This document shows, piece after piece, positions 1 to 64,000 of a stretch of 64,000 nt of DNA. Under the pieces are notes generated by a model. That model did no database searches, had not been told where the DNA came from, and saw nothing but the letters and a program-made list of their open reading frames with translations. Both the position numbers and the translations under genes were made by a program. How positions within the stretch are numbered: position 1 is the first letter of the stretch; each line of letters starts with the position of its first letter. Origin of the DNA: Candidatus Acidiferrales bacterium (lineage in GTDB: Bacteria; Vulcanimicrobiota; Vulcanimicrobiia; Vulcanimicrobiales; Vulcanimicrobiaceae); contig DATJRM010000024.1 in NCBI GenBank assembly GCA_035504755.1, positions 765 through 64,764 of the forward strand. Reading direction: 5' to 3'.

Positions 1-2411
1 GAGGTACCGTAGAGCATCGTTTTCAACGGTATCGAGAACAGCGAAGCCAAGACCACACCGATGAGGACTCCGACGCCACCGCGCGCGACGGCATCGCCGC
101 ATACGTGGCGACCGATCGTCACCGGAGATGCGCCGACGGCGCTTCGGATTCCGAACTCCCGCGTCCGGCGCGCGACCGAGTACGCCGTCAGGGCGTAGAT
201 CCCGGAAAGTGCAAGGACCAGAGCAATGAAGGCCAAGATCCCAAAAACGGCGGCGCTGATTTGCGGAACGGCCAACTGCTGCTCCATTAGCGTGTCGTAT
301 GAGATGACGCGGGGTTCGGGAAGCGACGGACCCGCTTGCAGCGTCGCCCGAAGGATCTCAGCCGACGCGTTGCGCGCCCCCTCCGGCATGCGGAACACGA
401 ATTGCAGAAAACCCCACGCTTGGGCCATCGGCAAATAAAGCATCGGTGCTTGCGCTTCCCCATACGCCTGTGGAACGGATTTAACGACTCCGACGACCGT
501 GCAACCGCGTTGCGTGCTGAAAACGTCGGGTGTGAGAATCCGGCCGACAGCATCGACGGTGCCGTAATACTCGTGCGCCAGCGTTTCATCGACAATCGCC
601 ACGCAGGGCGCGCCCGCATCGTCGGAAGCTCTAAATGTCCGGCCGAGCAGTATCGGGATGCGCAACGTGTTGAAATACTGCGGCGTCACCGCGTTGTAGA
701 GCGTCGTCACCGGCGCCGCGCCGGGCCTCATCGTTACGCCAACCGTGGAGCAGCAGCTCAGCGGGACCTCGACCGAGGCTGCCACGTTGTCCATCCCAAG
801 GCTCGACTGCAACGTTGCAATGACCCTCTGCACGTACGTTCGCATCTGAGTCTTGGTTACGGAACCATCATGTGGAAGCCTCACGGTAGCGACGTAGAGA
901 TTCGACGGATCGAAACCTAGGGGCACCTGCGTCATCGCAACCGCGCTGTGGAAGATCAACGTCGACGCCGCGACAAGGACCGTCGCAAGCGCGATTTCCA
1001 CCACCACGAGTCGAGCGAGTGTCTTTCGCACCTGGAATCCGTCGCCGCCGCGACCGACTGATTGCAGCGACTCGCCGATCCTGCGGCCGCTACGTCCGAG
1101 CCCGGGCAAAAGACCCGTGCTTACCGTGGCCGCGAGCACAAGCACGGATGCATAGACGGCGAGCCACGGCCTCATACCGAGCGCGGCTGTTTGCGCCGGA
1201 TACGCTGCGAGCAGAGAAAGCGAAGAAAGCTCGCGGAGCAGGGGACAAGCCAGGACGAGGCCGACCGCGCAGCCCAGAAGCGCTTGGAGAAACGCTTCGA
1301 TCGTCAACTGGGACGCGATGCGGGCAGGCGAAGCGCCCAACGCCACGCGCACCGTAAGGTCGCCGGCTCTCGTGGTGTTCCGCGCGATGTTCAAGGCAGC
1401 AACGTTCACGAAAGCGATCGCGATAACGATCGACACAAAGACGTAAAGCAGGAGCAGCAGTGGTTCGATCGGTCCGGAGAGATCGTCCGCGATCGGTGTA
1501 ACCCGCACGCAACAAACCCGTTCCTTCACGCTGACGCGACGCTTTACAATCGTCGCCAAGCTTGCCTGGATTTGACCGGTAAGGCTACGCCCGCTCAATC
1601 CGGCACGAACGCGGACGATCGCATTGTAATTATAATTGAAGGTTGCGATCGATCTTGGATCATGTGGATTGATCGAATGCCAGTACGAGCGCTCAACGAA
1701 GCCATACGGCGTTGGATCGTGAAACGCGGGCGGCGCGACACCGACGATCTGATAGGAATGTAATCCAAGGCGCAGGAGCTGCCCAAGCGCGCCCGGCCCG
1801 CCAGCGTAGTGGGCGCGCCAGAACTCGTACGAGATGACGACTTGTGACGTGTCTGCCGTCGCCTTCGAGAAAAAGTGCCCAAGCACTGGTCGGATGCCGA
1901 GCAGGCCGAAGTAGTTCGGCGATACGGTCGCACCGTCAACGAGCAGTGGCCTCCCTTGCGTTGAGAACACCACGCGTTCCGGAGCCGCCAGCGCGAGGTC
2001 GGCATACAGGCCTATTGCACGGGCGAGCGATTGCGCATCGGGGTATGACATCGCGCGCCCTAGGTCCGTCTCTTGGGCAAAGAGTAACTGGCCGGGCTGC
2101 GAAAACGGCAAAGGGCGTAACATGAATCCTTCGACCAGCGATGCAACCACGACGTTCGCCGCGATCGCCAGGCCCATCGCGATAACGGCGACCGCGGTCA
2201 CGAGCGGAGCCCGGAACAACGAGCGCCCGGCGGTTTGAACGTCGCGCCCGATCGCCTCGATCCTCATCAGCGCGCCCGTTACGGCGATATCCCAGGCGGC
2301 TGCCCGCCAATCGCCGGCCTCGAATTCGGCGGTCAGCTGCTCGCGGTAATGATCACGAAATGCTCTTGGGCAGAGCAAGAGGGAGAGGCGAAGAACGATA
2401 CGCTTGTGCAT
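1..2411 (-). CDS. ABC-type efflux permease, duplicated FtsX/MacB-like (ADOP-type); C-terminus runs off the left window edge
   Basis: Absent from the ORF track because the frame stays open to the window edge. My translation from ATG 2411..2409 (minus) reads MHKRIVLRLSLLLCPRAFRDHYREQL...LFRAPLVTAVAVIAMGLAIAANVVVASLVEGFMLRPLPF. The same frame near nt 185 reads AYSVARRTREFGIRSAVGASP, an FtsX-domain loop. The layout parallels the full-length permeases at 42029 and 45046. Confidence 0.8.
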   Translation of the reverse strand, partial: MHKRIVLRLSLLLCPRAFRDHYREQLTAEFEAGDWRAAAWDIAVTGALMRIEAIGRDVQTAGRSLFRAPLVTAVAVIAMGLAIAANVVVASLVEGFMLRPLPFSQPGQLLFAQETDLGRAMSYPDAQSLARAIGLYADLALAAPERVVFSTQGRPLLVDGATVSPNYFGLLGIRPVLGHFFSKATADTSQVVISYEFWRAHYAGGPGALGQLLRLGLHSYQIVGVAPPAFHDPTPYGFVERSYWHSINPHDPRSIATFNYNYNAIVRVRAGLSGRSLTGQIQASLATIVKRRVSVKERVCCVRVTPIADDLSGPIEPLLLLLYVFVSIVIAIAFVNVAALNIARNTTRAGDLTVRVALGASPARIASQLTIEAFLQALLGCAVGLVLACPLLRELSSLSLLAAYPAQTAALGMRPWLAVYASVLVLAATVSTGLLPGLGRSGRRIGESLQSVGRGGDGFQVRKTLARLVVVEIALATVLVAASTLIFHSAVAMTQVPLGFDPSNLYVATVRLPHDGSVTKTQMRTYVQRVIATLQSSLGMDNVAASVEVPLSCCSTVGVTMRPGAAPVTTLYNAVTPQYFNTLRIPILLGRTFRASDDAGAPCVAIVDETLAHEYYGTVDAVGRILTPDVFSTQRGCTVVGVVKSVPQAYGEAQAPMLYLPMAQAWGFLQFVFRMPEGARNASAEILRATLQAGPSLPEPRVISYDTLMEQQLAVPQISAAVFGILAFIALVLALSGIYALTAYSVARRTREFGIRSAVGASPVTIGRHVCGDAVARGGVGVLIGVVLASLFSIPLKTMLYGT

Positions 2412-2633
2412 CGGCCCTCCGTTCGTTCGCGTTCGAGTATACACTATCGGTGGATTCGGTTCACGGGCGCGGCGCGTTCTTCGGAAAATCGCCGGAGTGC
2501 GACTTTTGGCACGCCCGACGGCGGCCACGGTTGACGAGTTGATACCCTTTGTGGGATACTGACCCGTCCCACCCCGCGCCATCTTTCGACTTGACTGCGA
2601 TTGAATTGCGCACACTCGAAAGATTGAAGACTC

Positions 2634-3809
2634 ATTTCTACCTTTGCTCAGCTCGGATTGCACCCGAGCCTTCTCCGCGCGCTCAGCGATCTCAAATTCA
2701 CCGAACCCACGCCTATTCAAGCGCAGGCCATCCCGCCCGCCCTTGAGGGTCGCGACGTGCTCGGCGGCGCGCAAACCGGAAGCGGCAAATCCGCCGCCTT
2801 CGGCCTTCCGATCATCCAGTCGCTCATCGAGGAACGCGGAAAGACGCGCGGCCTGGTGCTGGTACCGACGCGTGAACTGGCCGAACAAGTCGCGACGCAT
2901 CTCACCGCTCTAGCCAAGTACACGAACGTGCGCGTTGCCGCGGTATACGGCGGCGTCGGTTTCGGCCCTCAGGTCGCCGCGTTCCGCGGCGGCGTCGAAG
3001 TCATCGTCGCCACGCCCGGACGACTGATGGATCTGATGCAAAGCGGTCACGCACGGCTCGGAGCGATCCGCACCGTCGTGCTCGACGAAGCCGATCGCAT
3101 GCTCGACATGGGATTTCTCCCGAGCGTGCGCCGCATTTTGAGCGCTCTGCCGCAGCAGCGGCAAACGTTGTTCTTCTCGGCCACCCTGCCGCCCGCGATC
3201 TCCGTCCTGGTGCGCGAGATGCTGCACGATCCCGTTCGCGTGGAGCTTGCGCCGAAAAGTGCCGCCGTCGCGACGCTGCGTCAGACCCTGTATGCGGTTC
3301 CAAACGAAAAGAAGACCGAGCTGCTCTTGGAGCTGCTGAAAGATAATCGGATCTATCAAGCGATCGCCTTCACGCGCACGAAATCGCGCGCAAACCGCCT
3401 CGCCGCCGCGCTTGCGAAAAACGACGTTCCGACGGACTTGATCCACGGCGATCGCACGCAAGGGCAGCGAACGCGTGCGCTGAGCAATCTGAAGAAGGGC
3501 AAGTGCCGCGTGCTCGTCGCCACGGATATCGCCTCGCGCGGCATCGACGTGGCGGACCTCGGGCACGTCATCAATTTCGACGTACCGCTCGCAGCAGAAG
3601 ACTACGTACACCGCGTCGGGCGGACCGCCCGCGCGATGGCCGAGGGTGACGCGATCACCTTCGTTTCATCGGATGAAGAATCGCTCGTACGCCGGATCGA
3701 GTTCGCTCTGGGCAAGCGGCTCGATCGATCGGTTAATCCACTCGACCCGAAGGCGAGCATCGAGCCGCCGAAGCCGCGTGTCGTGTATCGGGCACGCCGG
3801 CGCCGCTAG
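2634..3809 (+). CDS. ATP-dependent DEAD-box RNA helicase (RhlE-like)
   Basis: The ORF has a Q motif TEPTPIQ, Walker A AQTGSGKSAAF, VLDEADRMLDMGF, SAT and HRVGRTAR. The track start is TTG 2658. I set the 5' end to ATT 2634 because the conserved upstream Phe of the Q motif (2643-2645) precedes the first canonical start. The start remains uncertain. Confidence 0.9.
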   Translation: MSTFAQLGLHPSLLRALSDLKFTEPTPIQAQAIPPALEGRDVLGGAQTGSGKSAAFGLPIIQSLIEERGKTRGLVLVPTRELAEQVATHLTALAKYTNVRVAAVYGGVGFGPQVAAFRGGVEVIVATPGRLMDLMQSGHARLGAIRTVVLDEADRMLDMGFLPSVRRILSALPQQRQTLFFSATLPPAISVLVREMLHDPVRVELAPKSAAVATLRQTLYAVPNEKKTELLLELLKDNRIYQAIAFTRTKSRANRLAAALAKNDVPTDLIHGDRTQGQRTRALSNLKKGKCRVLVATDIASRGIDVADLGHVINFDVPLAAEDYVHRVGRTARAMAEGDAITFVSSDEESLVRRIEFALGKRLDRSVNPLDPKASIEPPKPRVVYRARRRR

Positions 3810-3827
3810 ACTATAAGGAGTACGATC

Positions 3828-4121
3828 ATCGCTCGTAAGCGCAGCACCGACCGCAAAGAAGCAAAAGCACGTCCCGTTCAAGATAACCGCGAGGCGCCGC
3901 TCGAGGTCTACGGAAGCGTCAAACAGGTTTTCCCCAGCACGCTGTTTTCCGTCGAACTCGATAACGGCCACATCGTGCTCGCGCACATTGCGGGCCGTCT
4001 ACGCCGGCACCGCATCAAAATTCTTCCCGGCGATCGCGTCGATCTCGAGCTTTCGCCCTACGACTTGACCAAAGGACGCATCGTCTATCGCTATCGCGCC
4101 GGAGAAGCACGCCGGACCTAG
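3828..4121 (+). CDS. infA: translation initiation factor IF-1
   Basis: Not in the ORF track because it has no ATG/GTG/TTG start. My translation is ...[66 protein letters not shown]. It follows the IF-1 S1/OB fold closely (compare E. coli [40 protein letters not shown].KGRI). AAGGAG lies at 3815-3820, ATC codons at 3825 and 3828, and the TAG stop at 4119-4121. Confidence 0.85.
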
Positions 4122-4784
4122 CTACACGCTCGAGTAATCGATGGTGCTGAACGTCAAGAAGTAGATGATCATCACCCAGTAGATCAGGTACGATACGAGC
4201 GGCAAGAAGAAGGCGAAGATCAGGCCGACGACGCGGATGTAGAGCGAAAATCGGATGCGGCGATAGGTCGCGCGCGCATGTTCGGGCGGTACGTCCGCCT
4301 TATACGCGCCGCTCACGATGAGGTGGCGCGACATCAAGAAGCCAAGAAGCGCGCCGACCAGCAGCACGATGGAGTACAAAACCGCGGCTGCCGGAAGCGT
4401 CGGATATGTGCCCGCCACGTTGGTCGCATACGGGATGAACGCCGCGACGACGAGGAACGCCGTGGTCAAGAGGATCGTCGTATGGTCGAGGATGCGCACC
4501 CCATGGAACATCGCGCTGTGAAGCCGCCAGTAGTTGACCATGATGAAAAAGCTCAAGAGAAAGGCCAGCAGCCTCGGCCACTGGGATGCCAGCGCGTGCA
4601 CGAGCGCCCCGTTGTTCGCATCGCCGAGCACCGGAACGGCGAAGTTCAAGACGAGCAGCGTCGCCGAAATAGTGAAGATTCCGTCCGCGAATTGCTCGAG
4701 CCGGCTAGGCGTCATTGGGGCGTCTACGCGGAGGTATCGAGGTAATCCCTCTGCGGCCCGACCCTCCCGAATATGGGTAAACAC
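4122..4784 (-). CDS. TMEM175-family (DUF1211) potassium channel-like membrane protein
   Basis: The signature RLEQFADGIFTISATLLVL (the RxxxFSDGVFAIAITLLVL type) is followed by multiple TM helices. The start could be GTG 4784 or the internal ATG 4715 (MTPSRLEQ). Confidence 0.7.
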   Translation of the reverse strand: MFTHIREGRAAEGLPRYLRVDAPMTPSRLEQFADGIFTISATLLVLNFAVPVLGDANNGALVHALASQWPRLLAFLLSFFIMVNYWRLHSAMFHGVRILDHTTILLTTAFLVVAAFIPYATNVAGTYPTLPAAAVLYSIVLLVGALLGFLMSRHLIVSGAYKADVPPEHARATYRRIRFSLYIRVVGLIFAFFLPLVSYLIYWVMIIYFLTFSTIDYSSV

Positions 4785-4937
4785 GTCCTCATGAGGTCGT
4801 ACTGAAATGCGTGTACCTACGGTTGTGGCGATCGTCTACGTGATCGCGATGGTGGCCGTGGTCTTCGGGCTGCGTTTCGTGGGAAATCCGCGAACGCCAT
4901 TGAACAGAGGTGCTACGGTGCCGCGCGGAGGCTGGAT

Positions 4938-5714
4938 ATGCGTCGAACTCGGTTCATCGTCGGTGTGGGTGCATTCGCCGCGGTAGCGGTGACGCTCACG
5001 CGCGCCGCATTGAGCGAGGCCGCCGAGCCGGTCGCACTCGGCGCCGGCGGCGCTCTTTACGAGTTCACGGTTCACGGAAACGGTGTCGATGCCGATTGCG
5101 TTGCGGCGGTTCTTCCTCAGAACGCCTTTGAAGCACGTATTCTTTCGAACCGGCTCAGACCCGGCGACATTGCGATCGTCACCGACCTTGCCGAGGAGAC
5201 GAATGCGATCGTCGGTATCAACGGCGGCTTTTTCAGCGACACGGGGTATCCGGACGGTCTGCTGATCCTCGACGGGAAGAGAATCGGCTACGCCCGCGAC
5301 GATTGGAAGGGCTTTTTCTCGATCGACGAGTCGGGTGCGGCCAGCATCGCAACGGCCGCCCTTCCGCAGGCGCGTTACGCGATGCAAGGCTTCCCGATGT
5401 TGATCGAACCCGGTGGCGTCATGGGCATACGCAAAGACGATCGCGTGCAAACGCGCCGCTCCATCATCGCGCAAAGCGGTTCTACGCTCGTAGCGATGGT
5501 CGCGTCGCAGATCTCGCTTTTCGAACTAGCTTCCATGCTGATGGATAATCCCGGCGCATTCGGGCTGCCGCATTTCGACACCGCGCTCAATCTCAGCGGC
5601 TCGGCAACGAGCGGCTTCTTTGCGCGAACGCCGAAGGGGCGAAAAGTGATCGTGCAGGCGCGGGCGTCCAGCCGCGACGTGATCGCTTTCTACAATAGAG
5701 CGACGGAGGAGTAA
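4938..5714 (+). CDS. secreted phosphodiester glycosidase family protein (DUF2233/NAGPA-like)
   Basis: It has a Tat-like/signal N-terminus MRRTRFIVGVGAFAAVAVTLTRAA. GINGGFF...DGLLILDGK...QGFPMLIEPGG...RRSIIAQ is typical of this family. Confidence 0.65.
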   Translation: MRRTRFIVGVGAFAAVAVTLTRAALSEAAEPVALGAGGALYEFTVHGNGVDADCVAAVLPQNAFEARILSNRLRPGDIAIVTDLAEETNAIVGINGGFFSDTGYPDGLLILDGKRIGYARDDWKGFFSIDESGAASIATAALPQARYAMQGFPMLIEPGGVMGIRKDDRVQTRRSIIAQSGSTLVAMVASQISLFELASMLMDNPGAFGLPHFDTALNLSGSATSGFFARTPKGRKVIVQARASSRDVIAFYNRATEE

Positions 5715-6073
5715 TGGCCGATCTTTCCATGTTCGGGGATGCAGGGCACAGCGAACAATTCCCCGCGGGCCATGAGTTTTTCGTGGCAGGCGACGCCGGC
5801 GACCTGATGTACGTGGTCCTCAAGGGTGAAGTCGAGATCGTCATCAACGGCAAGGTCGTCGAGACGGTCCGGGCCGGCGGCCTGTTCGGCGAGATGGCCA
5901 TCATCGACCACCATGAGCGCAGCGCGACGGCTCGCGTGAAGACGCCGGTAGAAGTCGCGACCATGGATCAAAAGCGGTTCATCGCGATGCTCTCGGTCAA
6001 TCCGTTTTTCGCGATCGAAGTGATGACCGTAATGGCCGAGCGTCTGCGCCTGCTCAATCAAGCTTTGCTCTAG
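5714..6073 (+). CDS. cyclic nucleotide-binding domain protein (no DNA-binding domain)
   Basis: It shows the cNMP-binding beta-roll pattern GDLMYVVLKGEVEIV...GGLFGEMAIID...RSATARV. The start overlaps the upstream stop (TAATG). Confidence 0.75.
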   Translation: MADLSMFGDAGHSEQFPAGHEFFVAGDAGDLMYVVLKGEVEIVINGKVVETVRAGGLFGEMAIIDHHERSATARVKTPVEVATMDQKRFIAMLSVNPFFAIEVMTVMAERLRLLNQALL

Positions 6074-6085
6074 GCTTCTGCGACG

Positions 6086-6757
6086 ATGTGGGCGATGCTC
6101 GCGCTCTCGGCAATCGCGGGAGCAGTCGACTGCATCGGGTATCTGTTGCTCGTCGAGGTCTTCACCTCGCACATCAGCGGCGACACGGTCGGCGGCAGCG
6201 TCTATGCCGTCCTCGGTGACTGGTCCAAAGCCGCTCCGCGCGCGGAAGCCGTCGCCACGTTCTTCGCCGGCAACGTCGTCGGCATTTGGATCAGCGACGC
6301 CCTCTTGGCGCATCCGGCGCGTCGCGTCGTCGCGGGCGTCGGAGCGCTGGAAGTTGCGTTGCTCGCGGCATTCGTCGCTTTCGCGCGGCCGCCGAGCCCG
6401 TGGATGGTGCTCTGGCCGGCGACGGCGATGGGGGTGCAGAACGCGATGGTGCGACGCGCGGGCTATAAAGAACTGCGCACCACCTTCGTCACGGGGATGC
6501 TCTCGAACACCGCGCTCGCCTGCGCCGAGCTGTTCAAGGAACTCTTCTTCGGGGTACACCGTGGCGAGGCGGGCCGGAGATTCCGCGAGTTTAGGGTCTT
6601 TGGCGGAACCTGGCTGGCATTTGCGGCCGGCGGGGCCATTGGCGCGGCCGCCGATATCAGGCTCGGCGTCGCGTCACTGTTCGTGCCGATCGCGGGGCTC
6701 GTCGCGCTGATCGTCCTGGATCTGATCCGGCCGCTCGAGCGGTCCGGCGAACCGTGA
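6086..6757 (+). CDS. YoaK/DUF1275 family membrane protein
   Basis: It is a multi-TM protein with the N-terminal pattern AGAVDCIGYLLLVEVFTSHISGDTV, typical of DUF1275. Confidence 0.6.
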   Translation: MWAMLALSAIAGAVDCIGYLLLVEVFTSHISGDTVGGSVYAVLGDWSKAAPRAEAVATFFAGNVVGIWISDALLAHPARRVVAGVGALEVALLAAFVAFARPPSPWMVLWPATAMGVQNAMVRRAGYKELRTTFVTGMLSNTALACAELFKELFFGVHRGEAGRRFREFRVFGGTWLAFAAGGAIGAAADIRLGVASLFVPIAGLVALIVLDLIRPLERSGEP

Positions 6758-6766
6758 TTCCTTCGT

Positions 6767-7237
6767 TTACAGCAAACGCGGCGGATCCGGAGCGATCGCC
6801 CCTTCGAGCTCGAGCAGCGCGCGTTTGAGCGGAAGACCGCCGCCGAATCCCGTCAGCGTCCCGTCCGCGCCGATCACGCGCCCGACCGCACGGGCGCCGT
6901 TCTCGAGGCCGAACTCCGCGGCGATCGCGCCGTACGAGATCGTCGTGCCGTAGGGGATCTCGCCTAACCGCCTCCATACACGCTGCTCGAACGGTGTGCC
7001 GCGCGGAGCGAGCGGCAGGTCGAACGAGCGGCGACGGGCGCTGAAGTACTCGACCAGCTGCTGCTGCGCATCGCGCATTCCGGCAGCGGCGGCGCGTGGG
7101 AAGGGCGGGCGTGTCGACGCCGCTCGTCCGCGATTGGGAAGCCAAAGCTCGACGAGCACGCCGTCGGTATCCACCGCGAGCTTCAGCTCGCCGTACGCCG
7201 TATCGAGCGTCGATCGAAAAAGGGCCATTTGTACCAT
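6767..7237 (-). CDS. Ogt/MGMT (methylated-DNA-protein-cysteine methyltransferase) homologue lacking the PCHR active-site segment
   Basis: The N-terminal domain and the HTH part (RVWRRLGEIPYGTTISYGAIAAEFG...ARAVG) are intact, as is the C-terminal RVIGADGTLTGFGGGLPLKRALLELEG. The roughly 15 residues that normally lie between RAVG and RVIG (xNPxxIxVPCH) are absent. The whole protein contains no cysteine. Confidence 0.7.
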   Translation of the reverse strand: MVQMALFRSTLDTAYGELKLAVDTDGVLVELWLPNRGRAASTRPPFPRAAAAGMRDAQQQLVEYFSARRRSFDLPLAPRGTPFEQRVWRRLGEIPYGTTISYGAIAAEFGLENGARAVGRVIGADGTLTGFGGGLPLKRALLELEGAIAPDPPRLL

Positions 7238-7354
7238 GGGCTTTACGTCCTAAACCTCCGGTTTACTGCGGCTTTACGGAGCGGGCACGCCGACTTAACC
7301 CAGTAAACGTCGTGTAGACTCTTCGCCGAATCGCGCACATCCGAACACCAAAAC

Positions 7355-8176
7355 ATGGAAACGGCGCTCACGGTTTTATTGGGCCTCGTAGCTTCGTTTT
7401 TCGGAAGCTTGGTCGGCTTCGGAGGCGGGTTCATTTCGGTGCCCGCACTGCGGATCTTCGGCCATGTCAGTCCGCAGACCGTCGCTGCCACGTCGCTCTT
7501 CATGGTCGGCGTCAACGTTGCGGTCGCTTCGTTTGCGCTGCGAAAGAAGAAGCGCATCAACGTGCGCATGGGCCGCGCGCTGGGCCTCGGCGGCGTCGCC
7601 GGCGGTTTCCTCGGCGTCTTCATGCTGCGCTTCGTCAGCGGCGGACAGTTCGACGTCCTCTACGGCTTGATGCTGATCTTCATCGCGTTCAACATGCTCC
7701 GGCCGGCGCGCGGCGAGCAGCTCGCCGATACCGAGATCGAATCGCCTCGTTCGCGTGAAGCCGGAAGCCTCGAACTCGGCCTCGCCGGCGCCATCGTCGG
7801 ATTCTTCTCCACGCTCTTCGGCCTGGGTGCCGGAACGGTCGCGATTCCCATGCTGATGTGGCGCTATAAACTGCCTGCATACGTTGCGATGCCGACCGCC
7901 TCGTTCATCGCCGTGATCTACGTCTGGCCGAGCGTCTTCCTTCAGATCGCCGCGCATCGCGTCGATTGGGCCCTGGCGATCCCGCTCTCGCTCGGCGCGG
8001 TCATCGGCGCGCATTTCGGCGCGCGCTATTCGAATCGTCTGCGTTCGCCGCAGCTCAAGCGCGTCTTCGGCGTCATCTGCGTCTGCGCGTTCTTCAGCCT
8101 TACCTTGAAGCATCTTCCGGATCTTCTGCAACACTCCGCGGCGGTCGCGGCAACCATTACGAAGGTGGCACACTGA
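7355..8176 (+). CDS. TSUP (TauE/SafE, DUF81) family anion exporter
   Basis: It has a multi-TM profile with N-terminus LVASFFGSLVGFGGGFISVPAL, typical of the family. It is a paralogue of 56239..57024. Confidence 0.8.
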   Translation: METALTVLLGLVASFFGSLVGFGGGFISVPALRIFGHVSPQTVAATSLFMVGVNVAVASFALRKKKRINVRMGRALGLGGVAGGFLGVFMLRFVSGGQFDVLYGLMLIFIAFNMLRPARGEQLADTEIESPRSREAGSLELGLAGAIVGFFSTLFGLGAGTVAIPMLMWRYKLPAYVAMPTASFIAVIYVWPSVFLQIAAHRVDWALAIPLSLGAVIGAHFGARYSNRLRSPQLKRVFGVICVCAFFSLTLKHLPDLLQHSAAVAATITKVAH

Positions 8177-9117
8177 TGAAGCTGGGAGTCGTCGGCGCCG
8201 GCGCGGTAGGCGCGGCCGTGACGCTTGCCTCCTGCGTGCGCGGTGTCGCGCGCGACATCGTCCTGCTCGACAAAGATACGGCGCGCGCAAACGGCGTTGC
8301 TGCCGATATCCGGTACGGCACACCGCTTTCTCCGGAGTGCGACGTACGTGCCGGTTCGTACCGCGATCTCACCGGCGCAGCGCTGGTCGTCCTCGCGGCC
8401 GGGATCAACGAGAAGGCCGGTGGGGCCACGAATCGCCACGATCCGCTCGGACGTCTGCGCTTGCTCAACACGAACGCCGGCGTCTTCGAAGAGATCGTTC
8501 CGCAGGTCGTGGATGCCGCGCCGGACGCGACCATCCTCGTCGTCACGAATCCGCCCGAGCCGCTCGTCGACCTGACGCGCCGCCTGGCCGGACACGATCG
8601 CGTGCTGAGCACGAGTACGTTTCTCGATAGCCTCCGCTTCCGGTTCCACCTCGCCAAGTTCTTCGGTGTGAGCCCGATGAGCGTCGATGCCAACGTGATC
8701 GGCGAACATGGGACGTTCAGCGTTTTTCTGTGGTCGTCGGTGCGAATCGGCGGAACGCCGCTGCACGAACTCCTCGAGGATCGGAACATCCGGCTCGACG
8801 ATCTTCGTCAGACGATCGAGCAGGAAGTCCGCTTCGCCAACATCTCGATCATCGAAGGTACCGGCGCAAGTCAGTACGGCATCGGCATGGTGGTCGCACG
8901 CGTGGCCGATTGCATTCTGCGCGACGAGCACGCAGTGATCCCGGTCGGCTCGTTTCAGCGCGGCTACGGCGTCACGCTCTCTCTCCCGAGCGTCGTCGGC
9001 GGCGAAGGCGTCGAGAGCGTCTTCTGGCCCACGCTTTCAGAAGAAGAGCAGCGCGGCGTCGACGCGAGCGCGGAGCGTCTCGCGGGCGTCATGCAGCAGT
9101 TCGCCGGCGCCGCATAA
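8176..9117 (+). CDS. L-lactate/malate dehydrogenase family protein (LDH-like)
   Basis: I trimmed the 7966 ORF to ATG 8176, which overlaps the upstream TGA. Motifs include MKLGVVGAGAVGAA (Rossmann fold), VVTNP, DSLRFR and the catalytic IGEHG. The substrate loop is atypical (GATNRHDPLGRLRLL). Confidence 0.8.
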   Translation: MKLGVVGAGAVGAAVTLASCVRGVARDIVLLDKDTARANGVAADIRYGTPLSPECDVRAGSYRDLTGAALVVLAAGINEKAGGATNRHDPLGRLRLLNTNAGVFEEIVPQVVDAAPDATILVVTNPPEPLVDLTRRLAGHDRVLSTSTFLDSLRFRFHLAKFFGVSPMSVDANVIGEHGTFSVFLWSSVRIGGTPLHELLEDRNIRLDDLRQTIEQEVRFANISIIEGTGASQYGIGMVVARVADCILRDEHAVIPVGSFQRGYGVTLSLPSVVGGEGVESVFWPTLSEEEQRGVDASAERLAGVMQQFAGAA

Positions 9118-9132
9118 TCGAACGCCCGAAAA

Positions 9133-9792
9133 ATGGGCTGCTGGGTCATCTTCGATCTCGACGGGACACTGATCGAGAGCGAGCAAGTCTGGCGCGACGT
9201 GCGCCGTGACTTCGTCCTTGCACACGGGGGCCGCTGGACCGACGACGCGCAGACGACGATGATCGGGATGCGCACCGGCGAGTGGGCGCGCTATATCCAC
9301 GACGATCTCGGGGTCGCGCTTGCGCTCGACGAGATCGCGCGAGACGTTGCTGCGGCGGTGGCCCGGCGCTTGAGCGAGCATCTTCCCTACCTTCCCGGCG
9401 CCTCTGAGGTGCTCGAGCGCCTGTCGCTGTCGTTTCCGCTCGCGCTTGCAACCTCGGCCTCGCGCATCGTTGCGGAAACGGTGATCGCGACGGCCAATTG
9501 GCAGCGTTACTTCCAGGTCGTCGTCTCGGCCGACGACGTCGCGCGCGGCAAGCCCGCACCCGACGTCTACTTGCGCGCGCTGGAGCTGACGGGCGCGGAT
9601 CCGCGCGTCAGCGTCGCCATCGAGGACTCGACCAACGGCATCAAATCGGCCTATGCGGCGCAACTCGCGGTTATCGCCGTCCCCGATCGAGAATTTCGCC
9701 CCGAATCCAGTGCGCTCGCCCTGGCGACCGTGGTGGTGTCGAGCCTCGATCGGATCGACGCAAGGCTCGTCACGCAGGCAATCGCGCGATAG
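9133..9792 (+). CDS. HAD-IA family hydrolase (beta-phosphoglucomutase-like)
   Basis: It carries motif I VIFDLDGTLIESE, a later S/T motif and KPAPDVY...IEDS. Confidence 0.8.
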   Translation: MGCWVIFDLDGTLIESEQVWRDVRRDFVLAHGGRWTDDAQTTMIGMRTGEWARYIHDDLGVALALDEIARDVAAAVARRLSEHLPYLPGASEVLERLSLSFPLALATSASRIVAETVIATANWQRYFQVVVSADDVARGKPAPDVYLRALELTGADPRVSVAIEDSTNGIKSAYAAQLAVIAVPDREFRPESSALALATVVVSSLDRIDARLVTQAIAR

Positions 9793-9830
9793 TAAGCGCC
9801 CGCTTGCGAGCGACGGGGTAAGAGCCTCGC

Positions 9831-10367
9831 ATGAAGATCGCCGGTAGTGTACCTCTGATAGTGATGCTGACGACGGCGCTGATCGGATGCTCGGCGCAGC
9901 AGCAGCAGCGCGCGAGCGCCGATGCGAACCAGGCGTCGATCGTCTCGCAAGTCGTGGTGAAGCTCGTCGCTATCGACGTGGATGCGGCAAGCAATGTGCG
10001 AGTCTCGGAGAGCGGGGGCGTCGTCACGTTGAGCGGCGAAGCGCACGACGCCGCGGAGCGTGGGCGTTACGTGCAAGCGGCGCAATCGGTACACGGCGTC
10101 AACGCGGTTCGCGACGATCTCTCGGTCAACCCGCATCTGCGCGGCGTGCGCGAAGATTCCGTGGATGCGGCTCTAACCGTGCGCGTCACGGCGGCGATTG
10201 CCGCACAGTCGGGCGTCAACGTCTTCCATATCGCACCACAGGTGCATCAGGGTGTCGTCGTGCTCAACGGAAGCGTCCCGAGCGACGCCGTGAGGGATAC
10301 GGTCGTGCAGACCGTACGTGGCGTGCGCGGCGTCAAGCGCGTCGTCGACAACCTGCGTATCGGCTAA
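9831..10367 (+). CDS. BON-domain lipoprotein (OsmY-like, two BON domains)
   Basis: It has a signal peptide with lipobox LIGC and two repeats ending ...GVVTLSGEA / GVVVLNGSVPS...V.GV..V.N.L. Confidence 0.75.
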   Translation: MKIAGSVPLIVMLTTALIGCSAQQQQRASADANQASIVSQVVVKLVAIDVDAASNVRVSESGGVVTLSGEAHDAAERGRYVQAAQSVHGVNAVRDDLSVNPHLRGVREDSVDAALTVRVTAAIAAQSGVNVFHIAPQVHQGVVVLNGSVPSDAVRDTVVQTVRGVRGVKRVVDNLRIG

Positions 10368-10642
10368 TCGTAGCTGTCGCGAACCGTTTCGAGCAGTGTG
10401 TGACCGAACTCCACGATCTCTCCGTCGCCGTCGAGGATCTCCACCTCGAAGCCGGGATAGACGTTCTTGAAGCGTTCCTGCTTCCAGTGCGCGACCGTCC
10501 AGCTGTCGCGAGCGGCCTTCTCCCACGTCCACGGCGGCATGCCTTCACGATCGGAGCGAACGTTGCGCCCGTCGGGATAATGCACGCGCACTTGGAATCC
10601 CTCGACGCGCGCAATCTTCATCTCGAGCGTTCCGATCTTCAC
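10364..10642 (-). CDS. small cytoplasmic hypothetical protein (about 92 aa)
   Basis: I trimmed the ORF to GTG 10642, which sits 7 nt after GAGAGGG and just downstream of the stop of the preceding gene. It has no signal peptide and I recognise no family. Confidence 0.5.
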   Translation of the reverse strand: MKIGTLEMKIARVEGFQVRVHYPDGRNVRSDREGMPPWTWEKAARDSWTVAHWKQERFKNVYPGFEVEILDGDGEIVEFGHTLLETVRDSYD

Positions 10643-10658
10643 GACGCCGCCCTCTCGC

Positions 10659-11321
10659 CTAGCACTCGCGGGTGAAGCTGTACCCTCCGCCGCTGAGGTG
10701 CTTCCCATCGGCCGACAACGTCATGTTGTGGTAGCCGTAGTATGTCAGCTTGACGGCGTTACCGCTGAGCGTCCAGCTGCCGACGACGTCTTCGCTATCC
10801 GTGAGCTCGCCGCTTTGATCCATCTTGAGCGTGAGCGTGTTATCGCTGTCCGATCGCCACGTTCCGGCCAGTGTCGCGGTGGTGCAACCGCTCGGCGGCG
10901 GCGTGGGCGTTGCAAGCGGCGTTTGCGGGGTGCCCTCGAAGTTCGCGGCCAGATCTTCGCAGAGCGCTCGCGCCGAGTACGGATTGTTCGGCGCTTCGAC
11001 CATGCAACTGAAGCTGACGATATAACCGCCGGCGTGCGCGTAGCAATGGATCGTACCCGCCGACGTGATGTCAGGCGACATGTTCGGTCCAACCGGTCCG
11101 GTCGCGATCCACTCGCCCGGCGTCGGCTCGTTCGCATTTTCGAGATACGCTTCGAGTGCGGCCTTGGCTTTCGCGTTGCAGTCGTCCAACGTACCGCTCG
11201 CGACGACATGGCGGATACCGGTTGCGAAATCTACGGCTGCCGGTGCCATCGACACGGTCAGGAAAAGGATGGAAACGAGGAAAATCGCAAAGCTGCGTGC
11301 GCGCCGAACGAGCGCGGTCAT
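10659..11321 (-). CDS. secreted protein: N-terminal 4-Cys domain plus Pro/Thr linker plus C-terminal domain
   Basis: I trimmed the ORF to ATG 11321 (MTALVRRARSFAIFLVSILFLTVSMAPAA signal), which overlaps the upstream stop as ATGA. The N-domain is paralogous to 11318..11716. Confidence 0.65.
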   Translation of the reverse strand: MTALVRRARSFAIFLVSILFLTVSMAPAAVDFATGIRHVVASGTLDDCNAKAKAALEAYLENANEPTPGEWIATGPVGPNMSPDITSAGTIHCYAHAGGYIVSFSCMVEAPNNPYSARALCEDLAANFEGTPQTPLATPTPPPSGCTTATLAGTWRSDSDNTLTLKMDQSGELTDSEDVVGSWTLSGNAVKLTYYGYHNMTLSADGKHLSGGGYSFTREC

Positions 11322-11716
11322 TGTCCGCCTCCAAACGCCGTTGCGAGTTTGGTGCACAGATCGCTCGCGCTTACGGGATTCGTCGGCGTTTGCACCGAGC
11401 ACACGAAGCTCGCCGTGTAACCGCCGCCATCGATGGCGTGACATTCGATGATGGCCCACGCCGAAGGCGGACCTCCGGGGCTGGGCTGGGTCTGTGCCAG
11501 CCACTCGCCCGAGCCCTGACCCGCCTCGGTCGCGTTCTGCATGACGCTCATCAGCGTGCTCTGGGCTTTATCGCTGCAGTCGTTTACCGATTTGTCGGGC
11601 ACGGTTATGCGCGGTGCATTGACCGTATCGAGCGTTGCGTCGGCTGCTGCGCCGGCGAGGAGGACACCCAATAGCAGCGCGGCCAGAAACCGCGCTGCGC
11701 GTACGTAAAGTTGCAT
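11318..11716 (-). CDS. secreted 4-Cys domain protein (paralogue of the N-domain of 10659..11321)
   Basis: It has the signal peptide MQLYVRAARFLAALLLGVLLAGAAADA. The conserved pattern is DC..KA......GEW......C.A..GGY..SF.C.V..P.NP.SA..LC..LA..F. Confidence 0.65.
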   Translation of the reverse strand: MQLYVRAARFLAALLLGVLLAGAAADATLDTVNAPRITVPDKSVNDCSDKAQSTLMSVMQNATEAGQGSGEWLAQTQPSPGGPPSAWAIIECHAIDGGGYTASFVCSVQTPTNPVSASDLCTKLATAFGGGQ

Positions 11717-11724
11717 ATGCTCTG

Positions 11725-12315
11725 TTAGTTCGATTTCACGAGCGGGCCAAAGGTCGAGTCACCGCTGAACTGCTCCACGGTCTTGCCCGTTTCCGGATCG
11801 ACCGTGTAGAGGAGATCGGCGATCTCATCGGCGTGATCCTCTTCGTCTTTGAGGAGATCTTCGAAGAGCCGGCGGCTCACCGGATCCGCGCTCCCGAAGA
11901 ACTCCACGATGTCGCCGTACATCTTGATGACGACGCGCTCCGCGACGAGGTCCTCGCGCAGTAGATCGGCGAGCGTGTGACCGCTCTCGAATCGCGAAAA
12001 GGCACGCGAGGAGATGCCGTTGGGGTCGAGATTGGGCACGCCGCCGAGTTGTTTGATGCGCTCGGCGATGCGCTGCAGATGCCCCTCTTCGTCCTCCCAG
12101 TGTTCCTTGAAGAGCGATTGCAGCTGCTCTTGATGGACCGAGGTCGTCATGTAATAGTGCTGCTTGTAGCGCAGCACGCAGATGATCTCCGAAGCGAGCG
12201 CGCCGTTGAGCACGGCGTACACCTTGTCGAGCGGCAGGGAGTAATACGGCGTTACTGCGCCGTTCTCCATCGCTTCACGAACACGCGCCTCGACGGCTTT
12301 CACATCGTTTAGCAT
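11725..12315 (-). CDS. ferritin-like di-iron protein (bacterioferritin-related, extended termini)
   Basis: It has a four-helix ferritin pattern with di-iron ligand motifs: E in ASEIICVLRY, EEGH, E in LVAERV, and EEDH. At 196 aa it is longer than classical Bfr. Confidence 0.7.
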   Translation of the reverse strand: MLNDVKAVEARVREAMENGAVTPYYSLPLDKVYAVLNGALASEIICVLRYKQHYYMTTSVHQEQLQSLFKEHWEDEEGHLQRIAERIKQLGGVPNLDPNGISSRAFSRFESGHTLADLLREDLVAERVVIKMYGDIVEFFGSADPVSRRLFEDLLKDEEDHADEIADLLYTVDPETGKTVEQFSGDSTFGPLVKSN

Positions 12316-12390
12316 CGGCTCACCTCCGGGCGGTGAGCATTGGCGCTCGCGGCGCGACTTCCCCGCCGCGCCGCTACGCGCAAACGAGGC

Positions 12391-12864
12391 TTAGGTGGAT
12401 GCTTGCTTTGCGTTGAGCCAGTCGAACGCGCGCCGGAAAACGAAGATCGAGACCAGCAGCATGACGATCGCGAGCACGAGCCGCCGCGCGGCTTCGAAGC
12501 GCGCATTTGCGGTGGCCCCGGCACGCATCGCGGCGAGATCGGGCATACCGGACGGTAACGGCATCGGTGCCGCGCTGCTCCCCGTCACCTGGCCGCCGGC
12601 CCGATAGAAGACGTTCTTGCGGTGTCCGGGGCCACCCATCCGGCTGTGCCACATGAACGGCGGTCCCATCATCCCGGGGCGCAGCCCGGGGCCGCCGATC
12701 CGCCGCGCAATGAAGACGTGCGGTCCCCCGTGCGGTCCCGCGTGCGGGTTGACGACCGCGAACGCGCTGTTGACGATCCCCGCGATGCTGATGAAAAAGA
12801 CGGCCACGGCCAAGAGGCAGACCAGGTAGCCGAAGATTTCGGCGACGATTGAGTTGCGCTGCAC
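12391..12864 (-). CDS. two-TM membrane protein with Gly/Pro/Met/His-rich loop
   Basis: I trimmed the ORF to GTG 12864, which sits 7 nt after GGAGG (12872-12876 on the plus strand reads cctcc). TM1 is IVAEIFGYLVCLLAVAVFFISIAGIV. The loop is NPHAGPHGGPHV...GGPGLRPGMMGPPFMWHSRMGGPGH. TM2 is LVLAIVMLLVSIFVF. Confidence 0.5.
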   Translation of the reverse strand: MQRNSIVAEIFGYLVCLLAVAVFFISIAGIVNSAFAVVNPHAGPHGGPHVFIARRIGGPGLRPGMMGPPFMWHSRMGGPGHRKNVFYRAGGQVTGSSAAPMPLPSGMPDLAAMRAGATANARFEAARRLVLAIVMLLVSIFVFRRAFDWLNAKQAST

Positions 12865-12955
12865 TACAGCCCCTCCAGATCGGTGAATTGAGCCTAGTGT
12901 GCTCCGCCATCCTTGGAATTCACTCTGAGGTTGCCCCCTTGCCGGGGAGGCGCGC

Positions 12956-13744
12956 ATGCCGTACGATGCTGCCGTGTTCCATCGTGCTCTGACGACCGCG
13001 GCTTTGGCGTGCCTGCTGCTCTACCCGCAGGCGGCCCGAGCGGTCACCGCCCACGCGCCGCCCTGCACCAAACAGCGCGTCAGCCATTGCGTGATTCGGG
13101 AGCACGCGGTCGCGATGACGACGCAGTATTATCAGAACGCCTCGCGGGTGGGCGGTACGGCGCTTGCCGGGTACCCGCTTCTTCGGGCCGGCTACGGCAT
13201 CGCACAAAACCTCGAGATGTTTTACGATGCGCCGACGGAGCTTGCGATCTCCGCTCGTGGGGCGCATTACGAGGCGACCCGCTCGGGACTCGGCGCGCAG
13301 AGCGCGGTCGCGCAAGACGGCGACGTCGCGCTCCTCATGACGGCGGAGAGCCGGCCGCCGCTGAGCCCGCTCGCCAATTTGTACGTGCTGCCGCTCTTCG
13401 AAGCCCACGTCACGGCCGCGTGGTCGAATCCGGCCGGATCCGGTCTCGCCGCCGAATTCGGAACGTTGAACTACATTGCAACCAATCGGGACCGGCGGCG
13501 CTCGTCGATCTTCGACATGTTCTCGGCAACGGAGCCGGTGGGCGAGGGCACCTGGATCAGCGGCGAACTCGGCATGCAATCGAACGCAACCTGGGCGTCG
13601 GCGGGACAGACGCGCGGAATCGCTTCGCTCAAACGATCGCTCGGACAAAACACGCTCTTCAATGTCGATCTCGGCACGGCCCTCAATGCCTCGGGCAACA
13701 GCAAGCCGCACTACCTCGGCGCGGGGTTCACGTTCTTGCACTAG
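12956..13744 (+). CDS. secreted / possible outer-membrane beta-barrel hypothetical protein
   Basis: It has a signal-like N-terminus ALTTAALACLLLYPQAARA. The sequence looks beta-rich and ends ...HYLGAGFTFLH. I recognise no family. Confidence 0.45.
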   Translation: MPYDAAVFHRALTTAALACLLLYPQAARAVTAHAPPCTKQRVSHCVIREHAVAMTTQYYQNASRVGGTALAGYPLLRAGYGIAQNLEMFYDAPTELAISARGAHYEATRSGLGAQSAVAQDGDVALLMTAESRPPLSPLANLYVLPLFEAHVTAAWSNPAGSGLAAEFGTLNYIATNRDRRRSSIFDMFSATEPVGEGTWISGELGMQSNATWASAGQTRGIASLKRSLGQNTLFNVDLGTALNASGNSKPHYLGAGFTFLH

Positions 13745-13860
13745 CGAACTACGCCGGCGTGCGAAAGATCAACGCGAGCGGAGTGCCCGAAGAAGACTAT
13801 TGGTCACCCAAGCGCACGATCGGCGGCTACAGCAAACAGCTTTCAGTTCCACGGTGAGGA

Positions 13861-15495
13861 ATGATTAGTTATACGCACGGCGCGAGCTCCGTTCCGCTCA
13901 TCGGCGAGACGCTCGGTGAGCTGGTCGATCGTGTCGCGCGCGAGCACCCCGATCGCGATGCCGTCGTGAGCGTACATGAAGGCGTACGTTTGACCTACGG
14001 CCAGTTTGCCGCCGCCTGCGACGAGCTGGCGCGCGGGCTCATGGCGATCGGCGTGCGGCACGGCGATCGCGTGGGAATCTGGTCGACCAACAATGCACCG
14101 TGGGTCATCACCCAATTCGCGACGGCGAAGATCGGCGCGATTCTCGTCAACGTCAATCCGGCGTATCGCACCGTCGAGCTCGAGTACGCCTTGCGGCAAA
14201 GCGGCGTGAGCGTGTTGCTCTCGCAAGCGGAATATAAAACGAGCGCCTACCTCGACATGATCGAAGCGGTCCGCGATAAGCTTGAGAGCTTGCGCACGGT
14301 CATCGCGATCGGCGGTGACGCGCGCCGAGCGGGAGATCTGCGCTGGGATGAATTGCGCGAGCTCGCGCGGACGATCTCGGCGGAGGAACTCACGAAGCGG
14401 CAGGACGTAACGCAGTTCGACGAAGCCATCAACATCCAATACACCTCCGGCACGACGGGCTTTCCGAAAGGCGCAACGCTCTCACACCACAATATCCTCA
14501 ACAACGGATACTTCATTGGGGAGGCGTGTCGTTATACGCCGTCCGATCGCGTCTGCATTCCGGTGCCGTTCTACCACTGCTTCGGAATGGTGCTCGGAAA
14601 CTTGGCCTGTGTGACGCACGGTGCCGCCATCGTGATACCCGCACCGACGTTCGATCCGCAGGCGACGCTCGCGGCCGTGGAACTCGAACGCTGCACCTCG
14701 CTGTATGGTGTGCCGACGATGTTCATCGCCGAGCTCGCGCTGCCGGACTTCGCAAAATACGATCTCTCGTCGCTGCGGACCGGGATCATGGCCGGAGCAC
14801 CATGCCCCGCCGAGGTGATGAAACGCGTGCGTTCGGAGATGCACATGGACGAGGTCACGATCTGCTACGGCATGACCGAAACGTCGCCCGTTTCGTTTCA
14901 AACAGCCGTCGACGATCCGGTCGAAAAACGCGTAGGCACGGTCGGCCGCGTGCACCCACACGTCGAGGTCAAGATCGTCGATGAGCATGGACGCATCGTT
15001 CCGCGTACCGTGCCGGGCGAGCTCTGCACGCGCGGATATTGCGTCATGCTGGGCTATTGGGACGACCCCGAAAATACCGCAGCATCGATCGACGCGGCGC
15101 GCTACATGCACACCGGCGACGTCGCGATCATGGACGAGGACGGCTATGTGATGATCTCCGGGCGCGTGAAAGACATGGTCATTCGCGGCGGTGAGAACAT
15201 CTATCCGCGCGAGATCGAGGAGTTTCTTTATACGCATCCGGCCATTCGCGATGTCAGCGTCGTCGGCGTTCCCGACGAGCACTACGGCGAGCAGCTTTGC
15301 GCGTGGATCATTCTCCACGAGGACGCGCAACTTGCCGAGGAAGACGTGCGCGTCTACTGCCGCGGCAAGATCGCGCACTTCAAGGTCCCGCACTACGTGC
15401 GGTTTACCGACGCTTTCCCGATGACGGTCACCGGGAAGGTTCAAAAGTATAAGCTGCGCGAGGCCTTCTCAAAGGAACCGGCCGTCACTCGATAA
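13861..15495 (+). CDS. AMP-dependent acyl-CoA synthetase/ligase
   Basis: It has the AMP-binding motif [18 protein letters not shown], plus GYGMTE-like [13 protein letters not shown] and [10 protein letters not shown] at the C-terminus. Confidence 0.9.
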
Positions 15496-16717
15496 TCAAG
15501 AGGCCTTCGAGGACGAGCAACTTGACGAGCAAGTTGCGATGCTCGGGACTCAGCGACGGGTCCATCTCCAGCGCCGTTGTGGGGCCTTGCCGCAACCGCT
15601 CGAAAGCCTTGCCGCAGACGGGCGGGAATGCGACCACCTTTCCGGCGATGAGGAGTTCGATGCCTTCGCCGCGCTGACGAACCACGTAGGGAATCGTATC
15701 GTCGATCCGCACGCGTGTCGACGGCGCGATGTCAAAGGTTTGCAGCGCCTGATCGAACGCGCCGTTGGCGTTCGGGCGCGTCAAGCGGAAGAGCTCGTTG
15801 AGCGCGATGTCGACGGCGACTTGCATGCGCGGCGTCTCGAACGTCTGCGCTAGGCGGGATTCGAAGAACTCGCCCAGCCGCTTTGCCAAGTCTTCCCGTG
15901 CCAGCATTGCCGGCGCGATCGCGTGGCGCAGCTCGACGTCTTGATCGCCGGCGATGCGCAGTGCCAGCTCCATGACGTCGGTGATTCGAATCGGAGCGAG
16001 CGCGAAGGTGCAGTGGAGCGAGGCGCTGTTCGACGTTTTCGCTTCGTGCGGAAAGCCACGCGGAATGTAGAGCGTGTCGCCCGGACGCAAACGCACCTCG
16101 TCAAGCAGCTTGAGACCCTCGACTTTCGTCCCGGAGTGAAAGGGCTGGGACTCGAGGGGGAGCGCAATGATCGGCTCGTAGATGCGCCAGGTCTTTTCGC
16201 CGGTAATCTGCGCGGTCAGCGTGTCGTGTGTGTCGTGGTGGACGTTAAATCCCTGCGCGGCGGGCGGCGTAAAGTAGACGTTCGGCTGCGCAAATGCCAT
16301 CAGGTCACGCTGCAAAGCGTTGCAGAAGCGTTGCAGCCGCGCGCTGAAGAGCGCGGCGTCTTTGATGATCAGCGTGTATCCGTCGGCAAAATACGTGACG
16401 GCTTTTCGGGCGTCGATCCAGCGGCGTGGTCCCTTGCCGGTTTGACGCCAGCGAATGCTCGGGCGCTCGTACGTGAAGTCGCTCTCCTCGATCTCGGGAC
16501 TGCCGGCCTTGACGAGGGCGAAATTCTCAGGCTCGCGCGCGCCGACCACGAGCGCGTCCTCGACGTCGCCGACGGCGTACACGGCGGCGAAATAGGCGGG
16601 GTCGTTGCGCTCCACGTGCAGCGGGAGCTTTTCGAAGTGGCGCTGGAAGAACTCGGTCGTCGTGCGCGGCGCGAGGATGAACTCCAGCGCCGGCCGGCTG
16701 GTAATCACGGACTCCAC
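15485..16717 (-). CDS. JmjC/cupin-4 family oxygenase (RoxA/YcfD-like ribosomal oxygenase family)
   Basis: It has a cupin core with HxD...H (NVHHDTHD ... SLHCTF) and [12 protein letters not shown], followed by a C-terminal helical/winged-helix-like part. Confidence 0.65.
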
Positions 16718-16852
16718 TTCAGGAAGTATCGACCGGCCGCGCGGCGGGGCTTAGGCTTTAGCCAAATGGACAAAGGTCCGGGGTCTGCGCTGTGTAAACG
16801 TCGAGCCAGCCATCCTCGGCCGCCATGACGATGTATTAAGGAGTCTTAGAGA

Positions 16853-18280
16853 ATGCCCGAGTTGCGTGATTTCCTCGAGCTATCTTACGCTGAACTCGAG
16901 GAACTCAACCTAGCCGCAAAACAGCAGCGCAAGGACCGGGTTCCCTTCGAGAGAGTCCAGCAAGACCGCCTCAGCTACCTTGAAAAGGAGAAACGGATCA
17001 AGGCGGTCACGGTCCTCTTCTGCGATCTCGAGGGCCGCTTGCACATGCTCGACTACGACAAGAAGTTCTTGCTGAAGTCGCATGACAACCTGACCTTCGA
17101 CGGCTCCTCGATTCGAGGATTTACCGCACAACGCGAGAGCGATCTGCGTCTGTTGTGCGACTGGTCGTCGTTCTTCTGGGCGCCGGCAGACGTTTTCGGC
17201 CCCGGCAAGGTGCTCGTCTTCGGTGACGTGCTCAATCGCGACGGTTCGCCCTTCACCGGGGCGATCCGCGGCCAGCTCAAGCAATTCGCCGACGAGCAAT
17301 TTGCCAAAAACGGCTATACGCTCAATGCCGCCAATGAAATCGAAGGCTTCCTGTTCGGCGGCGTCGACGCCGAACAGCGGTTCTACGATACGGGTGAGTT
17401 CGAATACGTCAACACCGGCGGATACTACAAGTCGCTCCCGGGAGACCCGTTGCGCACCTTTATCGATACGGTCGCCGAAGTGCAGCGCGCGATGGGCTTC
17501 GAGAATGAGAAGGACCACCCGGAGGTTGCGCCGTCGCAGTTCGAGGTGAACTATAACTATGGAGACGCTGTTGCGGCAGCCGATCGCATTGCACTTTATA
17601 AACTGATCTGCCGGCAAGTAGCGACCAGCATGGACATGACGGCGAGTTTCTTGCCGAAACCGGTCGTCGGCGTCAACGGCAACGGCATGCACACCAACGT
17701 TTCGGTCAGCAAGGACGGGAAGAATCTCTTCTGGGATCCCAAAGGCCAGGAGAACATGAGTTCGCTGGCGCTGCAGTTCACGGATCGCATTTTGAGCGCC
17801 GGGCTCGACATTTGTCTGGTGCTCAACTCATCGGTGAATGCCTATCGGCGGCTGGATCCGCATTTCGAAGCGCCCAATCAAATCAAGGCGTCGGCCGTGG
17901 ATCGCGGCGCGATGGTCCGCTTCCCGATCGGCAACGAGCGCAGCGTGCGCATCGAAGTCCGTTCGGTGGCACCCGACGCCAATCCGTACATGGTCATGCT
18001 CGCCGTCTTCAAGACCGGCCTCGCCGGAGAGATCGCGAGCACGCCCAACCTTCGTCAGGCCGAGCGCTACCTGCCCGACAATATCTACGATGCGCTCGAT
18101 GCGTTTCGCGCATCGAAGTGGACGAGCACGCTGCTGGGCGAGGACGTCAAGGGACGTTACGCGGAGCTCAAACAGGGAGCCGCCGATCGCTGTCCGCGAG
18201 CGCTGGGCACGTTCGTCAAAGCGCCCGAAGTGCAGTTCCATCACGAAGTGTACAACCAATACCTCTGGAATCAATTTTAG
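16853..18280 (+). CDS. glnA: glutamine synthetase (type I-like, with an N-terminal extension of about 45 aa)
   Basis: It has a beta-grasp (VLFCDLEGRLHML...TFDGSSIRGF) and a catalytic domain (KDHPEVAPSQFEVNY, NGNGMHTNVS, RVRFP...R.E.R). AAGGAG lies upstream of the ATG. Confidence 0.9.
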   Translation: MPELRDFLELSYAELEELNLAAKQQRKDRVPFERVQQDRLSYLEKEKRIKAVTVLFCDLEGRLHMLDYDKKFLLKSHDNLTFDGSSIRGFTAQRESDLRLLCDWSSFFWAPADVFGPGKVLVFGDVLNRDGSPFTGAIRGQLKQFADEQFAKNGYTLNAANEIEGFLFGGVDAEQRFYDTGEFEYVNTGGYYKSLPGDPLRTFIDTVAEVQRAMGFENEKDHPEVAPSQFEVNYNYGDAVAAADRIALYKLICRQVATSMDMTASFLPKPVVGVNGNGMHTNVSVSKDGKNLFWDPKGQENMSSLALQFTDRILSAGLDICLVLNSSVNAYRRLDPHFEAPNQIKASAVDRGAMVRFPIGNERSVRIEVRSVAPDANPYMVMLAVFKTGLAGEIASTPNLRQAERYLPDNIYDALDAFRASKWTSTLLGEDVKGRYAELKQGAADRCPRALGTFVKAPEVQFHHEVYNQYLWNQF

Positions 18281-18378
18281 GGGCCTTCGCGCCGCTTTCT
18301 CGATCTGGCCAAAACAACGGCCATCTAACGCGTCACTTGTCTAAAGTCCCGGGCAACGATTTTGCGGTATAGTTCCGC

Positions 18379-19881
18379 ATGATCGTATTAGCTGACGTCA
18401 ATCCGTATTTGGAAGCCCCGAAGTGGCTGAACCCCGGCGACACCGCATGGCAACTCACCGCCGCGACGTTCGTCGGGCTCCAGAGCATCCCGGGGCTCGC
18501 CATTTTGTACGCCGGGCTCGTCAAGAAGAAGTGGGCGCTCAACTCGGCGGTCATGGTCTTCTATGCTTTTGCGATCGTGCTTTTGAGCTGGTCGCTGCTC
18601 GGCTACAACATGAGCTTCGGTAATCCGGCCAAGTTAGGTCCGGGCATTCTCTCGGCACTGGTCGGCATTCCGGGACCCGCGCTCTCGCCGTTCTTCGAGA
18701 TCGGACAATCGGTCGTTCCGCTCGCCGCGAGCGGCATGCCCGACCTCCACTTCCCGGGATCGGCGATGATTTATTTCCAGTTCGTGTTCGCGGCGATCAC
18801 GCCCATCTTGATCGCCGGCTCGGTTTTCGGACGCATGAATTTCAAGGCCTGGATGGTCTTCGTACCACTCTGGAGTCTGATCGTCTACTCGATCGGCGCG
18901 TTTTCGCTGTGGGGCGGCGGGTGGCTCGCGCAGTTGGGTGCCGTCGACTACTCGGGCGGCTACGTCATTCATTTGGCGGCCGGCGTCTCGGGTTTCGTGG
19001 CTGCGGCCGTGGTTGGCCCGCGGCTGCTCGCCGATCAACGCGACTTCGAGCCGAATAATCTGATCATGGCTTTTGCCGGCGCGGGCATTCTTTGGCTCGG
19101 TTGGAACGGGTTCAACGGCGGCGATCCCTATTTCGCCAACGCCGATGCGGGTGCGGCCGTGCTCAACACCAACATCGCGACCGCAACCGCGTTGCTCGTC
19201 TGGCTGGTGGCCGACATGCTGAAAACCGGGAAACCGAACGCGGTCTCGATGATCAACGGCATGATCGCCGGTCTCGTCGCGATCACGCCTTGCGCCGGCT
19301 ACGTCAACGGCTACGGCGCCATCGCGGTCGGCGCCGTGACGATCGTCCCGTGGCTCACGTTGAACTATCTCGGCAAGCTCAAGTTCATGCGGAAGGTCGA
19401 CGACACGTTCTCGGTGTTGCACACGCACGGCGTGGCGGGGCTCATCGGCGGCCTCATGGCCGGGCTCGTCGCCGATCCGAAGATGATCGAATACATCGCC
19501 AATCCGGCGGCCGGAAAGAATGGCGCGACGGTGACGGTCTCGGGCTGGTTCTACGGCGGCGGACCGGCACAGTTCGTCCATCAAGCGGAAGCAGCGCTCT
19601 TTATCATCGCGCTCAACGTCGTCGGGACGTTCGTGATCCTCAAGCTCATCGGCTTCGTGGTGCCGCTGCGCGCGACCGAAGACCACATGGAGGCGGGCGA
19701 TCTCGCGATTCACGGCGTCGACCCAATGCCCGGCGTCGGCGTGGTGACCGGCGCGACCGCCGGCATCCGTGCGAACGATCACAGCGCCACGAAACGGGCG
19801 ATATGGTCGCGCCATCGGTGGTCGCCCGGGGCGCCGGCAGGGACCCTGTCACGGGCGACGAACGTACGTTCGCATAAATAG
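18379..19881 (+). CDS. amt: ammonium transporter (Amt family)
   Basis: It has the Amt signature (AWQLTAATFVGLQSIPGLAILYAG, DYSGGYVIHLAAG, FSVLHTHGVAGLIGG). It carries a C-terminal tail of roughly 50 aa with atypical composition. No glnK follows. Confidence 0.9.
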   Translation: MIVLADVNPYLEAPKWLNPGDTAWQLTAATFVGLQSIPGLAILYAGLVKKKWALNSAVMVFYAFAIVLLSWSLLGYNMSFGNPAKLGPGILSALVGIPGPALSPFFEIGQSVVPLAASGMPDLHFPGSAMIYFQFVFAAITPILIAGSVFGRMNFKAWMVFVPLWSLIVYSIGAFSLWGGGWLAQLGAVDYSGGYVIHLAAGVSGFVAAAVVGPRLLADQRDFEPNNLIMAFAGAGILWLGWNGFNGGDPYFANADAGAAVLNTNIATATALLVWLVADMLKTGKPNAVSMINGMIAGLVAITPCAGYVNGYGAIAVGAVTIVPWLTLNYLGKLKFMRKVDDTFSVLHTHGVAGLIGGLMAGLVADPKMIEYIANPAAGKNGATVTVSGWFYGGGPAQFVHQAEAALFIIALNVVGTFVILKLIGFVVPLRATEDHMEAGDLAIHGVDPMPGVGVVTGATAGIRANDHSATKRAIWSRHRWSPGAPAGTLSRATNVRSHK

Positions 19882-19934
19882 GCACTTTCACGAGGCGCGC
19901 CGGCATGGTAAGATCAGCCGTCCGGCCGCCTCGG

Positions 19935-19968
19935 GTGACCGGACAGTGGCCCGGATCTGCCGGGTCAC
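19935..19968 (+). terminator. imperfect stem-loop downstream of amt (weak terminator/attenuator candidate)
   Basis: GTGACCGGACAG...CTGCCGGGTCAC forms about 11 bp with one bulge and one mismatch. Only TT follows, so it is not a canonical intrinsic terminator. Confidence 0.3.
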
Positions 19969-19992
19969 TTGGCTAGAACGCGTCTTCAAATT

Positions 19993-20020
19993 GTCATCCT
20001 GAGCCCCTGTCGAAGGACGC
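19993..20020. repeat. solitary copy of the GTCATCCTGAGC...TCGAAGGACGC repeat family
   Basis: gtcatcctgagcccctgtcgaaggacgc is the same unit (T/A variant with a 2-nt insertion) as the array at 63387..64000. It lies in the amt-rpsR intergenic region. Confidence 0.8.
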
Positions 20021-20052
20021 GTTTCAACCACCTAGTCGAAAGGACAACTTTA

Positions 20053-20298
20053 GTGGCCACCAAGACGAAGCGCGCGGTGAAAGATCGCCGCCCTAAGCGC
20101 AAATCGTGTAATTTTTGCGCCGACAAAGCGCTCGACATCAGTTATCGCGACGTCAACCGTCTCAAGAAGTACGTGTCGGAGCGCGGCAAAATCGTTCCGC
20201 GTCGTATCTCGGGCAATTGCGCCAAGCATCAGCGTTTGCTCACGACCGCGGTCAAGCGCGCGCGCATCATCGCGTTTCTTCCATTCGTTTCCGAATAA
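20053..20298 (+). CDS. rpsR: 30S ribosomal protein S18
   Basis: I trimmed the ORF to GTG 20053. The sequence is [71 protein letters not shown]. Confidence 0.95.
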
Positions 20299-20322
20299 TC
20301 ATCACGATCACGGAGTCTTAGC

Positions 20323-20769
20323 ATGAAACTCATTCTTCTGAGCGACGTCAAAGCGCTCGGGAAGAAGGGCGACGTCGTCGACGTCGCCGAGGGCTACGCG
20401 CGCAACTTCCTCTTGCCGCGCAATCTCGCGTCCGAAGCTAACAAGGGTGCGCTCGCCGCGCACGCCGATCAAAAGCGCGCGCAAGCGAAACGCGAAGCGC
20501 AAACGCTCGCCGACGCCAAAGAGCTGGCCACGAGGATCGAGAGCACTCCGCTCGACGTCAAGGCGAAAGCGGGCGGCAACGGTAAGCTGTTCGGCGCGGT
20601 CACCAACGCCGACGTCGCGCACGCGATCGCAAGCACGCTTTCGGTCGACGTCGACAAGCACAAGATCGAGATCAAAAGCCAGATCAAGGCGCTGGGCACC
20701 TATCCGGTCGAGATCAAGCTGCACCGCAACGTGGTCGCCAAAGCGACGATCAACGTCGTGTCGTCGTAA
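20323..20769 (+). CDS. rplI: 50S ribosomal protein L9
   Basis: The N-terminus is [36 protein letters not shown]. Confidence 0.95.
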
Positions 20770-20779
20770 GAGGACCCAG

Positions 20780-22765
20780 ATGGCTGCCGGAACCGACGGC
20801 ACCTACGCGTCGCGTCTGCGGCGCAAGTACGGCGTTGAGGACGAGCTCAATCGCTACGTAACGGCCCTCTACCAGATGTTGGCCGGAGCGATCGGGCAGG
20901 ACAAGCTGGTCCTGCGCGCCGGGAAGGTGAGCGCGCTCAAGATGATGCGCTCGCAGAATCTCACCGACCGTCTCTGCGCGCTCAGCCGTCTTGTCTTCGA
21001 GGATCCAACGCTCGAGCGCGCGTCGACGCGCGGGCAACAGCGCAAGATGATTGCCGAGATCGAAGAAGCGATGGCCGATCTCCTCGCGCAGAAGAGTGTC
21101 GGCGACGCGATCGAGCGCAAGGTCTCCGAGAAGATGAATGCGCGTCATCAGGAGTACCTCAACGACCTCAAGCTCGAGGCGCTGCGCGAAGACTCCGGAC
21201 CGGAGACTCCGGCGACGCAAGCGAAGCTCGAAGAACTCGAAGCGCTCTCGGCGCGCAATCTCGCCGCGTCGGCGCTGCAGCAGCTGCGCCCGCAACGCCT
21301 TTCGGAGATCGTGGGGCAGGAAGGTGCGATCAAGGCGCTGCTCGCCAAGATCAGCTCGCCGTACCCGCAGCACGTCATCCTCTACGGACCGCCCGGCGTC
21401 GGCAAGACGACCGCGGCGCGCCTGGTGCTGGAACTGGCAAAGACGCGCGCCTACACGCCGTTTGCCAAGGACGCGCCGTTCGTCGAAACCAGCGGCACGA
21501 CACTGCGTTGGGACCCGCGTGAGACGACCAACCCGTTGCTGGGGAGCGTGCACGATCCGATCTATCAAGGGAGCCGGCGCGAGTTTGCCGAGGCCGGGAT
21601 TCCCGAGCCGAAGCTTGGACTCGTCACGCGCGCCCACGGCGGCGTGCTCTTCATCGACGAAATCGGCGAACTCGATCCGCTGCTCCAGACGCGTCTGCTC
21701 AAAGTACTCGAAGACAAGCGCGTGACCTTCGAGTCGTCATATTACGACGAGAAAGCGCCAAACGTCCCGGCCTACGTCAAGCGGCTCTTCAAGGAAGGCG
21801 CGCCGGCCGATTTCGTTTTGATCGGCGCGACCACGCGCGAACCCGACGAGATCGATCCGGCGATCCGTTCGCGCGCGACCGAGATCTTCTTCGCGCCGCT
21901 GACGCAAACGCAGATCGTCTCGATCGTCAACGGTGCGGTCAAACGGTTGCGCGCCAAAGCCGCGCGTGGTGTGCCGCAGCTCATCGCGTCGTACACGATC
22001 GAGGGCCGCAAGGCGGTGCAGATCGTCGCGGACGCCTACAGTCAGGCGCTCTATCGCGTCGACCCCAAGCACAGCAATGCCTCGGTAGCGATTACGGAAG
22101 ACGACGTGCGCGTCGTTGTGCAGACCAGCCGCCTGGTTCCGCACACGCTGGTACGCGCGCGCCGAACTCGCGAGATCGGCAAGACCTTCGGTCTGGGCGT
22201 TCACAATTACCTCGGCAGTATCATCGAGATCGAGGCGGTCGCGTTTCCGGCGGCGCAGCCTAGCCGCGGGTCGATTCGCTTCAACGAAACCGCGGGCTCG
22301 ATGGCCAAAGACTCCGTTTTCAACGCGACCAGCGTGCTGCGCGCACTGACTGCGATCGACGTCTCGGATTTCGACCTGCACATCAACATCGTCGGCGGCG
22401 GCAACATCGACGGCCCGTCGGCAGGACTCGCGATCTTTCTGGCGCTCTACTCCGCCACGACCAAGACGCCGCTCCCCCAGGACGTCGCGATTACGGGCGA
22501 GCTCTCGATCCAGGGCAAGATTCGCGCAGTGGGAGGCGTGGTGGAGAAGCTCTATGCCGCGCGCCAAGCGGGGATGCGCGCGCTGCTCTTGCCCAAGGAA
22601 AATGCCCGCGAGGTGAACGCTGCGCTGGCCGGCCTCGAGATTTTGCCGGTCGCGACCGTGGAGCAGGCGCTTCGTGCACTGCGAGTTCACAACGTATCCA
22701 CCCGTCGTTCACAAGGTCATTCGCAAGGTCGCTCACAAGGCGCGCGTCGCAAGAGCCGAGCGTGA
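20780..22765 (+). CDS. Lon-like AAA+ serine protease (LonB-type, soluble, coiled-coil N-terminus)
   Basis: I trimmed the ORF to ATG 20780. It has Walker A GPPGVGKTT, Walker B VLFIDEIGEL, Lon catalytic DGPSAGLAIFLALYSA and the downstream K in GGVVEKLYAARQAG. It sits between rplI and dnaB. Confidence 0.85.
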   Translation: MAAGTDGTYASRLRRKYGVEDELNRYVTALYQMLAGAIGQDKLVLRAGKVSALKMMRSQNLTDRLCALSRLVFEDPTLERASTRGQQRKMIAEIEEAMADLLAQKSVGDAIERKVSEKMNARHQEYLNDLKLEALREDSGPETPATQAKLEELEALSARNLAASALQQLRPQRLSEIVGQEGAIKALLAKISSPYPQHVILYGPPGVGKTTAARLVLELAKTRAYTPFAKDAPFVETSGTTLRWDPRETTNPLLGSVHDPIYQGSRREFAEAGIPEPKLGLVTRAHGGVLFIDEIGELDPLLQTRLLKVLEDKRVTFESSYYDEKAPNVPAYVKRLFKEGAPADFVLIGATTREPDEIDPAIRSRATEIFFAPLTQTQIVSIVNGAVKRLRAKAARGVPQLIASYTIEGRKAVQIVADAYSQALYRVDPKHSNASVAITEDDVRVVVQTSRLVPHTLVRARRTREIGKTFGLGVHNYLGSIIEIEAVAFPAAQPSRGSIRFNETAGSMAKDSVFNATSVLRALTAIDVSDFDLHINIVGGGNIDGPSAGLAIFLALYSATTKTPLPQDVAITGELSIQGKIRAVGGVVEKLYAARQAGMRALLLPKENAREVNAALAGLEILPVATVEQALRALRVHNVSTRRSQGHSQGRSQGARRKSRA

Positions 22766-24132
22766 GCGTCTCGCACCTCCATAGCGGCTCGATCGATCGC
22801 ATTCCGCCTCATAACCTCGAGGCGGAGATGGCGCTGATCGGTTCGGTTCTCGTCGATCGGGAGATCATGGGCGTCGTCGGCGAGATCGTTCGCGCCGATG
22901 ACTTCTACGCGCACGTACACGAAACGATCTTTGCGGTGCTCTACGATCTCTTCTATCGTGGCGAGCCGCTCGATAAGATCTCCGTTGCCGAAGCGTTACG
23001 CACGCGCGATCAACTCGAAAAGGTCGGCGGCCTTTCGTATCTGAGTTCGCTGATGGACACCGTGCAGACGGCGGCATCGGCAAAGTACTATGCGCAGATC
23101 GTACGCGAAAAGGCGACGCTGCGCTCGCTGATCCATGCCGGGACGCAGATCACGCAGCTCGGCTATGAGGCCGAAGAAGACGTCGACGCCGCGCTCGATC
23201 GATCCGAGCAGATGGTCTACTCGATCGGCGAACGCACGATGAACGGCGCTTTCGTCGCGGTCAACGCCTTGATGAAGGATGCGTTCGAGGACATCGATCG
23301 TCTCTTTCATGCGCGTGGGGACCGCACCGGTGCGACCTCCGGTTTCCGCGACATCGATAACATGACCACCGGGTTTCAGCCGGGCAATTTCATCATCGTC
23401 GCCGCCCGTCCCGGCATGGGCAAGACGTCATTTGCGCTCAACGCCGCCGTAGCCGCGGCGCGCGAGGCGAGAGAACCGGTCGCGTTCTTCTCGCTCGAGA
23501 TGTCCAACAACGAGCTCATCCAGCGCCTGATCTGCTCGGAGGCGCAACTCTCGATGCACGATTTGCGGCGCGGTAACATCAAATCGCATCAGTGGGAAGA
23601 CATCTCGCGCGCAATGGGGAGCCTCAACGAGCTGCCGATCTACCTCGACGACGCAGGCGGTCTCTCGGTCACCGAGTTACGCAGCCGGTGCCGCCGGCTC
23701 AAATCGACGAGCGGCCTCGCCGCAGTTTTCGTCGACTATCTGCAGCTTTTGCGTCCCGGCGTGCTGCAGAAGAACATGAATCGCAACGAAGAGCTCTCCG
23801 AGATCTGCCGAACGATGAAAGTGACGGCGAAAGATCTCGGCGTACCGATCATTGCGCTTGCGCAACTCAATCGCGGCGTCGAAACGCGTAACGACAAGCG
23901 CCCAATGCTTGCGGACCTTCGTGACTCCGGCTCCCTCGAACAGGAGTCGGATCTCGTGGCGTTTCTCTATCGCGATGGGTACTACAATCCCGAGGGGCCC
24001 GAGCCCGACGTCACCGAGTTCATCATCGCCAAGCATCGCAACGGCCCGACCGGCAGCGTGAAACTCCGCTTCCAAAAAGAGTACACGCTCTTCCTACCCT
24101 ATGCCGACGAGAGTCACTTCCCGCCGCCTTAG
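22762..24132 (+). CDS. dnaB: replicative DNA helicase DnaB
   Basis: It has PPHNLEAEMALIGSVL, Walker A ARPGMGKTSFAL and a RecA-like C-terminal domain. The GTG start overlaps the Lon stop (GTGA). Its size gives no sign of an intein. Confidence 0.95.
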   Translation: MSVSHLHSGSIDRIPPHNLEAEMALIGSVLVDREIMGVVGEIVRADDFYAHVHETIFAVLYDLFYRGEPLDKISVAEALRTRDQLEKVGGLSYLSSLMDTVQTAASAKYYAQIVREKATLRSLIHAGTQITQLGYEAEEDVDAALDRSEQMVYSIGERTMNGAFVAVNALMKDAFEDIDRLFHARGDRTGATSGFRDIDNMTTGFQPGNFIIVAARPGMGKTSFALNAAVAAAREAREPVAFFSLEMSNNELIQRLICSEAQLSMHDLRRGNIKSHQWEDISRAMGSLNELPIYLDDAGGLSVTELRSRCRRLKSTSGLAAVFVDYLQLLRPGVLQKNMNRNEELSEICRTMKVTAKDLGVPIIALAQLNRGVETRNDKRPMLADLRDSGSLEQESDLVAFLYRDGYYNPEGPEPDVTEFIIAKHRNGPTGSVKLRFQKEYTLFLPYADESHFPPP

Positions 24133-24530
24133 CTTTCCGACCGTAACTGTTCGAAAAATTCCACGGCTGAATCGCGCAGCACGTTGAGCAGCCGGCCGAA
24201 GTGCGGGCGCACCTCTTCCGCAGTGCTCACGCACAGCTCGACGGTGAAAAGCACGTCGCTCTCCTCCAGCCAAAGCGCCGTTTTCACGAACTTCTTGCGC
24301 ACGTTCAAACGGTTGGCCACGTCGATCGCGTCTTGCGCATCGATACCTTGCGGGAGCGCCCACCCCGAGCCGATCATGATGAAGGTCGGATCGTCGCGGT
24401 ACGAGACGATGAAGTAGCGGTCGCCTTCGCTCTTGAAGGCGATGCGGAAAGCGTCCTCGTCGTCGTCCCGGCTGAAAAAGAGGCCTTCGTCCTCGAGCGC
24501 CGCCTCGACCGACTCGAGCGGATCGGTCAC
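24129..24530 (-). CDS. acidic YbjN-like (T3SS-chaperone-fold) protein, tentative
   Basis: It is a 133-aa acidic protein whose pattern (D..F.I.F...G..Y.....D......I......P......A....N.LN...KF) resembles the YbjN family. I assigned the family from memory of its pattern only. Confidence 0.45.
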   Translation of the reverse strand: MTDPLESVEAALEDEGLFFSRDDDEDAFRIAFKSEGDRYFIVSYRDDPTFIMIGSGWALPQGIDAQDAIDVANRLNVRKKFVKTALWLEESDVLFTVELCVSTAEEVRPHFGRLLNVLRDSAVEFFEQLRSES

Positions 24531-24994
24531 CGGTCTGGCATCATGAACGAGTTGATGAACTTCTCGGCTGCGACTTTACTCTCGGTGCGATCGACCATGT
24601 CTTCGACCGCGTACGAACCCGCCTCCCGGACACGCGCAACGAGGTGCCAAAAGGCGCTCATCAACTCTTGTATCGACGTCGCTTGTTGCTCGAGAGTCGC
24701 CACGAACAGACTCCCATCGTGCGCGAGCGTGAACGCGACGTCGCCGTGCTGGGCGCGAACGCGCTCGAGCGTTTCGGCGTTTTGGCTACGCTCGCGCGCC
24801 CACTCGGGAATCTCATAGGCCGTGGAGATGCTGATGAGGGTGGCGTCGTTCTCGTTGGTGGTGACCGAGAAAACCTGACCGCGCGTTCGGAAGAGCAGTT
24901 CGCTTACGCCGGTGCCCGGATCGACGGGCGATGCGTCGACACGGTGGCCTTCGCCCTCGATGAAGCGCAGCATTCGCTCACGTACGCTGGACAT
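24527..24994 (-). CDS. acidic YbjN-like protein, paralogous architecture to 24129..24530
   Basis: It is 155 aa with the same overall layout. Its stop overlaps the downstream start (ATGA). Confidence 0.4.
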   Translation of the reverse strand: MSSVRERMLRFIEGEGHRVDASPVDPGTGVSELLFRTRGQVFSVTTNENDATLISISTAYEIPEWARERSQNAETLERVRAQHGDVAFTLAHDGSLFVATLEQQATSIQELMSAFWHLVARVREAGSYAVEDMVDRTESKVAAEKFINSFMMPDR

Positions 24995-25499
24995 CGATGC
25001 CTTCGGCGATGTACGAACGCGAGAGCTCGACGTATTCCTCCGCCGCGATCTCGATCCAGGTGGCGGCCTCGCCCTCGATCGCTTTCTTCACCTTGGCGGG
25101 TACGCCGGCCGCGAGCACGTGGTCGGGAATCTCCACCCGCTCTCCGACGACGCTGCCGGCCGCGACGAGCGAACCCTCCCCGATGATGCAGCCGTTGAGC
25201 AGGACCGCGTTGCTGCCGATCAGCGCATGCCGCTTTACGTGGCAGTCCTCCATGACCGCGCAGTGGCCGATCGTGACGTCGTCGTCGATTTGCGTGAGGC
25301 GCATGACATGAATTACGGCGTTGTCCTGCACCGAGGTACGCGCTCCGACGCGGATGGGACCGTTGTCGCCGCGAAGGACGGCACCGAACCAGATGCTCGA
25401 CTCCTCGCCGACTTCCACGTCGCCGATGAGCACCGCCGTAGGTGCCACAAACGCGCTCGGATGAATTTTTGGGGTCTTGCCGCGGTACGGAATGATCAT
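24978..25499 (-). CDS. gamma-class carbonic anhydrase-like left-handed beta-helix protein (YrdA/PaaY-like)
   Basis: I trimmed the ORF to MIIPYRGKTPKIHPSAFVAPTAVLIGDVEVGEESSIWFGAVLRGD. It has hexapeptide repeats. Confidence 0.85.
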   Translation of the reverse strand: MIIPYRGKTPKIHPSAFVAPTAVLIGDVEVGEESSIWFGAVLRGDNGPIRVGARTSVQDNAVIHVMRLTQIDDDVTIGHCAVMEDCHVKRHALIGSNAVLLNGCIIGEGSLVAAGSVVGERVEIPDHVLAAGVPAKVKKAIEGEAATWIEIAAEEYVELSRSYIAEGIDVQRT

Positions 25500-25517
25500 T
25501 GAGCGAAGTAGTACGCT

Positions 25518-25766
25518 ATGCACCGTCATAACACCCCGCTACGCGGCGTGAAAGCGATTCCCCGGCCCAAGGCGGGAGAGGCGGGATATTCCGACGTGAA
25601 CTATGCGTACGCCGGGCGCGAGGGACACATTCACGAGGTCGTAGAGATGAACGGCCGGAAGCTGGCAAAGGTCGGTTTCGACGACCGTAAGATCGTCTAT
25701 TACTATCTCGAAGATTTGGAACTCGATCCCACCGCGAAGCGCGGGACCTTTCATGACAAAGGATAG
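25518..25766 (+). CDS. small hypothetical protein
   Basis: This ORF sits immediately upstream of the beta-propeller gene. The start is doubtful because only 18 nt separate it from the divergent gene start. I recognise no family. Confidence 0.35.
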   Translation: MHRHNTPLRGVKAIPRPKAGEAGYSDVNYAYAGREGHIHEVVEMNGRKLAKVGFDDRKIVYYYLEDLELDPTAKRGTFHDKG

Positions 25767-25769
25767 AGC

Positions 25770-26678
25770 GTGCCGATTGTTGCTGTAACGCAGCCCATTC
25801 CGGTCAGCCCGGGAGGCGGTTTTGACTACGTTGCGATCGATTCGGCCCGCGATCGCGTCTACGCCGCGGATCCCGGCGGAGATGGCCTGCTCATCGCCGA
25901 CGGCGACACGGGCAACGTCATCGGCATCGTTCCCGTCGGTCCGATGCACGGTCTCGCAATCGATCCCGCGACGGGTCACGTCTTTACCGGCAACGGCACT
26001 TCGCGCAGCGTGAGCGAGATCGATCCCGATACGCAGCAGATTTTGCGCACCGCGATCGTCGATGGACCGGTCGACGCAATCGCGTATGATGCCGAACTCG
26101 GACGCATCTATGCCGACGAGGACGACGGCACGCGTCTGTTCGTCATCGACACCAAGACGTTCGAGCAGATCGCGTCGGTGACGCTCCCGGGGCACAAGCC
26201 CGAATATCTTCAAGTCGATCCGCAGACACACGACGTCTACCAAAACATCGCGACGAACGACGAAATTGCCGTGATCGACCCAAAGACGTTCAAAGTTACG
26301 CGGATCATTGCGACGCCTCAGCTCGAGAACAACCATCCGCTACAATACGATGCCGACCATCGTGTGCTCATCGCTGCCGGAGAAAACAACGTTCTCGCAG
26401 TCTACGATCGATCGGGAAAGCTGTTGCATCAGGTAAACCTGCCCGAACACGTCGATCAGTGCGACTGGGAACCCACGCACCAGTGGCTTGCGTGCGCGGG
26501 GGGCGGCATCGCACTCTATTCCTTCGACGGAAGGAGCGATCCGAAGCTGCTCGACAATGAACGGATCGCTTCCGGCATCCACACCACCGCGATCGACCCG
26601 CGAACCGGCACGATTTGGGTTGTCTGGAGCGACGACGGAGGCGGTGGGTACATTCAGGGATTTACGTACCGGCCGTAA
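25770..26678 (+). CDS. YVTN/YncE-like beta-propeller repeat protein
   Basis: It has a repeated pattern ...RVYAAD..., ...HVFTGN...S.SEIDP.T..., ...RIYADE...VIDTKT..., ...VYQN...IAVIDPKT.... Confidence 0.65.
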   Translation: MPIVAVTQPIPVSPGGGFDYVAIDSARDRVYAADPGGDGLLIADGDTGNVIGIVPVGPMHGLAIDPATGHVFTGNGTSRSVSEIDPDTQQILRTAIVDGPVDAIAYDAELGRIYADEDDGTRLFVIDTKTFEQIASVTLPGHKPEYLQVDPQTHDVYQNIATNDEIAVIDPKTFKVTRIIATPQLENNHPLQYDADHRVLIAAGENNVLAVYDRSGKLLHQVNLPEHVDQCDWEPTHQWLACAGGGIALYSFDGRSDPKLLDNERIASGIHTTAIDPRTGTIWVVWSDDGGGGYIQGFTYRP

Positions 26679-27795
26679 ACCGGTCCAGTCGCAAGAAATC
26701 CAGCGCATAGGGCGGCGCTTCACCAAGCAGCATCTGCGTGAGGATCTCGCCGATGACCGGCGCGAACTTGAACCCGTGACCGGAGAAGCCGCACGCAATG
26801 GCGACGCGCGGGCTTTGGGGATCGAAGCCGATTCCGAAGTTCGCGTCCGGCGTCATGGTGTACATGCAGGCTCTTGCTTCGCGCATGCGCAGCTCCGTGC
26901 CGGGCATCAACTCGCCCAGCGTGTCACGCATCACCGCCGTTTCGGCGCCGTGCACGTTGCGGTCGAGCGTGTCGGCCCAGGTGAACTCGCCGAAGCCGTG
27001 AAAGGCGGCCTTGAAGCCGTCACCGAGATCGGGGATCGCGTAGAGCGGCGCCGGCAACCCCTCGCGCTCGAGAAAGAACGCGGGAAGCTCGGCCGGTCCG
27101 CATGCCTGCGGGGGCGGCGTGTACCAGTATTGCACGTTGCGCTGCACGCGCAGCGGAAGTCCCAGGCGCCCGAGCAGATCGTCCGTCCACGCTCCGGCGC
27201 AGACGGCCAGCCGGTCGGTTATGACGTCGTCGCTCCCCTCGATGCGAATACGAACCTTGCGGCGCTCGAGCTGAAAGCCGCGCACGCTTGCGCGATCGTA
27301 GAGCTGCGCGCCCAAGTCTTGCGCCAGGGTCAAGTGCGCAGCGATCGCTCGCTCCGGAAAGACCACGCCCGCGTCGGGCTCCAGGATCCCGACTTCGTCG
27401 GCATGCAGCGCCAAGCGCGGATAGCGGGCGCGCAACGCAACGGCGTCGAGCGGCTCGGTTGGAATGCCGAACATGTCGGCGGCGCGAGTGACGCCGGTGA
27501 CGGCGGTCGAATCGGGCCGGCCGATCATCAGCACACCGAAGCAATCGAGCAGCGCCGTCTGCGACAGCTCCTCGAGCTCGCGCCACAACGTGTAGGCGCG
27601 CTGGAGGAGCGGCACGTACGCCGTGTCCTCGAAGTACGCTTTGCGGATGATTCGCGTACGGCCCGTCGATGCGCCCAGTTCGTGCATCAACGAGAATCGC
27701 TCGATGCCTGCGACGCGTAAACCGCGTCGCGCGAGGTGCGCAACGGCGGCGCTTCCCATGCCTCCCAAGCCGAGAACGGCGGCGTCGTACTGCAT
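26662..27795 (-). CDS. solA: FAD-dependent monomeric sarcosine / N-methyltryptophan oxidase family protein
   Basis: I trimmed the ORF to MQYDAAVLGLGGMGSA (the GxGxxG motif). The C-terminal ACGFSGHGFKFAPVIGE motif contains the flavinylation Cys. Confidence 0.75.
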   Translation of the reverse strand: MQYDAAVLGLGGMGSAAVAHLARRGLRVAGIERFSLMHELGASTGRTRIIRKAYFEDTAYVPLLQRAYTLWRELEELSQTALLDCFGVLMIGRPDSTAVTGVTRAADMFGIPTEPLDAVALRARYPRLALHADEVGILEPDAGVVFPERAIAAHLTLAQDLGAQLYDRASVRGFQLERRKVRIRIEGSDDVITDRLAVCAGAWTDDLLGRLGLPLRVQRNVQYWYTPPPQACGPAELPAFFLEREGLPAPLYAIPDLGDGFKAAFHGFGEFTWADTLDRNVHGAETAVMRDTLGELMPGTELRMREARACMYTMTPDANFGIGFDPQSPRVAIACGFSGHGFKFAPVIGEILTQMLLGEAPPYALDFLRLDRFTAGT

Positions 27796-27862
27796 GCAGG
27801 CGACGTTTCTTCCTGCGTGCAAGTCTCCCGCCCCCCGACCTGTGAAGAAGAGTGAGGACGGT

Positions 27863-28501
27863 ATGGATCCCAACAGAACCGCTGTCGTCTTGATCGAATA
27901 TCAGAACGACTTCACGTCGCCAGGCGGCACGCTCCATGATGCGGTGAAGCCGGTCATGGAGAGCACGCACATGCTCGAAAATACATGCGAGACCGTCGAG
28001 CGGGCGCGCACACTGGGCGCGACGATCGTGCACGCGCCGATCGCATTCACACCGGATTACCACGAATTGACGGACGAACCGTACGGCATCCTCAAGGGCG
28101 TGGTCGACAGTCAATCGTTTCGCAAGGGGACCTGGGGCGCCGAGATCGTCGACGCGCTCACGCCGCGGGCCGAAGATATCGTCGTGGAGGGAAAGCGCGG
28201 CCTGGACGCTTTTGCGAGCACGAATCTCGACTTCATTTTGCGCAGCCGCGGCATCACCAACGTGGTGCTAGGCGGATTCCTTACCAACTGCTGCGTCGAG
28301 TCGACGATGCGCACCGCATACGAAAAAGGCTACAACGTCGTCACGCTGACCGATTGCACCGCGACATTGAGCGAGGACGAGCAACGCCTTGCCGTCGACA
28401 AGAACTACCCGATGTTCTCGCGGCCGATGAAGCATGAGGAATTCCTCGGCACACTCGAGGGGAAGGAAACCGTGGGCGCGGGACGGGGCTATACGTACTG
28501 A
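27863..28501 (+). CDS. isochorismatase-family cysteine hydrolase
   Basis: I trimmed the ORF to ATG 27863 (MDPNRTAVVLIEYQNDF). It has the catalytic pattern ...K...DAF... and VVLGGFLTNCCVEST. Confidence 0.85.
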   Translation: MDPNRTAVVLIEYQNDFTSPGGTLHDAVKPVMESTHMLENTCETVERARTLGATIVHAPIAFTPDYHELTDEPYGILKGVVDSQSFRKGTWGAEIVDALTPRAEDIVVEGKRGLDAFASTNLDFILRSRGITNVVLGGFLTNCCVESTMRTAYEKGYNVVTLTDCTATLSEDEQRLAVDKNYPMFSRPMKHEEFLGTLEGKETVGAGRGYTY

Positions 28502-28569
28502 GACACAGCCTCGAGGCCGGGGAGCAGGGGTCACGGTCAGCCCGCAGAACCAGGCTCCCCGGTCCGTTT

Positions 28570-28645
28570 GCCGACGTAGCTCAGTTGGTAGAGCAATTGT
28601 TTCGTAAACAATAGGTCGCCGGTTCAAGTCCGGCCGTCGGCTCCA
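28570..28645 (+). tRNA. tRNA-Thr (anticodon CGU), CCA encoded
   Basis: I folded the cloverleaf by hand. The acceptor is GCCGACG/CGTCGGC and the D arm is GCTC-AGTTGGTA-GAGC. The anticodon stem ATTGT/ACAAT carries loop TTCGTAA. The T arm is GCCGG-TTCAAGT-CCGGC, the discriminator is T, and CCA follows. Confidence 0.9.
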
Positions 28646-29385
28646 CGCCGGCTTAAGTATTCTGCGACGATCCACGCGGCGCCGGCGATTGCGCCGTTTT
28701 CGGAATTTCCCGCCCAGGCGGTCAGACTATGCGGATCCGTGAACGGCGCGGGCAGCCACACCAGGAGTCCGAAGCCCACGATCATCGCCGTCGTCAAACG
28801 TGCGGCAAGGAGCGCGGCGCGGCCGCTGAGGAGCGCGATTGCGGCAAGCGCGAAACACACGGTCGTGAGCACTGCCCAAAACATCCGCCCGGGTAAGATC
28901 CACGCCGGCACGAACGACGCGGTTGCTTGGAGATAGAGCGCTTGTCCGAGCGTAAATGAGATCACGCATATACCGAAGCCGTAATAAGCGAATCGTTCGA
29001 GGCGTGTTGCGCGCCGTGGGTCGCCGAGCGTCGACGCATAGAGCATGATCGCTCCGCACACGAGCGAAAACTGTTCGAAGAAATTGCCGAGCGGATCGTA
29101 CGATTGCGGTGTGGCAAGCCAACGCGGCAACCAGAGGACCGCGAAGATCGCATAGGTGATCCCAAGCACGATGGCGCCGATGCGCGCCGTCCTTCGCCAT
29201 TGCACCGCCAGCCCGCCCAGGATCACCGCCGGGATATAGAGATAGAGCAGGATCTCGTGCAGCGATCCGACGTCCAGCGGCGTAATCCGCTGCCACGTAT
29301 TGAAGTCACCGAACGTCAGCGAAAAAGCGCCGAAACCGATCGACGCCAGGCCGAAGAGGTGGCGACCCAGGTTCGACGTATTCAT
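28624..29385 (-). CDS. integral membrane protein, unknown family
   Basis: It has about 8 predicted hydrophobic helices. The last 22 nt, including the stop, overlap the tRNA-Thr gene on the opposite strand. Confidence 0.6.
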   Translation of the reverse strand: MNTSNLGRHLFGLASIGFGAFSLTFGDFNTWQRITPLDVGSLHEILLYLYIPAVILGGLAVQWRRTARIGAIVLGITYAIFAVLWLPRWLATPQSYDPLGNFFEQFSLVCGAIMLYASTLGDPRRATRLERFAYYGFGICVISFTLGQALYLQATASFVPAWILPGRMFWAVLTTVCFALAAIALLSGRAALLAARLTTAMIVGFGLLVWLPAPFTDPHSLTAWAGNSENGAIAGAAWIVAEYLSRRGADGRT

Positions 29386-29566
29386 CGCGTGTCACAACGC
29401 GACGGTCGCGTCGGCTGTGACCGGCGGAGCGCCCACGCGGCGTCCGCGAAAACGCCGAGCTCGAAACCTTCGTCTTCGGCCGAATGTCGAAGGAGGATCA
29501 GGAGCTCGTGCGCGCCCGGCATCCGGGGCTGCAGCCGCTGGACGCGGTGAAAGGGAGGGTTTGCGC

Positions 29567-30028
29567 GTGGTCACACTCACCATCAACGGCGAAAAGCACG
29601 ATCTAGACGTTCCCGACGAGATGCCGCTGCTCTGGGCGATTCGTGACGTGGTCGGTCTGACCGGCACGAAATTCGGCTGCGGCGTCGCGCAGTGCGGATG
29701 CTGCACCGTGCATCTCGACGACGACGCCGTCCGCTCGTGCGTGACGCCGGTCAGCGCGGCAGCCGGCAAGTCGATCACGACGATCGAAGCGCTCGGGACG
29801 CCGGGGCAGCCGCATCCGCTGCAACAGGCATGGATCGAGGAAGAGGTCCCGCAGTGCGGCTACTGCCAGTCCGGCCAGCTCATGGCGATCTCCGCCTTCT
29901 TGAAAAAGAATCCGCATCCGACCGACGCCGATCTCGCCGCGTCGATCACCAACATCTGCCGCTGCGGCACCTACGGTCGCATCCGTAAGGCGGTCGCGCG
30001 CGCAACCGGCGGAGGGCAAACGTCATGA
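29567..30028 (+). CDS. (2Fe-2S)-binding small subunit of a molybdenum hydroxylase (IorA / aldehyde oxidoreductase-like)
   Basis: I trimmed the ORF to GTG 29567, after AGGGAGGG. The two 2Fe-2S clusters are marked by GCGVAQCGCCTV and CGYCQSG...CRCGTY. Confidence 0.85.
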   Translation: MVTLTINGEKHDLDVPDEMPLLWAIRDVVGLTGTKFGCGVAQCGCCTVHLDDDAVRSCVTPVSAAAGKSITTIEALGTPGQPHPLQQAWIEEEVPQCGYCQSGQLMAISAFLKKNPHPTDADLAASITNICRCGTYGRIRKAVARATGGGQTS

Positions 30029-32151
30029 CGACGATCAATCGCGCCGATTTCGTTCGGCTCGGGTCGGTTTTTGCCGGAAGCTTGGTGTTGGGGATTGGCG
30101 CCGGCGGATGCTCGAACCGCAGCACCGGCGCGCCGCAGAGCGCGCAGAACGGCGGCTTCAAACCGAACGCCTGGCTCGTCGTGCATCCTGACGAGAAGGT
30201 CACGATCTTCGTGAACAAATCGGAGATGGGGCAAGGCGTCGCGACCGGGCTGCCGACGATCCTGGCCGACGAACTCGACGCGCCGTTCGAAAATGTCATC
30301 GTCGAGTTTGCTCCGGCCGCCCCTGCGTACGCCGATCCGGGTTTCAAAGCGCAGGTTACCGGTGGCAGTGCCAGCATCGCCTCGATGTGGCTACCGCTGC
30401 GCACGGCGGGCGCAAGCGCTCGCGAGATGCTCGTAGCCGCCGCGGCAAAGCAATGGACGGTCGATCCCGCGACGCTGACGACCAAGAACGGCAGCGTGGT
30501 CGATACGAAGAACAATCGCAGCGCGACCTACGGCAGCCTCGTTGCCGCTGCGTCGGCGATGCCCGTTCCAGCCAAACCGCGGCTGAAGACGCCGGACGCG
30601 TTCACGCTGATCGGCAAGCAAAACGCGCGCATCGATACGCCGCTCAAGGTGAACGGCGCCGCGAAGTACGGCATCGACACACGCGTTCCCGGAATGAAGT
30701 TCGCCTCGGTGCTCTATCCGCCGGTCTTCGGCGCTCGCGTAAAATCCTTCGACGCGAGCAAGGCGAAGAAAGTCCCCGGCGTCATCGACGTCGTGCAGAT
30801 TCCAAGCGGTGTGGCGGTCGTCGCGACCAACTCCTGGGCGGCCTTCACGGGTAAAAACGCAATTGCCGCCCAGTATGACGACGGACCGTTCGCGTCACAG
30901 AGCACGGATACGCTCAAGGCGCGCTTCCTCGAGCTTGCCAACGGCGGCGGCGGGATCGCGGCCGTTTCTCGCGGGTCGAAGACCACGAGCGGGAAGCAAC
31001 TCGAGGCGGTCTATTTCGGGCATCCCGCCGCGCACGCGGCGATGGAGCCGATGAACGCCACCGCGTCGGTGACGCCTGACGGCGTCGAGATTTGGGCGCC
31101 GACGCAAGTGCAGTCGTTCGCGCAACTCTACGCCGCGAAGCTTGCGGGCGTTTCGCCGGACAAAGTGACGATCCACACGACCTACCTCGGCGGCGGTTTC
31201 GGGCGGAGGCTCTACGTCGACTTCACCAACGACGCGGTTGCCGTCAGCAAGGCGATCAAGGCGCCCGTACAAGTGATCTGGACCCGCGAAGACGATACGC
31301 AGCACGACTGGTACAAGCCGATGGGCGCAAATCGGGTCATCGGAACGCTCGACGCGAGCGGCAACCTGGTCGCGATGCGGCACACCGTCGTGATGGACTC
31401 GATCATGAAGGGTCTCGGCATTCCGGTGAAAGACGGGCTCGACCCGATTTCCATGGATTCGGTGATGAACTCGCAGTACGAGATCCCAAACTATCACGCG
31501 TATTACATCGACCCCGGCAGCGGCGTTCCACCGGGCAGTCTGCGCGCTCCGGGCGCGAACTGGAACAACTTCGTGATGGAATCGTTCGTCGACGAACTCG
31601 CCCACGCTGCCGGAAAGGATCCGCTGGCTTTCCGCCTGGCGCTCTTGAAGAAGAACGAACGCGCGGCCAACGTTTTGCGCACCGTTGCAAAGAACGCGTC
31701 GTGGGGCTCGCCCGCTTCCGGGACAAAGCAAGGCATCGCGGTTGGGTTTTGGAACGGCACGTCCGTTGCGACGGTGGCCGAGGTTTCGATGGACGGCAGC
31801 ACGCCGCGCGTGCATCGCGCATTCGTCGTTGCCGACATCGGCCGCGCCGTGAATCCGACGATCGTGCGGCAGCAACTCGAGGGGGCGACCAACTACGGTC
31901 TCTCGATGGCGCTTGCCAGCAAGATCACGATCAAGAACGGCGCCGTGCAAGAGCACAACTTCTACGACTTCCTGGTGATGCGGATCGATCAGGCGCCCGA
32001 GATACACACCGAGATCGTCGAGGGCAGCCCGTCACCAACCGGGATCGGTGAACCGGCGACCATCACCATTGCGCCCGCTGTAGCGAATGCGATCTTCGCG
32101 ATCAATGGCAAACGCGCGCGCGTACTGCCGTTCAGCGAGGCGTTTGCGTGA
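30025..32151 (+). CDS. molybdopterin-binding large subunit of a molybdenum hydroxylase (IorB / xanthine dehydrogenase family)
   Basis: It has a signal/lipobox-like N-terminus (GIGAGGC) and aldehyde oxidase/xanthine dehydrogenase a/b hammerhead and MoCo-binding patterns. Its start overlaps the small-subunit stop (ATGA). Confidence 0.85.
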   Translation: MTTINRADFVRLGSVFAGSLVLGIGAGGCSNRSTGAPQSAQNGGFKPNAWLVVHPDEKVTIFVNKSEMGQGVATGLPTILADELDAPFENVIVEFAPAAPAYADPGFKAQVTGGSASIASMWLPLRTAGASAREMLVAAAAKQWTVDPATLTTKNGSVVDTKNNRSATYGSLVAAASAMPVPAKPRLKTPDAFTLIGKQNARIDTPLKVNGAAKYGIDTRVPGMKFASVLYPPVFGARVKSFDASKAKKVPGVIDVVQIPSGVAVVATNSWAAFTGKNAIAAQYDDGPFASQSTDTLKARFLELANGGGGIAAVSRGSKTTSGKQLEAVYFGHPAAHAAMEPMNATASVTPDGVEIWAPTQVQSFAQLYAAKLAGVSPDKVTIHTTYLGGGFGRRLYVDFTNDAVAVSKAIKAPVQVIWTREDDTQHDWYKPMGANRVIGTLDASGNLVAMRHTVVMDSIMKGLGIPVKDGLDPISMDSVMNSQYEIPNYHAYYIDPGSGVPPGSLRAPGANWNNFVMESFVDELAHAAGKDPLAFRLALLKKNERAANVLRTVAKNASWGSPASGTKQGIAVGFWNGTSVATVAEVSMDGSTPRVHRAFVVADIGRAVNPTIVRQQLEGATNYGLSMALASKITIKNGAVQEHNFYDFLVMRIDQAPEIHTEIVEGSPSPTGIGEPATITIAPAVANAIFAINGKRARVLPFSEAFA

Positions 32152-32572
32152 AGTTCAACGCTAGGCCGTCGATGCAGTAGCGCAGGTGCGTGGGCGGTGG
32201 ACCGTCGTCGAAGATGTGGCCCAAGTGTCCGCCGCAACGCGCGCAGTGGACTTCGGTGCGCTCTTCACCGGGAAGATCGTAGTCGGCGCGCGTGAGCGTC
32301 TTGTGCGGCAACACCGTCCAGAATGACGGCCAGCCGTCGCCGCTGTCGTATTTCATCGCCGACGTGAAGAGCGCCTGATCGCAACCCGCGCAGGAATAGA
32401 GACCGGCGCGATGTTCCGCGATCAGCGGGCTCGAAAACGCGGGCTCGGTGCCGTTTTCGCGTAGAATTTCGTAGCGGTCGGGTCCGAGGATCTGCTTCCA
32501 CCGCGCATCCGTGTGCGTGACCGGATACGCAACGACCGCAAAAAGCGCACCGAGAAATGCCAGGCGGTCCAT
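32132..32572 (-). CDS. msrB: peptide-methionine (R)-S-oxide reductase MsrB with hydrophobic N-terminal segment
   Basis: I trimmed the ORF to MDRLAFLGALFAVVAYPV. It has the Zn motifs CAGC and CARCGGHLGHIF plus GWPSF. Confidence 0.9.
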   Translation of the reverse strand: MDRLAFLGALFAVVAYPVTHTDARWKQILGPDRYEILRENGTEPAFSSPLIAEHRAGLYSCAGCDQALFTSAMKYDSGDGWPSFWTVLPHKTLTRADYDLPGEERTEVHCARCGGHLGHIFDDGPPPTHLRYCIDGLALNFTQTPR

Positions 32573-33045
32573 CAGAGGCTCACGTAGCACGCGGCGCCGT
32601 GCCGCTCGACGTAGCGTTGATGGTAATCCTCGGCGCGATAGAAAATCGTTGCCGGGACGATCTTGGTGACGATGCGCCGCCGCAGCTGTGCCTGCGCGCG
32701 ATCGCGCGACGTCATCGCCGACACGAACTGCTCCGGTGTATGCGTAAAGACCGACGAGCGGTATTGCGACCCGATGTCGGGCCCTTGACGATCGACCTGT
32801 GTCGGATCGTGAATCTTCCAGAACACGTCGAGGAGTTGATCGTAGCTGATCTCTGCCGGATCGAAGATGACCTCGACCGCTTCCGCATGGCCGGTGCGGT
32901 CGCTGCAGACCTCTCGATACGTAGGATGCGGCGTGCGCCCACCGGTGTAGCCGGAGACCGCATCGATGACGCCGGGAAGTCGACGGAAGGCTGCTTCCAC
33001 GGCCCAGAAGCAGCCGGCGGCAAATGTTGCGGTTTGGGTAGCCAT
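32572..33045 (-). CDS. msrA: peptide-methionine (S)-S-oxide reductase MsrA
   Basis: I trimmed the ORF to MATQTATFAAGCFWAVEAAF (the GCFW active site). It also has GYTGG and YHQRY. Its stop shares one nt with the msrB start (TGATG). Confidence 0.9.
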   Translation of the reverse strand: MATQTATFAAGCFWAVEAAFRRLPGVIDAVSGYTGGRTPHPTYREVCSDRTGHAEAVEVIFDPAEISYDQLLDVFWKIHDPTQVDRQGPDIGSQYRSSVFTHTPEQFVSAMTSRDRAQAQLRRRIVTKIVPATIFYRAEDYHQRYVERHGAACYVSL

Positions 33046-33095
33046 ACATCCGTAGAACGCCGCGGATGAGGACTTGGATGCGTCACCCGCGCTCG

Positions 33096-34241
33096 CTAGG
33101 CGATTACGTCCGGTCCTACGTTGCGAACGCTCGACGTGGCGGTCAGGCCCATCGCGATGTCGAGTTCGCCGCGGATGATTTCGATAGCCCGCGCGACGCC
33201 TGCTTCGCCCGCCGCCCCGAGTCCGTAGGTGTATGCGCGTCCGATCAGACAGGCGCGCGCGCCGAGCGCGAGCGCGCGCAACACGTCCATGCCGGTGCGT
33301 ATACCGCTGTCGAAGAGCACCTCGATCTCGCCGCCGACGGCATCGACGACGGCTGGAAGCGCGGAGATACTCGAAGGTGCGCCGTCGAGCTGCCGGCCGC
33401 CGTGATTCGAGACGACGATGGCGCTCGCGCCGCTCTTCGCGGCGATTCGCGCGTCCTCGGGATCCATGACGCCCTTGATGATGATGCGTCCGGGCCAGAG
33501 GGCGCGAATCCACTCGAGATCGTCCCAGTGCAGGGTCGGATCGAACTGCTTGGAGACCCACGTCGCGAGCGACGTTACGCTGTCCATTCCCGTGATGTGC
33601 CCGGCGAGATTCCCGAACGTCTTGCGCTTGCCGCGCAGGACCGAAACGCCCCATCGAGGTTTCGTCGCGACGTCGAGCAGGTTGCCGAACGTGATCTCCG
33701 GGGGAACCGTGAGGCCGTTTTTGATGTCGCAATGGCGTTGCCCGAGCATGGTGAGATCCATCGTCACCATGAGCGCGCTACACTTTGCCGCAGCCGCGCG
33801 CGCAATGAGGTCGCGCACGAATCCGCGGTCGCGCATGACGTACAACTGAAACCAAAATGGCTTTTGCACGGCCTGTGCCACGTCTTCTATCGAGCAGATC
33901 GACATCGTGCTCAAACAAAACGGCACTCCGGCGGCCTGCGCGGCGCGACAGGCGAGGATCTCGCCGTCGCCGTGCTGCATACCGGTCAAGCCGACCGGAG
34001 CGAGCGCGAGCGGTAGCGCCGCCTCTTCGCCTGCGATCGTCGTCGAGAGATCGCGGGTGCCCATCTCGATCCCGACGCGCTGACGCAAGGGAATCGCCGC
34101 AAGGTCCGCACTGTTGGCGCGCAACGTGGACTGCGTATACGATCCGTGGTCCGCGTATTGAAAGAACGCTCGCGGCACGCGGCGTTGCGCGATCGAACGG
34201 AGATCCTCGATCGAGCAAGCTTTGCGCAGCCACGCGCTCAT
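33096..34241 (-). CDS. lldD: FMN-dependent alpha-hydroxy-acid dehydrogenase (L-lactate dehydrogenase family)
   Basis: I trimmed the ORF to MSAWLRKACSIEDLR. It has SNHGGRQLDG and DSGIRTG. Confidence 0.85.
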   Translation of the reverse strand: MSAWLRKACSIEDLRSIAQRRVPRAFFQYADHGSYTQSTLRANSADLAAIPLRQRVGIEMGTRDLSTTIAGEEAALPLALAPVGLTGMQHGDGEILACRAAQAAGVPFCLSTMSICSIEDVAQAVQKPFWFQLYVMRDRGFVRDLIARAAAAKCSALMVTMDLTMLGQRHCDIKNGLTVPPEITFGNLLDVATKPRWGVSVLRGKRKTFGNLAGHITGMDSVTSLATWVSKQFDPTLHWDDLEWIRALWPGRIIIKGVMDPEDARIAAKSGASAIVVSNHGGRQLDGAPSSISALPAVVDAVGGEIEVLFDSGIRTGMDVLRALALGARACLIGRAYTYGLGAAGEAGVARAIEIIRGELDIAMGLTATSSVRNVGPDVIA

Positions 34242-35548
34242 TCGAAGAACGACTCCAGGAACGTCGACTGGAACGCGCGCAGATCGGCGGTAGCCTTCGG
34301 CCCGCGATCCATCCAGTCGTTGATCATCAGCGCGAAGATCAGCGTCCCATGCGGCGTCTGGAGAAACCCTGCGAGCGTTCGCGTGTGGTTGACCGTTCCC
34401 GTCTTGGCGATGACTGCGCCGGCGAGAGGGGGCGCGGTGAACTTGTTCTTGAGGGTGCCGCGGTCGCCCGAGATCGGTAGCGCCCGCATCACCACGGCGC
34501 GGTTGGGACCGTTCCAGTCGTGCGCGAGGATCGTCACCAAATCGCGCGCGGTGATGCGATCGTAGGCGGAGAGGCCCGATCCATCGGCAAGCGTGGTGGT
34601 GGCCGGGTCGATGCCGATCGATTGCAGCCAGGCGCGCTCGCGCTCGAGCGCCTCTTCGCGCGTCGGCGCAAGCGCGTCGAGCAGTGATTCGGCGAGGAGA
34701 TTGTTGCTCGGTAGCCACATGGCGCGCAGCAAGTCCGGCAGCGGCGGCGAGTGATGCGTCCAAAGCACGCGCGCGTTTGGTGGCGCGGCTGTCAGCGTCG
34801 CCGTCGCGGCGAAATGAATGCCGCCCCGGGTCAACGTCTGCGCGATCAAATCGAGAGCGACGCGCGCCGGATCGAGGATGGCTGCATCGATGGCGTCGTC
34901 GGCGTCATCGGCCGGCACGCTGCCGGTCAGGACGAGCGTATCAGGGTCATTCAACGCGACCTGCACGTTCGTCGTGTCTTGCGAATCGGCCGGGCCGGTG
35001 GTCGCGTCGTTGACCACCTTCACCGCGTCCGTTGCCGGCGTGAACGAGAGCGACGGTTGCGCGCCCGGCGCCGCCGGATGGACGGCGATCCGTACCGTGT
35101 TTTCGTCGATCGAGAGCGGGCTCGGCGGCGCGGCGTAATAGTAGGCGAGGTCATCGAGTTCCCAGCCGTCAGGATATCCCGCGAGCGGCGAACCCGCGTC
35201 ACCCGCAAGCGTCGTAAACGTCGTCAGCTGCAATGCGTCGAGCGCGCGCGCGGCGTCGTCGAAGTCGCCTTCGCGCAACAACGGATCGCCGGAGCCCTCG
35301 AGATAGAGCGTCGTGCCGTCGGTCGCAAGCGAGGTCGTGAACGCGAAGCTCGTCCCGAGCTCGTCGAGTGCGCTCGATCCGACCACGAGTTTGAGCGTTG
35401 ATGCCGGCATCATCGCGGCATCGGGATCGCGTGCGTACAGCACCTTGCCCGTCTGCGCGGAGATGACGTAGGCGCTGACGTGAGCGCCACGCAGCGTCGA
35501 CGCCTCGAAAAGCGGGGGCGGTAGAAGAAGCGCGAAGAGCGCGAGCAT
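34238..35548 (-). CDS. dacB: D-alanyl-D-alanine carboxypeptidase/endopeptidase (PBP4, peptidase S13)
   Basis: It has SxxK (ASTLK), SxN (PSNNLLAE) and KTG (AKTGTV). The start is tentatively the Met of MLALFALLL. It would overlap the divergent fkbM-like start by 2 nt, so one of the two starts is probably wrong. Confidence 0.8.
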   Translation of the reverse strand: MLALFALLLPPPLFEASTLRGAHVSAYVISAQTGKVLYARDPDAAMMPASTLKLVVGSSALDELGTSFAFTTSLATDGTTLYLEGSGDPLLREGDFDDAARALDALQLTTFTTLAGDAGSPLAGYPDGWELDDLAYYYAAPPSPLSIDENTVRIAVHPAAPGAQPSLSFTPATDAVKVVNDATTGPADSQDTTNVQVALNDPDTLVLTGSVPADDADDAIDAAILDPARVALDLIAQTLTRGGIHFAATATLTAAPPNARVLWTHHSPPLPDLLRAMWLPSNNLLAESLLDALAPTREEALERERAWLQSIGIDPATTTLADGSGLSAYDRITARDLVTILAHDWNGPNRAVVMRALPISGDRGTLKNKFTAPPLAGAVIAKTGTVNHTRTLAGFLQTPHGTLIFALMINDWMDRGPKATADLRAFQSTFLESFFE

Positions 35549-36380
35549 GACCGCCCCTTTCGCGCGCAGCGTCTTGGATAGCCTGCAACGGCTCGCGGCG
35601 AGGTCGCCGCTGGCGGTGCGGCTTGCCGTCGCCATACGCAATCAGTGCCGCTGCGTGATCAAATATCACCTCGCGGAAAGTCCCGATGCACGCGATACCG
35701 GAGAACGCTGGCTGGTCGAGCGCGTCGCATCGTACGGTGACCGGTTCGTGGACGTAGGTGCGAACGTCGGCGATTGGCTCGGTATGGTCCGCGAGAGCGC
35801 GGTCGGGCGCCCCTTCACGGCGCTCGCGTTCGAACCGTCGCGCAGCGCATTCGAAGCGTTGCGAGACGGCTTCGGCGGCGATGCCAATATCGCGCTCTTC
35901 GACGTTGCACTGGGCGCATCGGCAGGATCGCTTTCGTTTTTCGAGGAGGCCGACGCCGGCCGGGGCAGCTCGCTCGTCGCGGACTTCGTGCGCGCGGCCG
36001 GCACGACGCGCTCGGTGACCGTCACGACGCTGGACGCGGCGTTGCGTGACGCCGGTTGGGATCGCGTCGATCTCCTCAAGGTCGATGCCGAAGGCTACGA
36101 TTTGCAGGTCATGCGCGGCGCGAGTGCATCGATCGCGTCGCAGTCGATCGGCGTGCTGCAATTCGAATACAATCGCGCCTGGCAACTTGCCGGTGATACA
36201 CTGCGTGCCGCCTACACGCTGCTCGAAGGAAGCGGCTACCGCGTCTTCGTGCTCAAACGCGACGGTCTTTATACGCTCGACTATCTACGGTATGAAGAGT
36301 ACTTCGAGTACACGAACTTCGTGGGAATCGCACCGCAGGCGCTGGCGCATTTCGAGGATCGGTTGCGCGGCGTCATCTAG
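35547..36380 (+). CDS. FkbM family methyltransferase
   Basis: It has FVDVGANVGDW, TLDAAL...VDLLKVDAEGYDLQVMRGA. The start is uncertain. Confidence 0.75.
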   Translation: MTAPFARSVLDSLQRLAARSPLAVRLAVAIRNQCRCVIKYHLAESPDARDTGERWLVERVASYGDRFVDVGANVGDWLGMVRESAVGRPFTALAFEPSRSAFEALRDGFGGDANIALFDVALGASAGSLSFFEEADAGRGSSLVADFVRAAGTTRSVTVTTLDAALRDAGWDRVDLLKVDAEGYDLQVMRGASASIASQSIGVLQFEYNRAWQLAGDTLRAAYTLLEGSGYRVFVLKRDGLYTLDYLRYEEYFEYTNFVGIAPQALAHFEDRLRGVI

Positions 36381-37311
36381 CGCCGGCGCGGTAGAGCCGG
36401 TCGCAGTCTGCGGCGTGTCCGGGCAGCGCGGGCCATTTGCCCGCTTCGACGCCGGCCTTGTAGCCGGAATGCGCGAACTCGAGTAACGTTGCGCTCGGAT
36501 CCGCTGATGCGCGCACGAGGTCGTACGGCAGTACGCCGAGATGGCCGGTGCCGGACGGGACCCACGCGGCGCCTTTCGGGGCCAGCGGCATCGAGGCGAG
36601 CGTTGCCGGTTCGGGCGAGGTGTAGGTGTAGTACGTCGGCGCCGGCGTCTTGTCGTCGCCGGGCCAGAAACCGACGGCGATGACTTCTTGCGAATAGGCT
36701 TCGTCTTCGACGACGTTATTGCTCGGCGGCCGATTCGACGGGCGTCCCGAGAAACGCGCGAGCGCGAGGTCGAAGCTGTGCCAGAAGAGATGCGCCGGAC
36801 TCTCCTTCGCGACCGTCTCGCTCGCGTATCGATCGAAGACGTCGGCACTCCAGAGCACGATCTCCCACCAGCGCCGGACCATGACGCGATCGTAGGCATG
36901 ATGTTCGCGGTCGGAGCTGAAGGGCGTTTCGACGCTCATCTTGTACGGCTTGTCGACGATCGCCGTCTCGATGCCAAAACCGGCCAGCAGCTCGAAGACC
37001 GCCTCGTAGAATTGCGCAACGGTCAGGCCGTCGCGCAGCGGAATCGTTGCCGGCGCGTGCGTTCCGGCGACGTTGATCACGAGCCGGTGATCGATGAAGT
37101 CGAACGCGATTTCGAAGAACGTCGTGCCGGCTCGCATGCGATACGTGGAGAGCCCGCGGGCGGTGGGATGCAGCGTTACGTTCCACCAGTGCGAGCGGTA
37201 GGGCACGTGGCCGAGGCGAATCTTTCCGACGATCTGACACATCAAGTGCAGGGTTGTCTTTGTCGGCTTCCAGTCCTCATAAGGCAGCGGAGCAAGCATC
37301 GGATGCGGCAT
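36373..37311 (-). CDS. conserved hypothetical protein (DUF5996-like, by recollection)
   Basis: The N-terminus WKPTKTTLHLMCQIVGKIRLGHVPYRSHWWNVTLHPTARGLST matches my memory of the DUF5996 family. I could not run a search. Confidence 0.55.
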   Translation of the reverse strand: MPHPMLAPLPYEDWKPTKTTLHLMCQIVGKIRLGHVPYRSHWWNVTLHPTARGLSTYRMRAGTTFFEIAFDFIDHRLVINVAGTHAPATIPLRDGLTVAQFYEAVFELLAGFGIETAIVDKPYKMSVETPFSSDREHHAYDRVMVRRWWEIVLWSADVFDRYASETVAKESPAHLFWHSFDLALARFSGRPSNRPPSNNVVEDEAYSQEVIAVGFWPGDDKTPAPTYYTYTSPEPATLASMPLAPKGAAWVPSGTGHLGVLPYDLVRASADPSATLLEFAHSGYKAGVEAGKWPALPGHAADCDRLYRAGAR

Positions 37312-37326
37312 GAGTAGAGGATACCA

Positions 37327-38523
37327 CTACCCCAGCAATCTTTCGATCGTCTCTCTGCGTGCCCACAGCTGCGGTTCGCCCGTGCCGACGGCGATAACGG
37401 GGGGCCGTGGAAAATAATTGTAATTGCTCGCCATGCTGTAGGTGTATGCGCCGGTCGTGCGCATCGCGACGAGATCGCCGGCCTTGAGGTCTTCGGGCAA
37501 CATCGCTTCGCCGAGCTCGTCGCTCTCGCACGAGCGGCCGCAGACGGTCGCAGCGCAAAGCCGCGTGCGCGGCTCGGCGGCTTCGAAATGATGGTAGGCG
37601 CCGTAGATCGCCGGGCGGGGATTGTCGGCAAGGCTCCCGTCGACGATGACGAAGCGCCGCCCCTCGAAATGCTTTACCGCGCACACGCGGTACATCGACG
37701 TGCCCGCCGGGCCGATCAGCGCGCGTCCCGGTTCGATCTCCACCCGCACGCCCTCGGGAATCACGCGCGCGACCGCGTCGAGCGTTCCCGCTACGTCGAA
37801 GATCTCATCCCGCGTATCCGGGTGCATCTGCACCCCGAATCCACCGCCGACGACAATCGTGTTCGCGGCGTCGAAGCCCATGTCGCGCGCGTGCTGCAAC
37901 ATCGCGAGCAGCCGCTGCGCGTTCTCTACGTAGGGCATCGTATCGTAGACTTGCGAGCCGATGTGGGCGTGAACGCCGAGCAATCGTAGCTCGCTCTTAC
38001 GCAGCAGTTCGAGCGCCGCCGTCTCCTCGCTGGGCGCGAAGCCGAATTTGCTGCGATCGCCTGCGGTTCGCACGAAGTCGTGCGTGTGCGCCTCGATGCC
38101 GGTGTTGAAGCGCAGCATGACCGGCGCACTCCGGCCGTGTGTGCGCGCGACGAGGCGATGCAACTCGTCCATCCCGTCGACCACGATCCGCCCCACACGG
38201 CCGTCGAGCGCGGCGTCGAGTTCTTCGTCGGTCTTGCCCGCGCCGTGCAGCGTAAGACGCACCGCTTCGAAACCGCCGCGTTCGGCGACGGCAAGTTCGC
38301 CGAGAGAGCAAACGTCGATGCCGATTGGTCGCGGATGAAGATGGCGGACGAGCCCGGTCAACAACAACGCTTTGCCGGCATACGAGATGGCGATGCCGTG
38401 CGGTGCGGCCGCAGCGAGCATGGCATCGAGGGCCGCGTCGAGGACGCGCAGGTCGATCGCCAGGAAGGGCGTACCGAAGCGCTCGGCCAGGACGTCGGCG
38501 CGTTCGCCCCCGATCGCGATCAC
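37327..38523 (-). CDS. lysA: diaminopimelate decarboxylase
   Basis: It has the PLP lysine in ISYAGKALL, plus GGGFGV, CESDEL and GAYTYSMASNYN..PRP. The start is set to GTG 38523, which overlaps the manA stop (GTGA). Confidence 0.85.
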   Translation of the reverse strand: MIAIGGERADVLAERFGTPFLAIDLRVLDAALDAMLAAAAPHGIAISYAGKALLLTGLVRHLHPRPIGIDVCSLGELAVAERGGFEAVRLTLHGAGKTDEELDAALDGRVGRIVVDGMDELHRLVARTHGRSAPVMLRFNTGIEAHTHDFVRTAGDRSKFGFAPSEETAALELLRKSELRLLGVHAHIGSQVYDTMPYVENAQRLLAMLQHARDMGFDAANTIVVGGGFGVQMHPDTRDEIFDVAGTLDAVARVIPEGVRVEIEPGRALIGPAGTSMYRVCAVKHFEGRRFVIVDGSLADNPRPAIYGAYHHFEAAEPRTRLCAATVCGRSCESDELGEAMLPEDLKAGDLVAMRTTGAYTYSMASNYNYFPRPPVIAVGTGEPQLWARRETIERLLG

Positions 38524-39584
38524 GCGAACTGTGCCATGAACGAATCGACGCGCGTCTGGTCGACACCGGCTGCCAGCAGTCGCACCGCGATTGTTTGCGC
38601 GGTCTTCGGCGGAGCGACGAGCATGAATGGCGCGCCGCGACCGTCGATAGCCGACACGGTGTACCACCGTGCCGCTGCCGGCACGAGCGCGGTTTGATAC
38701 TTGTCTAATGCCAACGCCACGTCGCCGGCGCGCACCGTCATCGGACGGTCGAGCGTCATGAGAACGACGGGACGGCCGCCCGTATCGAGCGACGCAGCTT
38801 CATCCGTCGCCACGACGCGCTCGACGATGAAGCGACTGCCTGCAACCAGCGCGGTTCGGTCCAGGCCTTCGTAATGATAGGCGATCGTTTCAGCGGCGCC
38901 CCGCGTGCCTTGATGGTAGTCGAGCACGTCGGCGGCCTTTTGCACGTGCAGCTCGCGCGGCTTGCCGTCCGAGCCCGTACGATTCCAATCGAAGATGCGA
39001 TAGGTGAGATCGCTCGCCTGCTGGGTTTCAAAGAGAATGATGCCGGCCCCGATCGCGTGCAATGTGCCGGCGGGCAGATAATAGGTCTCACCCGCCTTTA
39101 CGGGAACGCGGCGCAAGATCTCACCGAGCGTTCCGTTGGCCACGCGCTGCTCGTACTCGGCGCGGTTCGTGTCGTGCGCCCATCCGTAGACGAGCTCGGC
39201 CCCGTCCTGCGCCGAGAGAATGTACCAGCATTCCGTCTTGCCGTTGTGCTGATGTTCCACGCGCTGCGCGTACGCGTCGTCAGGATGAACTTGTACGGAA
39301 AGCGTGTCGCGCGCATCGATGAGCTTGGTGAGAATCGGGAAGATCTGTTGCGGATCGAGGTCGCCGAGGAACTCTGCGCCGAGCCGGGCGCGCAGGTCGG
39401 CGATCGTCTTGCCGGCGAGCGGCCCGTTTTTTACCGTATTGGCGTCCCAGCATTCCCATGACTCGCCGATCTTCGCGTGCGGGTCGCCGGGTTTGCCGAA
39501 ACGCGTCACCAAAGCATCACCGCCCCAGATCGCCGGCGCCTCCTTGGGCTCGACGGCATAGGGATAGATCGAGTCGTCGCTCAC
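38520..39584 (-). CDS. manA: class I mannose-6-phosphate isomerase (cupin)
   Basis: It has WGG, LSVQVHPDD, GKTECWYIL and YLPAGTLHAIG. I trimmed the start to GTG 39584 (GGAG 5 nt upstream), because the track start 39641 would overlap the divergent gene. Confidence 0.8.
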   Translation of the reverse strand: MSDDSIYPYAVEPKEAPAIWGGDALVTRFGKPGDPHAKIGESWECWDANTVKNGPLAGKTIADLRARLGAEFLGDLDPQQIFPILTKLIDARDTLSVQVHPDDAYAQRVEHQHNGKTECWYILSAQDGAELVYGWAHDTNRAEYEQRVANGTLGEILRRVPVKAGETYYLPAGTLHAIGAGIILFETQQASDLTYRIFDWNRTGSDGKPRELHVQKAADVLDYHQGTRGAAETIAYHYEGLDRTALVAGSRFIVERVVATDEAASLDTGGRPVVLMTLDRPMTVRAGDVALALDKYQTALVPAAARWYTVSAIDGRGAPFMLVAPPKTAQTIAVRLLAAGVDQTRVDSFMAQFA

Positions 39585-39633
39585 GATGGCTCCACGTTCA
39601 TCCGCATTCGGCTGTCCGGCGTATTCTTGACGT

Positions 39634-40104
39634 ATGTTCAAACTTGCAGCGCTAACGCTCTTTGCGGCAATTACCTCGCTTCAACCTGTCCTGACCTGGA
39701 AGGATTGGATCGGCGACCGCGTCCACGAGGCCGAACTTGCCGGCAAGGTCGTGATTCTCGACGTCTTTACCGTCGACTGCTATAACTGCCGGAACGTCGT
39801 ACCCACGCTGCGTTCGCTCTATGCGGCCGACCATGCCAAGGGTCTCGAAATCGTGGGCATTCATTCGCCCGAGACCCCGGCCGAGAAGCAACGGGCCTAT
39901 GTCGTGGAGAACCTTCGGCAGCAGGGCATCGTCTGGCCGGTCGCCGTCGACAACGCGTTCGACCTGTGGAACGCGTATGGCGTCAACGCCTGGCCGACGC
40001 AACTCTTCTTCGATCGCCACGGTCGCTTGCAGAAGGTCATCGTCGGCGACTCGCAAGACGACCTCGTGCGTTCGACGACGGAGGCCCTGCTCGCGGAGCA
40101 CTGA
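39634..40104 (+). CDS. secreted thioredoxin-fold redoxin (TlpA/ResA-like), CxxC = CYNC
   Basis: It has a signal peptide MFKLAALTLFAAITS. VILDVFTVDCYNCRNVVPTL and VNAWPTQLFFDRHGRL fit the family. Confidence 0.8.
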   Translation: MFKLAALTLFAAITSLQPVLTWKDWIGDRVHEAELAGKVVILDVFTVDCYNCRNVVPTLRSLYAADHAKGLEIVGIHSPETPAEKQRAYVVENLRQQGIVWPVAVDNAFDLWNAYGVNAWPTQLFFDRHGRLQKVIVGDSQDDLVRSTTEALLAEH

Positions 40105-40128
40105 AGGCTCCTTAAAGAAAAGTCAGGC

Positions 40129-41553
40129 GTGCACGTCTACATCGGCATCGGTTCGAACCTCGGAGACCGGCAAGCGAATATCCTTGCAGCCCTGCAGCGG
40201 CTGCGCGCATCCGCGCGCATCGGCCGCGTCTCCGCATTTTACGAGAGCGAACCGGCCGACGGCGCCGGCGGTCCGCCGTTTCTGAACGTGGCTGCGCAGA
40301 TCGAGACCTCGCTGGATCGCGAGTCGTTCGAGCGCATCCTCTCCGAGGTCGAGCTCTCGGTGGGCCGGATCTCGAACACGCGCCTGCAAGCACGGCCGAT
40401 CGACATCGACATTCTCGTCTTCGGTGATTGGACGCATCCGCAGCTCGCGGACCGGCCGTACAACGCGACGCCGCTCGCCGAGATCGCCCCGCAGTTTTCG
40501 CGGTTCGCGAAGAGCAACGGTAGCGCCGGGCCGCGCCGCCGCGCGCGCAGTTTGCATTTCCTGTCGAACCGTCAAGAGGAGTCGCCCGACGTTCGTCTCT
40601 CGCTCAACCGCGTCGGCGTTTCGCACGTTCGGCGCATCGTGCAGCTCGAGATCGACGGGCAGCCGCGCGTGTTCAACGGCGAATTTACGATGGTTGCCGA
40701 TCTTGCGCCCGACAAGGCCGGCGTCCATATGTCGCGGTTCTCGGAGATCCTCGAAGAAGCGACGCTCGACGTTCTCGCTGCATCACCCGAGCCCAAGCGC
40801 ATCGAAGGGTTGGTCGAGGCCATCGCGCGTGAGATCGTGCGCAGCCAGCGCGCGATCCGCGCCGACGTGCGGCTGCGCGCGGATTTTGCGCTCGAACGGT
40901 GGACGCCGGTCTCGGGCAAGCGCGGGGAAGAGATCTACACGCTCGTCGGGATCGCGCATGCCGATGAGGAAGGCACGCGTCGCGTGGTCGGAGTCGAAGC
41001 GGAAGGCATGACGGCCTGCCCGTGCGCCCAGCTCATGGTGCGCGAGCATTCGCTGCATCAACTCATGGAATCGGGATTCACGCAAGAGCAAGCGCAGCGC
41101 GCGCTCGATGCGTTACCGGTTGCCACCCACAATCAGCGCGGGCGTGGGGCGATATTGCTCGGCGTAGACGAACGATACGCAGACGTCGTGCGCGCGGAAG
41201 ACCTGGTCGAGATCGTCGAGGGTTCGATGTCGAGCGAGACCTACGACCTGCTCAAACGTCCCGACGAGTTCTTCATCGTCAACAAGGCCCACCAAAATCC
41301 GAAGTTCGTCGAAGACGTCGTGCGCGGCATTCTCTCACGCTCGCTCGACATGTACGCGGATCTACCGGACGATACGTTCGTGTTCGCGAGTCAGGTCAAC
41401 TACGAGTCGATCCACAAGCATGACGCGTTTGCGGAGGCGTTCGGCCTTTTTGGCGAGTTCCGTGACGAACTGCGCAGCGGCAGCTACGTTGTCAGCAAGA
41501 CCGATATCGCTTCTTGGCTGCACACGCGCCCCTCGCCGGTTCTCTCACCCTAG
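40129..41553 (+). CDS. fusion protein: HPPK (FolK) N-terminal domain plus GTP cyclohydrolase IB (FolE2/MptA family) C-terminal domain
   Basis: Residues 1 to about 125 read IGIGSNLGDR...SAFYESEP...PPFLNVAAQIETSL...GR...RPIDIDILVFG, which is HPPK. Residues from about 150 to 474 read LNRVGVS...AGVHMSRF...GMTACPCAQ...ATHNQRGRG...YESIHKHDAFA, which is the FolE2 family. It is a single uninterrupted ORF. Confidence 0.8.
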   Translation: MHVYIGIGSNLGDRQANILAALQRLRASARIGRVSAFYESEPADGAGGPPFLNVAAQIETSLDRESFERILSEVELSVGRISNTRLQARPIDIDILVFGDWTHPQLADRPYNATPLAEIAPQFSRFAKSNGSAGPRRRARSLHFLSNRQEESPDVRLSLNRVGVSHVRRIVQLEIDGQPRVFNGEFTMVADLAPDKAGVHMSRFSEILEEATLDVLAASPEPKRIEGLVEAIAREIVRSQRAIRADVRLRADFALERWTPVSGKRGEEIYTLVGIAHADEEGTRRVVGVEAEGMTACPCAQLMVREHSLHQLMESGFTQEQAQRALDALPVATHNQRGRGAILLGVDERYADVVRAEDLVEIVEGSMSSETYDLLKRPDEFFIVNKAHQNPKFVEDVVRGILSRSLDMYADLPDDTFVFASQVNYESIHKHDAFAEAFGLFGEFRDELRSGSYVVSKTDIASWLHTRPSPVLSP

Positions 41554-41621
41554 AGCGTCACAGCTCCGTCGTTCGAACGTCGGAGGCACGGCGTCGGCCA
41601 CGCATTGTAAGGGCGAGCCGC

Positions 41622-41651
41622 TTGACAGACTATATCGCTAATCGATATAGT
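41622..41651 (+). promoter_or_regulatory. predicted sigma70-type promoter overlapped by a perfect 9-bp inverted repeat (candidate PadR operator)
   Basis: TTGACA (41622-41627) is followed by an 18-nt spacer and TATAGT (41646-41651). The inverted repeat is ACTATATCG (41629-41637), CTAAT, CGATATAGT (41643-41651). GAGG lies 6 nt before GTG 41688. Confidence 0.6.
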
Positions 41652-41687
41652 GGAAGCCAACACAATCGTCCATCGTCGAGGTGATTC

Positions 41688-42032
41688 GTGCCCAACGATG
41701 TTGAGTCGCTCTTGCCGCTCAATCCTCGTGTCTTCTACATTCTGCTCTCGCTGGCGGAAGAAGAGCGTCACGGCTACGCGATCGCTAAAGCGGTAGAAAC
41801 CATTACCGGCGGCACCGTGCGAGTCACACCGGGCACGCTCTATCCACTGATCCGCCAACTCCTGACCGACGGCTGGATTCACGAGCTCGGTGAAGATGCG
41901 CACGATCCGCGCCGCCGGCGTTATCGACTCTCGGCTCTGGGCAAGCGCATCGCGCAAGCCGAAGCGCGCCGTCTCGACGCGTTGGTTCGCGTGGCGCGGT
42001 CATTCGCACTCTTACCGGCAACGCACGCGTGA
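41688..42032 (+). CDS. PadR family transcriptional regulator
   Basis: It has a winged-helix pattern FYILLSLAEEERHGYAIAKAV...GTLYPLIRQLLTDGWI...RRRRYRLSALG. Its stop overlaps the permease start (GTGA). Confidence 0.9.
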   Translation: MPNDVESLLPLNPRVFYILLSLAEEERHGYAIAKAVETITGGTVRVTPGTLYPLIRQLLTDGWIHELGEDAHDPRRRRYRLSALGKRIAQAEARRLDALVRVARSFALLPATHA

Positions 42033-44632
42033 CGCTGCGGCGTCTTCTCGCGCGCGCCGCGCTCCTGACGTACCCGCGCGATTTTCGTTCGGAGTACGAG
42101 GAAGAGATGCTCGCCGATCTCGACGCGGGCTCGGCTAACCCTCTTGCTCAATGTTTCGACCTCTTCAAAGGATCCGTGCGCATGCATTTCGATACGCTCG
42201 CCCGCGACGTCGCCTACGCCCTTCGGCGGCTGCGCGCGGCGCCGCTCTTCGTCGCGATCGTCGTGCTGACGTTCGCGCTCGGCATCGGTGCGAACGTGGC
42301 AGTATTTAGCGTGCTCGATGCAGTCGTGCTCAGGCCGTTGCCGTTTGCCGATCCGTCTTCGCTCACCGTACTCAGCTCGAGAGGACCGCGCGGAGACGTC
42401 TTTCCGGCGGTCTCTCCGCTCGATGCGCAGGACATCGCCGCGCACGAGCGCGGTTTTGCGGGAGTCGCGGCGACGGTCTCGCAGCAGCCGACGCTGCTGC
42501 TGGACGGGAAACCGTACGCATTGAACGGCTTGCAGGTCTCGTCGAACTATTTGAGCCTCCTGGGCGTGCGGCCGCGCCTCGGGCGCGCATTCACCGCGGC
42601 GGACGGCTCGGCGGGCGCGCGCAGTGCGATCATCTCCGATCAGGTTTGGCGCGAACGGTTCGGCGCCGATCCCGGCATCGTGGGGCGCAGCATTACGCTC
42701 GACGGCAGCGCGTACCGTGTCGTGGGCGTGCTCGCACCGCGGCAACTCCTGCCCGACGGCAACTTCGCCGGTATCCGCAGCGAAGACGTGCTCACGGCGC
42801 TGGCCGCGCATCTCCCGGCAGTGGAGCGCGGCGAGCGAATGGGCGGAGGCATCGCCCGTCTCGCGTCCGGCGTGACGCTCGAGCATGCGAACGCGGATCT
42901 CAAGCTGGTTTCGGCGGATCTTGCGCACGAGTACGCCGATACGGACAAGGGCTGGTCGTTCTTCGCGCAATCGTTGAGCGCGCTCGCTCTCGGCCGCGCC
43001 GCTTCCTCACTATGGGTCGTCTTCGCCGGCGTCGTCGCGATCTTGCTCATCGCCTGCGCCAACGTCGGCAACATGCTCGCCGCGCGCTGGTCCTCGCGCG
43101 ATCGCGAATTAGCCGTGCGCCGCGCGCTGGGCGCCTCCTCGCGCCGTATCGCGGGGCAGCTCCTGATCGAAACGGCGGTACTCGCGACTTTGGGCGCATG
43201 CTTCGGTATTGCGCTGGCGTACGCGGCGCTGAGCGGCCTTGCCGGTCTGGTGGAACACGCGCTTCCGCGTGCGGGAACGATCGGCATCGACGGCATGAGC
43301 CTGCTCTATGCGCTAATCGTCGTCATCGTGGCAACGTTCCTCGCCGGTCTTTCGCCGTTGCTCTCGCTACGAGCGACGGATCTACAGACGGTGTTGAAGT
43401 CGGCCGGACGCGGCGGCGACGGTTCGCGCCGCCATCGTTTGCGCGCGGCGCTCGTCGTTTTGGAAGTAGCGCTCGCGATCGCGCTGGTGACGATCTCCGG
43501 ACTCGTGCTGCGCAGCTTTCTCGCGGTGATCGACACGCCGCTGGGCGTGAACACGAGCGGCGTGGTAGCGAGCGCCCCCGTCTCGCTGCCGTCGCTTGGA
43601 CTGCCGTTTCAAACGGCCGGCAACACCAGCCTGCAGAACGACGTGCTGCGCCGGTTGCACGCGCTTGCCGGCATCGAGTCGGCCGCGCTCGCGTTGACGT
43701 ATCCCGTCGGCGACGTGGAATTGCAGGGACCGGCCGTCGTCTTCGGCCGGACCTACTCGAAGGGAGCCGAACCGCTGGCGCTCTCGAACGCCGTCACGCC
43801 GCAATACTTCACCGTTTTCGGCGTGCATCCGATCCTCGGGCGCAGCTTCAATGATACGGATACGGCAAACGCTGCTCCGGTCGCGATCGTGAGCCGGCGG
43901 TTCGAGCAACTTTATTTGCGCGGTATGAATCCGCTCACGGCGCGCATTCGCATCCAAACCGGCCCGACCCAGTGGCACTGGGCGCAGATCGTCGGCGTCG
44001 TTCCCGACGAACGCGTTGGTGTCGGCGCGGACGCCGATGCGGAGTCGCTGCTGCCCGAGTACTACGCGCCGCTCGGTCAGCTTTCAACGCCCTTCTTTTC
44101 CGCGGTCGTGCGTGCGCCGCACCTCGACCCCGCGGTCGCCGGGCGAGAAGTCGACAGCGCGTTTGCGGCGGCGATGCCGCTCACCCCGGCACCGCAGACG
44201 TTCACCATCGCCCAGCGCGTCGCCGAAGATACACGAGCACAGCGCTTGACGACGATCCTGCTCGGATCGCTTGCGGCAATCGCCTTGCTGTTGGCGCTCT
44301 CCGGCATCTTCGGCGTCGTCTCGTTCTCGGTCACGCAGCGATCGCGCGAGTTCGGCGTGCGCATGGCGCTGGGCGCTTCGACGTCCGGCATTCTTGCCGA
44401 CGTGGTACTGCACGCGATTACGACGACGGCGATCGGCGTTGCCATCGGGGTCGTGGCGGCCGCCTTCGCGGCGCGTGCGATCGTGGCACAGCTCGGCGCG
44501 GTCTCGCCATTCGATCCGACGACGTTCGCCTGCGTTGTCGCCTTGGTCTTCGTCAGCGCCGCGATCGCCTCGCTTCAGCCCGCCTTGCGCGCGACGCGCG
44601 TTGCGCCGGTCGAGGCGCTCCGCTATGAATAG
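42029..44632 (+). CDS. ADOP-type duplicated FtsX/MacB-like efflux permease
   Basis: It is 867 aa with two MacB-periplasmic plus FtsX modules (RDRELAVRRALGASSRRI and TQRSREFGVRMALGAS loops). It has no ATPase domain. Confidence 0.9.
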   Translation: MTLRRLLARAALLTYPRDFRSEYEEEMLADLDAGSANPLAQCFDLFKGSVRMHFDTLARDVAYALRRLRAAPLFVAIVVLTFALGIGANVAVFSVLDAVVLRPLPFADPSSLTVLSSRGPRGDVFPAVSPLDAQDIAAHERGFAGVAATVSQQPTLLLDGKPYALNGLQVSSNYLSLLGVRPRLGRAFTAADGSAGARSAIISDQVWRERFGADPGIVGRSITLDGSAYRVVGVLAPRQLLPDGNFAGIRSEDVLTALAAHLPAVERGERMGGGIARLASGVTLEHANADLKLVSADLAHEYADTDKGWSFFAQSLSALALGRAASSLWVVFAGVVAILLIACANVGNMLAARWSSRDRELAVRRALGASSRRIAGQLLIETAVLATLGACFGIALAYAALSGLAGLVEHALPRAGTIGIDGMSLLYALIVVIVATFLAGLSPLLSLRATDLQTVLKSAGRGGDGSRRHRLRAALVVLEVALAIALVTISGLVLRSFLAVIDTPLGVNTSGVVASAPVSLPSLGLPFQTAGNTSLQNDVLRRLHALAGIESAALALTYPVGDVELQGPAVVFGRTYSKGAEPLALSNAVTPQYFTVFGVHPILGRSFNDTDTANAAPVAIVSRRFEQLYLRGMNPLTARIRIQTGPTQWHWAQIVGVVPDERVGVGADADAESLLPEYYAPLGQLSTPFFSAVVRAPHLDPAVAGREVDSAFAAAMPLTPAPQTFTIAQRVAEDTRAQRLTTILLGSLAAIALLLALSGIFGVVSFSVTQRSREFGVRMALGASTSGILADVVLHAITTTAIGVAIGVVAAAFAARAIVAQLGAVSPFDPTTFACVVALVFVSAAIASLQPALRATRVAPVEALRYE

Positions 44633-44656
44633 ACCTTGCGCGGTAGGTCCATCTCT

Positions 44657-44678
44657 GATATACCTGTAATGGATATAC
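44657..44678 (+). promoter_or_regulatory. direct GATATAC repeats upstream of the second padR (possible operator/internal promoter)
   Basis: GATATAC occurs at 44657-44663 and 44672-44678, flanking TGTAAT (44665-44670). The core GATATA is the same as the half-site of the 41629-41651 palindrome. Confidence 0.35.
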
Positions 44679-44688
44679 TGGAGGTTCG

Positions 44689-45045
44689 ATGGAAGCGACC
44701 GGCGATCCGCACGTCTTTTTGCCGCTCAGTCCGAGCGCGTTCTACATCATGCTCGTGCTCGCGGCCGAAGAGCGCCACGGTTACAGCATCGCAAAGGAGG
44801 TGGAGGAAGCGACGAACGGCACCGTACGCCTCGGCCCCGGCACGCTCTATCGTGTCATCAAACAGATGGTCACCGACGGGTGGATCATCGAGGTCGACCG
44901 CGTCGACTCCGGAGATCCGCGGCGGCGCTATTACCGCCTTACCTCGTGGGGGCGGCGCATCGCGCGCGCCGAGGCCTCGCGTATGGCCGACGCGGTGCGC
45001 ACCGCGATGGATCGGCGGTTGCTCTCCGCGAGCACGTTTGCATAG
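44689..45045 (+). CDS. PadR family transcriptional regulator (paralogue)
   Basis: It reads FYIMLVLAAEERHGYSIAKEV...GTLYRVIKQMVTDGWI...RRRYYRLTSWG. GGAGG lies upstream. Confidence 0.9.
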   Translation: MEATGDPHVFLPLSPSAFYIMLVLAAEERHGYSIAKEVEEATNGTVRLGPGTLYRVIKQMVTDGWIIEVDRVDSGDPRRRYYRLTSWGRRIARAEASRMADAVRTAMDRRLLSASTFA

Positions 45046-47616
45046 ATGAAGACGCTTGTGCGCCTAGCGCTGTTGCTCGCGCCGCGCGAGTTTCGCGATC
45101 ATTACGGTGCGCAGATCGATGCGTCTGCCGACGGCGACGTACGCGCAAGCGATGTCGTCGATCTCGCGCTCACCGGTCTACGGCTGCGGTCGGAAGATAT
45201 CGTTCGTGACGTTACGTATGCGTTTCGCCGCCTGAGCAAAGCGCCGCTCTTCGTCTCGATCGTCGTGCTGACGTTCGCGCTCGGCATCGGCGCCAACGTC
45301 GCGGTCTTCAGCGTGCTCAACGCGGTCGTGCTCAAGCCGTTGCCGTTCAAGAATCCCAACGGAATCGTCGTGATTTTCGATGGGGTTCGCGGCGGCGCCA
45401 AGGTGGCGGACAACCTCTCATTGGCCGACCCGCTCGACATGCGGTCGGTGCCGGCGTTCGCGGCAACGACCGCACTCGCCAGCGACGGCGGAACGATGCT
45501 CGCTCGGAATACGCCGTTCGCGGTCAGCGGTCTCGACGTGATCCCGGATTACTTCAATATCCTCGGTATCACGGCAGAACTCGGTCGCGTGCTCGCGCCC
45601 GCCGACGGCGATCCCGGCGTGCACAACATCGTGATTTCCGACGAGGTCTGGCGCTCGCATTTCAACGCCGACCCAAGCGTCATCGGCGATACCGTGCGCC
45701 TCAACGGCGTCCCCCAGCGCATCGTTGGCGTGCTCCGAGCCGGACAACCCGCGCTCGATCCCACCGGCTCGCTGAGATCGCAGGACTACTACGCCGCGCT
45801 GCCCGAGCGCGCCACGTTCGCGGATCGTGAGGAACGCTACTTGGCTGGATTCGCGCGTCTGGTGCCGGGGGCGAGTATCGCGAGCACGAACGCACGACTA
45901 GCGTTGCTCTCGGCGCGGCTCCAGAAGCTCTATCCGAAAATCGATCACGACCGTGTCTTCTCGATCGTGCCGGTACGGGACGAGTTGCTCGGCAGCGCGG
46001 CGTCCGTACTGTGGATCGTCTTCGCCGCGGTCGTGGGTATCTTGCTGATTGCCTGTGCGAACGTCGGCAATCTGCTCGGCGCCCGCTGGTCGACCCGCGA
46101 CCGTGAGCTTGCGGTGCGCAGTGCGCTCGGCGCGTCGTCGCGCCGGATCGGTACCCAGCTGCTGATCGAGGCCGGTGTTCTTGCGACGATCGGTGCCGCG
46201 GCCGGCGTCGCTCTCGCCTACGGCGCACTGCACGCGCTCGCCGGGCTTCTTGCAAATGCGCTGCCACGCGCCTCAACCGTGCACATCGACGGTGCGAGCC
46301 TACTCTATGCAATCGGCGCCGCGTTCGCGACGACGCTGCTGGCAGGCGCCACGCCGCTGCTCTCGCTCGCTCGTCCCGATTTGCAGAGCGTGCTCAAAGC
46401 GGCCGGTCGTGGAGGCGACGCGTCGGCGCATCACCGGCTGCGCTCGACGCTCGTTGTGCTCGAGATCGCGCTCGCGCTCGCGCTCGTCGTCGTCTCGGGC
46501 CTGACCGTGCGCAGTTTCGTCAATCTGATTAACACCCCGCTGGGGATTCGCCCGAATGGGGTGATCGCCAGTGGGCTGACGATGCTGCCGGAGAAGAACC
46601 TCGGTACGCTCGCCGCGCGCGCGGCGATGCAGCGCGACCTGCTCGCGCGGCTCCAGTCGCTCCCGGGCGTGCGCGCCGCAGCCTTGACGGCGCAGTACCC
46701 GCTGGGACCGATGACCAACCGCAGTAACGCGCCCGTTTTCGGACGTACCTATCCGATCGGCAGCGAGCCGCACGCAACGGCAAACAACGTCACATCGGAC
46801 TACTTCCGCGTACTCGGCATTTCGTTGCTGCGCGGACGTGTCTTCGATTCCGGTGATACGATGGGCTCCGCGCCGGTCGCCATCGTGAATGAGGCCTTCG
46901 CGCAACGCTATTTGCAAGGGATGAATCCCGTTGGCGTGCGCATCCTTAGCCAAGGTTGGAACGATACACCGACGGCCTGGGCGACAATCGTGGGCGTCGT
47001 CGGCGACGAACGCGACAACATCGCGCGACCGCCCTTCCCCGAGTTCTTCGTTCCGATGGCGCAAGGGCCGACAGCATATACCTCCGCGCTCGTCTACGCA
47101 CCGGACATCGACGCCGCGGTGATCGCGCGCGAGATGAAGGGCGCATTTGCCGGTGCCCTGCCGACGGTGCAGCCTCCCGACATGTATACGGTAGCTCAGC
47201 TCGTAGCGAACCACACTGCGCAAGAACGCTTCGCAACGATTCTTTTGACGACGTTGGCCTGCATTGCGCTCGTGCTCGCGCTCTCCGGCATCTTCGGTGT
47301 CGTCTCGTTCTCGGTGACGCAGCGCTCGCGTGAGTTCGGCGTGCGCATGGCGCTGGGGGCGACCGAACCCGCAGTGGTCGCTGACGTGCTGCGCCGCACG
47401 CTGGTAACGACGGCGGCCGGCGTTGCGATCGGCCTCATCATTGCGGCGCTCGCTGCGCACGCGATCGCGTCGCAGCTCGGATCGGTCTCGCCCTTTGATC
47501 CGATGACCTTCGGTATCGTCGTCCTGCTGATCTTCTGCTCGGCGGTGCTGGCGTCGCTGTATCCCGCGCTGCGCGCGACGCGCGTGCAGCCCGTTGAGGC
47601 GTTGAGGTACGAATGA
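45046..47616 (+). CDS. ADOP-type duplicated FtsX/MacB-like efflux permease (paralogue)
   Basis: It is 856 aa with the same architecture as 42029..44632. The ATG directly follows the padR stop. Confidence 0.9.
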   Translation: MKTLVRLALLLAPREFRDHYGAQIDASADGDVRASDVVDLALTGLRLRSEDIVRDVTYAFRRLSKAPLFVSIVVLTFALGIGANVAVFSVLNAVVLKPLPFKNPNGIVVIFDGVRGGAKVADNLSLADPLDMRSVPAFAATTALASDGGTMLARNTPFAVSGLDVIPDYFNILGITAELGRVLAPADGDPGVHNIVISDEVWRSHFNADPSVIGDTVRLNGVPQRIVGVLRAGQPALDPTGSLRSQDYYAALPERATFADREERYLAGFARLVPGASIASTNARLALLSARLQKLYPKIDHDRVFSIVPVRDELLGSAASVLWIVFAAVVGILLIACANVGNLLGARWSTRDRELAVRSALGASSRRIGTQLLIEAGVLATIGAAAGVALAYGALHALAGLLANALPRASTVHIDGASLLYAIGAAFATTLLAGATPLLSLARPDLQSVLKAAGRGGDASAHHRLRSTLVVLEIALALALVVVSGLTVRSFVNLINTPLGIRPNGVIASGLTMLPEKNLGTLAARAAMQRDLLARLQSLPGVRAAALTAQYPLGPMTNRSNAPVFGRTYPIGSEPHATANNVTSDYFRVLGISLLRGRVFDSGDTMGSAPVAIVNEAFAQRYLQGMNPVGVRILSQGWNDTPTAWATIVGVVGDERDNIARPPFPEFFVPMAQGPTAYTSALVYAPDIDAAVIAREMKGAFAGALPTVQPPDMYTVAQLVANHTAQERFATILLTTLACIALVLALSGIFGVVSFSVTQRSREFGVRMALGATEPAVVADVLRRTLVTTAAGVAIGLIIAALAAHAIASQLGSVSPFDPMTFGIVVLLIFCSAVLASLYPALRATRVQPVEALRYE

Positions 47617-48890
47617 GACCGGTGTCCGTCAACAACATGGACGTCGTTCGCGCCAAACCGCGCGGGCTGCCACGTGGCGTCGGCGTGGCGCTGGGCGTCG
47701 CGTTGCTGATCGCAGCCGCCGCGGTTGCGCTGATCTCGCTCACCCGCACCGGCGGCGGAATCTCGGTCGATCGCGCGAGCGTCGTGACCGACGTCGCGAA
47801 GCGTGGCACGCTCGCACGTTCGATCGAGGCTTCCGGTGCGCTCGCGCCGCAGGAAGTGCACATCGTCGCCGCCGTGGAGCCGGGCATCGTGGAGAGCGTT
47901 TTGGTCAAGCCGGGGACCAGCGTCGCCGCGCAGACGCCGATCGCACGCATGACCAATCCCGATCTCGATGCGGCGGTCGTTGCGGCGCGCTCGGCGGTCG
48001 ACGTCGCGCAGGCGAATCTCCTGAGCACCGTCCAGCAAGCCAAGGCGTCGGCACTCGCGCAGCGGTCCGCCTACGTCTCGGCGCACGCGCAAGCCGAGAT
48101 GGACACGACCAATGTCGCCGGCGACGCCGAACTGGCCCGCGAGGGTTACATCGCCGAGCAAACGTATCGCATCGCAAAGATCAAAGCAACGCAGTCGCAG
48201 GCGCAACTCGGTGTTGCGCATTCGCAAATCGGTGTCGACGCCGCCGAGCAGAATGCGAAGGTCGCCGCAGCCCAAGCCCAGCTCGCCCAGGCGCAGGCGC
48301 AACTCGCGGCAACGCAAGCCGAGGTCGCCGCGCTCGTGGTGCGGGCTCGCTCGGACGGAATCGTACAATCGGTTGCGGTCGATCCGGGGGCGCGCGCCGA
48401 CATCGGAACCGAGCTTGCGCGCGTTGCGGATCAGCACGATCTCAAAGCCGTGTTGCAGGTACCGGAGGGTCAGGTGCACGCGGTGAACATCGGCATGCCC
48501 GTGCGCGTCGATACGGGTAACGGCGTCGTCACCGGTCGCGTCGCGAGGATCGCGCCGTCGGCGCAAGACGGCAGCGTCGCCGTCGACGTCGGCTTTGAAA
48601 GCGCGCTACCGCCCGGTGCCCGCCCCGACCTCAACGTCGACGGCACGATCGACCTGCAGACGCTACGCAACGTGCTCTCGATCGCGCGTCCTGCGGGCGC
48701 CGCCGACGACTCGACCGTCACGCTCTACGAGGTCGATCCACGCACCTCGCAGGCGCGAGCGGTTCAGGTTCGCCTCGGCGTCGGCTCGACCGATCGCATC
48801 GAGGTCCTCTCCGGTCTCGACGCCGGCGACGTGGTCATCGTTTCCGACACCTCGGCGTACGCCGGTGCGCCGCTCTTACGGTTACGTTAG
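47613..48890 (+). CDS. efflux periplasmic adaptor / membrane fusion protein (HlyD/MacA-like)
   Basis: It has an N-terminal TM anchor, a long Ala/Gln-rich coiled-coil hairpin, and lipoyl and beta-barrel segments. Its start overlaps the permease stop (ATGA). Confidence 0.85.
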   Translation: MRPVSVNNMDVVRAKPRGLPRGVGVALGVALLIAAAAVALISLTRTGGGISVDRASVVTDVAKRGTLARSIEASGALAPQEVHIVAAVEPGIVESVLVKPGTSVAAQTPIARMTNPDLDAAVVAARSAVDVAQANLLSTVQQAKASALAQRSAYVSAHAQAEMDTTNVAGDAELAREGYIAEQTYRIAKIKATQSQAQLGVAHSQIGVDAAEQNAKVAAAQAQLAQAQAQLAATQAEVAALVVRARSDGIVQSVAVDPGARADIGTELARVADQHDLKAVLQVPEGQVHAVNIGMPVRVDTGNGVVTGRVARIAPSAQDGSVAVDVGFESALPPGARPDLNVDGTIDLQTLRNVLSIARPAGAADDSTVTLYEVDPRTSQARAVQVRLGVGSTDRIEVLSGLDAGDVVIVSDTSAYAGAPLLRLR

Positions 48891-48901
48891 AAAGGGAATC
48901 C

Positions 48902-49594
48902 ATGCTGCTCGAACTGCACGCCATCTGCAAGAACTACCACACCGACGAAGTCGAGACACGTGCCCTGCGCGACGTCGAGCTCGGCATCGAACGCGGCGAG
49001 TACGTGGCGATCGAAGGACCGTCGGGGTGCGGAAAATCGACCTTGCTCTCGATCATCGGCTTGCTGGATGCGCCGACGAGCGGCTCGTACGTGCTCAATG
49101 GCCGCGCCGTCGATGCGCTCTCGGCCGGAGAACGGGCGGCCATCCGAAACCGCGAGATCGGGTTCATCTTTCAAAACTTCAATCTCATCGGCGATCTGAC
49201 GGTCGCGGAAAACGTTGAGTTACCGCTGACGTATCGCGGCGTTTCGAAAGCCGAACGCCGCCGCCGCGTCGGTGAAGTTTTGGACCGCGTGAACGTCGCC
49301 CACCGCGCGCGCCACTATCCGGCGCAGCTTTCCGGCGGTCAGCAGCAGCGCGTTGCCGTGGCGCGAGCGCTTGCCGGCAATCCCTCGGTGTTGCTCGCCG
49401 ACGAACCGACGGGGAATCTCGATACCGCTCACGGCGAGGCGGTAATGGAGCTGCTGTCCGAGTTGCACGAGGGCGGTTCGACGATCGTGATGGTCACGCA
49501 CGATCGTCGCTTTGCGACCTATGCCAACCGCACCGTCGGATTGCTCGACGGCACGCTCGTTATGCCAACGCAGCTTGCGGAGGTGCGCCTCTAG
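48902..49594 (+). CDS. ABC transporter ATP-binding protein (MacB/LolD-type, stand-alone)
   Basis: It has Walker A GPSGCGKSTLL, the Q-loop, signature LSGGQQQRVAVARAL, Walker B LLADEPTGNLD and the H-loop VTHD. Confidence 0.95.
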   Translation: MLLELHAICKNYHTDEVETRALRDVELGIERGEYVAIEGPSGCGKSTLLSIIGLLDAPTSGSYVLNGRAVDALSAGERAAIRNREIGFIFQNFNLIGDLTVAENVELPLTYRGVSKAERRRRVGEVLDRVNVAHRARHYPAQLSGGQQQRVAVARALAGNPSVLLADEPTGNLDTAHGEAVMELLSELHEGGSTIVMVTHDRRFATYANRTVGLLDGTLVMPTQLAEVRL

Positions 49595-50606
49595 CCCCGG
49601 CTTCGCGCATCGTCCACGCCGCTTGCTGATACGCGAGGGTGCTTTCGGCACCCATGTTCCGGTTGAGCCGCCGCGGCCCGTCGATCCCGTCGAAGCACCC
49701 GCCGGTCGTAACGTCGGCAACCGCGAGGCTCTCGCGGTTGCGGCCGAGGAACCATTCATAGGCTACGCGAGCGCGCGCGACGTCGCCTAGCGCGAGCCAC
49801 GCATCGACCATCGCCAGCGCTTCGAGCGGCTGCTCGGCGTAATGGGAACGTTCGCCGCCGCGCGGATACCATGACGGGGCGCCGATCGGCTCGAACCGTT
49901 CGCATGGTTGCACGACCGAGGCCAGAAAGTCCAGCATGCGGCACCCGTTCTCGATGAACGTTTCGTCTGCGAGCACGGCGCCCGCACGCAGCAAAGCCTC
50001 GGGCAGCCGCGCGTTGTCATACGTCATCTCGGGCAGCGGCCATATCCAGTTCTCGGCCGCATTGCGCTCGAATTCGAAGTTCATCGCTTCGGCTACCGCG
50101 CGCAGCGCCGGCCGGTATTCTTGCGCCCCGCCTTCGATTGCGGCGGCGAAACCGAGTGCGGCAAAAGCGCGGGCATGCTCCGATGAGAGGGCCGGCAGCG
50201 CCTGCATCACGCGACCCATCTCGAAGTTTGCGACGCTACGCCACGTAGGGTCCTCAGAGTCGCGCATGACGTACCCGAGCGCGCGGATGAGGCGTCCGAT
50301 GGACTCCGGTGAGGCAAAGCGATCGGTGAAAATTCCGCGCTTGTCCATCATATTGTGATACACCGGCGCTTCGTAGGCCGCGTCCGAGATGAAATCAAAG
50401 ACCCGGTTTACCGCTTCCCTTGCAAACGCGTCGGCCGGATCGTTTCGCAGCATCGTGATCGCGAGCACCAGCAGGCGCACGTTGTCGTCGAGACAGAAGC
50501 CCGACTCGAGGTCGGGCTCGTCTCCCTTGGCGAACTGGACGATACCGTGATCTCCGCACAGACGAACGAGATAGTCCGTGCGGGGTACATCTTCTAGCGC
50601 AAGCAT
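49560..50606 (-). CDS. hypothetical protein, possibly (alpha/alpha)-toroid glycosidase-like fold
   Basis: I trimmed the ORF to ATG 50606 (MLALEDV). The upstream part of the 49560..51080 ORF overlaps the gdh 3' end out of frame. HGIVQFAKGDEPDLESGFCLDDNVRLLV resembles a domain I recall at the C-terminus of some glycosyltransferases. Confidence in the family is low. Confidence 0.4.
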   Translation of the reverse strand: MLALEDVPRTDYLVRLCGDHGIVQFAKGDEPDLESGFCLDDNVRLLVLAITMLRNDPADAFAREAVNRVFDFISDAAYEAPVYHNMMDKRGIFTDRFASPESIGRLIRALGYVMRDSEDPTWRSVANFEMGRVMQALPALSSEHARAFAALGFAAAIEGGAQEYRPALRAVAEAMNFEFERNAAENWIWPLPEMTYDNARLPEALLRAGAVLADETFIENGCRMLDFLASVVQPCERFEPIGAPSWYPRGGERSHYAEQPLEALAMVDAWLALGDVARARVAYEWFLGRNRESLAVADVTTGGCFDGIDGPRRLNRNMGAESTLAYQQAAWTMREAGARGAPPQAALA

Positions 50607-50682
50607 GTCTGCCTCGTTCCCAGCTCCTTCCCCGGCCGAAACACCGACGGAGGCAAGCGGGCGAGCCGATGCCGCGTTTGCG

Positions 50683-51960
50683 CTAGGGGTACACGCCTCG
50701 CAACTTCGTTGCTTCTGCAACACGATCCACGGCGACCGCGTAGGCACCTTTGCGCATGGTGGTCTTGTATCGTCGCGATTGTTCGTGAACTTCGCGGAAC
50801 GCGCGCTGCATTTTACGCCGCAGACGCTCGTTGATGGCGTCCTCCTCCCAGAACGTCTCCTGAAGGTCTTGCACCCACTCGAAATAGGAGACGGTGACGC
50901 CTCCGGCGTTGGCGAGAATGTCGGGAAGCACCATAACGTCGCGATCGAACAGGATCTCGTCGGCTTCGGGCAACGTGGGACCGTTTGCGGCTTCGGCGAC
51001 GATCTTGGCTCGAATGCGCGGCGCGTTTTCCGCCGTGATGACCTTTTCGAGCGCGGCCGGGACGAGCACGTCGCAATCATACTCGAGCACGTCTTTGTTG
51101 GTCAGGCGGTCCGCGCCGGCGAAACCGGCGACGGAACCGGTCTCCTGCTTGTGTGCGATGAGTCCGTTGACGTCGAGTCCCTTCGGGTTCGCAACACCGC
51201 CGCGTGAATCCGAGACGGCGACGATGCGATAGCCGTGGCGACTCATGAGTTCCGCTGCGTTGAGTCCGGCGTTGCCGAACCCTTGTATCGCGACGCGCGT
51301 TCCTTCGATCTTGCGGTCGAGCACGCGCATCGCTTCATCGACCACGTACAGGCATCCGCGCGCGGTCGCGCGGTCGCGCCCGAGCGACCCGCCGATTGCA
51401 ATCGGCTTTCCCGTGACCACACCGGGAATCGAATAGCCGTGCTGCATGGAGAACGTGTCCATGATCCACGCCATGACTTGCGGCGTCGTGTACACATCGG
51501 GCGCGGGAATATCTTTCTCGGGGCCGATGATGATCGAGATTTCGGTCGTGAACCGCCGGGTGAGATTCTCGAGTTCCTGGGTCGACATCGCTTTGGGATC
51601 GCAGATCACGCCGCCCTTCGCGCCGCCGAACGGAATGTTCACGAGCGCGCACTTCCACGTCATCCACATCGCGAGCGCCTTGACTTCGTCGAGTGTGACG
51701 TCGGGATGAAAACGAATGCCGCCTTTACCGGGACCGCGCGCCATGTTGTGCTGCACGCGATAACCCGTGAAACAGCGAAATGCGTTGTTGTCGAGCTTTA
51801 CCGGTACGGAGACTTCGAGCACGCGCTTGGGAACGCGCAAGAATTGGTGGATCGCATCGCTCAGGCCGATCAAACGGGCAACTTCGTCGAGTTGCCGCTG
51901 TGCCATCTCCCAAACGTTATCGGGGGAAGCCGCGGCGGAGCGGTCAACGGAAATACTCAT
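50683..51960 (-). CDS. gdhA: glutamate dehydrogenase (Glu/Leu/Phe/Val dehydrogenase family)
   Basis: I trimmed the ORF to ATG 51960 (MSISVDR). It has RGPGKGGIRFH, the catalytic K in FGGAKGG and a Rossmann fold GFGNAG. Confidence 0.9.
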   Translation of the reverse strand: MSISVDRSAAASPDNVWEMAQRQLDEVARLIGLSDAIHQFLRVPKRVLEVSVPVKLDNNAFRCFTGYRVQHNMARGPGKGGIRFHPDVTLDEVKALAMWMTWKCALVNIPFGGAKGGVICDPKAMSTQELENLTRRFTTEISIIIGPEKDIPAPDVYTTPQVMAWIMDTFSMQHGYSIPGVVTGKPIAIGGSLGRDRATARGCLYVVDEAMRVLDRKIEGTRVAIQGFGNAGLNAAELMSRHGYRIVAVSDSRGGVANPKGLDVNGLIAHKQETGSVAGFAGADRLTNKDVLEYDCDVLVPAALEKVITAENAPRIRAKIVAEAANGPTLPEADEILFDRDVMVLPDILANAGGVTVSYFEWVQDLQETFWEEDAINERLRRKMQRAFREVHEQSRRYKTTMRKGAYAVAVDRVAEATKLRGVYP

Positions 51961-52014
51961 GCGGGTCTCGTACAACGGCAGGCTTCCGCAACCCTCGCCT
52001 ACGATAGTGCTTCG

Positions 52015-53367
52015 ATGAAGCCGGTTTTGATACGCGGCGTCGGACTGCGCGGCGCGGTGGCGGTGAACGTCATCGCGATGATCGGCATCGGGCCGTTGAT
52101 TACGATTCCGCTTGTGCTTGGTGCCTTGCACGGTCCGCTCTCGCTTATCGGGTGGTTTCTCGGGGCGCTGCTTGCACTTTGCGACGGCTTGGTCTGGGCT
52201 GAGCTCGGCTCGGCCTATCCCGGCTCCGGTGGAACGTACGGATACTTGATCGCCGTCTTCGGCCGCATGCGAATCGGAACGTTGCCGGCCTTTCTCTTCG
52301 TGTGGGAAACGATGTTCATCGTGCCGTTGACGCTTGCGAGCGGTTATATCGGATTCGCGAACTACGCGGGCTACTTGATTCCGGCTCTCGAGCGCGTCCG
52401 CTACGGATTGACGTACGTCGCCGTGGCGGTTGGGATCGTGACCATCGTTGCCTTGTATCGTGGGATCAAAGCGATCGAGCGCACCAGCGTCGCGCTCGCA
52501 TGTGCGTCGATCTTGACCCTGCTCTGCGTCATCGTTGCGTCGTTCGCGCACTGGTCCGCGCATGTCGCAGCGGCCCTCGGGCCGGGCGACTCATTTTGGG
52601 GCGGTCTGCGGGCCGGACTCGGGCAAGCGCTGATCATCGCGATGTACGACTATCTCGGCTACAACGCAGCCAACAGCCTGGGCGACGAAGTGGTCGAGCC
52701 GCGGCGAACCTTGCCGCGTTCGATCCTGATCGCCATCGTGCTGGTCGCGGCCCTTTACATCACGCTACAATCGGGAATCTTGGGAGCACTCCCTTGGCAG
52801 CAGTTCGTTCCGCTCCCCGGCGGATCGCTGCCGCCGCTCGGTCAGCACGTGGCATCCGCCGTCGTCGAGCGCTCCTTCGGAGCATCGGCGGCGATCGCGG
52901 TAACCGCGCTCATTTTGATCACGGCGTTTGCCTCGGTCTACGGCGTCCTGCTCAACGCCTCGCGCGTTCCGTACGCCGCGGCGCGCGACGGGAATTTTCT
53001 GCGGCCGTTCGCGCACGTCCACGAACGCCATCGTTTTCCGGACGTTTCGCTCGTTGTCATGGGCGTCATTGCGCTGATCGCGTGCCTTTTTACCCTCGAT
53101 CAAGTGATAAGCGCGCTGACCGCCGCCATCGTGCTCGTGCAATCGGTGGCGCAGATCGTTGCGCTTTTCGTGATGCGCGCGCAAGGCCTACGCGCTCCGT
53201 ACCGCATGTGGCTCTACCCGCTACCGGCGCTGGTCGCGCTCGCGGGATGGATCTATATTTTTTGCAGCGCGGGGAGGCCGGCGATTCTCTTTGGGTTGCT
53301 TAGCGTCGCCGCCGGCGCCGCTGTTTACTTCGTCAGCGCCGCGATGCGTTTACCCAAGCTCGGATGA
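52015..53367 (+). CDS. APC-superfamily amino acid permease
   Basis: I trimmed the ORF to ATG 52015 (MKPVLIRG). It has 12 TM-type hydrophobic segments and AELGSAYPGSGGTYGY. Confidence 0.85.
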   Translation: MKPVLIRGVGLRGAVAVNVIAMIGIGPLITIPLVLGALHGPLSLIGWFLGALLALCDGLVWAELGSAYPGSGGTYGYLIAVFGRMRIGTLPAFLFVWETMFIVPLTLASGYIGFANYAGYLIPALERVRYGLTYVAVAVGIVTIVALYRGIKAIERTSVALACASILTLLCVIVASFAHWSAHVAAALGPGDSFWGGLRAGLGQALIIAMYDYLGYNAANSLGDEVVEPRRTLPRSILIAIVLVAALYITLQSGILGALPWQQFVPLPGGSLPPLGQHVASAVVERSFGASAAIAVTALILITAFASVYGVLLNASRVPYAAARDGNFLRPFAHVHERHRFPDVSLVVMGVIALIACLFTLDQVISALTAAIVLVQSVAQIVALFVMRAQGLRAPYRMWLYPLPALVALAGWIYIFCSAGRPAILFGLLSVAAGAAVYFVSAAMRLPKLG

Positions 53368-54485
53368 GAGGCGAAGAGCACCTCGTACCACGTGGGCGGT
53401 TCCTCTTCGGCCAAGTTTTGATCCCGCAGCCGGCGGAACGCGGCCGCGCCGCTGCGCGCATCGCCGGTCGTCGCGAGCGCGAAGCGATCGGCCGCCCATT
53501 CGCGAGAACGCGAGTATGCGTTGATCCCCGGACGAGCAAGGAGCATGCCCGCCGCAAGCCATGCGGTGATGCGCAGCAGTAAGAGGCTATCGCGCGACCG
53601 CTCGCGGCGCAATCCCAGTGCCACCACAGCGAGTAACGTCGCCGTGACACCTTCGGCCAGCGCGATCATGCGCCACGTGTCGCGCGAGACGTAATGTCCG
53701 AGTTCGTGCGCCACCACGAATTCGATCTCGCCGGGCTGGAAGGCGTCGATCAGCGTGTCGCCGAGGACGATGCGATGCGTCTTGCCGATGCCGGCGACGA
53801 AGGCATTGGCCTTTTTTGTTTGCCGGCTCATGTCCATGCGCAGTATCTCCGCGTCACCCACGTCGAACCGCGACGCGAGCGCGCGCAATCGCTCCTCGAG
53901 CGGTCCGCGCAGCGGCTCGAACCGGTTGAAGAGCGGCAAGACGTAGATCGGGACGACGAGATTCGCCAAAATGAACAGCGGCAGCATGCCCAGCGACGCG
54001 ACGAGCGGCCACGCGCGCCGAAAGCGGCGAATCGCGATTCCTCCCAAGAGACCAAGGCCGCCTGCGACGATCGCCGCGATTGCGGAACTCTTGGCCCAAT
54101 CGGCGAGGAATGCGCGCGGCGTCTGTTCGGTGAGGCCGTAGCGCCTTTCGATGGCATACTCTTCGACGAACGAGACGGGGAGTTCGAAAACGCTCGACAC
54201 GAATGCGAGCGCACCGAAGAATGCACCGGGCCGTAACCAAACGGGCAGTGATTCAACGCTTCGCTCGAGACGTGGCGCCAGCGGTCCATACGCAAAGGCA
54301 AGCGTGGCGAGCGTCGAGCGCAACGTGCCGGCGACGGCGAGCGCACGCCGCGTCCGTCCGTATGCCGCCGAATCGTTCGACGACGCGCGCAGCGCTTCGC
54401 GCCGTAACGCCGCTGCTTGGAGGGCGCGAACCGCGACGTAGCCGGCGCTTGCACCCGCTATGACGGCGATGACGAACTTCCGCAC
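53325..54485 (-). CDS. M48 family zinc metalloprotease (Ste24/HtpX-like)
   Basis: It has N-terminal TM helices, HExxH in VAHELGHY and a C-terminal ...ASHPSLGKRI. Confidence 0.9.
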   Translation of the reverse strand: MRKFVIAVIAGASAGYVAVRALQAAALRREALRASSNDSAAYGRTRRALAVAGTLRSTLATLAFAYGPLAPRLERSVESLPVWLRPGAFFGALAFVSSVFELPVSFVEEYAIERRYGLTEQTPRAFLADWAKSSAIAAIVAGGLGLLGGIAIRRFRRAWPLVASLGMLPLFILANLVVPIYVLPLFNRFEPLRGPLEERLRALASRFDVGDAEILRMDMSRQTKKANAFVAGIGKTHRIVLGDTLIDAFQPGEIEFVVAHELGHYVSRDTWRMIALAEGVTATLLAVVALGLRRERSRDSLLLLRITAWLAAGMLLARPGINAYSRSREWAADRFALATTGDARSGAAAFRRLRDQNLAEEEPPTWYEVLFASHPSLGKRIAALTK

Positions 54486-54531
54486 GCGCGGTCCTTCGAG
54501 GCTCCCCTGCCAGAAGCCTCAGGGTCGCGCC

Positions 54532-55596
54532 TCAGGACGACCCGCTTGCGTGCGTGCCCGGGACCTCGCAAGACTCGAAATCCAGGTCGTAAATGGCTAA
54601 GCCGTAGGCGCTCGGGGACAAGCGCAGGTCGTGCGTACCGTAAACCTTGTTCTCGATGATGTGATACGCGCGATCCGCGTCGACGTCGACGTATGACGCG
54701 CCGCTGGGGTCGTAGCGCACGTCAGGACCGGCGTCTTCGCGCGGAACCGGCTTGCCGTCTTGCGTCAGCACCACGCGGCCGGGTTTGCCGTTTGGCGGCG
54801 TCATCACGACCGTAACCTCGATCGCGCGGTACGACAGGGCGAGATATCCGTCGCCGCCGCCAAACGCCATCGCCTCCGGTTTGGCGTGCCAGAAGCCATC
54901 GAGATATAAGGCGCCGTCGCGACGAGTGCCGCCGGGATCGTGATATGAAAGATCGGTTGAGGGATCGCCGAACGTCGGCGCGTCCGCGATCGGCGTGTGC
55001 GCGACCAGGATCTCCGGCGTGTGCGGGTAGCAGACCGCCCCCGGTATCAGGTAGTTGTCTTGCGGAAGCAACGCCATGACCGGTGGCAACGAAAGCGACG
55101 GATTTGCGGCTTTGAGCAAGGCTTGAATGCGCGACTCGGTCTGTGGATAGCCGCCCTCGCCCATCGTCGCGTCGACCAAATGACCGTCTTGGTCGAAGAG
55201 CAGCTCCGTCGGCCATTCGTCGACGCCGTAGCGCTTCCAGATGGTGTAGTTGCTGTCGACGGCGACCGGCCACGTGACGTCGAGACGTTCCGTCGCTGCT
55301 TCGACTTGATCGGGTCGCGCGGAGAACGCGAACTCGGGAGTCTGCACACCGATGATGACGAAACCGTCCTGATGGTAACGCTTGTACCATTCGCGCAGGT
55401 ATGGCAGCGTGCGCAAACAGTTGAGGCAGGTGTACTCCCAAAAGTCCACCAGGACGACCTTGCCGTGCAGGTCCGAGGGTTCGAGCGCCGGGCTATTGAT
55501 CCAACGTGTTGCGCCGTCGAAGCTCAGCATCGGGGCGCCGGCCGTGAATCCGCACAGCAACAACGCGGCCAGTCCCAGCATCACCACTCGTCTCAT
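54532..55596 (-). CDS. secreted thioredoxin-fold protein (CxxC = CLNC) with a C-terminal beta-rich domain (DipZ C-terminal-like architecture)
   Basis: It has a signal peptide/lipobox LLLCG. VLVDFWEYTCLNCLRTLPYL and VDEWPTELLFDQDGHL fit the family. It is a paralogue of 39634..40104 in the redoxin part. Confidence 0.75.
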   Translation of the reverse strand: MRRVVMLGLAALLLCGFTAGAPMLSFDGATRWINSPALEPSDLHGKVVLVDFWEYTCLNCLRTLPYLREWYKRYHQDGFVIIGVQTPEFAFSARPDQVEAATERLDVTWPVAVDSNYTIWKRYGVDEWPTELLFDQDGHLVDATMGEGGYPQTESRIQALLKAANPSLSLPPVMALLPQDNYLIPGAVCYPHTPEILVAHTPIADAPTFGDPSTDLSYHDPGGTRRDGALYLDGFWHAKPEAMAFGGGDGYLALSYRAIEVTVVMTPPNGKPGRVVLTQDGKPVPREDAGPDVRYDPSGASYVDVDADRAYHIIENKVYGTHDLRLSPSAYGLAIYDLDFESCEVPGTHASGSS

Positions 55597-55650
55597 CAGG
55601 CACGAACCTCGCTTCCACGAGCTTCGACGCCGCTCGGGGTGCTACTGTGA

Positions 55651-56121
55651 CTAACGTGCCTGCTGGACCGCCTTGAGGTCGCCTTCGAGCACCGGCACCG
55701 ACGTCTCGGCAAACGAACGCATCTGCGCTCCCCCGCCGCCCTTTGCTTCTTGTTCGAAGAGCGTGATCAGTTGCGGCAGCACCGTGGCTTGACTTGCCGT
55801 GTAGTCCGACGCCTGGATCGAAGGCTTGGGCGAATCGATGGAAACCTTGATGCCGTAGTAGCCTGCGATCGAGACGAGTTGCGTGCCGATGCTGACCTCG
55901 TCGCTCTGGACTTTGCTTGCCAATGCCTTGACGGTGGCATCTCCGCCGGACTCGGCGGGATTCGCGTTCGCGACGCTTTGGAGCAAGAGGGGCATCGCGT
56001 GGCTCGTGAACTGCGTATCCGCAGGGGTTGTGGGGTCGCCGCTTGCGCCGAGAAGAGCGAGGCCGAGCGCACCGCAGATTGCCACCGGGACGACGGTGCG
56101 AACGATTCGATCGTGTTTCAT
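55651..56121 (-). CDS. DUF4142-like secreted/lipoprotein
   Basis: It has a signal peptide. The two-repeat helical pattern (D..F...A ... VKALA.K ... and ...EAKGGGGAQMRSFAE...PVLE) resembles DUF4142, but the usual His residues are replaced. Confidence 0.45.
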   Translation of the reverse strand: MKHDRIVRTVVPVAICGALGLALLGASGDPTTPADTQFTSHAMPLLLQSVANANPAESGGDATVKALASKVQSDEVSIGTQLVSIAGYYGIKVSIDSPKPSIQASDYTASQATVLPQLITLFEQEAKGGGGAQMRSFAETSVPVLEGDLKAVQQAR

Positions 56122-56225
56122 GGTCAGTCCAGCGTGTATGCGCTGCGACGCCGTTGCGTGCTACTTTCCCGGCATCGAAAAACCAAATAATCTTCAATTC
56201 GGTGTCGACGGTCGCCAAATTGACT

Positions 56226-56231
56226 TATAAT
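56226..56231 (+). promoter_or_regulatory. consensus -10 box TATAAT 7 nt upstream of the ATG (possible leaderless transcript)
   Basis: The sequence reads ttgacTTATAATtgcggtcATG. There is no Shine-Dalgarno sequence between the box and ATG 56239. The -35 is poor. Confidence 0.4.
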
Positions 56232-56238
56232 TGCGGTC

Positions 56239-57024
56239 ATGTTGCTTGGTCTGCTGCTTTACTTCGCGATGGGATTGCTCTTTGGCTACTGCGGTGGTTT
56301 GTTGGGAATCGGAGGCGGCTTGATCGCGATTCCCGTGCTCGGCGTCTTCTTCGGGTTTTCCGAGCAGCTCGCGCAAGGAACGGCGCTCGTGATGATCGTG
56401 CCGAACGTGCTGCTCGGCCTCTGGAACTACATCCGTAAAATCGGACTCGATGCGCGGTTAGCGGTGACGCTGGCGGTGACGGCAGTCCCCTTCACGTTCG
56501 TGGCGGCGCATGTTGCGACCGCGCTGCCGAGCAAACCGCTGCGCATCGCTTTTGCCGTCTTTCTGACTGCGATCGCCGCCGAGATGGCATGGCGCACCTT
56601 CGGTCCCAGGCGCAAGCCGTCTTCGCGGCATTTTCCCTGGCCGGTTGCCGGCATCGTCGGTGCGCTCGGCGGCTCGCTGTCGGGGTTTTTCAGCGTTGGC
56701 GGGGCCGTCTTCTCGGTTCCCGGGATGTCGATACTCTTCGGGTTGCGTCAAGTCGAAGCCCAGGGGATGGGGCTGGCATTGGTCGCCCCCGGGACCATTG
56801 TGAATATCTTCATCTACGGATTTGCGCACGACATCGATTGGCCGGCGGGGATTGCGCTCGCGCTCGGCGGCGCGATTGCCGTGCCGCACGGCGTCAATCT
56901 CGCAAAGCGTTTGCCCGAGCGTGTCTTGCGCACGCTGTTCATGCTGCTGATGCTCGCCGGCGCCGCCGCATTGGCGACGAGCGCCGGCGAGCATGGGGTA
57001 CCGTCTACTACAATCTCACGTTGA
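56239..57024 (+). CDS. TSUP (TauE/SafE, DUF81) family anion exporter (paralogue)
   Basis: It has a multi-TM profile with N-terminus GLLFGYCGGLLGIGGGLIAIPVL. Confidence 0.8.
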   Translation: MLLGLLLYFAMGLLFGYCGGLLGIGGGLIAIPVLGVFFGFSEQLAQGTALVMIVPNVLLGLWNYIRKIGLDARLAVTLAVTAVPFTFVAAHVATALPSKPLRIAFAVFLTAIAAEMAWRTFGPRRKPSSRHFPWPVAGIVGALGGSLSGFFSVGGAVFSVPGMSILFGLRQVEAQGMGLALVAPGTIVNIFIYGFAHDIDWPAGIALALGGAIAVPHGVNLAKRLPERVLRTLFMLLMLAGAAALATSAGEHGVPSTTISR

Positions 57025-60000
57025 GTTGCGCGTAGACGTTGAGCGGCGGTGGATTTCCGAGATTAGCGTCGAGTGCCGGCGTATAGGATTGGAGTTGCCA
57101 GGCATACGGCGTAAACCCGTTTGCCGCCGAGTCATACGGCGAGGTTCCGTTGTAGAAGTTGCCGGCGTAGAATCCATTGGCGAAATACGCGCAATAGTTC
57201 GGGCCGGCGGGATAGGCAGCCGTCCACGGTTCCTTCGAACCGCCGAAGCAGTCGTGGAAGATGTCCGCGACGGTGACCGTTGCAGAGAGCCGCGGCGAAA
57301 TGTCGTAGCTGATCTGCAGATTGGTCGTCAGTACCCATGGGTTGCGGAACTGGCCCGGTGACGAGAACGATCCCGTCTGGAAGTTCGGCACGTAGAGTTG
57401 AGCTGCTGCGGTGGAGTACGTCCCGACATCCGAGAGCGCGTCGCACTGATACGGATTCGTACCCGGCGAGAGCGCCGTGATGCCGGCGGTTGCCGAGTTC
57501 TGCCCGCACGTGCGCGGATCGATACCGATGACGTCCAGCGGACCACCGTACGAGTTTCCTTCGGTCAGCTGCAGCGACGGTGTGATCGCCCATTTGTTTT
57601 TGCGGTAATTGAGGATCAGCGTCGTGTCTATCGGCGAGTCGTAGTAGGCCGTGCTCGGGTTGTCGATGGGAGAGAGGCCGGTGGAGCCGGGCGCATACCA
57701 GCCGCTGGGATCAAGCAGCGGCTGCACCGCGTCGTTATAGTACGGGTTGAGGATCGCGGTCGACGGCGGCGTCGTTCCCGCCGCGACGCACGATCCGGCG
57801 TTGTAGTAGGGACAGCCGCCCCCGCCTTTGGTCAATTCGTTGAACTGTTGGATCGCGGAATTGGCCGAGACGATCTGGTTCGCGCCGTAGTAGTCCTGGT
57901 ATTTGACCTTTGCGTCGGTGTACGTCACCGCGAGCTGACCGGAGAATCCATTGCGCGAGAAGTCGCCCTTCTGGATCGAGAGCTCCGAACCGAGCGAACG
58001 GAATTGTCCGACCGGAGCTTGGGTCACGAAGTTTGTTCCGATGAAGGATTGCTCCTGATAGCCCTGGGTGACGCTATAGAACGGCGTGATCTTGAAGCTC
58101 CAGTCCGTTCCGCGGACGTGGCGCTCGAGCGAGAGATCGAATTGATCCGCGCTCATCGCCGGAATCGGGTGGAACGGGGACTCGAATCCGAGCGGTAGAC
58201 CCGCGGTCCAAATGCTCAGCTCGTTGCCCGAGTTGCTCAGGTATTGCACCGATGCGGAGATCGGGGGTTCGGTGAAGCGTCCTGCCGAGGCGCGCCACAC
58301 CGTATCCGGTGATTCCGTGTACGTTGCCGAGAAACGCGGCGAAAGATCGCCGATCGTGTAGCTCGTCGGAGAGTTCGCCGAGAAGTTCGGATGGGCGTAG
58401 CCGGCCGGACAGGATGCGGTGTAGATCGGAGCTGCGGGCGGCGGTTCACCGGGCAGCAGCGTTTGAGAGTAGACGCTTCCCACCGAGTTTACGCAGATAT
58501 CTTGCTGGATGATCTGCGCGTAGAACGCGGTTGCCGGCGTTGCGGCGGAATCGAGACTGTACTCGTAGTTCTCGGATCGTAGCGCAAAGTTGAAAAGCAG
58601 CTTGTCGCTCGGACGCCACTGATCGCTTAGCGAAATGAACGAGAAATGGGGAGCGACGGTGTTATAGGATCCGCTGGAATCGCCGTTCCAGAGGGTGGCC
58701 CAATACGCTCCGGCGAGCGCCGCCGGCGTTCCCGCCGGAGCAGTTCCCGTTGGACCGGCTACGGACGTGCTCTCGTACGATCCGCCCGGCGCGCACGTTT
58801 CCGCCGCTCCCGAAGTTGGGTCGTAGCAGTCGTAGGCGCCGTTGCTCTCGCTGATGTAGCCGATCGGCGAGCTTCCGGCGGTGTAGCCGTCGTTGTTGAA
58901 GCGCATTACGTTGGCGGTGGTGTAGTTTGCCGTCAGCTGCAAGAGGTTGTCGTTGTTGAGCTGATCGGTGAACTGCAGTTCGCCGCCTGCCGTGTGCGTG
59001 ATGAGGTCGTAGTTTGCCGACGCGAAGTCGTAGTCGGCTGGGCCGACTCCGTAGTTCGCATAGGCGTTCCATGCCGATTCCGCGCCCGCTTGCGTCCAAT
59101 CCGAGAAGAACGTATAGGCAAAGGCGCGCACGTACGCGTTATCCGAGAGCTCGTGCGTGTACTGAGCCTTCACGATGCCGGTGTCGTTGAAGAATCCGTC
59201 ACGAGCATTCGCCGGAATCTCCGAATCGAAGGAACGGTCCGTTGGGCTCGAGGGCTGGTAGTAGTTTTGCAATGCGAGTCCCGAAATCGGCGTGCCGAAC
59301 GGGGCATTATAGACCTGTGCGTCCACGTAGTACGGATAGTTCGGCGCGCAGGCGGTACCGTTCAATACGCCCGAGGGCGGGCAGTACGGATTGCCGGTTA
59401 CGGCGAGGGTGTATGGCGCGTAGCCGCCCGCGTCGTTGGCGCTCGAGGACGCCGTCGTATTCATCGACGACCCGCTCCACAGCAACTGGATGTCGTCGCT
59501 GAGACCGTTCTTGCGCGGAATGCGGAAGTGGAAATTCGCGACGTTCTCGCGGTCGGATATCATTGCCGGAACGCTGAGATTCCCATAGTTACCCGCGTAG
59601 GGAACGAAGCAGTTCGTAGGTTGGGCGGCAACGCCGGTCGTCGTCGCCTCGGAATCGAACCACGGCAGCCCGCTCACGCCGGCCGGCGTAACGTTCGTTC
59701 CGGCCTCGCACAAGGGCGCAAGCGAACGGGGTACGCCGTTGAGCGCGGTGCTCACGTCCATGAGCGAATACCCGGAATAGACGTCGCCGGGCTGCATCAG
59801 ATCGGAGCCGTTGTAGTTATCGAGGTTGCGATAGTCCTGGTTGTAGCCCGAGAGACCGACGTAGTAGCTGAAGTTTCGATCCGGCGTTGCGCCGCCGGCT
59901 TCGATTTTAGCTTGATGGTAGTACGTTGGTCCGCCGATGCCGCCTTGGAGCGTCGCGTAACCGGGGTACGTTCCCGTCTTGATCACCTGGTTGACGAAAC

Positions 60001-60715
60001 CAGATGTTCCCGACGACGAGTTTGACGAGGGGCCGCCACCGGTGTAGACTTCGAGCTCTTGCAAGCCGGTGTTGCTCTCGGTCGAGGCAACGTAGTTGTC
60101 GAAAGCTCGATTGACCGGAATGCCGTCGTACTCGAAACCCGAGAAGAACGCCTGCTGTCCGCGGATGAACGTCGCCTGATTCCAGCCCATGCCTCCCGAG
60201 GTGACGAGAACGCCGGGCACGGATGCAATCGCCGCATAGGCGCTGTTCAGGTTGGTACCACCGCCGAGCGCGGCCGTGGCCTGGATCGACGACGAGTTGA
60301 CGTTATAGAGATCCGACCCAACGCCCGACTTGACCACATTGCTCGCCGTTGCCGTAACGCTGGCGATGGTCTTGAGCGAGTTCATGCGCAAGGCGAGGGA
60401 TTGATTTTGGTCGGCGAAGATGCTAACGCCGGCGATTGAAACCGGGTTGAAGCCCTCCTTCTGAAGTGAGACCGTGTATGTGTCCGGAGCGAGCGCGAGG
60501 AACACGAAGTGCCCTCCGCTGTCCGTGGTTGTCGTAGCGACCTGCGACGCCGACGTCACTTTGACGGCAACGCCCGCAAGCGGATGCCCGGCTTGATCGG
60601 TAACTTGCCCGCCGAGACCGCCCGTCGTACCAGCCAGTGCCCACGTTACCTGGCCGAAGAAGGCGAGCGTCAAAGCGAGTGCAACCAACGAACGCCGGAA
60701 GAAGAGACGTTTCAT
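57008..60715 (-). CDS. TonB-dependent receptor-like outer-membrane protein with N-terminal CarboxypepD_reg domain
   Basis: It has a signal peptide, a CarboxypepD_reg pattern (GGLGGQVTDQAGHPLAGVAVKV...TTDSGGHFVFLALAPDTYTVSL), a plug-like segment (...ATFIRGQQAFFSGFEYDGIPVNR) and a very long Gly/Tyr/Asn-rich beta-barrel. Confidence 0.8.
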   Translation of the reverse strand: MKRLFFRRSLVALALTLAFFGQVTWALAGTTGGLGGQVTDQAGHPLAGVAVKVTSASQVATTTTDSGGHFVFLALAPDTYTVSLQKEGFNPVSIAGVSIFADQNQSLALRMNSLKTIASVTATASNVVKSGVGSDLYNVNSSSIQATAALGGGTNLNSAYAAIASVPGVLVTSGGMGWNQATFIRGQQAFFSGFEYDGIPVNRAFDNYVASTESNTGLQELEVYTGGGPSSNSSSGTSGFVNQVIKTGTYPGYATLQGGIGGPTYYHQAKIEAGGATPDRNFSYYVGLSGYNQDYRNLDNYNGSDLMQPGDVYSGYSLMDVSTALNGVPRSLAPLCEAGTNVTPAGVSGLPWFDSEATTTGVAAQPTNCFVPYAGNYGNLSVPAMISDRENVANFHFRIPRKNGLSDDIQLLWSGSSMNTTASSSANDAGGYAPYTLAVTGNPYCPPSGVLNGTACAPNYPYYVDAQVYNAPFGTPISGLALQNYYQPSSPTDRSFDSEIPANARDGFFNDTGIVKAQYTHELSDNAYVRAFAYTFFSDWTQAGAESAWNAYANYGVGPADYDFASANYDLITHTAGGELQFTDQLNNDNLLQLTANYTTANVMRFNNDGYTAGSSPIGYISESNGAYDCYDPTSGAAETCAPGGSYESTSVAGPTGTAPAGTPAALAGAYWATLWNGDSSGSYNTVAPHFSFISLSDQWRPSDKLLFNFALRSENYEYSLDSAATPATAFYAQIIQQDICVNSVGSVYSQTLLPGEPPPAAPIYTASCPAGYAHPNFSANSPTSYTIGDLSPRFSATYTESPDTVWRASAGRFTEPPISASVQYLSNSGNELSIWTAGLPLGFESPFHPIPAMSADQFDLSLERHVRGTDWSFKITPFYSVTQGYQEQSFIGTNFVTQAPVGQFRSLGSELSIQKGDFSRNGFSGQLAVTYTDAKVKYQDYYGANQIVSANSAIQQFNELTKGGGGCPYYNAGSCVAAGTTPPSTAILNPYYNDAVQPLLDPSGWYAPGSTGLSPIDNPSTAYYDSPIDTTLILNYRKNKWAITPSLQLTEGNSYGGPLDVIGIDPRTCGQNSATAGITALSPGTNPYQCDALSDVGTYSTAAAQLYVPNFQTGSFSSPGQFRNPWVLTTNLQISYDISPRLSATVTVADIFHDCFGGSKEPWTAAYPAGPNYCAYFANGFYAGNFYNGTSPYDSAANGFTPYAWQLQSYTPALDANLGNPPPLNVYAQLNVRL

Positions 60716-60826
60716 GTGTTTGCTTTCCTCTGTGTTGGAAGTGGGGATCGCTCAGCGCAGTCCCACACATTTCACAGCGTGTCATAAGCCCGGCATAACG
60801 TCTCAACAAAATCTAACAAATGAAAT

Positions 60827-60851
60827 CGGACGCCGGGGCTAAGGGCGTCCG
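60827..60851 (-). terminator. rho-independent terminator candidate after the wHTH-TPR regulator gene
   Basis: The 8-bp GC stem is CGGACGCC/GGCGTCCG with a 9-nt loop. On the minus strand it is followed by ATTTCATTTGTTAGATTTTGTTG. Confidence 0.55.
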
Positions 60852-60922
60852 AATGTGTCACTCATCTACACGGCGCTTAGTATTGCGTAGTATGTAGTGC
60901 CGAGTCTTCACACGGGATAACA

Positions 60923-62206
60923 TCACGCACAGCGCACGCTCAGTGTTGCATTTCGCACCTCGGGGTTACGGCGCATGATCGGCGCGTATAGAGGGTCGAC
61001 GCGCACGAGGAAAAGGCCCGGCTCCAGCGTGTACTGCGCGTTGTTCAGTGCCTGCAATGCCGCGCGGAAGTCGCCCCGCGCCAGATGGATGGCCGACGCG
61101 CCTATGTGAGCGGGATGACGCGAAGCCGCAAGGGCGCTCAAGGCGCGCTCGCTCCCGTCACGATCTCCGCGTTTGGCCGCTATATATCCACGGAGAGCTA
61201 CGACGCGGTTGAGCAGGTCCGTGCCGGTTATCGACGTCAAGAGATGCTCGGCGCGGTCGTAGTCGCAGGTCATCGCAAATGCTTGGGCGTCGTAAAAGAG
61301 GGATGTCGTTTGCGCGGCGTCGAGCCGCTGCGCGGTCTCGAAGCAGGCATGCGCGTCATCGTAGCGCCCTGCCATATATAACACGATGCCGAGCATCGCC
61401 GTGGACTGCTGCGACGCCGGCCCCGAGCGAACCGCGAGATCGGCTTGGGTGAGCGCAGCTGCGAAATCTCCGTGCGAGAGGCGCTCCCAAATCGCTGCTT
61501 TGTGCGCCGGCGGTGAATAGGGAGCAAGGAGCAGGGCGCGTTCGGCCGCGTGGTGCGCGGCTTCGCGATCGTTGTTGAAGAAAAGCAGCAGCGTTGCCAG
61601 CGTCGCATAGGCGTCGGCCGAATTCGGATCGCGATCGAGCACGGTGCTCAGCGTGCGACGCGCGCTCCGGTAGGCTTCACCCGGAGGAAGAAACTGGCGA
61701 ATTCCCGCGTTCGTATACGCCTTCGCGAGCATCATGAGGGCGGGAATATAGTCGGGATCTTCGGTGCGAACGTCTTCCAGCAACCGAATGGCGACCAGCG
61801 TCGACCCCTCGGTGCGCCGGCGATACTGTAACGCCGCTTGCTGATACAGCGAGAAGCTGGGGCGCAGCGCGTCGAGCACGTCGCTGCGTGTCTCGATCGG
61901 CGAGCCGCCAGAAAACTGAAAACCGATACCCGGAATGGTGCGGATGAACTCCCGGTCTGCGGCGTAGCGCCCCAAGGCTCGGCGCAGGCGATAGACGGTC
62001 TGCGTGAGTGCCGCGTCGCTGGCCGCAGCGCCTTGCCACAGCTGCTCGATGATTTCATCCTTCGTAATCGTGCGCGGGCGATGCGCGGCGAGGAGCGCGA
62101 GCAACTCAGCCTCCTTCGGTTTGAGCGCTACCTGTGCTCCTTCGTGCCAGAGCCGCCGCTGCGGTACGCTCAGGATGAAAGGGCCGAACGACACCTCATT
62201 GCTCAC
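60923..62206 (-). CDS. one-component regulator: N-terminal OmpR/PhoB-type winged-helix DNA-binding domain plus TPR repeats (no receiver, no TM)
   Basis: The wHTH is FGPFILSVPQRRLWHEGAQVALKPKEAELLALLAAHRPRTITKDEIIEQLW...TVYRLRRAL...IRTIPGIGFQF. The C-terminal part has Ala/Leu-rich TPR-like repeats. Confidence 0.75.
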   Translation of the reverse strand: MSNEVSFGPFILSVPQRRLWHEGAQVALKPKEAELLALLAAHRPRTITKDEIIEQLWQGAAASDAALTQTVYRLRRALGRYAADREFIRTIPGIGFQFSGGSPIETRSDVLDALRPSFSLYQQAALQYRRRTEGSTLVAIRLLEDVRTEDPDYIPALMMLAKAYTNAGIRQFLPPGEAYRSARRTLSTVLDRDPNSADAYATLATLLLFFNNDREAAHHAAERALLLAPYSPPAHKAAIWERLSHGDFAAALTQADLAVRSGPASQQSTAMLGIVLYMAGRYDDAHACFETAQRLDAAQTTSLFYDAQAFAMTCDYDRAEHLLTSITGTDLLNRVVALRGYIAAKRGDRDGSERALSALAASRHPAHIGASAIHLARGDFRAALQALNNAQYTLEPGLFLVRVDPLYAPIMRRNPEVRNATLSVRCA

Positions 62207-62237
62207 ACACTGTCACGACGCAGAATGGTGATACATT

Positions 62238-62594
62238 GTGACTCCCAGGATTCGTACTGATGCGGCGCAGAAGTCAAACGAGGTGAAGCAGCTCTTGGCC
62301 TTCTTACTTGCGGCAAACGTCTTGGCGCCGTCCGGCATTCTCCAGTCGCCGGCGGCGTTCGAGCGGAAAAACGTTACGGTGCTGGGTATCGTCGAGGCGG
62401 TCTCGGTTCGGTCGATCCCGGGCGGCTTTGTCACGCAGTTCGCGCTTTGCGACAGTCGCTGCCTCAACGTGATCGAGTTCAAGAAGCCGAATTTCGCGAT
62501 CGGCCAGTCTCTCACGGTCGCGGGAACGTTTCACACGATCTTTTCCAGCGGTATCATTCAGGCGCGCAACGTCATCATCGTTAGTCAGCCGTAG
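62238..62594 (+). CDS. small secreted hypothetical protein
   Basis: It has a hydrophobic N-terminal segment LLAFLLAANVLAPSG and a CxxxC (CDSRC). GC is visibly lower than in the flanks. An alternative start is GTG 62283. I recognise no family. Confidence 0.4.
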   Translation: MTPRIRTDAAQKSNEVKQLLAFLLAANVLAPSGILQSPAAFERKNVTVLGIVEAVSVRSIPGGFVTQFALCDSRCLNVIEFKKPNFAIGQSLTVAGTFHTIFSSGIIQARNVIIVSQP

Positions 62595-62596
62595 GC

Positions 62597-63376
62597 ATGA
62601 GAAGCCAAACGGAAAAGGCGATGGCGTTTCGCGCATTGCACGAACGCAAGAGCGCCTTCATTATCCCAAACCCCTGGGACATCGGAAGCGCGAGGATCCT
62701 CGAGCGACTCGGCTTTGAAGCCTTGGCGACCACGAGTCTAGGTTTCGCGCTATCGATTGGGCGGAGTGACGGCGACGTGGATCGTGACGCAATGCTCGCT
62801 CACGTCGCGCAGCTTGCCGCCGCGACCGATCTGCCCGTGAGCGCGGATCTCGAGAACGGCTACGCCGATGAGCCCGGCGGCGTCGCCGAAACCGTGCGTC
62901 TCGCGGCCGCCGCGGGTCTTGCGGGATGCTCGATCGAGGATCTGCCGCTCGGGCGCCAAGGCGAGCCGTACGATCTCGAATTTGCGGCGAAGCGCGTGCG
63001 TGCGGCGGTCGACGCGGCGCGCTCGTTGCCGTTTCCGTTTACACTCACGGCGCGCGCCGAAAACCTCATCGCCGGCCGTCCCGACCTCGACGACACGATT
63101 GCACGCCTGCAGGCGTATCAGGACGCCGGGGCCGACGTGCTCTACGCGCCCGGGCTGCGCACCGAAGACGAGATCGCCGCGGTCGTACGCGCGGTCGATC
63201 GTCCGGTCAACGTGCTGGCAAGCACGCTCGGGACGGCATTGGACCTCGCCGCGCTCGAGCGGCTCGGCGTCAGACGCGTCAGCGTCGGCGGCGCACTCGC
63301 GCGCCTGGCCTACGATACGATGACGCAAACCGCCGCAGAGATGCGCGAAGGGGGCACGTTCAGTTTCGCGCGCTAG
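62597..63376 (+). CDS. isocitrate lyase / PEP mutase family protein (2-methylisocitrate lyase / carboxyvinyl-carboxyphosphonate phosphorylmutase-like)
   Basis: It reads FIIPNPWDIGSARILERLGFEALATTS...VSADLENGY...AGCSIED. Confidence 0.8.
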   Translation: MRSQTEKAMAFRALHERKSAFIIPNPWDIGSARILERLGFEALATTSLGFALSIGRSDGDVDRDAMLAHVAQLAAATDLPVSADLENGYADEPGGVAETVRLAAAAGLAGCSIEDLPLGRQGEPYDLEFAAKRVRAAVDAARSLPFPFTLTARAENLIAGRPDLDDTIARLQAYQDAGADVLYAPGLRTEDEIAAVVRAVDRPVNVLASTLGTALDLAALERLGVRRVSVGGALARLAYDTMTQTAAEMREGGTFSFAR

Positions 63377-63386
63377 CGCCGTAACG

Positions 63387-64000
63387 GTCACCCTGAGCCT
63401 AATGTGTCACCCTGAGCTTGTCGAAGGGCGCACGAATCTCCGCGACCGCATTCCCTTGTCACCTGAGCTTGCTGTGTTACCCTGAGCTTGTCGAAGGGCG
63501 CACGAATCTCCGCGATCGCATTCCCTTGTCACCTGAGCTTGCTGTGTCACCCTGAGCCTGTCGAAGGGCGCATGAATCTCGGCGACCGCGTTCCCTTGTC
63601 ACCCTGAGCTTGCTGTGTCACCCTGAGCTTGTCGAAGGGCGCATGAATCTCGGCGACCGCGTTCCCTTGTCACCCTGAGCCTGTCGAAGGGCGCACGAAT
63701 CTCCGCGATCGCGTTCCTTTGTCACCCTGAGCTTGTCGAAGGGCGCATGATCTCGTTGAACGCGCGTCCTTCGACAGGCTCAGGATGACACGTTAAGCTC
63801 AGGATGACACACTAAGCTCAGGATGACAGGTTTGCGTCCTTCGACAGGCTTAGGATGACACGTTAGGCTCAGGATGACAGGGTTGCGTCCTTCGACAGGC
63901 TCAGGATGACACACTAAGCTCAGGATGACACGTTCGCGTCCTTCGACAGGCTCAGGATGACACGTTAAGGTCAGGATGACAGGTTTGCGTCCTTCGACAG
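63387..64000. repeat. non-coding array of GTCAYCCTGAGC...TCGAAGGRCGC repeats in two opposed arms; continues past the window edge
   Basis: Forward long units start at 63406, 63476, 63546, 63617, 63669 and 63721, giving periods of 70, 70, 71, 52 and 52 nt. Inverted long units start at 63764, 63834, 63885, 63936 and 63987, giving periods of 70, 51, 51 and 51 nt. There is no ORF of 60 aa or more, and stop codons occur in all frames. Confidence 0.9.

What the first reader, a model, noticed from the sequence alone, without database searches (positions are those of the whole stretch)
3807..4121. IF-1 gene missed by the ORF track: no canonical start codon, SD plus ATC, and in frame with the helicase stop
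Between the helicase stop (TAG 3807-3809) and TAG 4119-4121 the same reading frame stays open. It encodes an unmistakable IF-1 OB-fold ([64 protein letters not shown]). The only in-frame ATG/GTG/TTG is the GTG inside ...GHIVLAH..., which would delete half the fold. A strong AAGGAG (3815-3820) is followed by two ATC codons (3825, 3828), 4 and 7 nt downstream. Initiation at AUC is therefore the simplest model. It gives a basic N-terminal extension of about 25 aa ([27 protein letters not shown]...) that classical 72-aa IF-1 lacks. Near-cognate starts are classically used for autoregulation of infC (AUU) through IF3 discrimination, so an initiation-factor gene with AUC invites the same idea. Because the gene lies in the same frame only 5 codons after the helicase TAG, a readthrough helicase-IF-1 fusion is formally possible, though less likely.
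Basis: partly seen in the sequence, partly recalled or inferred. Interest (0 to 1): 0.6.

Follow-up and report, generated by a model that had tools for sequence, protein, structure and literature searches.

The report
IF-1 gene starting at ATC
This is an intact second gene for translation initiation factor IF-1 that starts at the weak codon ATC; a whole family of soil bacteria keeps this design, often as their only IF-1 gene, which suggests IF-1 output is tied to start-codon proofreading as is known for IF-3.

Summary
Window 3810-4118 is one open frame that passes NCBI's equivalog model for IF-1, and its only canonical start (GTG 3975) lies inside the fold.

Comparison of about 85 orthologous loci puts the start at the second ATC (3828), 7 nt after AAGGAG. 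About 90% of these loci start at ATC, ATA or ATT behind a strong Shine-Dalgarno. The codon before the start varies freely, and the tail after it shows coding periodicity. dN/dS of the fold is 0.04-0.09.

The gene belongs to a well-supported IF-1 clade found only in one Eremiobacterota family, named Baltobacteraceae in public records. Among 192 high-quality genomes, roughly 90 have this clade as their only IF-1, including closed genomes. About 78 also keep the canonical ATG infA next to adk-map, as this genome does.

Readthrough fusion, pseudogene and base-call error are rejected. NCBI already annotates congeners from ATC, so only the first-stage ORF track "missed" the gene. This scan found the same clade earlier on other DNA (e1-3828816).

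The infC gene here starts at ATA. The co-transcribed upstream DEAD-box helicase appears to start at ATT.

IF3/IF1-dependent feedback through the weak start is inferred, not shown.

The parts
2531..2560 (+). Promoter-like site TTGACG-N18-GATACT, probable promoter of the helicase/IF-1 transcription unit
   Evidence: It is the only sigma-70-like match in 2400-4400. The same -35/-10 arrangement is visible in orthologous loci. Inferred, not shown.
2581..2624 (+). 5'-UTR hairpin (arms ATCTTTCGA 2581-2589 and TCGAAAGAT 2616-2624) that would sequester the SD-like GAAAGA of the helicase
   Evidence: The stem of 9 base pairs is invariant in 6 orthologous leaders. There is no covariation because the stem does not vary, so its function is inferred.
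2634..3809 (+). RhlE/CshA-like DEAD-box RNA helicase, probably starting at ATT 2634 rather than TTG 2658
   Evidence: Pfam DEAD plus Helicase_C. The Q-motif Phe lies upstream of TTG 2658. ATT or ATC occupies the same column in 7 orthologous loci, 9-10 nt after conserved GAAAGAT. A helicase lies directly upstream of the IF-1 gene in 21 of 81 loci.
3815..3820 (+). Shine-Dalgarno AAGGAG of the IF-1 gene
   Evidence: It is complementary to the 16S 3' tail CACCUCCUUUCU of relatives. Duplex energy is -7.7 kcal/mol, with 7 nt to ATC 3828. The initiation region is less structured than shuffled sequence (z = +1.77).
3828..4121 (+). infA-type gene of the AUH-start clade: ATC start, 97-aa product ([10 protein letters not shown]...[10 protein letters not shown]), stop TAG 4119-4121
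   Evidence: TIGR00008 scores 100 bits. The start column is conserved. The product is identical to P0001. dN/dS is 0.04-0.09.
3825..3827 (+). Upstream ATC, not the start
   Evidence: In orthologues this column reads ATC, ATT, ACC, CCT, ACT, TTT, TCT, GTT or ATA. It lies only 4 nt from the SD.
3975..3977 (+). Internal GTG, the only canonical in-frame start codon; not used
   Evidence: It lies inside the OB fold (GHIVLAH), and a start here would remove the N-terminal part of the domain that the IF-1 models cover.

Best explanation
Window 3828-4121 is a functional gene for an IF-1 protein of a distinct clade restricted to one Eremiobacterota family. It is translated from the near-cognate codon AUC (3828), read by the ordinary initiator tRNA(CAU), 7 nt after a strong Shine-Dalgarno AAGGAG. 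The product has 97 residues: a 21-residue basic N-terminal tail, the S1-like OB fold, and an 8-residue C-terminal tail. In this genome it is the second IF-1 gene, alongside a canonical ATG-started infA next to adk-map. It is most likely co-transcribed with the upstream DEAD-box helicase from the promoter at 2531-2560. Selection keeps the weak AUH start. Inferred step: because IF3, helped by IF1, rejects non-canonical start codons, synthesis of this IF-1 should fall when initiation-factor activity is high and rise when it is low. That is the negative feedback known for infC, which also starts at AUA in this genome. Real gene, real AUC start and selection for a weak start: about 0.85-0.9. Feedback mechanism: about 0.45.
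For: Family membership rests.

Start codon:
- In 81 loci from about 50 genera, the SD-guided pick is ATC 40, ATA 24, ATT 8, and canonical or CTG 8. Two of those eight read ATC or ATA in the homologous column.
- The divergent g18 members also start at ATT after GAAGGAG.
- The column before the start varies freely.
- The N-terminal tail shows about twice as many third-position differences as first- or second-position ones.
- Its first residues (M)ARKR mirror the canonical MARRGG.

Selection on the start codon:
- SD strength has a median of -8.1 kcal/mol, against -5.8 for the best canonical candidate of 1830 genes in this genome.
- ATA is 30% of the start column but only 2.5% of internal ATN codons. 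ATG is at most 5% although G is 35% of third positions.
- A gene tree needs at least 14 switches among ATC/ATA/ATT and only about 5-7 to other codons.

The gene is a working IF-1:
- It is the only IF-1 hit in roughly 90 of 192 genomes that are at least 90% complete, including the closed genomes G130, G169, G170, G171 and G385.
- These sole copies lie outside adk-map.

The translation apparatus looks ordinary:
- The initiator tRNA is normal.
- infC starts at ATA/ATC/ATT in 21 of 21 relatives read.

Literature:
- IF3 and IF1 control initiation fidelity (PMC3130014).
- The AUU/AUC start of infC is the target of IF3 autoregulation (PMC5499595).
Against: - There is no direct evidence of transcription or translation.
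- All genomes are MAGs and the loci are phylogenetically related, so counts and the binomial test overstate independence.
- A few members have reverted to ATG, GTG or TTG (L055, L059, L069, L094/L103, L100, L097), so the weak start is not obligatory.
- Feedback through IF1 has never been demonstrated for any infA.
- This genome also has a canonical infA, so the need for homeostatic control of this copy is unclear.
- A weak start could simply set a low expression level.
Confidence: 0.75

Rival explanations
1. The AUC start is real but only sets a fixed, low translation rate for an accessory IF-1 copy, with no feedback through IF3/IF1.
For: - Non-AUG starts lower output several-fold in E. coli (examples reviewed in PMC5499595).
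- This genome keeps a canonical ATG infA.
- Canonical starts appear more often where the clade member is the sole copy (about 6 of 28 sampled) than where it is the second copy (about 1 of 36). These are hand counts and are not phylogenetically independent.
Against: - In most sole-copy genomes the only IF-1 still starts at AUH (for example G130 ATT, G088 ATC, G171 and G385 ATA). There a merely 'low' level of an essential factor is hard to rationalise.
- The strong SDs argue for tuned rather than minimal output.
- E. coli infC reaches thousands of copies per cell from AUU (PMC5499595).
Confidence: 0.3
2. The helicase/IF-1 pair is a stress module, most plausibly for cold or nutrient shift. Both genes carry AUH starts and share a leader hairpin so that they are translated only under particular ribosome or initiation-factor states. 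The IF-1 copy then serves as an extra IF-1 or RNA chaperone under those conditions. This can coexist with the main explanation.
For: - A helicase lies directly upstream in 21 of 81 loci from several subclades.
- The helicase start is ATT or ATC in 7 of 7 loci, with a conserved SD-sequestering hairpin.
- In E. coli, cold stress induces IF1, IF2 and IF3 about 3-fold relative to ribosomes (PMC6511846).
- Temperature, nutrient limitation and ppGpp affect non-AUG mRNAs differentially (PMC5499595 abstract).
- Unchecked scan notes place relatives of this gene next to a desaturase.
Against: - Sixty of 81 loci lack the helicase, and their neighbours are heterogeneous.
- No expression data exist.
- The hairpin stem is invariant, so there is no covariation support.
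- The clade is the sole IF-1 in many genomes, so it cannot be stress-only there.
Confidence: 0.25
3. The gene is a decaying duplicate (pseudogene) that has lost its start codon.
For: This genome has a canonical infA. One congener (G001) holds only a truncated fragment of this gene type.
Against: dN/dS is 0.04-0.09. There is no stop or frameshift. The SD and start column are conserved across about 50 genera. It is the sole IF-1 in about 90 high-quality genomes.
Confidence: 0.02
4. IF-1 is made as a C-terminal extension of the helicase by readthrough of TAG 3807.
For: The two frames coincide in the window, in L007 and in L008, and are only 6 codons apart.
Against: The helicase stop is out of frame in L011 and L014. 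L008 has two in-frame stops (TAA ... TAA). Sixty of 81 loci have no helicase upstream yet keep the same SD plus AUH.
Confidence: 0.01
5. ATC is a base-call or assembly error for ATG, or translation starts at the internal GTG 3975.
For: A MAG can carry errors. One relative (L078) has a likely 1-nt insertion error.
Against: The same AUH column appears in more than 70 independent assemblies. GTG 3975 lies inside the OB fold, whose upstream part is under equally strong constraint.
Confidence: 0.01

Closest known systems
infC (IF3) with an AUU/AUC/AUA start codon and IF3 autoregulation (E. coli; Butler et al. 1987 and Brombach & Pon 1987, as listed in PMC9845219; summarised in PMC5499595)
   Same: It is an initiation-factor gene with a conserved AUH start behind an SD. 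The first codons are even alike here (infC ATA GCT CGA, this gene ATC GCT CGT). The product takes part in start-codon fidelity.
   Different: The factor is IF1, not IF3. IF1 only assists IF3 in discrimination. No feedback has been shown. The AUH form is confined to one bacterial family, whereas AUH-infC is widespread.
Canonical bacterial infA (72-aa IF-1, ATG start, in the adk-map-infA-rpmJ cluster)
   Same: It has the same fold and passes the same equivalog model. It is 57% identical to this genome's canonical copy and aligns over its full length with solved IF-1 structures.
   Different: It starts at ATC and lies outside the ribosomal cluster. It has its own signature: PSTxF(S/A)VEL in place of PNAMFRVEL, the loop RLRRHRIK, and the C-terminal tail RYRAGEARR. 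The clade sits on a long stem branch with 100/98 support.
Chloroplast infA with a functional UUG start (Hirose et al. 1999, cited in PMC9845219)
   Same: An infA gene whose non-AUG start strongly limits translation; UUG to AUG raised output 300-fold.
   Different: UUG is a canonical bacterial start that IF3 accepts, whereas AUH is a discriminated class. The setting is an organelle.
Eukaryotic eIF1 and eIF5 autoregulation through poor start-site context (own knowledge; reviewed by Betney et al. 2010, listed in PMC3130014)
   Same: A fidelity factor whose own mRNA carries a deliberately poor start site, giving a thermostat for initiation stringency. eIF1A, the IF1 homologue, modulates stringency through N- and C-terminal tails, and this protein also has tails.
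   Different: This is a different domain of life and a different mechanism (scanning). There is no evidence that the tails here act on start selection.
Scan finding e1-3828816 (another Baltobacteraceae genome)
   Same: The same IF-1 clade with an ATA start, and the same infC analogy.
   Different: There the gene is the only IF-1. Here it coexists with a canonical ATG infA and follows a DEAD-box helicase that itself seems to start at ATT.

Membership tests
Bacterial IF-1 (infA, TIGR00008 / PF01176) | Scores above the curated cut-off of the equivalog model over the whole S1-like OB domain | tested here: met
   TIGR00008 scores 100.4 bits against a cut-off of 61.15, model positions 2-69 of 69. 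PF01176 scores 86.8 bits against 30.2.
Bacterial IF-1 (infA, TIGR00008 / PF01176) | Full-length sequence alignment with experimentally solved IF-1 structures | tested here: met
   12 distinct PDB IF-1 sequences match at E 7e-24 to 4e-14, covering query residues 21-90. No structure was predicted.
Bacterial IF-1 (infA, TIGR00008 / PF01176) | Can be the sole, hence essential, IF-1 of a genome | tested here: met
   This holds for the clade but not for this genome. About 90 of 192 high-quality family genomes have only this type, including 5 closed genomes. This genome has two IF-1 genes.
Bacterial IF-1 (infA, TIGR00008 / PF01176) | Location in the adk-map-infA-rpmJ ribosomal cluster | tested here: not met
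   No adk or map lies near any AUH-type locus, whereas both flank the canonical copies. This is a common context, not a strict requirement of the family.
Bacterial IF-1 (infA, TIGR00008 / PF01176) | Binds the 30S A site and cooperates with IF2 and IF3 | not testable with these tools
   Biochemistry is needed. The basic loop G-R-L-R-R-H-R-I-K and the GH...AH motif are retained, but the Arg of FRVEL is Ser or Ala.
infC-type start-codon autoregulation | Phylogenetically conserved AUH start codon behind an SD, with no canonical alternative | tested here: met
   ATC, ATA or ATT in 72 of 80 loci, with strong SDs. ATA is enriched and ATG depleted relative to genome usage.
infC-type start-codon autoregulation | The gene product itself discriminates against AUH starts | not testable with these tools
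   The literature says IF3 and IF1 together control fidelity (PMC3130014). This has not been tested for this protein.
infC-type start-codon autoregulation | Changing AUH to AUG abolishes repression by the factor | not testable with these tools
   A reporter experiment is needed. Natural revertants to ATG, GTG or TTG exist (L059, L069, L100, L055, L094) but say nothing about regulation.

The most novel reading that the evidence does not exclude
In this Eremiobacterota family the level of IF-1 is set by a start-codon fidelity thermostat. A divergent IF-1 with eIF1A-like N- and C-terminal tails is translated from AUH and, together with IF3 (also AUH), represses its own initiation. The same codon class also gates a DEAD-box helicase. 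The result would be a small AUH regulon that senses initiation-factor occupancy of 30S subunits, for example on cold or nutrient shift. This design has replaced the canonical infA in about half of the family.
Probability: 0.3. Interest if true: 0.75.

Novelty: new variant of a known kind. Interest (0 to 1): 0.55.

Why it matters
IF3 autoregulation through the AUU start of infC is the textbook case of a translation factor checking its own mRNA. No comparable control is described for IF1 in the papers I could search, and how infA is regulated is poorly understood.

This finding gives a whole bacterial family in which IF-1, often the only copy, has kept an AUH start across deep divergence while avoiding the one-step change to ATG. 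That makes the idea of IF1 homeostasis through start-codon stringency directly testable with reporters or a reconstituted system.

There is also a practical consequence. Gene callers limited to ATG/GTG/TTG truncate or drop an essential marker gene in these genomes. They probably truncate the adjacent helicase as well.

Tried and rejected
- **Readthrough fusion with the helicase** is rejected, because frame and linkage are not conserved.
- **Pseudogene** is rejected by dN/dS and by sole-copy status in relatives.
- **Lineage-wide loose start-codon use** was tested on the whole genome. Among 2000 coding-like ORFs, SD plus ATC/ATT/ATA shows no excess over background (ratios 0.019, 0.023 and 0.017 against 0.0216). 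Only 15 candidates turned up, and most are implausible. AUH starts are therefore rare and gene-specific here. The test has low power, because even ATG is only 3-fold enriched under my strict SD definition.
- **An unusual initiator tRNA** is not the explanation. It is a normal tRNA-fMet(CAU).
- **A known RNA element** near the locus was not found. There is no Rfam match in 2400-4300 even at E <= 1, and no terminator-like site.
- **A conserved functional neighbourhood** other than the helicase was not found; neighbours are heterogeneous.
- **The 16S 3' end** is not assembled in this MAG. It was taken from three relatives instead.
- **Literature:** one search was wasted on word-start matches to 'infant'.
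- **Not done:** structure prediction and the large representative-protein search. The sequence evidence was already decisive, and those results carry no taxonomy.

Full report
**1. The observation.**
The helicase frame ends at TAG 3807-3809, and the same frame runs open to TAG 4119-4121. AAGGAG lies at 3815-3820, followed by ATC at 3825 and ATC at 3828. The only canonical in-frame start is GTG 3975, inside the fold.

The 103-residue frame passes Pfam PF01176 (E 7e-25) and NCBI's equivalog model TIGR00008 infA (100.4 bits, cut-off 61.15) over the whole domain. It aligns end to end with solved IF-1 structures. The upstream ORF is a RhlE/CshA-like DEAD-box helicase.

**2. A second infA in the genome.**
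The assembly (2.61 Mb, 98 contigs, 89% complete) has two IF-1 genes. The other copy, on contig C42, starts at ATG, overlaps the stop of map, follows adk-map, and encodes MARRGGRRPARAK.... Two points follow:
- The window's gene is a second copy.
- The basic N-terminal tail is a trait of IF-1 in this lineage generally, not of this copy alone.

**3. Where translation starts.**
I collected orthologous loci from relatives and read them codon by codon.
- In the window's genus every orthologue has 'ATC GCT'. It is preceded 5-8 nt upstream by AGGAG, GAGAGG or AAAGGA.
- The codon immediately before it differs freely among loci: ATC, ATT, ACC, CCT, ACT, TTT, TCT, GTT or ATA.
- The start is therefore the second ATC (3828). 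The product begins (M)ARKR, parallel to the canonical MARR.

I then applied a rule that does not presuppose the answer. For 81 loci from about 50 genera, I took the in-frame ATG/GTG/TTG/ATT/ATC/ATA/CTG with the best pairing to the 16S tail CACCUCCUUUCU (tail read from relatives).
- The picks were ATC 40, ATA 24, ATT 8, TTG 3, GTG 2, ATG 2 and CTG 1.
- Two of the exceptions (L050, L068) read ATC or ATA in the homologous column.
- A more divergent subgroup (g18) also starts ATT CCC CCT after GAAGGAG.

Further support:
- The N-terminal tail has about twice as many third-position differences as first- or second-position differences, so it is read in this frame.
- The SDs are stronger than those of the genome's genes. 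The median is -8.1 kcal/mol against -5.8 for the best canonical candidate of 1830 ORFs; the window's value is -7.7.
- The window's initiation region is less folded than shuffled sequence.
- The OB-fold part is under strong purifying selection, with dN/dS of 0.04-0.09.
- Canonical copies in 11 loci all start at ATG.

**4. The weak start is selected.**
In this 64% GC genome, third codon positions are C 44%, G 35%, T 12% and A 9%. Internal ATN codons are ATC 60%, ATG 26%, ATT 12% and ATA 2.5%. At the start column ATA is 30% and ATG at most 5%.

On a gene tree at least 14 switches among ATC/ATA/ATT are needed, but only about 5-7 to any other codon. The third base therefore turns over and G is avoided, although ATG is one step away. 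The loci are related, so the nominal binomial p of 3e-11 overstates the case. The direction of the effect is still clear.

**5. What kind of IF-1 this is.**
- On a protein tree the AUH-started genes, including g18, form one clade with 100/98 support on a long stem. Canonical Eremiobacterota IF-1s sit apart, with ordinary bacterial IF-1s.
- Clade signatures are PSTxF(S/A)[11 protein letters not shown] and the tail RYRAGEARR.
- The clade was found in 216 of 296 sampled genomes of the window's family, and in none of about 104 genomes from 20 other families of the phylum.
- In a scan of one genome per prokaryote species, every hit at 67% identity or more is an Eremiobacterota, Vulcanimicrobiota or Baltobacteraceae MAG, apart from a few records with obviously loose labels. 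Other phyla reach at most 65%.

With TIGR00008, canonical copies score about 122 bits and clade members 94-111 bits. I counted by hand, by score class, over 192 family genomes that are at least 90% complete:

| IF-1 content | Genomes (approx.) |
|---|---|
| Clade member(s) only | 90 |
| Both types | 78 |
| Canonical only | 19 |

- The clade-only group includes the closed genomes G130, G169, G170, G171 and G385, and all 15 g18 genomes.
- None of the larger (about 3 kb) loci I checked lies next to adk or map, and these include sole copies.
- The clade is therefore a complete, sufficient IF-1, not an accessory OB-fold protein. This confirms and extends the earlier scan finding e1-3828816.
- Most sole copies still start at AUH. 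A few have ATG, GTG or TTG (L100, L069, L055, L094/L103).

**6. Rejected readings.**
- *Readthrough fusion.* The helicase stop is out of frame in L011 and L014, and doubled in L008. Only 21 of 81 loci have the helicase upstream. Loci without it keep the same SD plus AUH behind their own conserved leader.
- *Base-call error.* More than 70 independent assemblies agree.
- *Missed gene.* The exact 97-aa product is in the public protein collection (P0001). NCBI names the ATC-started product of a congener IF-1 (P0009, which equals L014 read from ATC).

**7. Local anatomy and context.**
- The only promoter-like site in 2400-4400 is TTGACG-N18-GATACT at 2531-2560. There is no terminator-like site and no Rfam match.
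- Only 18 nt separate the helicase stop from ATC 3828, so co-transcription is likely. This is inferred.
- The helicase itself seems to start at ATT 2634. The Q-motif Phe lies before the first canonical start. ATT or ATC occupies that column in all 7 orthologous loci, 9-10 nt after a conserved GAAAGAT. This agrees with scan note e1-3947067.
- A 9-bp invariant stem (2581-2589 with 2616-2624) would sequester that SD-like element.
- infC of this genome starts ATA GCT CGA. infC starts at ATA, ATC or ATT in all 21 relatives read.
- The initiator tRNA is ordinary.
- Genome-wide, SD plus AUH shows no excess over background. AUH starts look gene-specific here (infC, this infA, the helicase and perhaps a few more), though that test has low power.

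**8. Mechanism.**
*Shown:* a real, constrained IF-1 gene; a conserved SD plus AUH start; selection against ATG.

*Established knowledge:*
- IF3, with IF1, controls initiation fidelity (PMC3130014).
- The AUU/AUC start of infC is the target of IF3 autoregulation (PMC5499595).
- Non-AUG mRNAs respond differently to temperature, nutrient limitation and ppGpp (PMC5499595).
- Cold stress raises IF1, IF2 and IF3 relative to ribosomes in E. coli (PMC6511846).

*Inferred:* the AUH start makes synthesis of this IF-1 depend on the stringency of start-codon selection. That would give negative feedback and/or condition-dependent output, possibly shared with the helicase.

**9. Verdict.**
The gene itself is already annotated in public records, and this scan has already met the clade on other DNA. 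I found no paper describing an AUH-started infA. I rate it a new variant of a known kind, the infC-type weak-start design applied to IF-1, and of moderate interest.

Noticed in passing
window 2531-2660: The DEAD-box helicase upstream seems to start at ATT 2634 (ATT or ATC in 7 of 7 orthologous loci). It follows a conserved GAAAGAT that an invariant 9-bp hairpin (2581-2589 with 2616-2624) would sequester. A promoter-like TTGACG-N18-GATACT sits at 2531-2560. This may be a thermosensor or an autoregulatory leader.
   Followed up: partly
L009-L019, about 60-140 nt upstream of the ATC start: In congeners where the IF-1 gene is not preceded by the helicase, a conserved leader of about 70 nt (AGCGACCTTTGTC...GCAACTCTTCGTGTACCGTTGGGGTT...) lies upstream of the SD. 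It was not folded or searched.
   Followed up: no
L001 1690-2079 (G000 contig C42, 3' end, outside the window): Directly after the canonical infA the contig ends in tandem repeats of about 150 nt (GTAGACGAAGTCCCGGTACACGTACATTAGAGAAACCAACG...). rpmJ and rpsM do not follow within the contig.
   Followed up: no
G000 contig C78, about 35699, minus strand (outside the window): A HAD-like gene whose catalytic motif (FCDFNGT) lies upstream of its first canonical start. An ATT 6 nt after GAGGA would supply the N-terminus. This is another possible AUH start in this genome.
   Followed up: no
G001:C3:310639-310794 (a congener): Only a truncated fragment of the AUH-type IF-1 remains (residues 23-75, 79% identity, 64-codon open frame) next to an intact canonical copy. 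This suggests ongoing loss of one copy or the other within the genus. G007 and G010 have the canonical copy only.
   Followed up: no
L043/L044 (G084), L046/L047 (G119), L062/L063 (G149), L075/L076 (G239): Several genomes carry two AUH-type IF-1 genes, some in addition to the canonical one. Within the window's genus two distinct subtypes occur (ARKR-type as here, ATRNR-type in others), and they fall in different parts of a poorly resolved gene tree.
   Followed up: partly
L078 (G266:C1:426331-427055): The sole IF-1 of this near-closed genome has a 1-nt insertion (GCC TCC where a relative has GCT CC) between the N-terminal tail and the fold. This is probably a long-read consensus error rather than a real frameshift.
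   Followed up: no

Follow-up and report, generated by a model that had tools for sequence, protein, structure and literature searches.

This study provided evidence that the repeat block closing the 64,000-nucleotide stretch of DNA analysed here (the window) is probably a two-armed cluster of the cognate hairpin of a clade of small GIY-YIG nucleases related to Ssn, a reading to which we assign a probability of about 0.7. The repeated unit is a directional motif that occurs in several bacterial phyla, its stem covaries as that of a hairpin, its arrays differ between closely related strains, and in related genomes it brackets genes of this nuclease clade.

Layout of the array

The block fills positions 63387-64000, 3' of the last gene, which amounts to more than 600 nt and is open at the window edge. 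The stop codon of the PEP mutase-family gene on its left lies 10 nt ahead of the first unit. Inspection of the letters alone had described a two-armed array of long and short units, and this was confirmed, with units and spacers as described:

62597 to 63376, forward strand: left flanking gene, PEP mutase / isocitrate lyase family (Pfam PF13714, E = 5.9e-77)
63387 to 63746, forward strand: left arm, forward units, sense to the left gene, stem variant C-G
63406-63431, 63476-63501, 63546-63571, 63617-63642, 63669-63694 and 63721-63746, forward strand: six full units of the left arm, TGTCACCCTGAGCYTGTCGAAGGGCGC
Starts at 63387, 63458, 63528 and 63598, forward strand: four half units of the left arm, 5' half only
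63432 to 63720, cores from 63434, 63504, 63574, 63645 and 63697, forward strand: five copies of a spacer of about 25 nt, YGAATCTCSGCGAYCGCRTTCCYTT
63747 to 63763: junction between the arms, 17 nt, ATGATCTCGTTGAACGC
63764 to 64000, reverse strand: right arm, inverted units, stem variant T-A
63764-63789, 63834-63859, 63885-63910 and 63936-63961, reverse strand: four full units of the right arm
63987 to 64000, reverse strand: fifth full unit of the right arm, incomplete at the window edge
63797-63808, 63816-63827, 63867-63878, 63918-63929 and 63969-63980, reverse strand: five half units of the right arm
19992 to 20021, forward strand: solo unit, TGTCATCCTGAGCCCCTGTCGAAGGACGCG, which precedes the rpsR start (20053) by about 30 nt

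Shuffled sequence would be expected to yield 0 matches to the full-unit pattern and 0.44 to the 12-mer head of the unit; the window contains 9 and 20, respectively. Tandem Repeats Finder resolved a 70-nt period (4.2 copies) at 63387-63680, a 52-nt period (2.7 copies) at 63616-63755 and a 51-nt period (4.0 copies) at 63797-64000. The view that the array is non-coding was supported, and so was its distinction from CRISPR: unique spacers of the CRISPR type are absent from it, the inter-unit segments being themselves repeated or missing. The left-arm spacer was amplified jointly with the units and is private to the locus, since outside the window it was found only in contigs of the same locus (L002, L003 and L139), together with one match in L085. 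As the solo copy upstream of rpsR indicates, the repeat family extends beyond the array.

The innermost units of the two arms form an inverted repeat with 27-nt arms (63720-63746 and 63764-63790), in which we counted three mispairs rather than the two (C.A and G.T) reported initially. The junction of a related strain, L139, is nearly identical to that of the window. A blastn comparison of the array with plasmids gave no match, and a literature search returned nothing relevant on the sequence of the unit or on such repeats in Eremiobacterota.

The unit as a hairpin

The unit reads TGTCA-YCCT-[GAGCYYGTCGA]-AGGR and has a 4-bp hairpin stem. Its 5' TGTCA and the loop GAGC-N3-4-TCGA are constant across genomes of 32-72% GC. 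The original prediction that each arm carries its own variant was borne out, and the C/T and G/A differences that it listed between the arms are real; what it missed is that the two positions are pairing partners in the CAYCCT / AGGRCG stem, the left arm having C-G and the right arm T-A, which makes the difference a compensatory base-pair change.

This pair (Y5/R23) is T-A 243 times, C-G 240 times, T.G 45 times and C.A 8 times across loci. Among 372 distinct flank pairs, chosen without reference to Y5/R23, it is of the Watson-Crick type in 321, compared with 178 expected. When copies were picked by the GTCA flank and the loop alone (the free-stem survey), nine distinct, fully paired 4-bp stems were found beside the invariant GTCA and loop, namely CCCT/AGGG, TCCT/AGGA, TCCC/GGGA, TGGT/ACCA, TGCT/AGCA, CACT/AGTG, GCCT/AGGC, GGTT/AACC and GTCT/AGAC. 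All four stem pairs covary, changing on both sides, in about 200 distinct copies; the compensatory cells numbered 40, compared with 15.0 +/- 3.4 in shuffles (0 of 500 shuffles), and the covariation score was 0.380 against 0.161, above that of every slid register. Because T.G is far commoner than C.A among distinct copies (35 vs 3), the data fit a hairpin that folds on the forward strand only.

The fold of a single unit is thermodynamically no better than that of shuffles, and the fold of the whole array, with its inverted arms, reaches -380 kcal/mol (z = -22). The suggestion that the array might be a structured RNA received no support from Rfam: a permissive scan of 63000-64000 (E <= 10) yielded below-threshold matches to miRNA precursors at the arm junction, which we judged spurious. 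The same scan returned one further chance match inside a gene. A CsrA sponge was also considered, as the T-A variant contains CAGGAUG on its reverse strand. This candidate was dropped: GGA is missing from the C-G variant, which is just as common, and conservation applies to the base pair rather than to GGA. Resemblances to a hammerhead ribozyme, tRNA arms, the 16S 5' end, SD/anti-SD sequences and DnaA boxes were, by eye, partial or coincidental.

Reality, instability and growth of the array

An assembly artefact had been named as a possible explanation and was refuted. The locus is present in four independent metagenome assemblies (L001, L002, L003 and L139). In addition, arrays of the same family occur in Mb-scale long-read contigs and in two complete chromosomes, which are among the Eremiobacterota/Vulcanimicrobiota loci; the array is therefore real sequence and an artefact is ruled out. 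It does break assemblies, as had been supposed: three contigs from different samples, which encode an identical flanking PEP-mutase protein, each end within the left arm, and their left-arm unit counts differ.

The related strain L139 was retrieved from metagenomes with the right-arm pattern; a scan of the metagenomes specific for the junction gave no match. The L139 contig spans the junction and the entire right arm, about 240 nt, which extends as far as the stop codon of a His_Phos_1 (histidine-phosphatase) gene in convergent orientation. Therefore, the array takes up all of the space between two convergent genes, each of its arms having the sense orientation of the adjoining gene.

The number and order of units vary among the window, L001, L003 and L139. 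At the rpsR-upstream site, the solo unit of strain L140 has two added half units, inserted at the internal TGTC; the insertion point is a tetranucleotide that is repeated in the unit, TGTC-ATCCTGAGCCCC-TGTC-GAAGG. Units multiply where they are, through slippage from one TGTC copy to the other; as the slippage runs between these microhomologies, the short units are always 5' halves. Whole periods including spacers duplicate too, which results in strain-variable arrays. In-place expansion was the only kind of change observed, with no target-site duplication and no pair of empty and filled sites found.

Taxonomic spread and gene context

A survey for tandem units, using one genome per species, identified at least 115 array-bearing loci. 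Among the matches listed, about 93 of these loci belong to Candidatus Eremiobacterota/Vulcanimicrobiota and the remainder to Bacteroidota, Acidobacteriota, Chloroflexi and others; the unit itself was found in Eremiobacterota, Bacteroidota, Acidobacteriota, Chloroflexi and Alphaproteobacteria. These data support the original assignment to a REP/MITE-like family of intergenic repeats of soil bacteria.

Mapping of unit orientation relative to genes, which had been proposed as a check, was carried out on the array-bearing loci, and the bias that it revealed is weak. According to a crude, purpose-made ORF/GC3 gene caller, whose counts are approximate, 143 units adjoin gene 3' ends and 81 adjoin gene 5' ends, and intergenic regions with units are convergent in 41 cases and divergent in 11. 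The units adjacent to 3' ends are sense in 89 cases and antisense in 54, and arrays in the intergenic regions of tandem genes are sense in 17 and antisense in 13. Balanced two-armed arrays between convergent genes, each arm sense, were observed also at L032, L062 and L088. Direct head-to-tail runs predominate, and orientation mostly switches at most once per array. By local GC skew, forward units lean to the C-rich strand, which is weak evidence for a replication-strand bias because the local skew of the window changes sign every few kb.

A probable GIY-YIG nuclease partner

The RAYT/IS200-like partner proposed initially was not found in the window or in about 0.9 Mb of array-bearing loci; a GIY-YIG nuclease gene is associated with the unit instead. 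All-vs-all BLASTP of the genes in the array-bearing loci produced one cluster of 8 small proteins from two phyla, all matching Pfam GIY-YIG PF01541 (E = 1e-13 to 1e-18). The associated nucleases are single-domain GIY-YIG proteins of about 95-110 aa. Of the 8 cluster genes, 7 are preceded by a forward unit at a distance of 0-70 nt; 6 of those 7 also have an inverted unit at or after the stop, and the remaining one, L026, shows none downstream. The C-termini (...RPSTSSG*) are read from the reverse strand of the unit, and the unit contributes the TGA. An HMM built from the 8 proteins detected 11 gene copies (12 ORF hits), every one in an array-bearing locus, and no GIY-YIG gene of the clade in the 64-kb window.

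A homology search of 5.8 billion proteins, performed with the core domain only after removal of the repeat-encoded tails, returned at least 7,842 clusters at 90% identity. Unit-encoded tails, such as PSTSSG* and LRQAQGD, were present in 32 of the best 120 of these at least 7,842. Many of the best matches lie on contigs of 0.5-1 kb, as would be expected of genes hemmed in by repeats. As an independent sample, 6 genes of the family were picked by protein homology, with long contigs as the only criterion, and units adjoin all six, on both sides in 4 and downstream only in 2 (L290 and L293). At L287, 4 forward units are followed by the nuclease gene and then by 3 inverted units. A homologue on a Sphingomonas plasmid, at 50% identity, has the identical layout and loop with other stems, and relatives of the nuclease on phage contigs have no such flanking hairpins, which made them uninformative. 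The residues Tyr, Tyr, Arg, His and Glu are invariant in the clade, and from knowledge of the GIY-YIG fold we take them to be catalytic.

Relationship to Ssn and SRM

Ssn proteins are single-domain GIY-YIG proteins of about 94 aa (cd10448) that bind a directional hairpin repeat of a class named SRM, represented in Neisseria by the NTS, CGTCATTCCCGCGMAVGCGGGAATCYRG, a subset of dRS3 (Chenal et al., Nat Commun 2025, PMC11893778). As the main text of that paper describes it, SsnA cuts ssDNA only, on the forward strand only and upstream of the hairpin repeat, and does not bind RNA; the repeat has a conserved upstream flank (CGTCAT...), the architecture is NTS-ssnA-NTS, and the Neisseria system modulates natural transformation. 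Its authors liken the SRM-ssn-SRM layout to insertion sequences and to RAYT/REP. The original prediction knew of no functional description of such repeats; the kind of element was described in that 2025 paper, the pattern of which misses the unit.

Compared with the SRM so described, the unit is likewise a directional hairpin repeat of about 26-30 nt with GTCA(Y) directly 5' of the stem, mainly intergenic, clustered and present in up to hundreds of copies, and, in the related genomes, a small GIY-YIG gene likewise lies between an upstream forward repeat and a downstream inverted one. The HGTCWY... upstream flank of the SRM is found in the unit, where TGTCA is invariant 5' of the covarying stem, and the forward-strand-only signature of the unit fits the strand-specific cleavage of ssDNA by SsnA. 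In contrast, the published SRM pattern, HGTCWYN(0-2)YYVSBRHN(0-5)WNVSBRGN(0-2)RNCYNB (PMC11893778), matched no unit of the array and only 3 scattered sites in the whole window, and it does match NTS test sequences. The stem of the unit is 4 bp with a conserved 11-12-nt loop, whereas that of the NTS is 6-7 bp. In the main text of PMC11893778 we found no mention of head-to-tail arrays with half units or of hosts in Eremiobacterota and Bacteroidota.

At the protein level, the NTS-flanked Ssn-type genes L217 and L242, located on viral contigs, are full-length homologues of the clade (hhalign probability 99.3%, E = 1e-20). The identity between the clade and such NTS-flanked Ssn-type proteins is 30-42% (38-56 bits), and UPF0213 proteins are equally close. 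Judging by these sequences, the clade probably lies beyond the definition used in PMC11893778 (tblastn E < 1e-10), and Ssn-like biochemistry of the clade is an extrapolation by analogy.

Proposed mechanism

By analogy with SsnA and the NTS, single-stranded DNA would allow the forward strand of the unit to fold into its hairpin, and the nuclease would bind the hairpin together with the TGTCA flank and nick upstream. The activity of the nuclease, or the repair that follows, may seed units at new intergenic sites; units already present grow where they are by slippage and period duplication. The array in the window would have grown in this way in a 'safe' site between convergent genes. Binding and cleavage by the nuclease, action at the level of ssDNA, mobility and any benefit to the host are inferences. 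Several observations weigh against the nuclease reading: no gene of the clade lies in the window, the SRM pattern misses the units, the identity to Ssn-type proteins is low, no target-site duplication or insertion at a new site was seen, and the fold of a single unit is unremarkable.

The units around the nuclease genes are laid out like an insertion sequence with terminal inverted repeats. Since the two arms share their polarity with these bracketing units, the array may be the gene-less counterpart of a [forward units]-nuclease-[inverted units] cassette. A further, decidedly tentative proposal is that the units and nucleases constitute a separate sister system to Ssn, outside both cd10448 and the SRM definition. 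This would be a selfish cassette that spreads horizontally across many soil phyla, the nuclease nicking forward-strand ssDNA hairpins and thereby promoting its own homing into hairpin sites and giving rise to gene-less, two-armed, MITE-like arrays, of which the one in the window would be an example. If that proposal were true, it would explain where one of the commonest assembly-breaking 'junk' repeats in soil metagenomes comes from, and the peptides PSTSSG, LRQAQGD, HPELVEG and VILSLSKD in hypothetical proteins would be translations of the unit.

Alternative explanations

Three other readings, each less likely than a nuclease-cognate hairpin, were weighed against it. One, which we regard as unlikely, is a role at the RNA level, in which 3'-UTR hairpins would end or stabilise convergent transcripts, with the inverted arms acting as a long barrier in both directions. 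The placement of the array is what this reading accommodates best: it begins 10 nt past one stop codon and in L139 ends at the other, each arm has the sense orientation of its gene, units adjacent to 3' ends tend to be sense (89 vs 54), and L032, L062 and L088 repeat the balanced arrangement between convergent genes. The strongly negative fold of the whole array and the tolerance of T.G wobbles on the forward strand also agree with it. It is opposed by the fold of the single unit, which does not rise above shuffles, by the near balance of sense and antisense arrays between tandem genes, and by the Rfam scan, which at E <= 10 matched nothing besides spurious miRNA hairpins. No terminator-like site (a stem with a T-run) is present within the array, SsnA as described in the main text of PMC11893778 has no RNA binding, and the consistent bracketing of nuclease genes is left unexplained. 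A secondary effect of the array on RNA or on recombination is possible.

A neutral minisatellite, amplified locally by slippage and recombination alone and with no trans-acting partner, would account for the shifts in copy number and order between close strains, for the locus-private spacer that was amplified together with the units and, through the TGTC microhomology, for the half units. Slippage explains how an array grows, but not where the unit comes from or why it is conserved; this reading is improbable, given that one 26-nt unit, whose flank and loop are invariant and whose stem covaries, recurs in several phyla at genomic GC contents of 32-72% and is tightly linked to one gene family. 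Least probable, in our estimation, is a classical REP/BIME cluster, the hairpins of which would be substrates of a RAYT (IS200/IS605-like) and would have spread as REPINs. In its favour, the units are short and extragenic, form hairpins, keep a tetranucleotide constant on the 5' side and are enriched at gene 3' ends (143 vs 81) and in convergent gaps (41 vs 11), and Pseudomonas fluorescens SBW25 is known to carry REPs in tandem arrays (PMC3116915). However, phmmer with E. coli RayT against 7,728 ORFs (the window and about 0.9 Mb of array loci) found no homologue (best E = 0.023), and the gene bracketed by the units encodes a GIY-YIG nuclease. The 5' flank is GTCA and not GTAG, direct tandem arrays prevail over inverted doublets, and a near-identical unit occurs in at least 5 phyla, whereas REPs are lineage-specific.

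Significance

The nuclease-cognate hairpin would supply a concrete partner enzyme, and hence a testable mechanism, for a widespread repeat that fragments soil-metagenome assemblies and creates spurious ORFs. It would widen the Ssn/SRM concept of 2025 by a second large nuclease clade, with its at least 7,842 clusters (90% identity), by uncultured phyla such as Eremiobacterota and by a hairpin type that the published pattern misses. Each pair of nuclease and hairpin is a candidate tool for sequence-specific cutting of ssDNA. Genome annotators could mask or flag the motif and recognise the C-terminal tails of nuclease genes as repeat-encoded.

Comparison with known systems

The closest solved structures to the nuclease are of UPF0213 proteins, BH0048 (PDB 1ZG2) and EF2693 (PDB 1YWL), with E = 3.6e-18 and 4.8e-16. 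Proteins of this family, also named YazA/YhbQ, share their size and single domain with the nuclease clade. Their genes in Firmicutes adjoin tRNA/rRNA methyltransferase genes. To our knowledge, no association of UPF0213 with a repeat is known.

Very small, dispersed, hairpin-capable, intergenic and tandem repeats with no known transposase also include the cyanobacterial SDRs, to which the units are likened here by description only. SDRs, the subject of Elhai et al. 2008, reportedly measure 21-27 nt and are said to be dispersed, capable of forming hairpins, intergenic and present in heterogeneous tandem arrangements. We know of no association of SDRs with a nuclease. With regard to MITEs, the orientation of the arms matches that of the units flanking the GIY-YIG genes, and no target-site duplication was found.

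With REP, REPIN and BIME sequences (PMC3116915), the units share the character of extragenic hairpin repeats with a conserved 5' flank that form clusters and tandem arrays near gene 3' ends. The likeness extends to RAYT, in that a partner enzyme gene lies between inverted repeats and an ssDNA hairpin is the presumed substrate; the partner is here a GIY-YIG nuclease but there an HUH/Y1 transposase. The units also differ in their 5' flank, GTCA compared with GTAG in REP, and, unlike REPINs, are not dominated by inverted doublets. Taken together, these comparisons describe an element of the Ssn/SRM kind, in which the distinct hairpin, the divergent nuclease clade, the host phyla and the unusually regular tandem arrays are new.

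Expansion of the repeat unit in place

Two features of the window bear on the way in which the repeat unit, a directional DNA hairpin of about 26 nt, multiplies.

19992-20021: solo unit, some 30 nt before the start of rpsR
63432-63720: spacer of about 25 nt, co-amplified with the left-arm units of the array

When the window was compared at the solo unit with the corresponding loci of two other strains (L140 and L141), the L140 locus was found to carry, in addition to the solo unit, two further half units (15/16 nt, each the 5' half of a unit), which were inserted at the internal TGTC of the unit. These extra half units are direct evidence that the unit has expanded in place, here within the leader region of the gene for a ribosomal protein. 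Concerning the array, the spacer is private to this locus, being present only in the window and in three other contigs from this locus (L002, L003, and L139), apart from a single match in L085; because of this restriction, it looks like ordinary flanking DNA swept into the period duplication. Arrays can also be built with zero spacer, as revealed by L114 (2539-2998; a Bacteroidetes/Chlorobi MAG, GC 37%), in which 19 units of 24-26 nt stand head to tail and any reading frame across the array is disrupted by occasional 25- and 26-nt units. The host genome of this array is AT-rich.

Genomic setting of the arrays

The S18 protein of the window (20053-20298) clusters at 90% identity with proteins of Eremiobacterota, the group to which, among the matches listed, nearly all array-bearing genomes belong. 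Therefore, the NCBI label of the source MAG, Candidatus Acidoferrales (Acidobacteriota), looks doubtful.

Across the at least 115 array-bearing loci (L022-L136), forward units were commoner on whichever strand was locally richer in C (tested per locus, total skew gave p = 0.02 and third-position skew p = 0.005). Since local skew is a noisy measure, a replication-strand bias is no more than hinted at. As for the GIY-YIG nuclease gene, two intact copies spaced 2.3 kb apart were observed in L026 (at 5027 and 7321), and the array-adjacent gene in L120 (about 5260-5600), which is split between two reading frames, is possibly a pseudogene. Within the PEP-mutase coding region of the window (62597-63376), the Rfam match to 'skipping-rope' RNA (63007-63095, minus strand) reached 16.7 bits (E = 0.82), where the gathering score is 36.7, and this weak, below-threshold match is almost certainly due to chance.

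Hairpin structure

In Methylobacterium bullatum (L162, 560-1130), a homologous GIY-YIG gene lies between long-form relatives of the motif with the layout CCTCATCCTGAGG-[inner hairpin]-CCTCGAAGGAGG, suggesting that a second stem can stand in for the GAGC...TCGA loop. Among the units from all loci listed, positions 4 and 24 place A opposite C in 288 of 372 distinct copies and form an A-T pair in 61; this conserved A/C opposition sits just outside the 4-bp stem, and after it comes a C-G pair. DNA hairpins that are recognised by proteins typically show a conserved irregularity of this kind.
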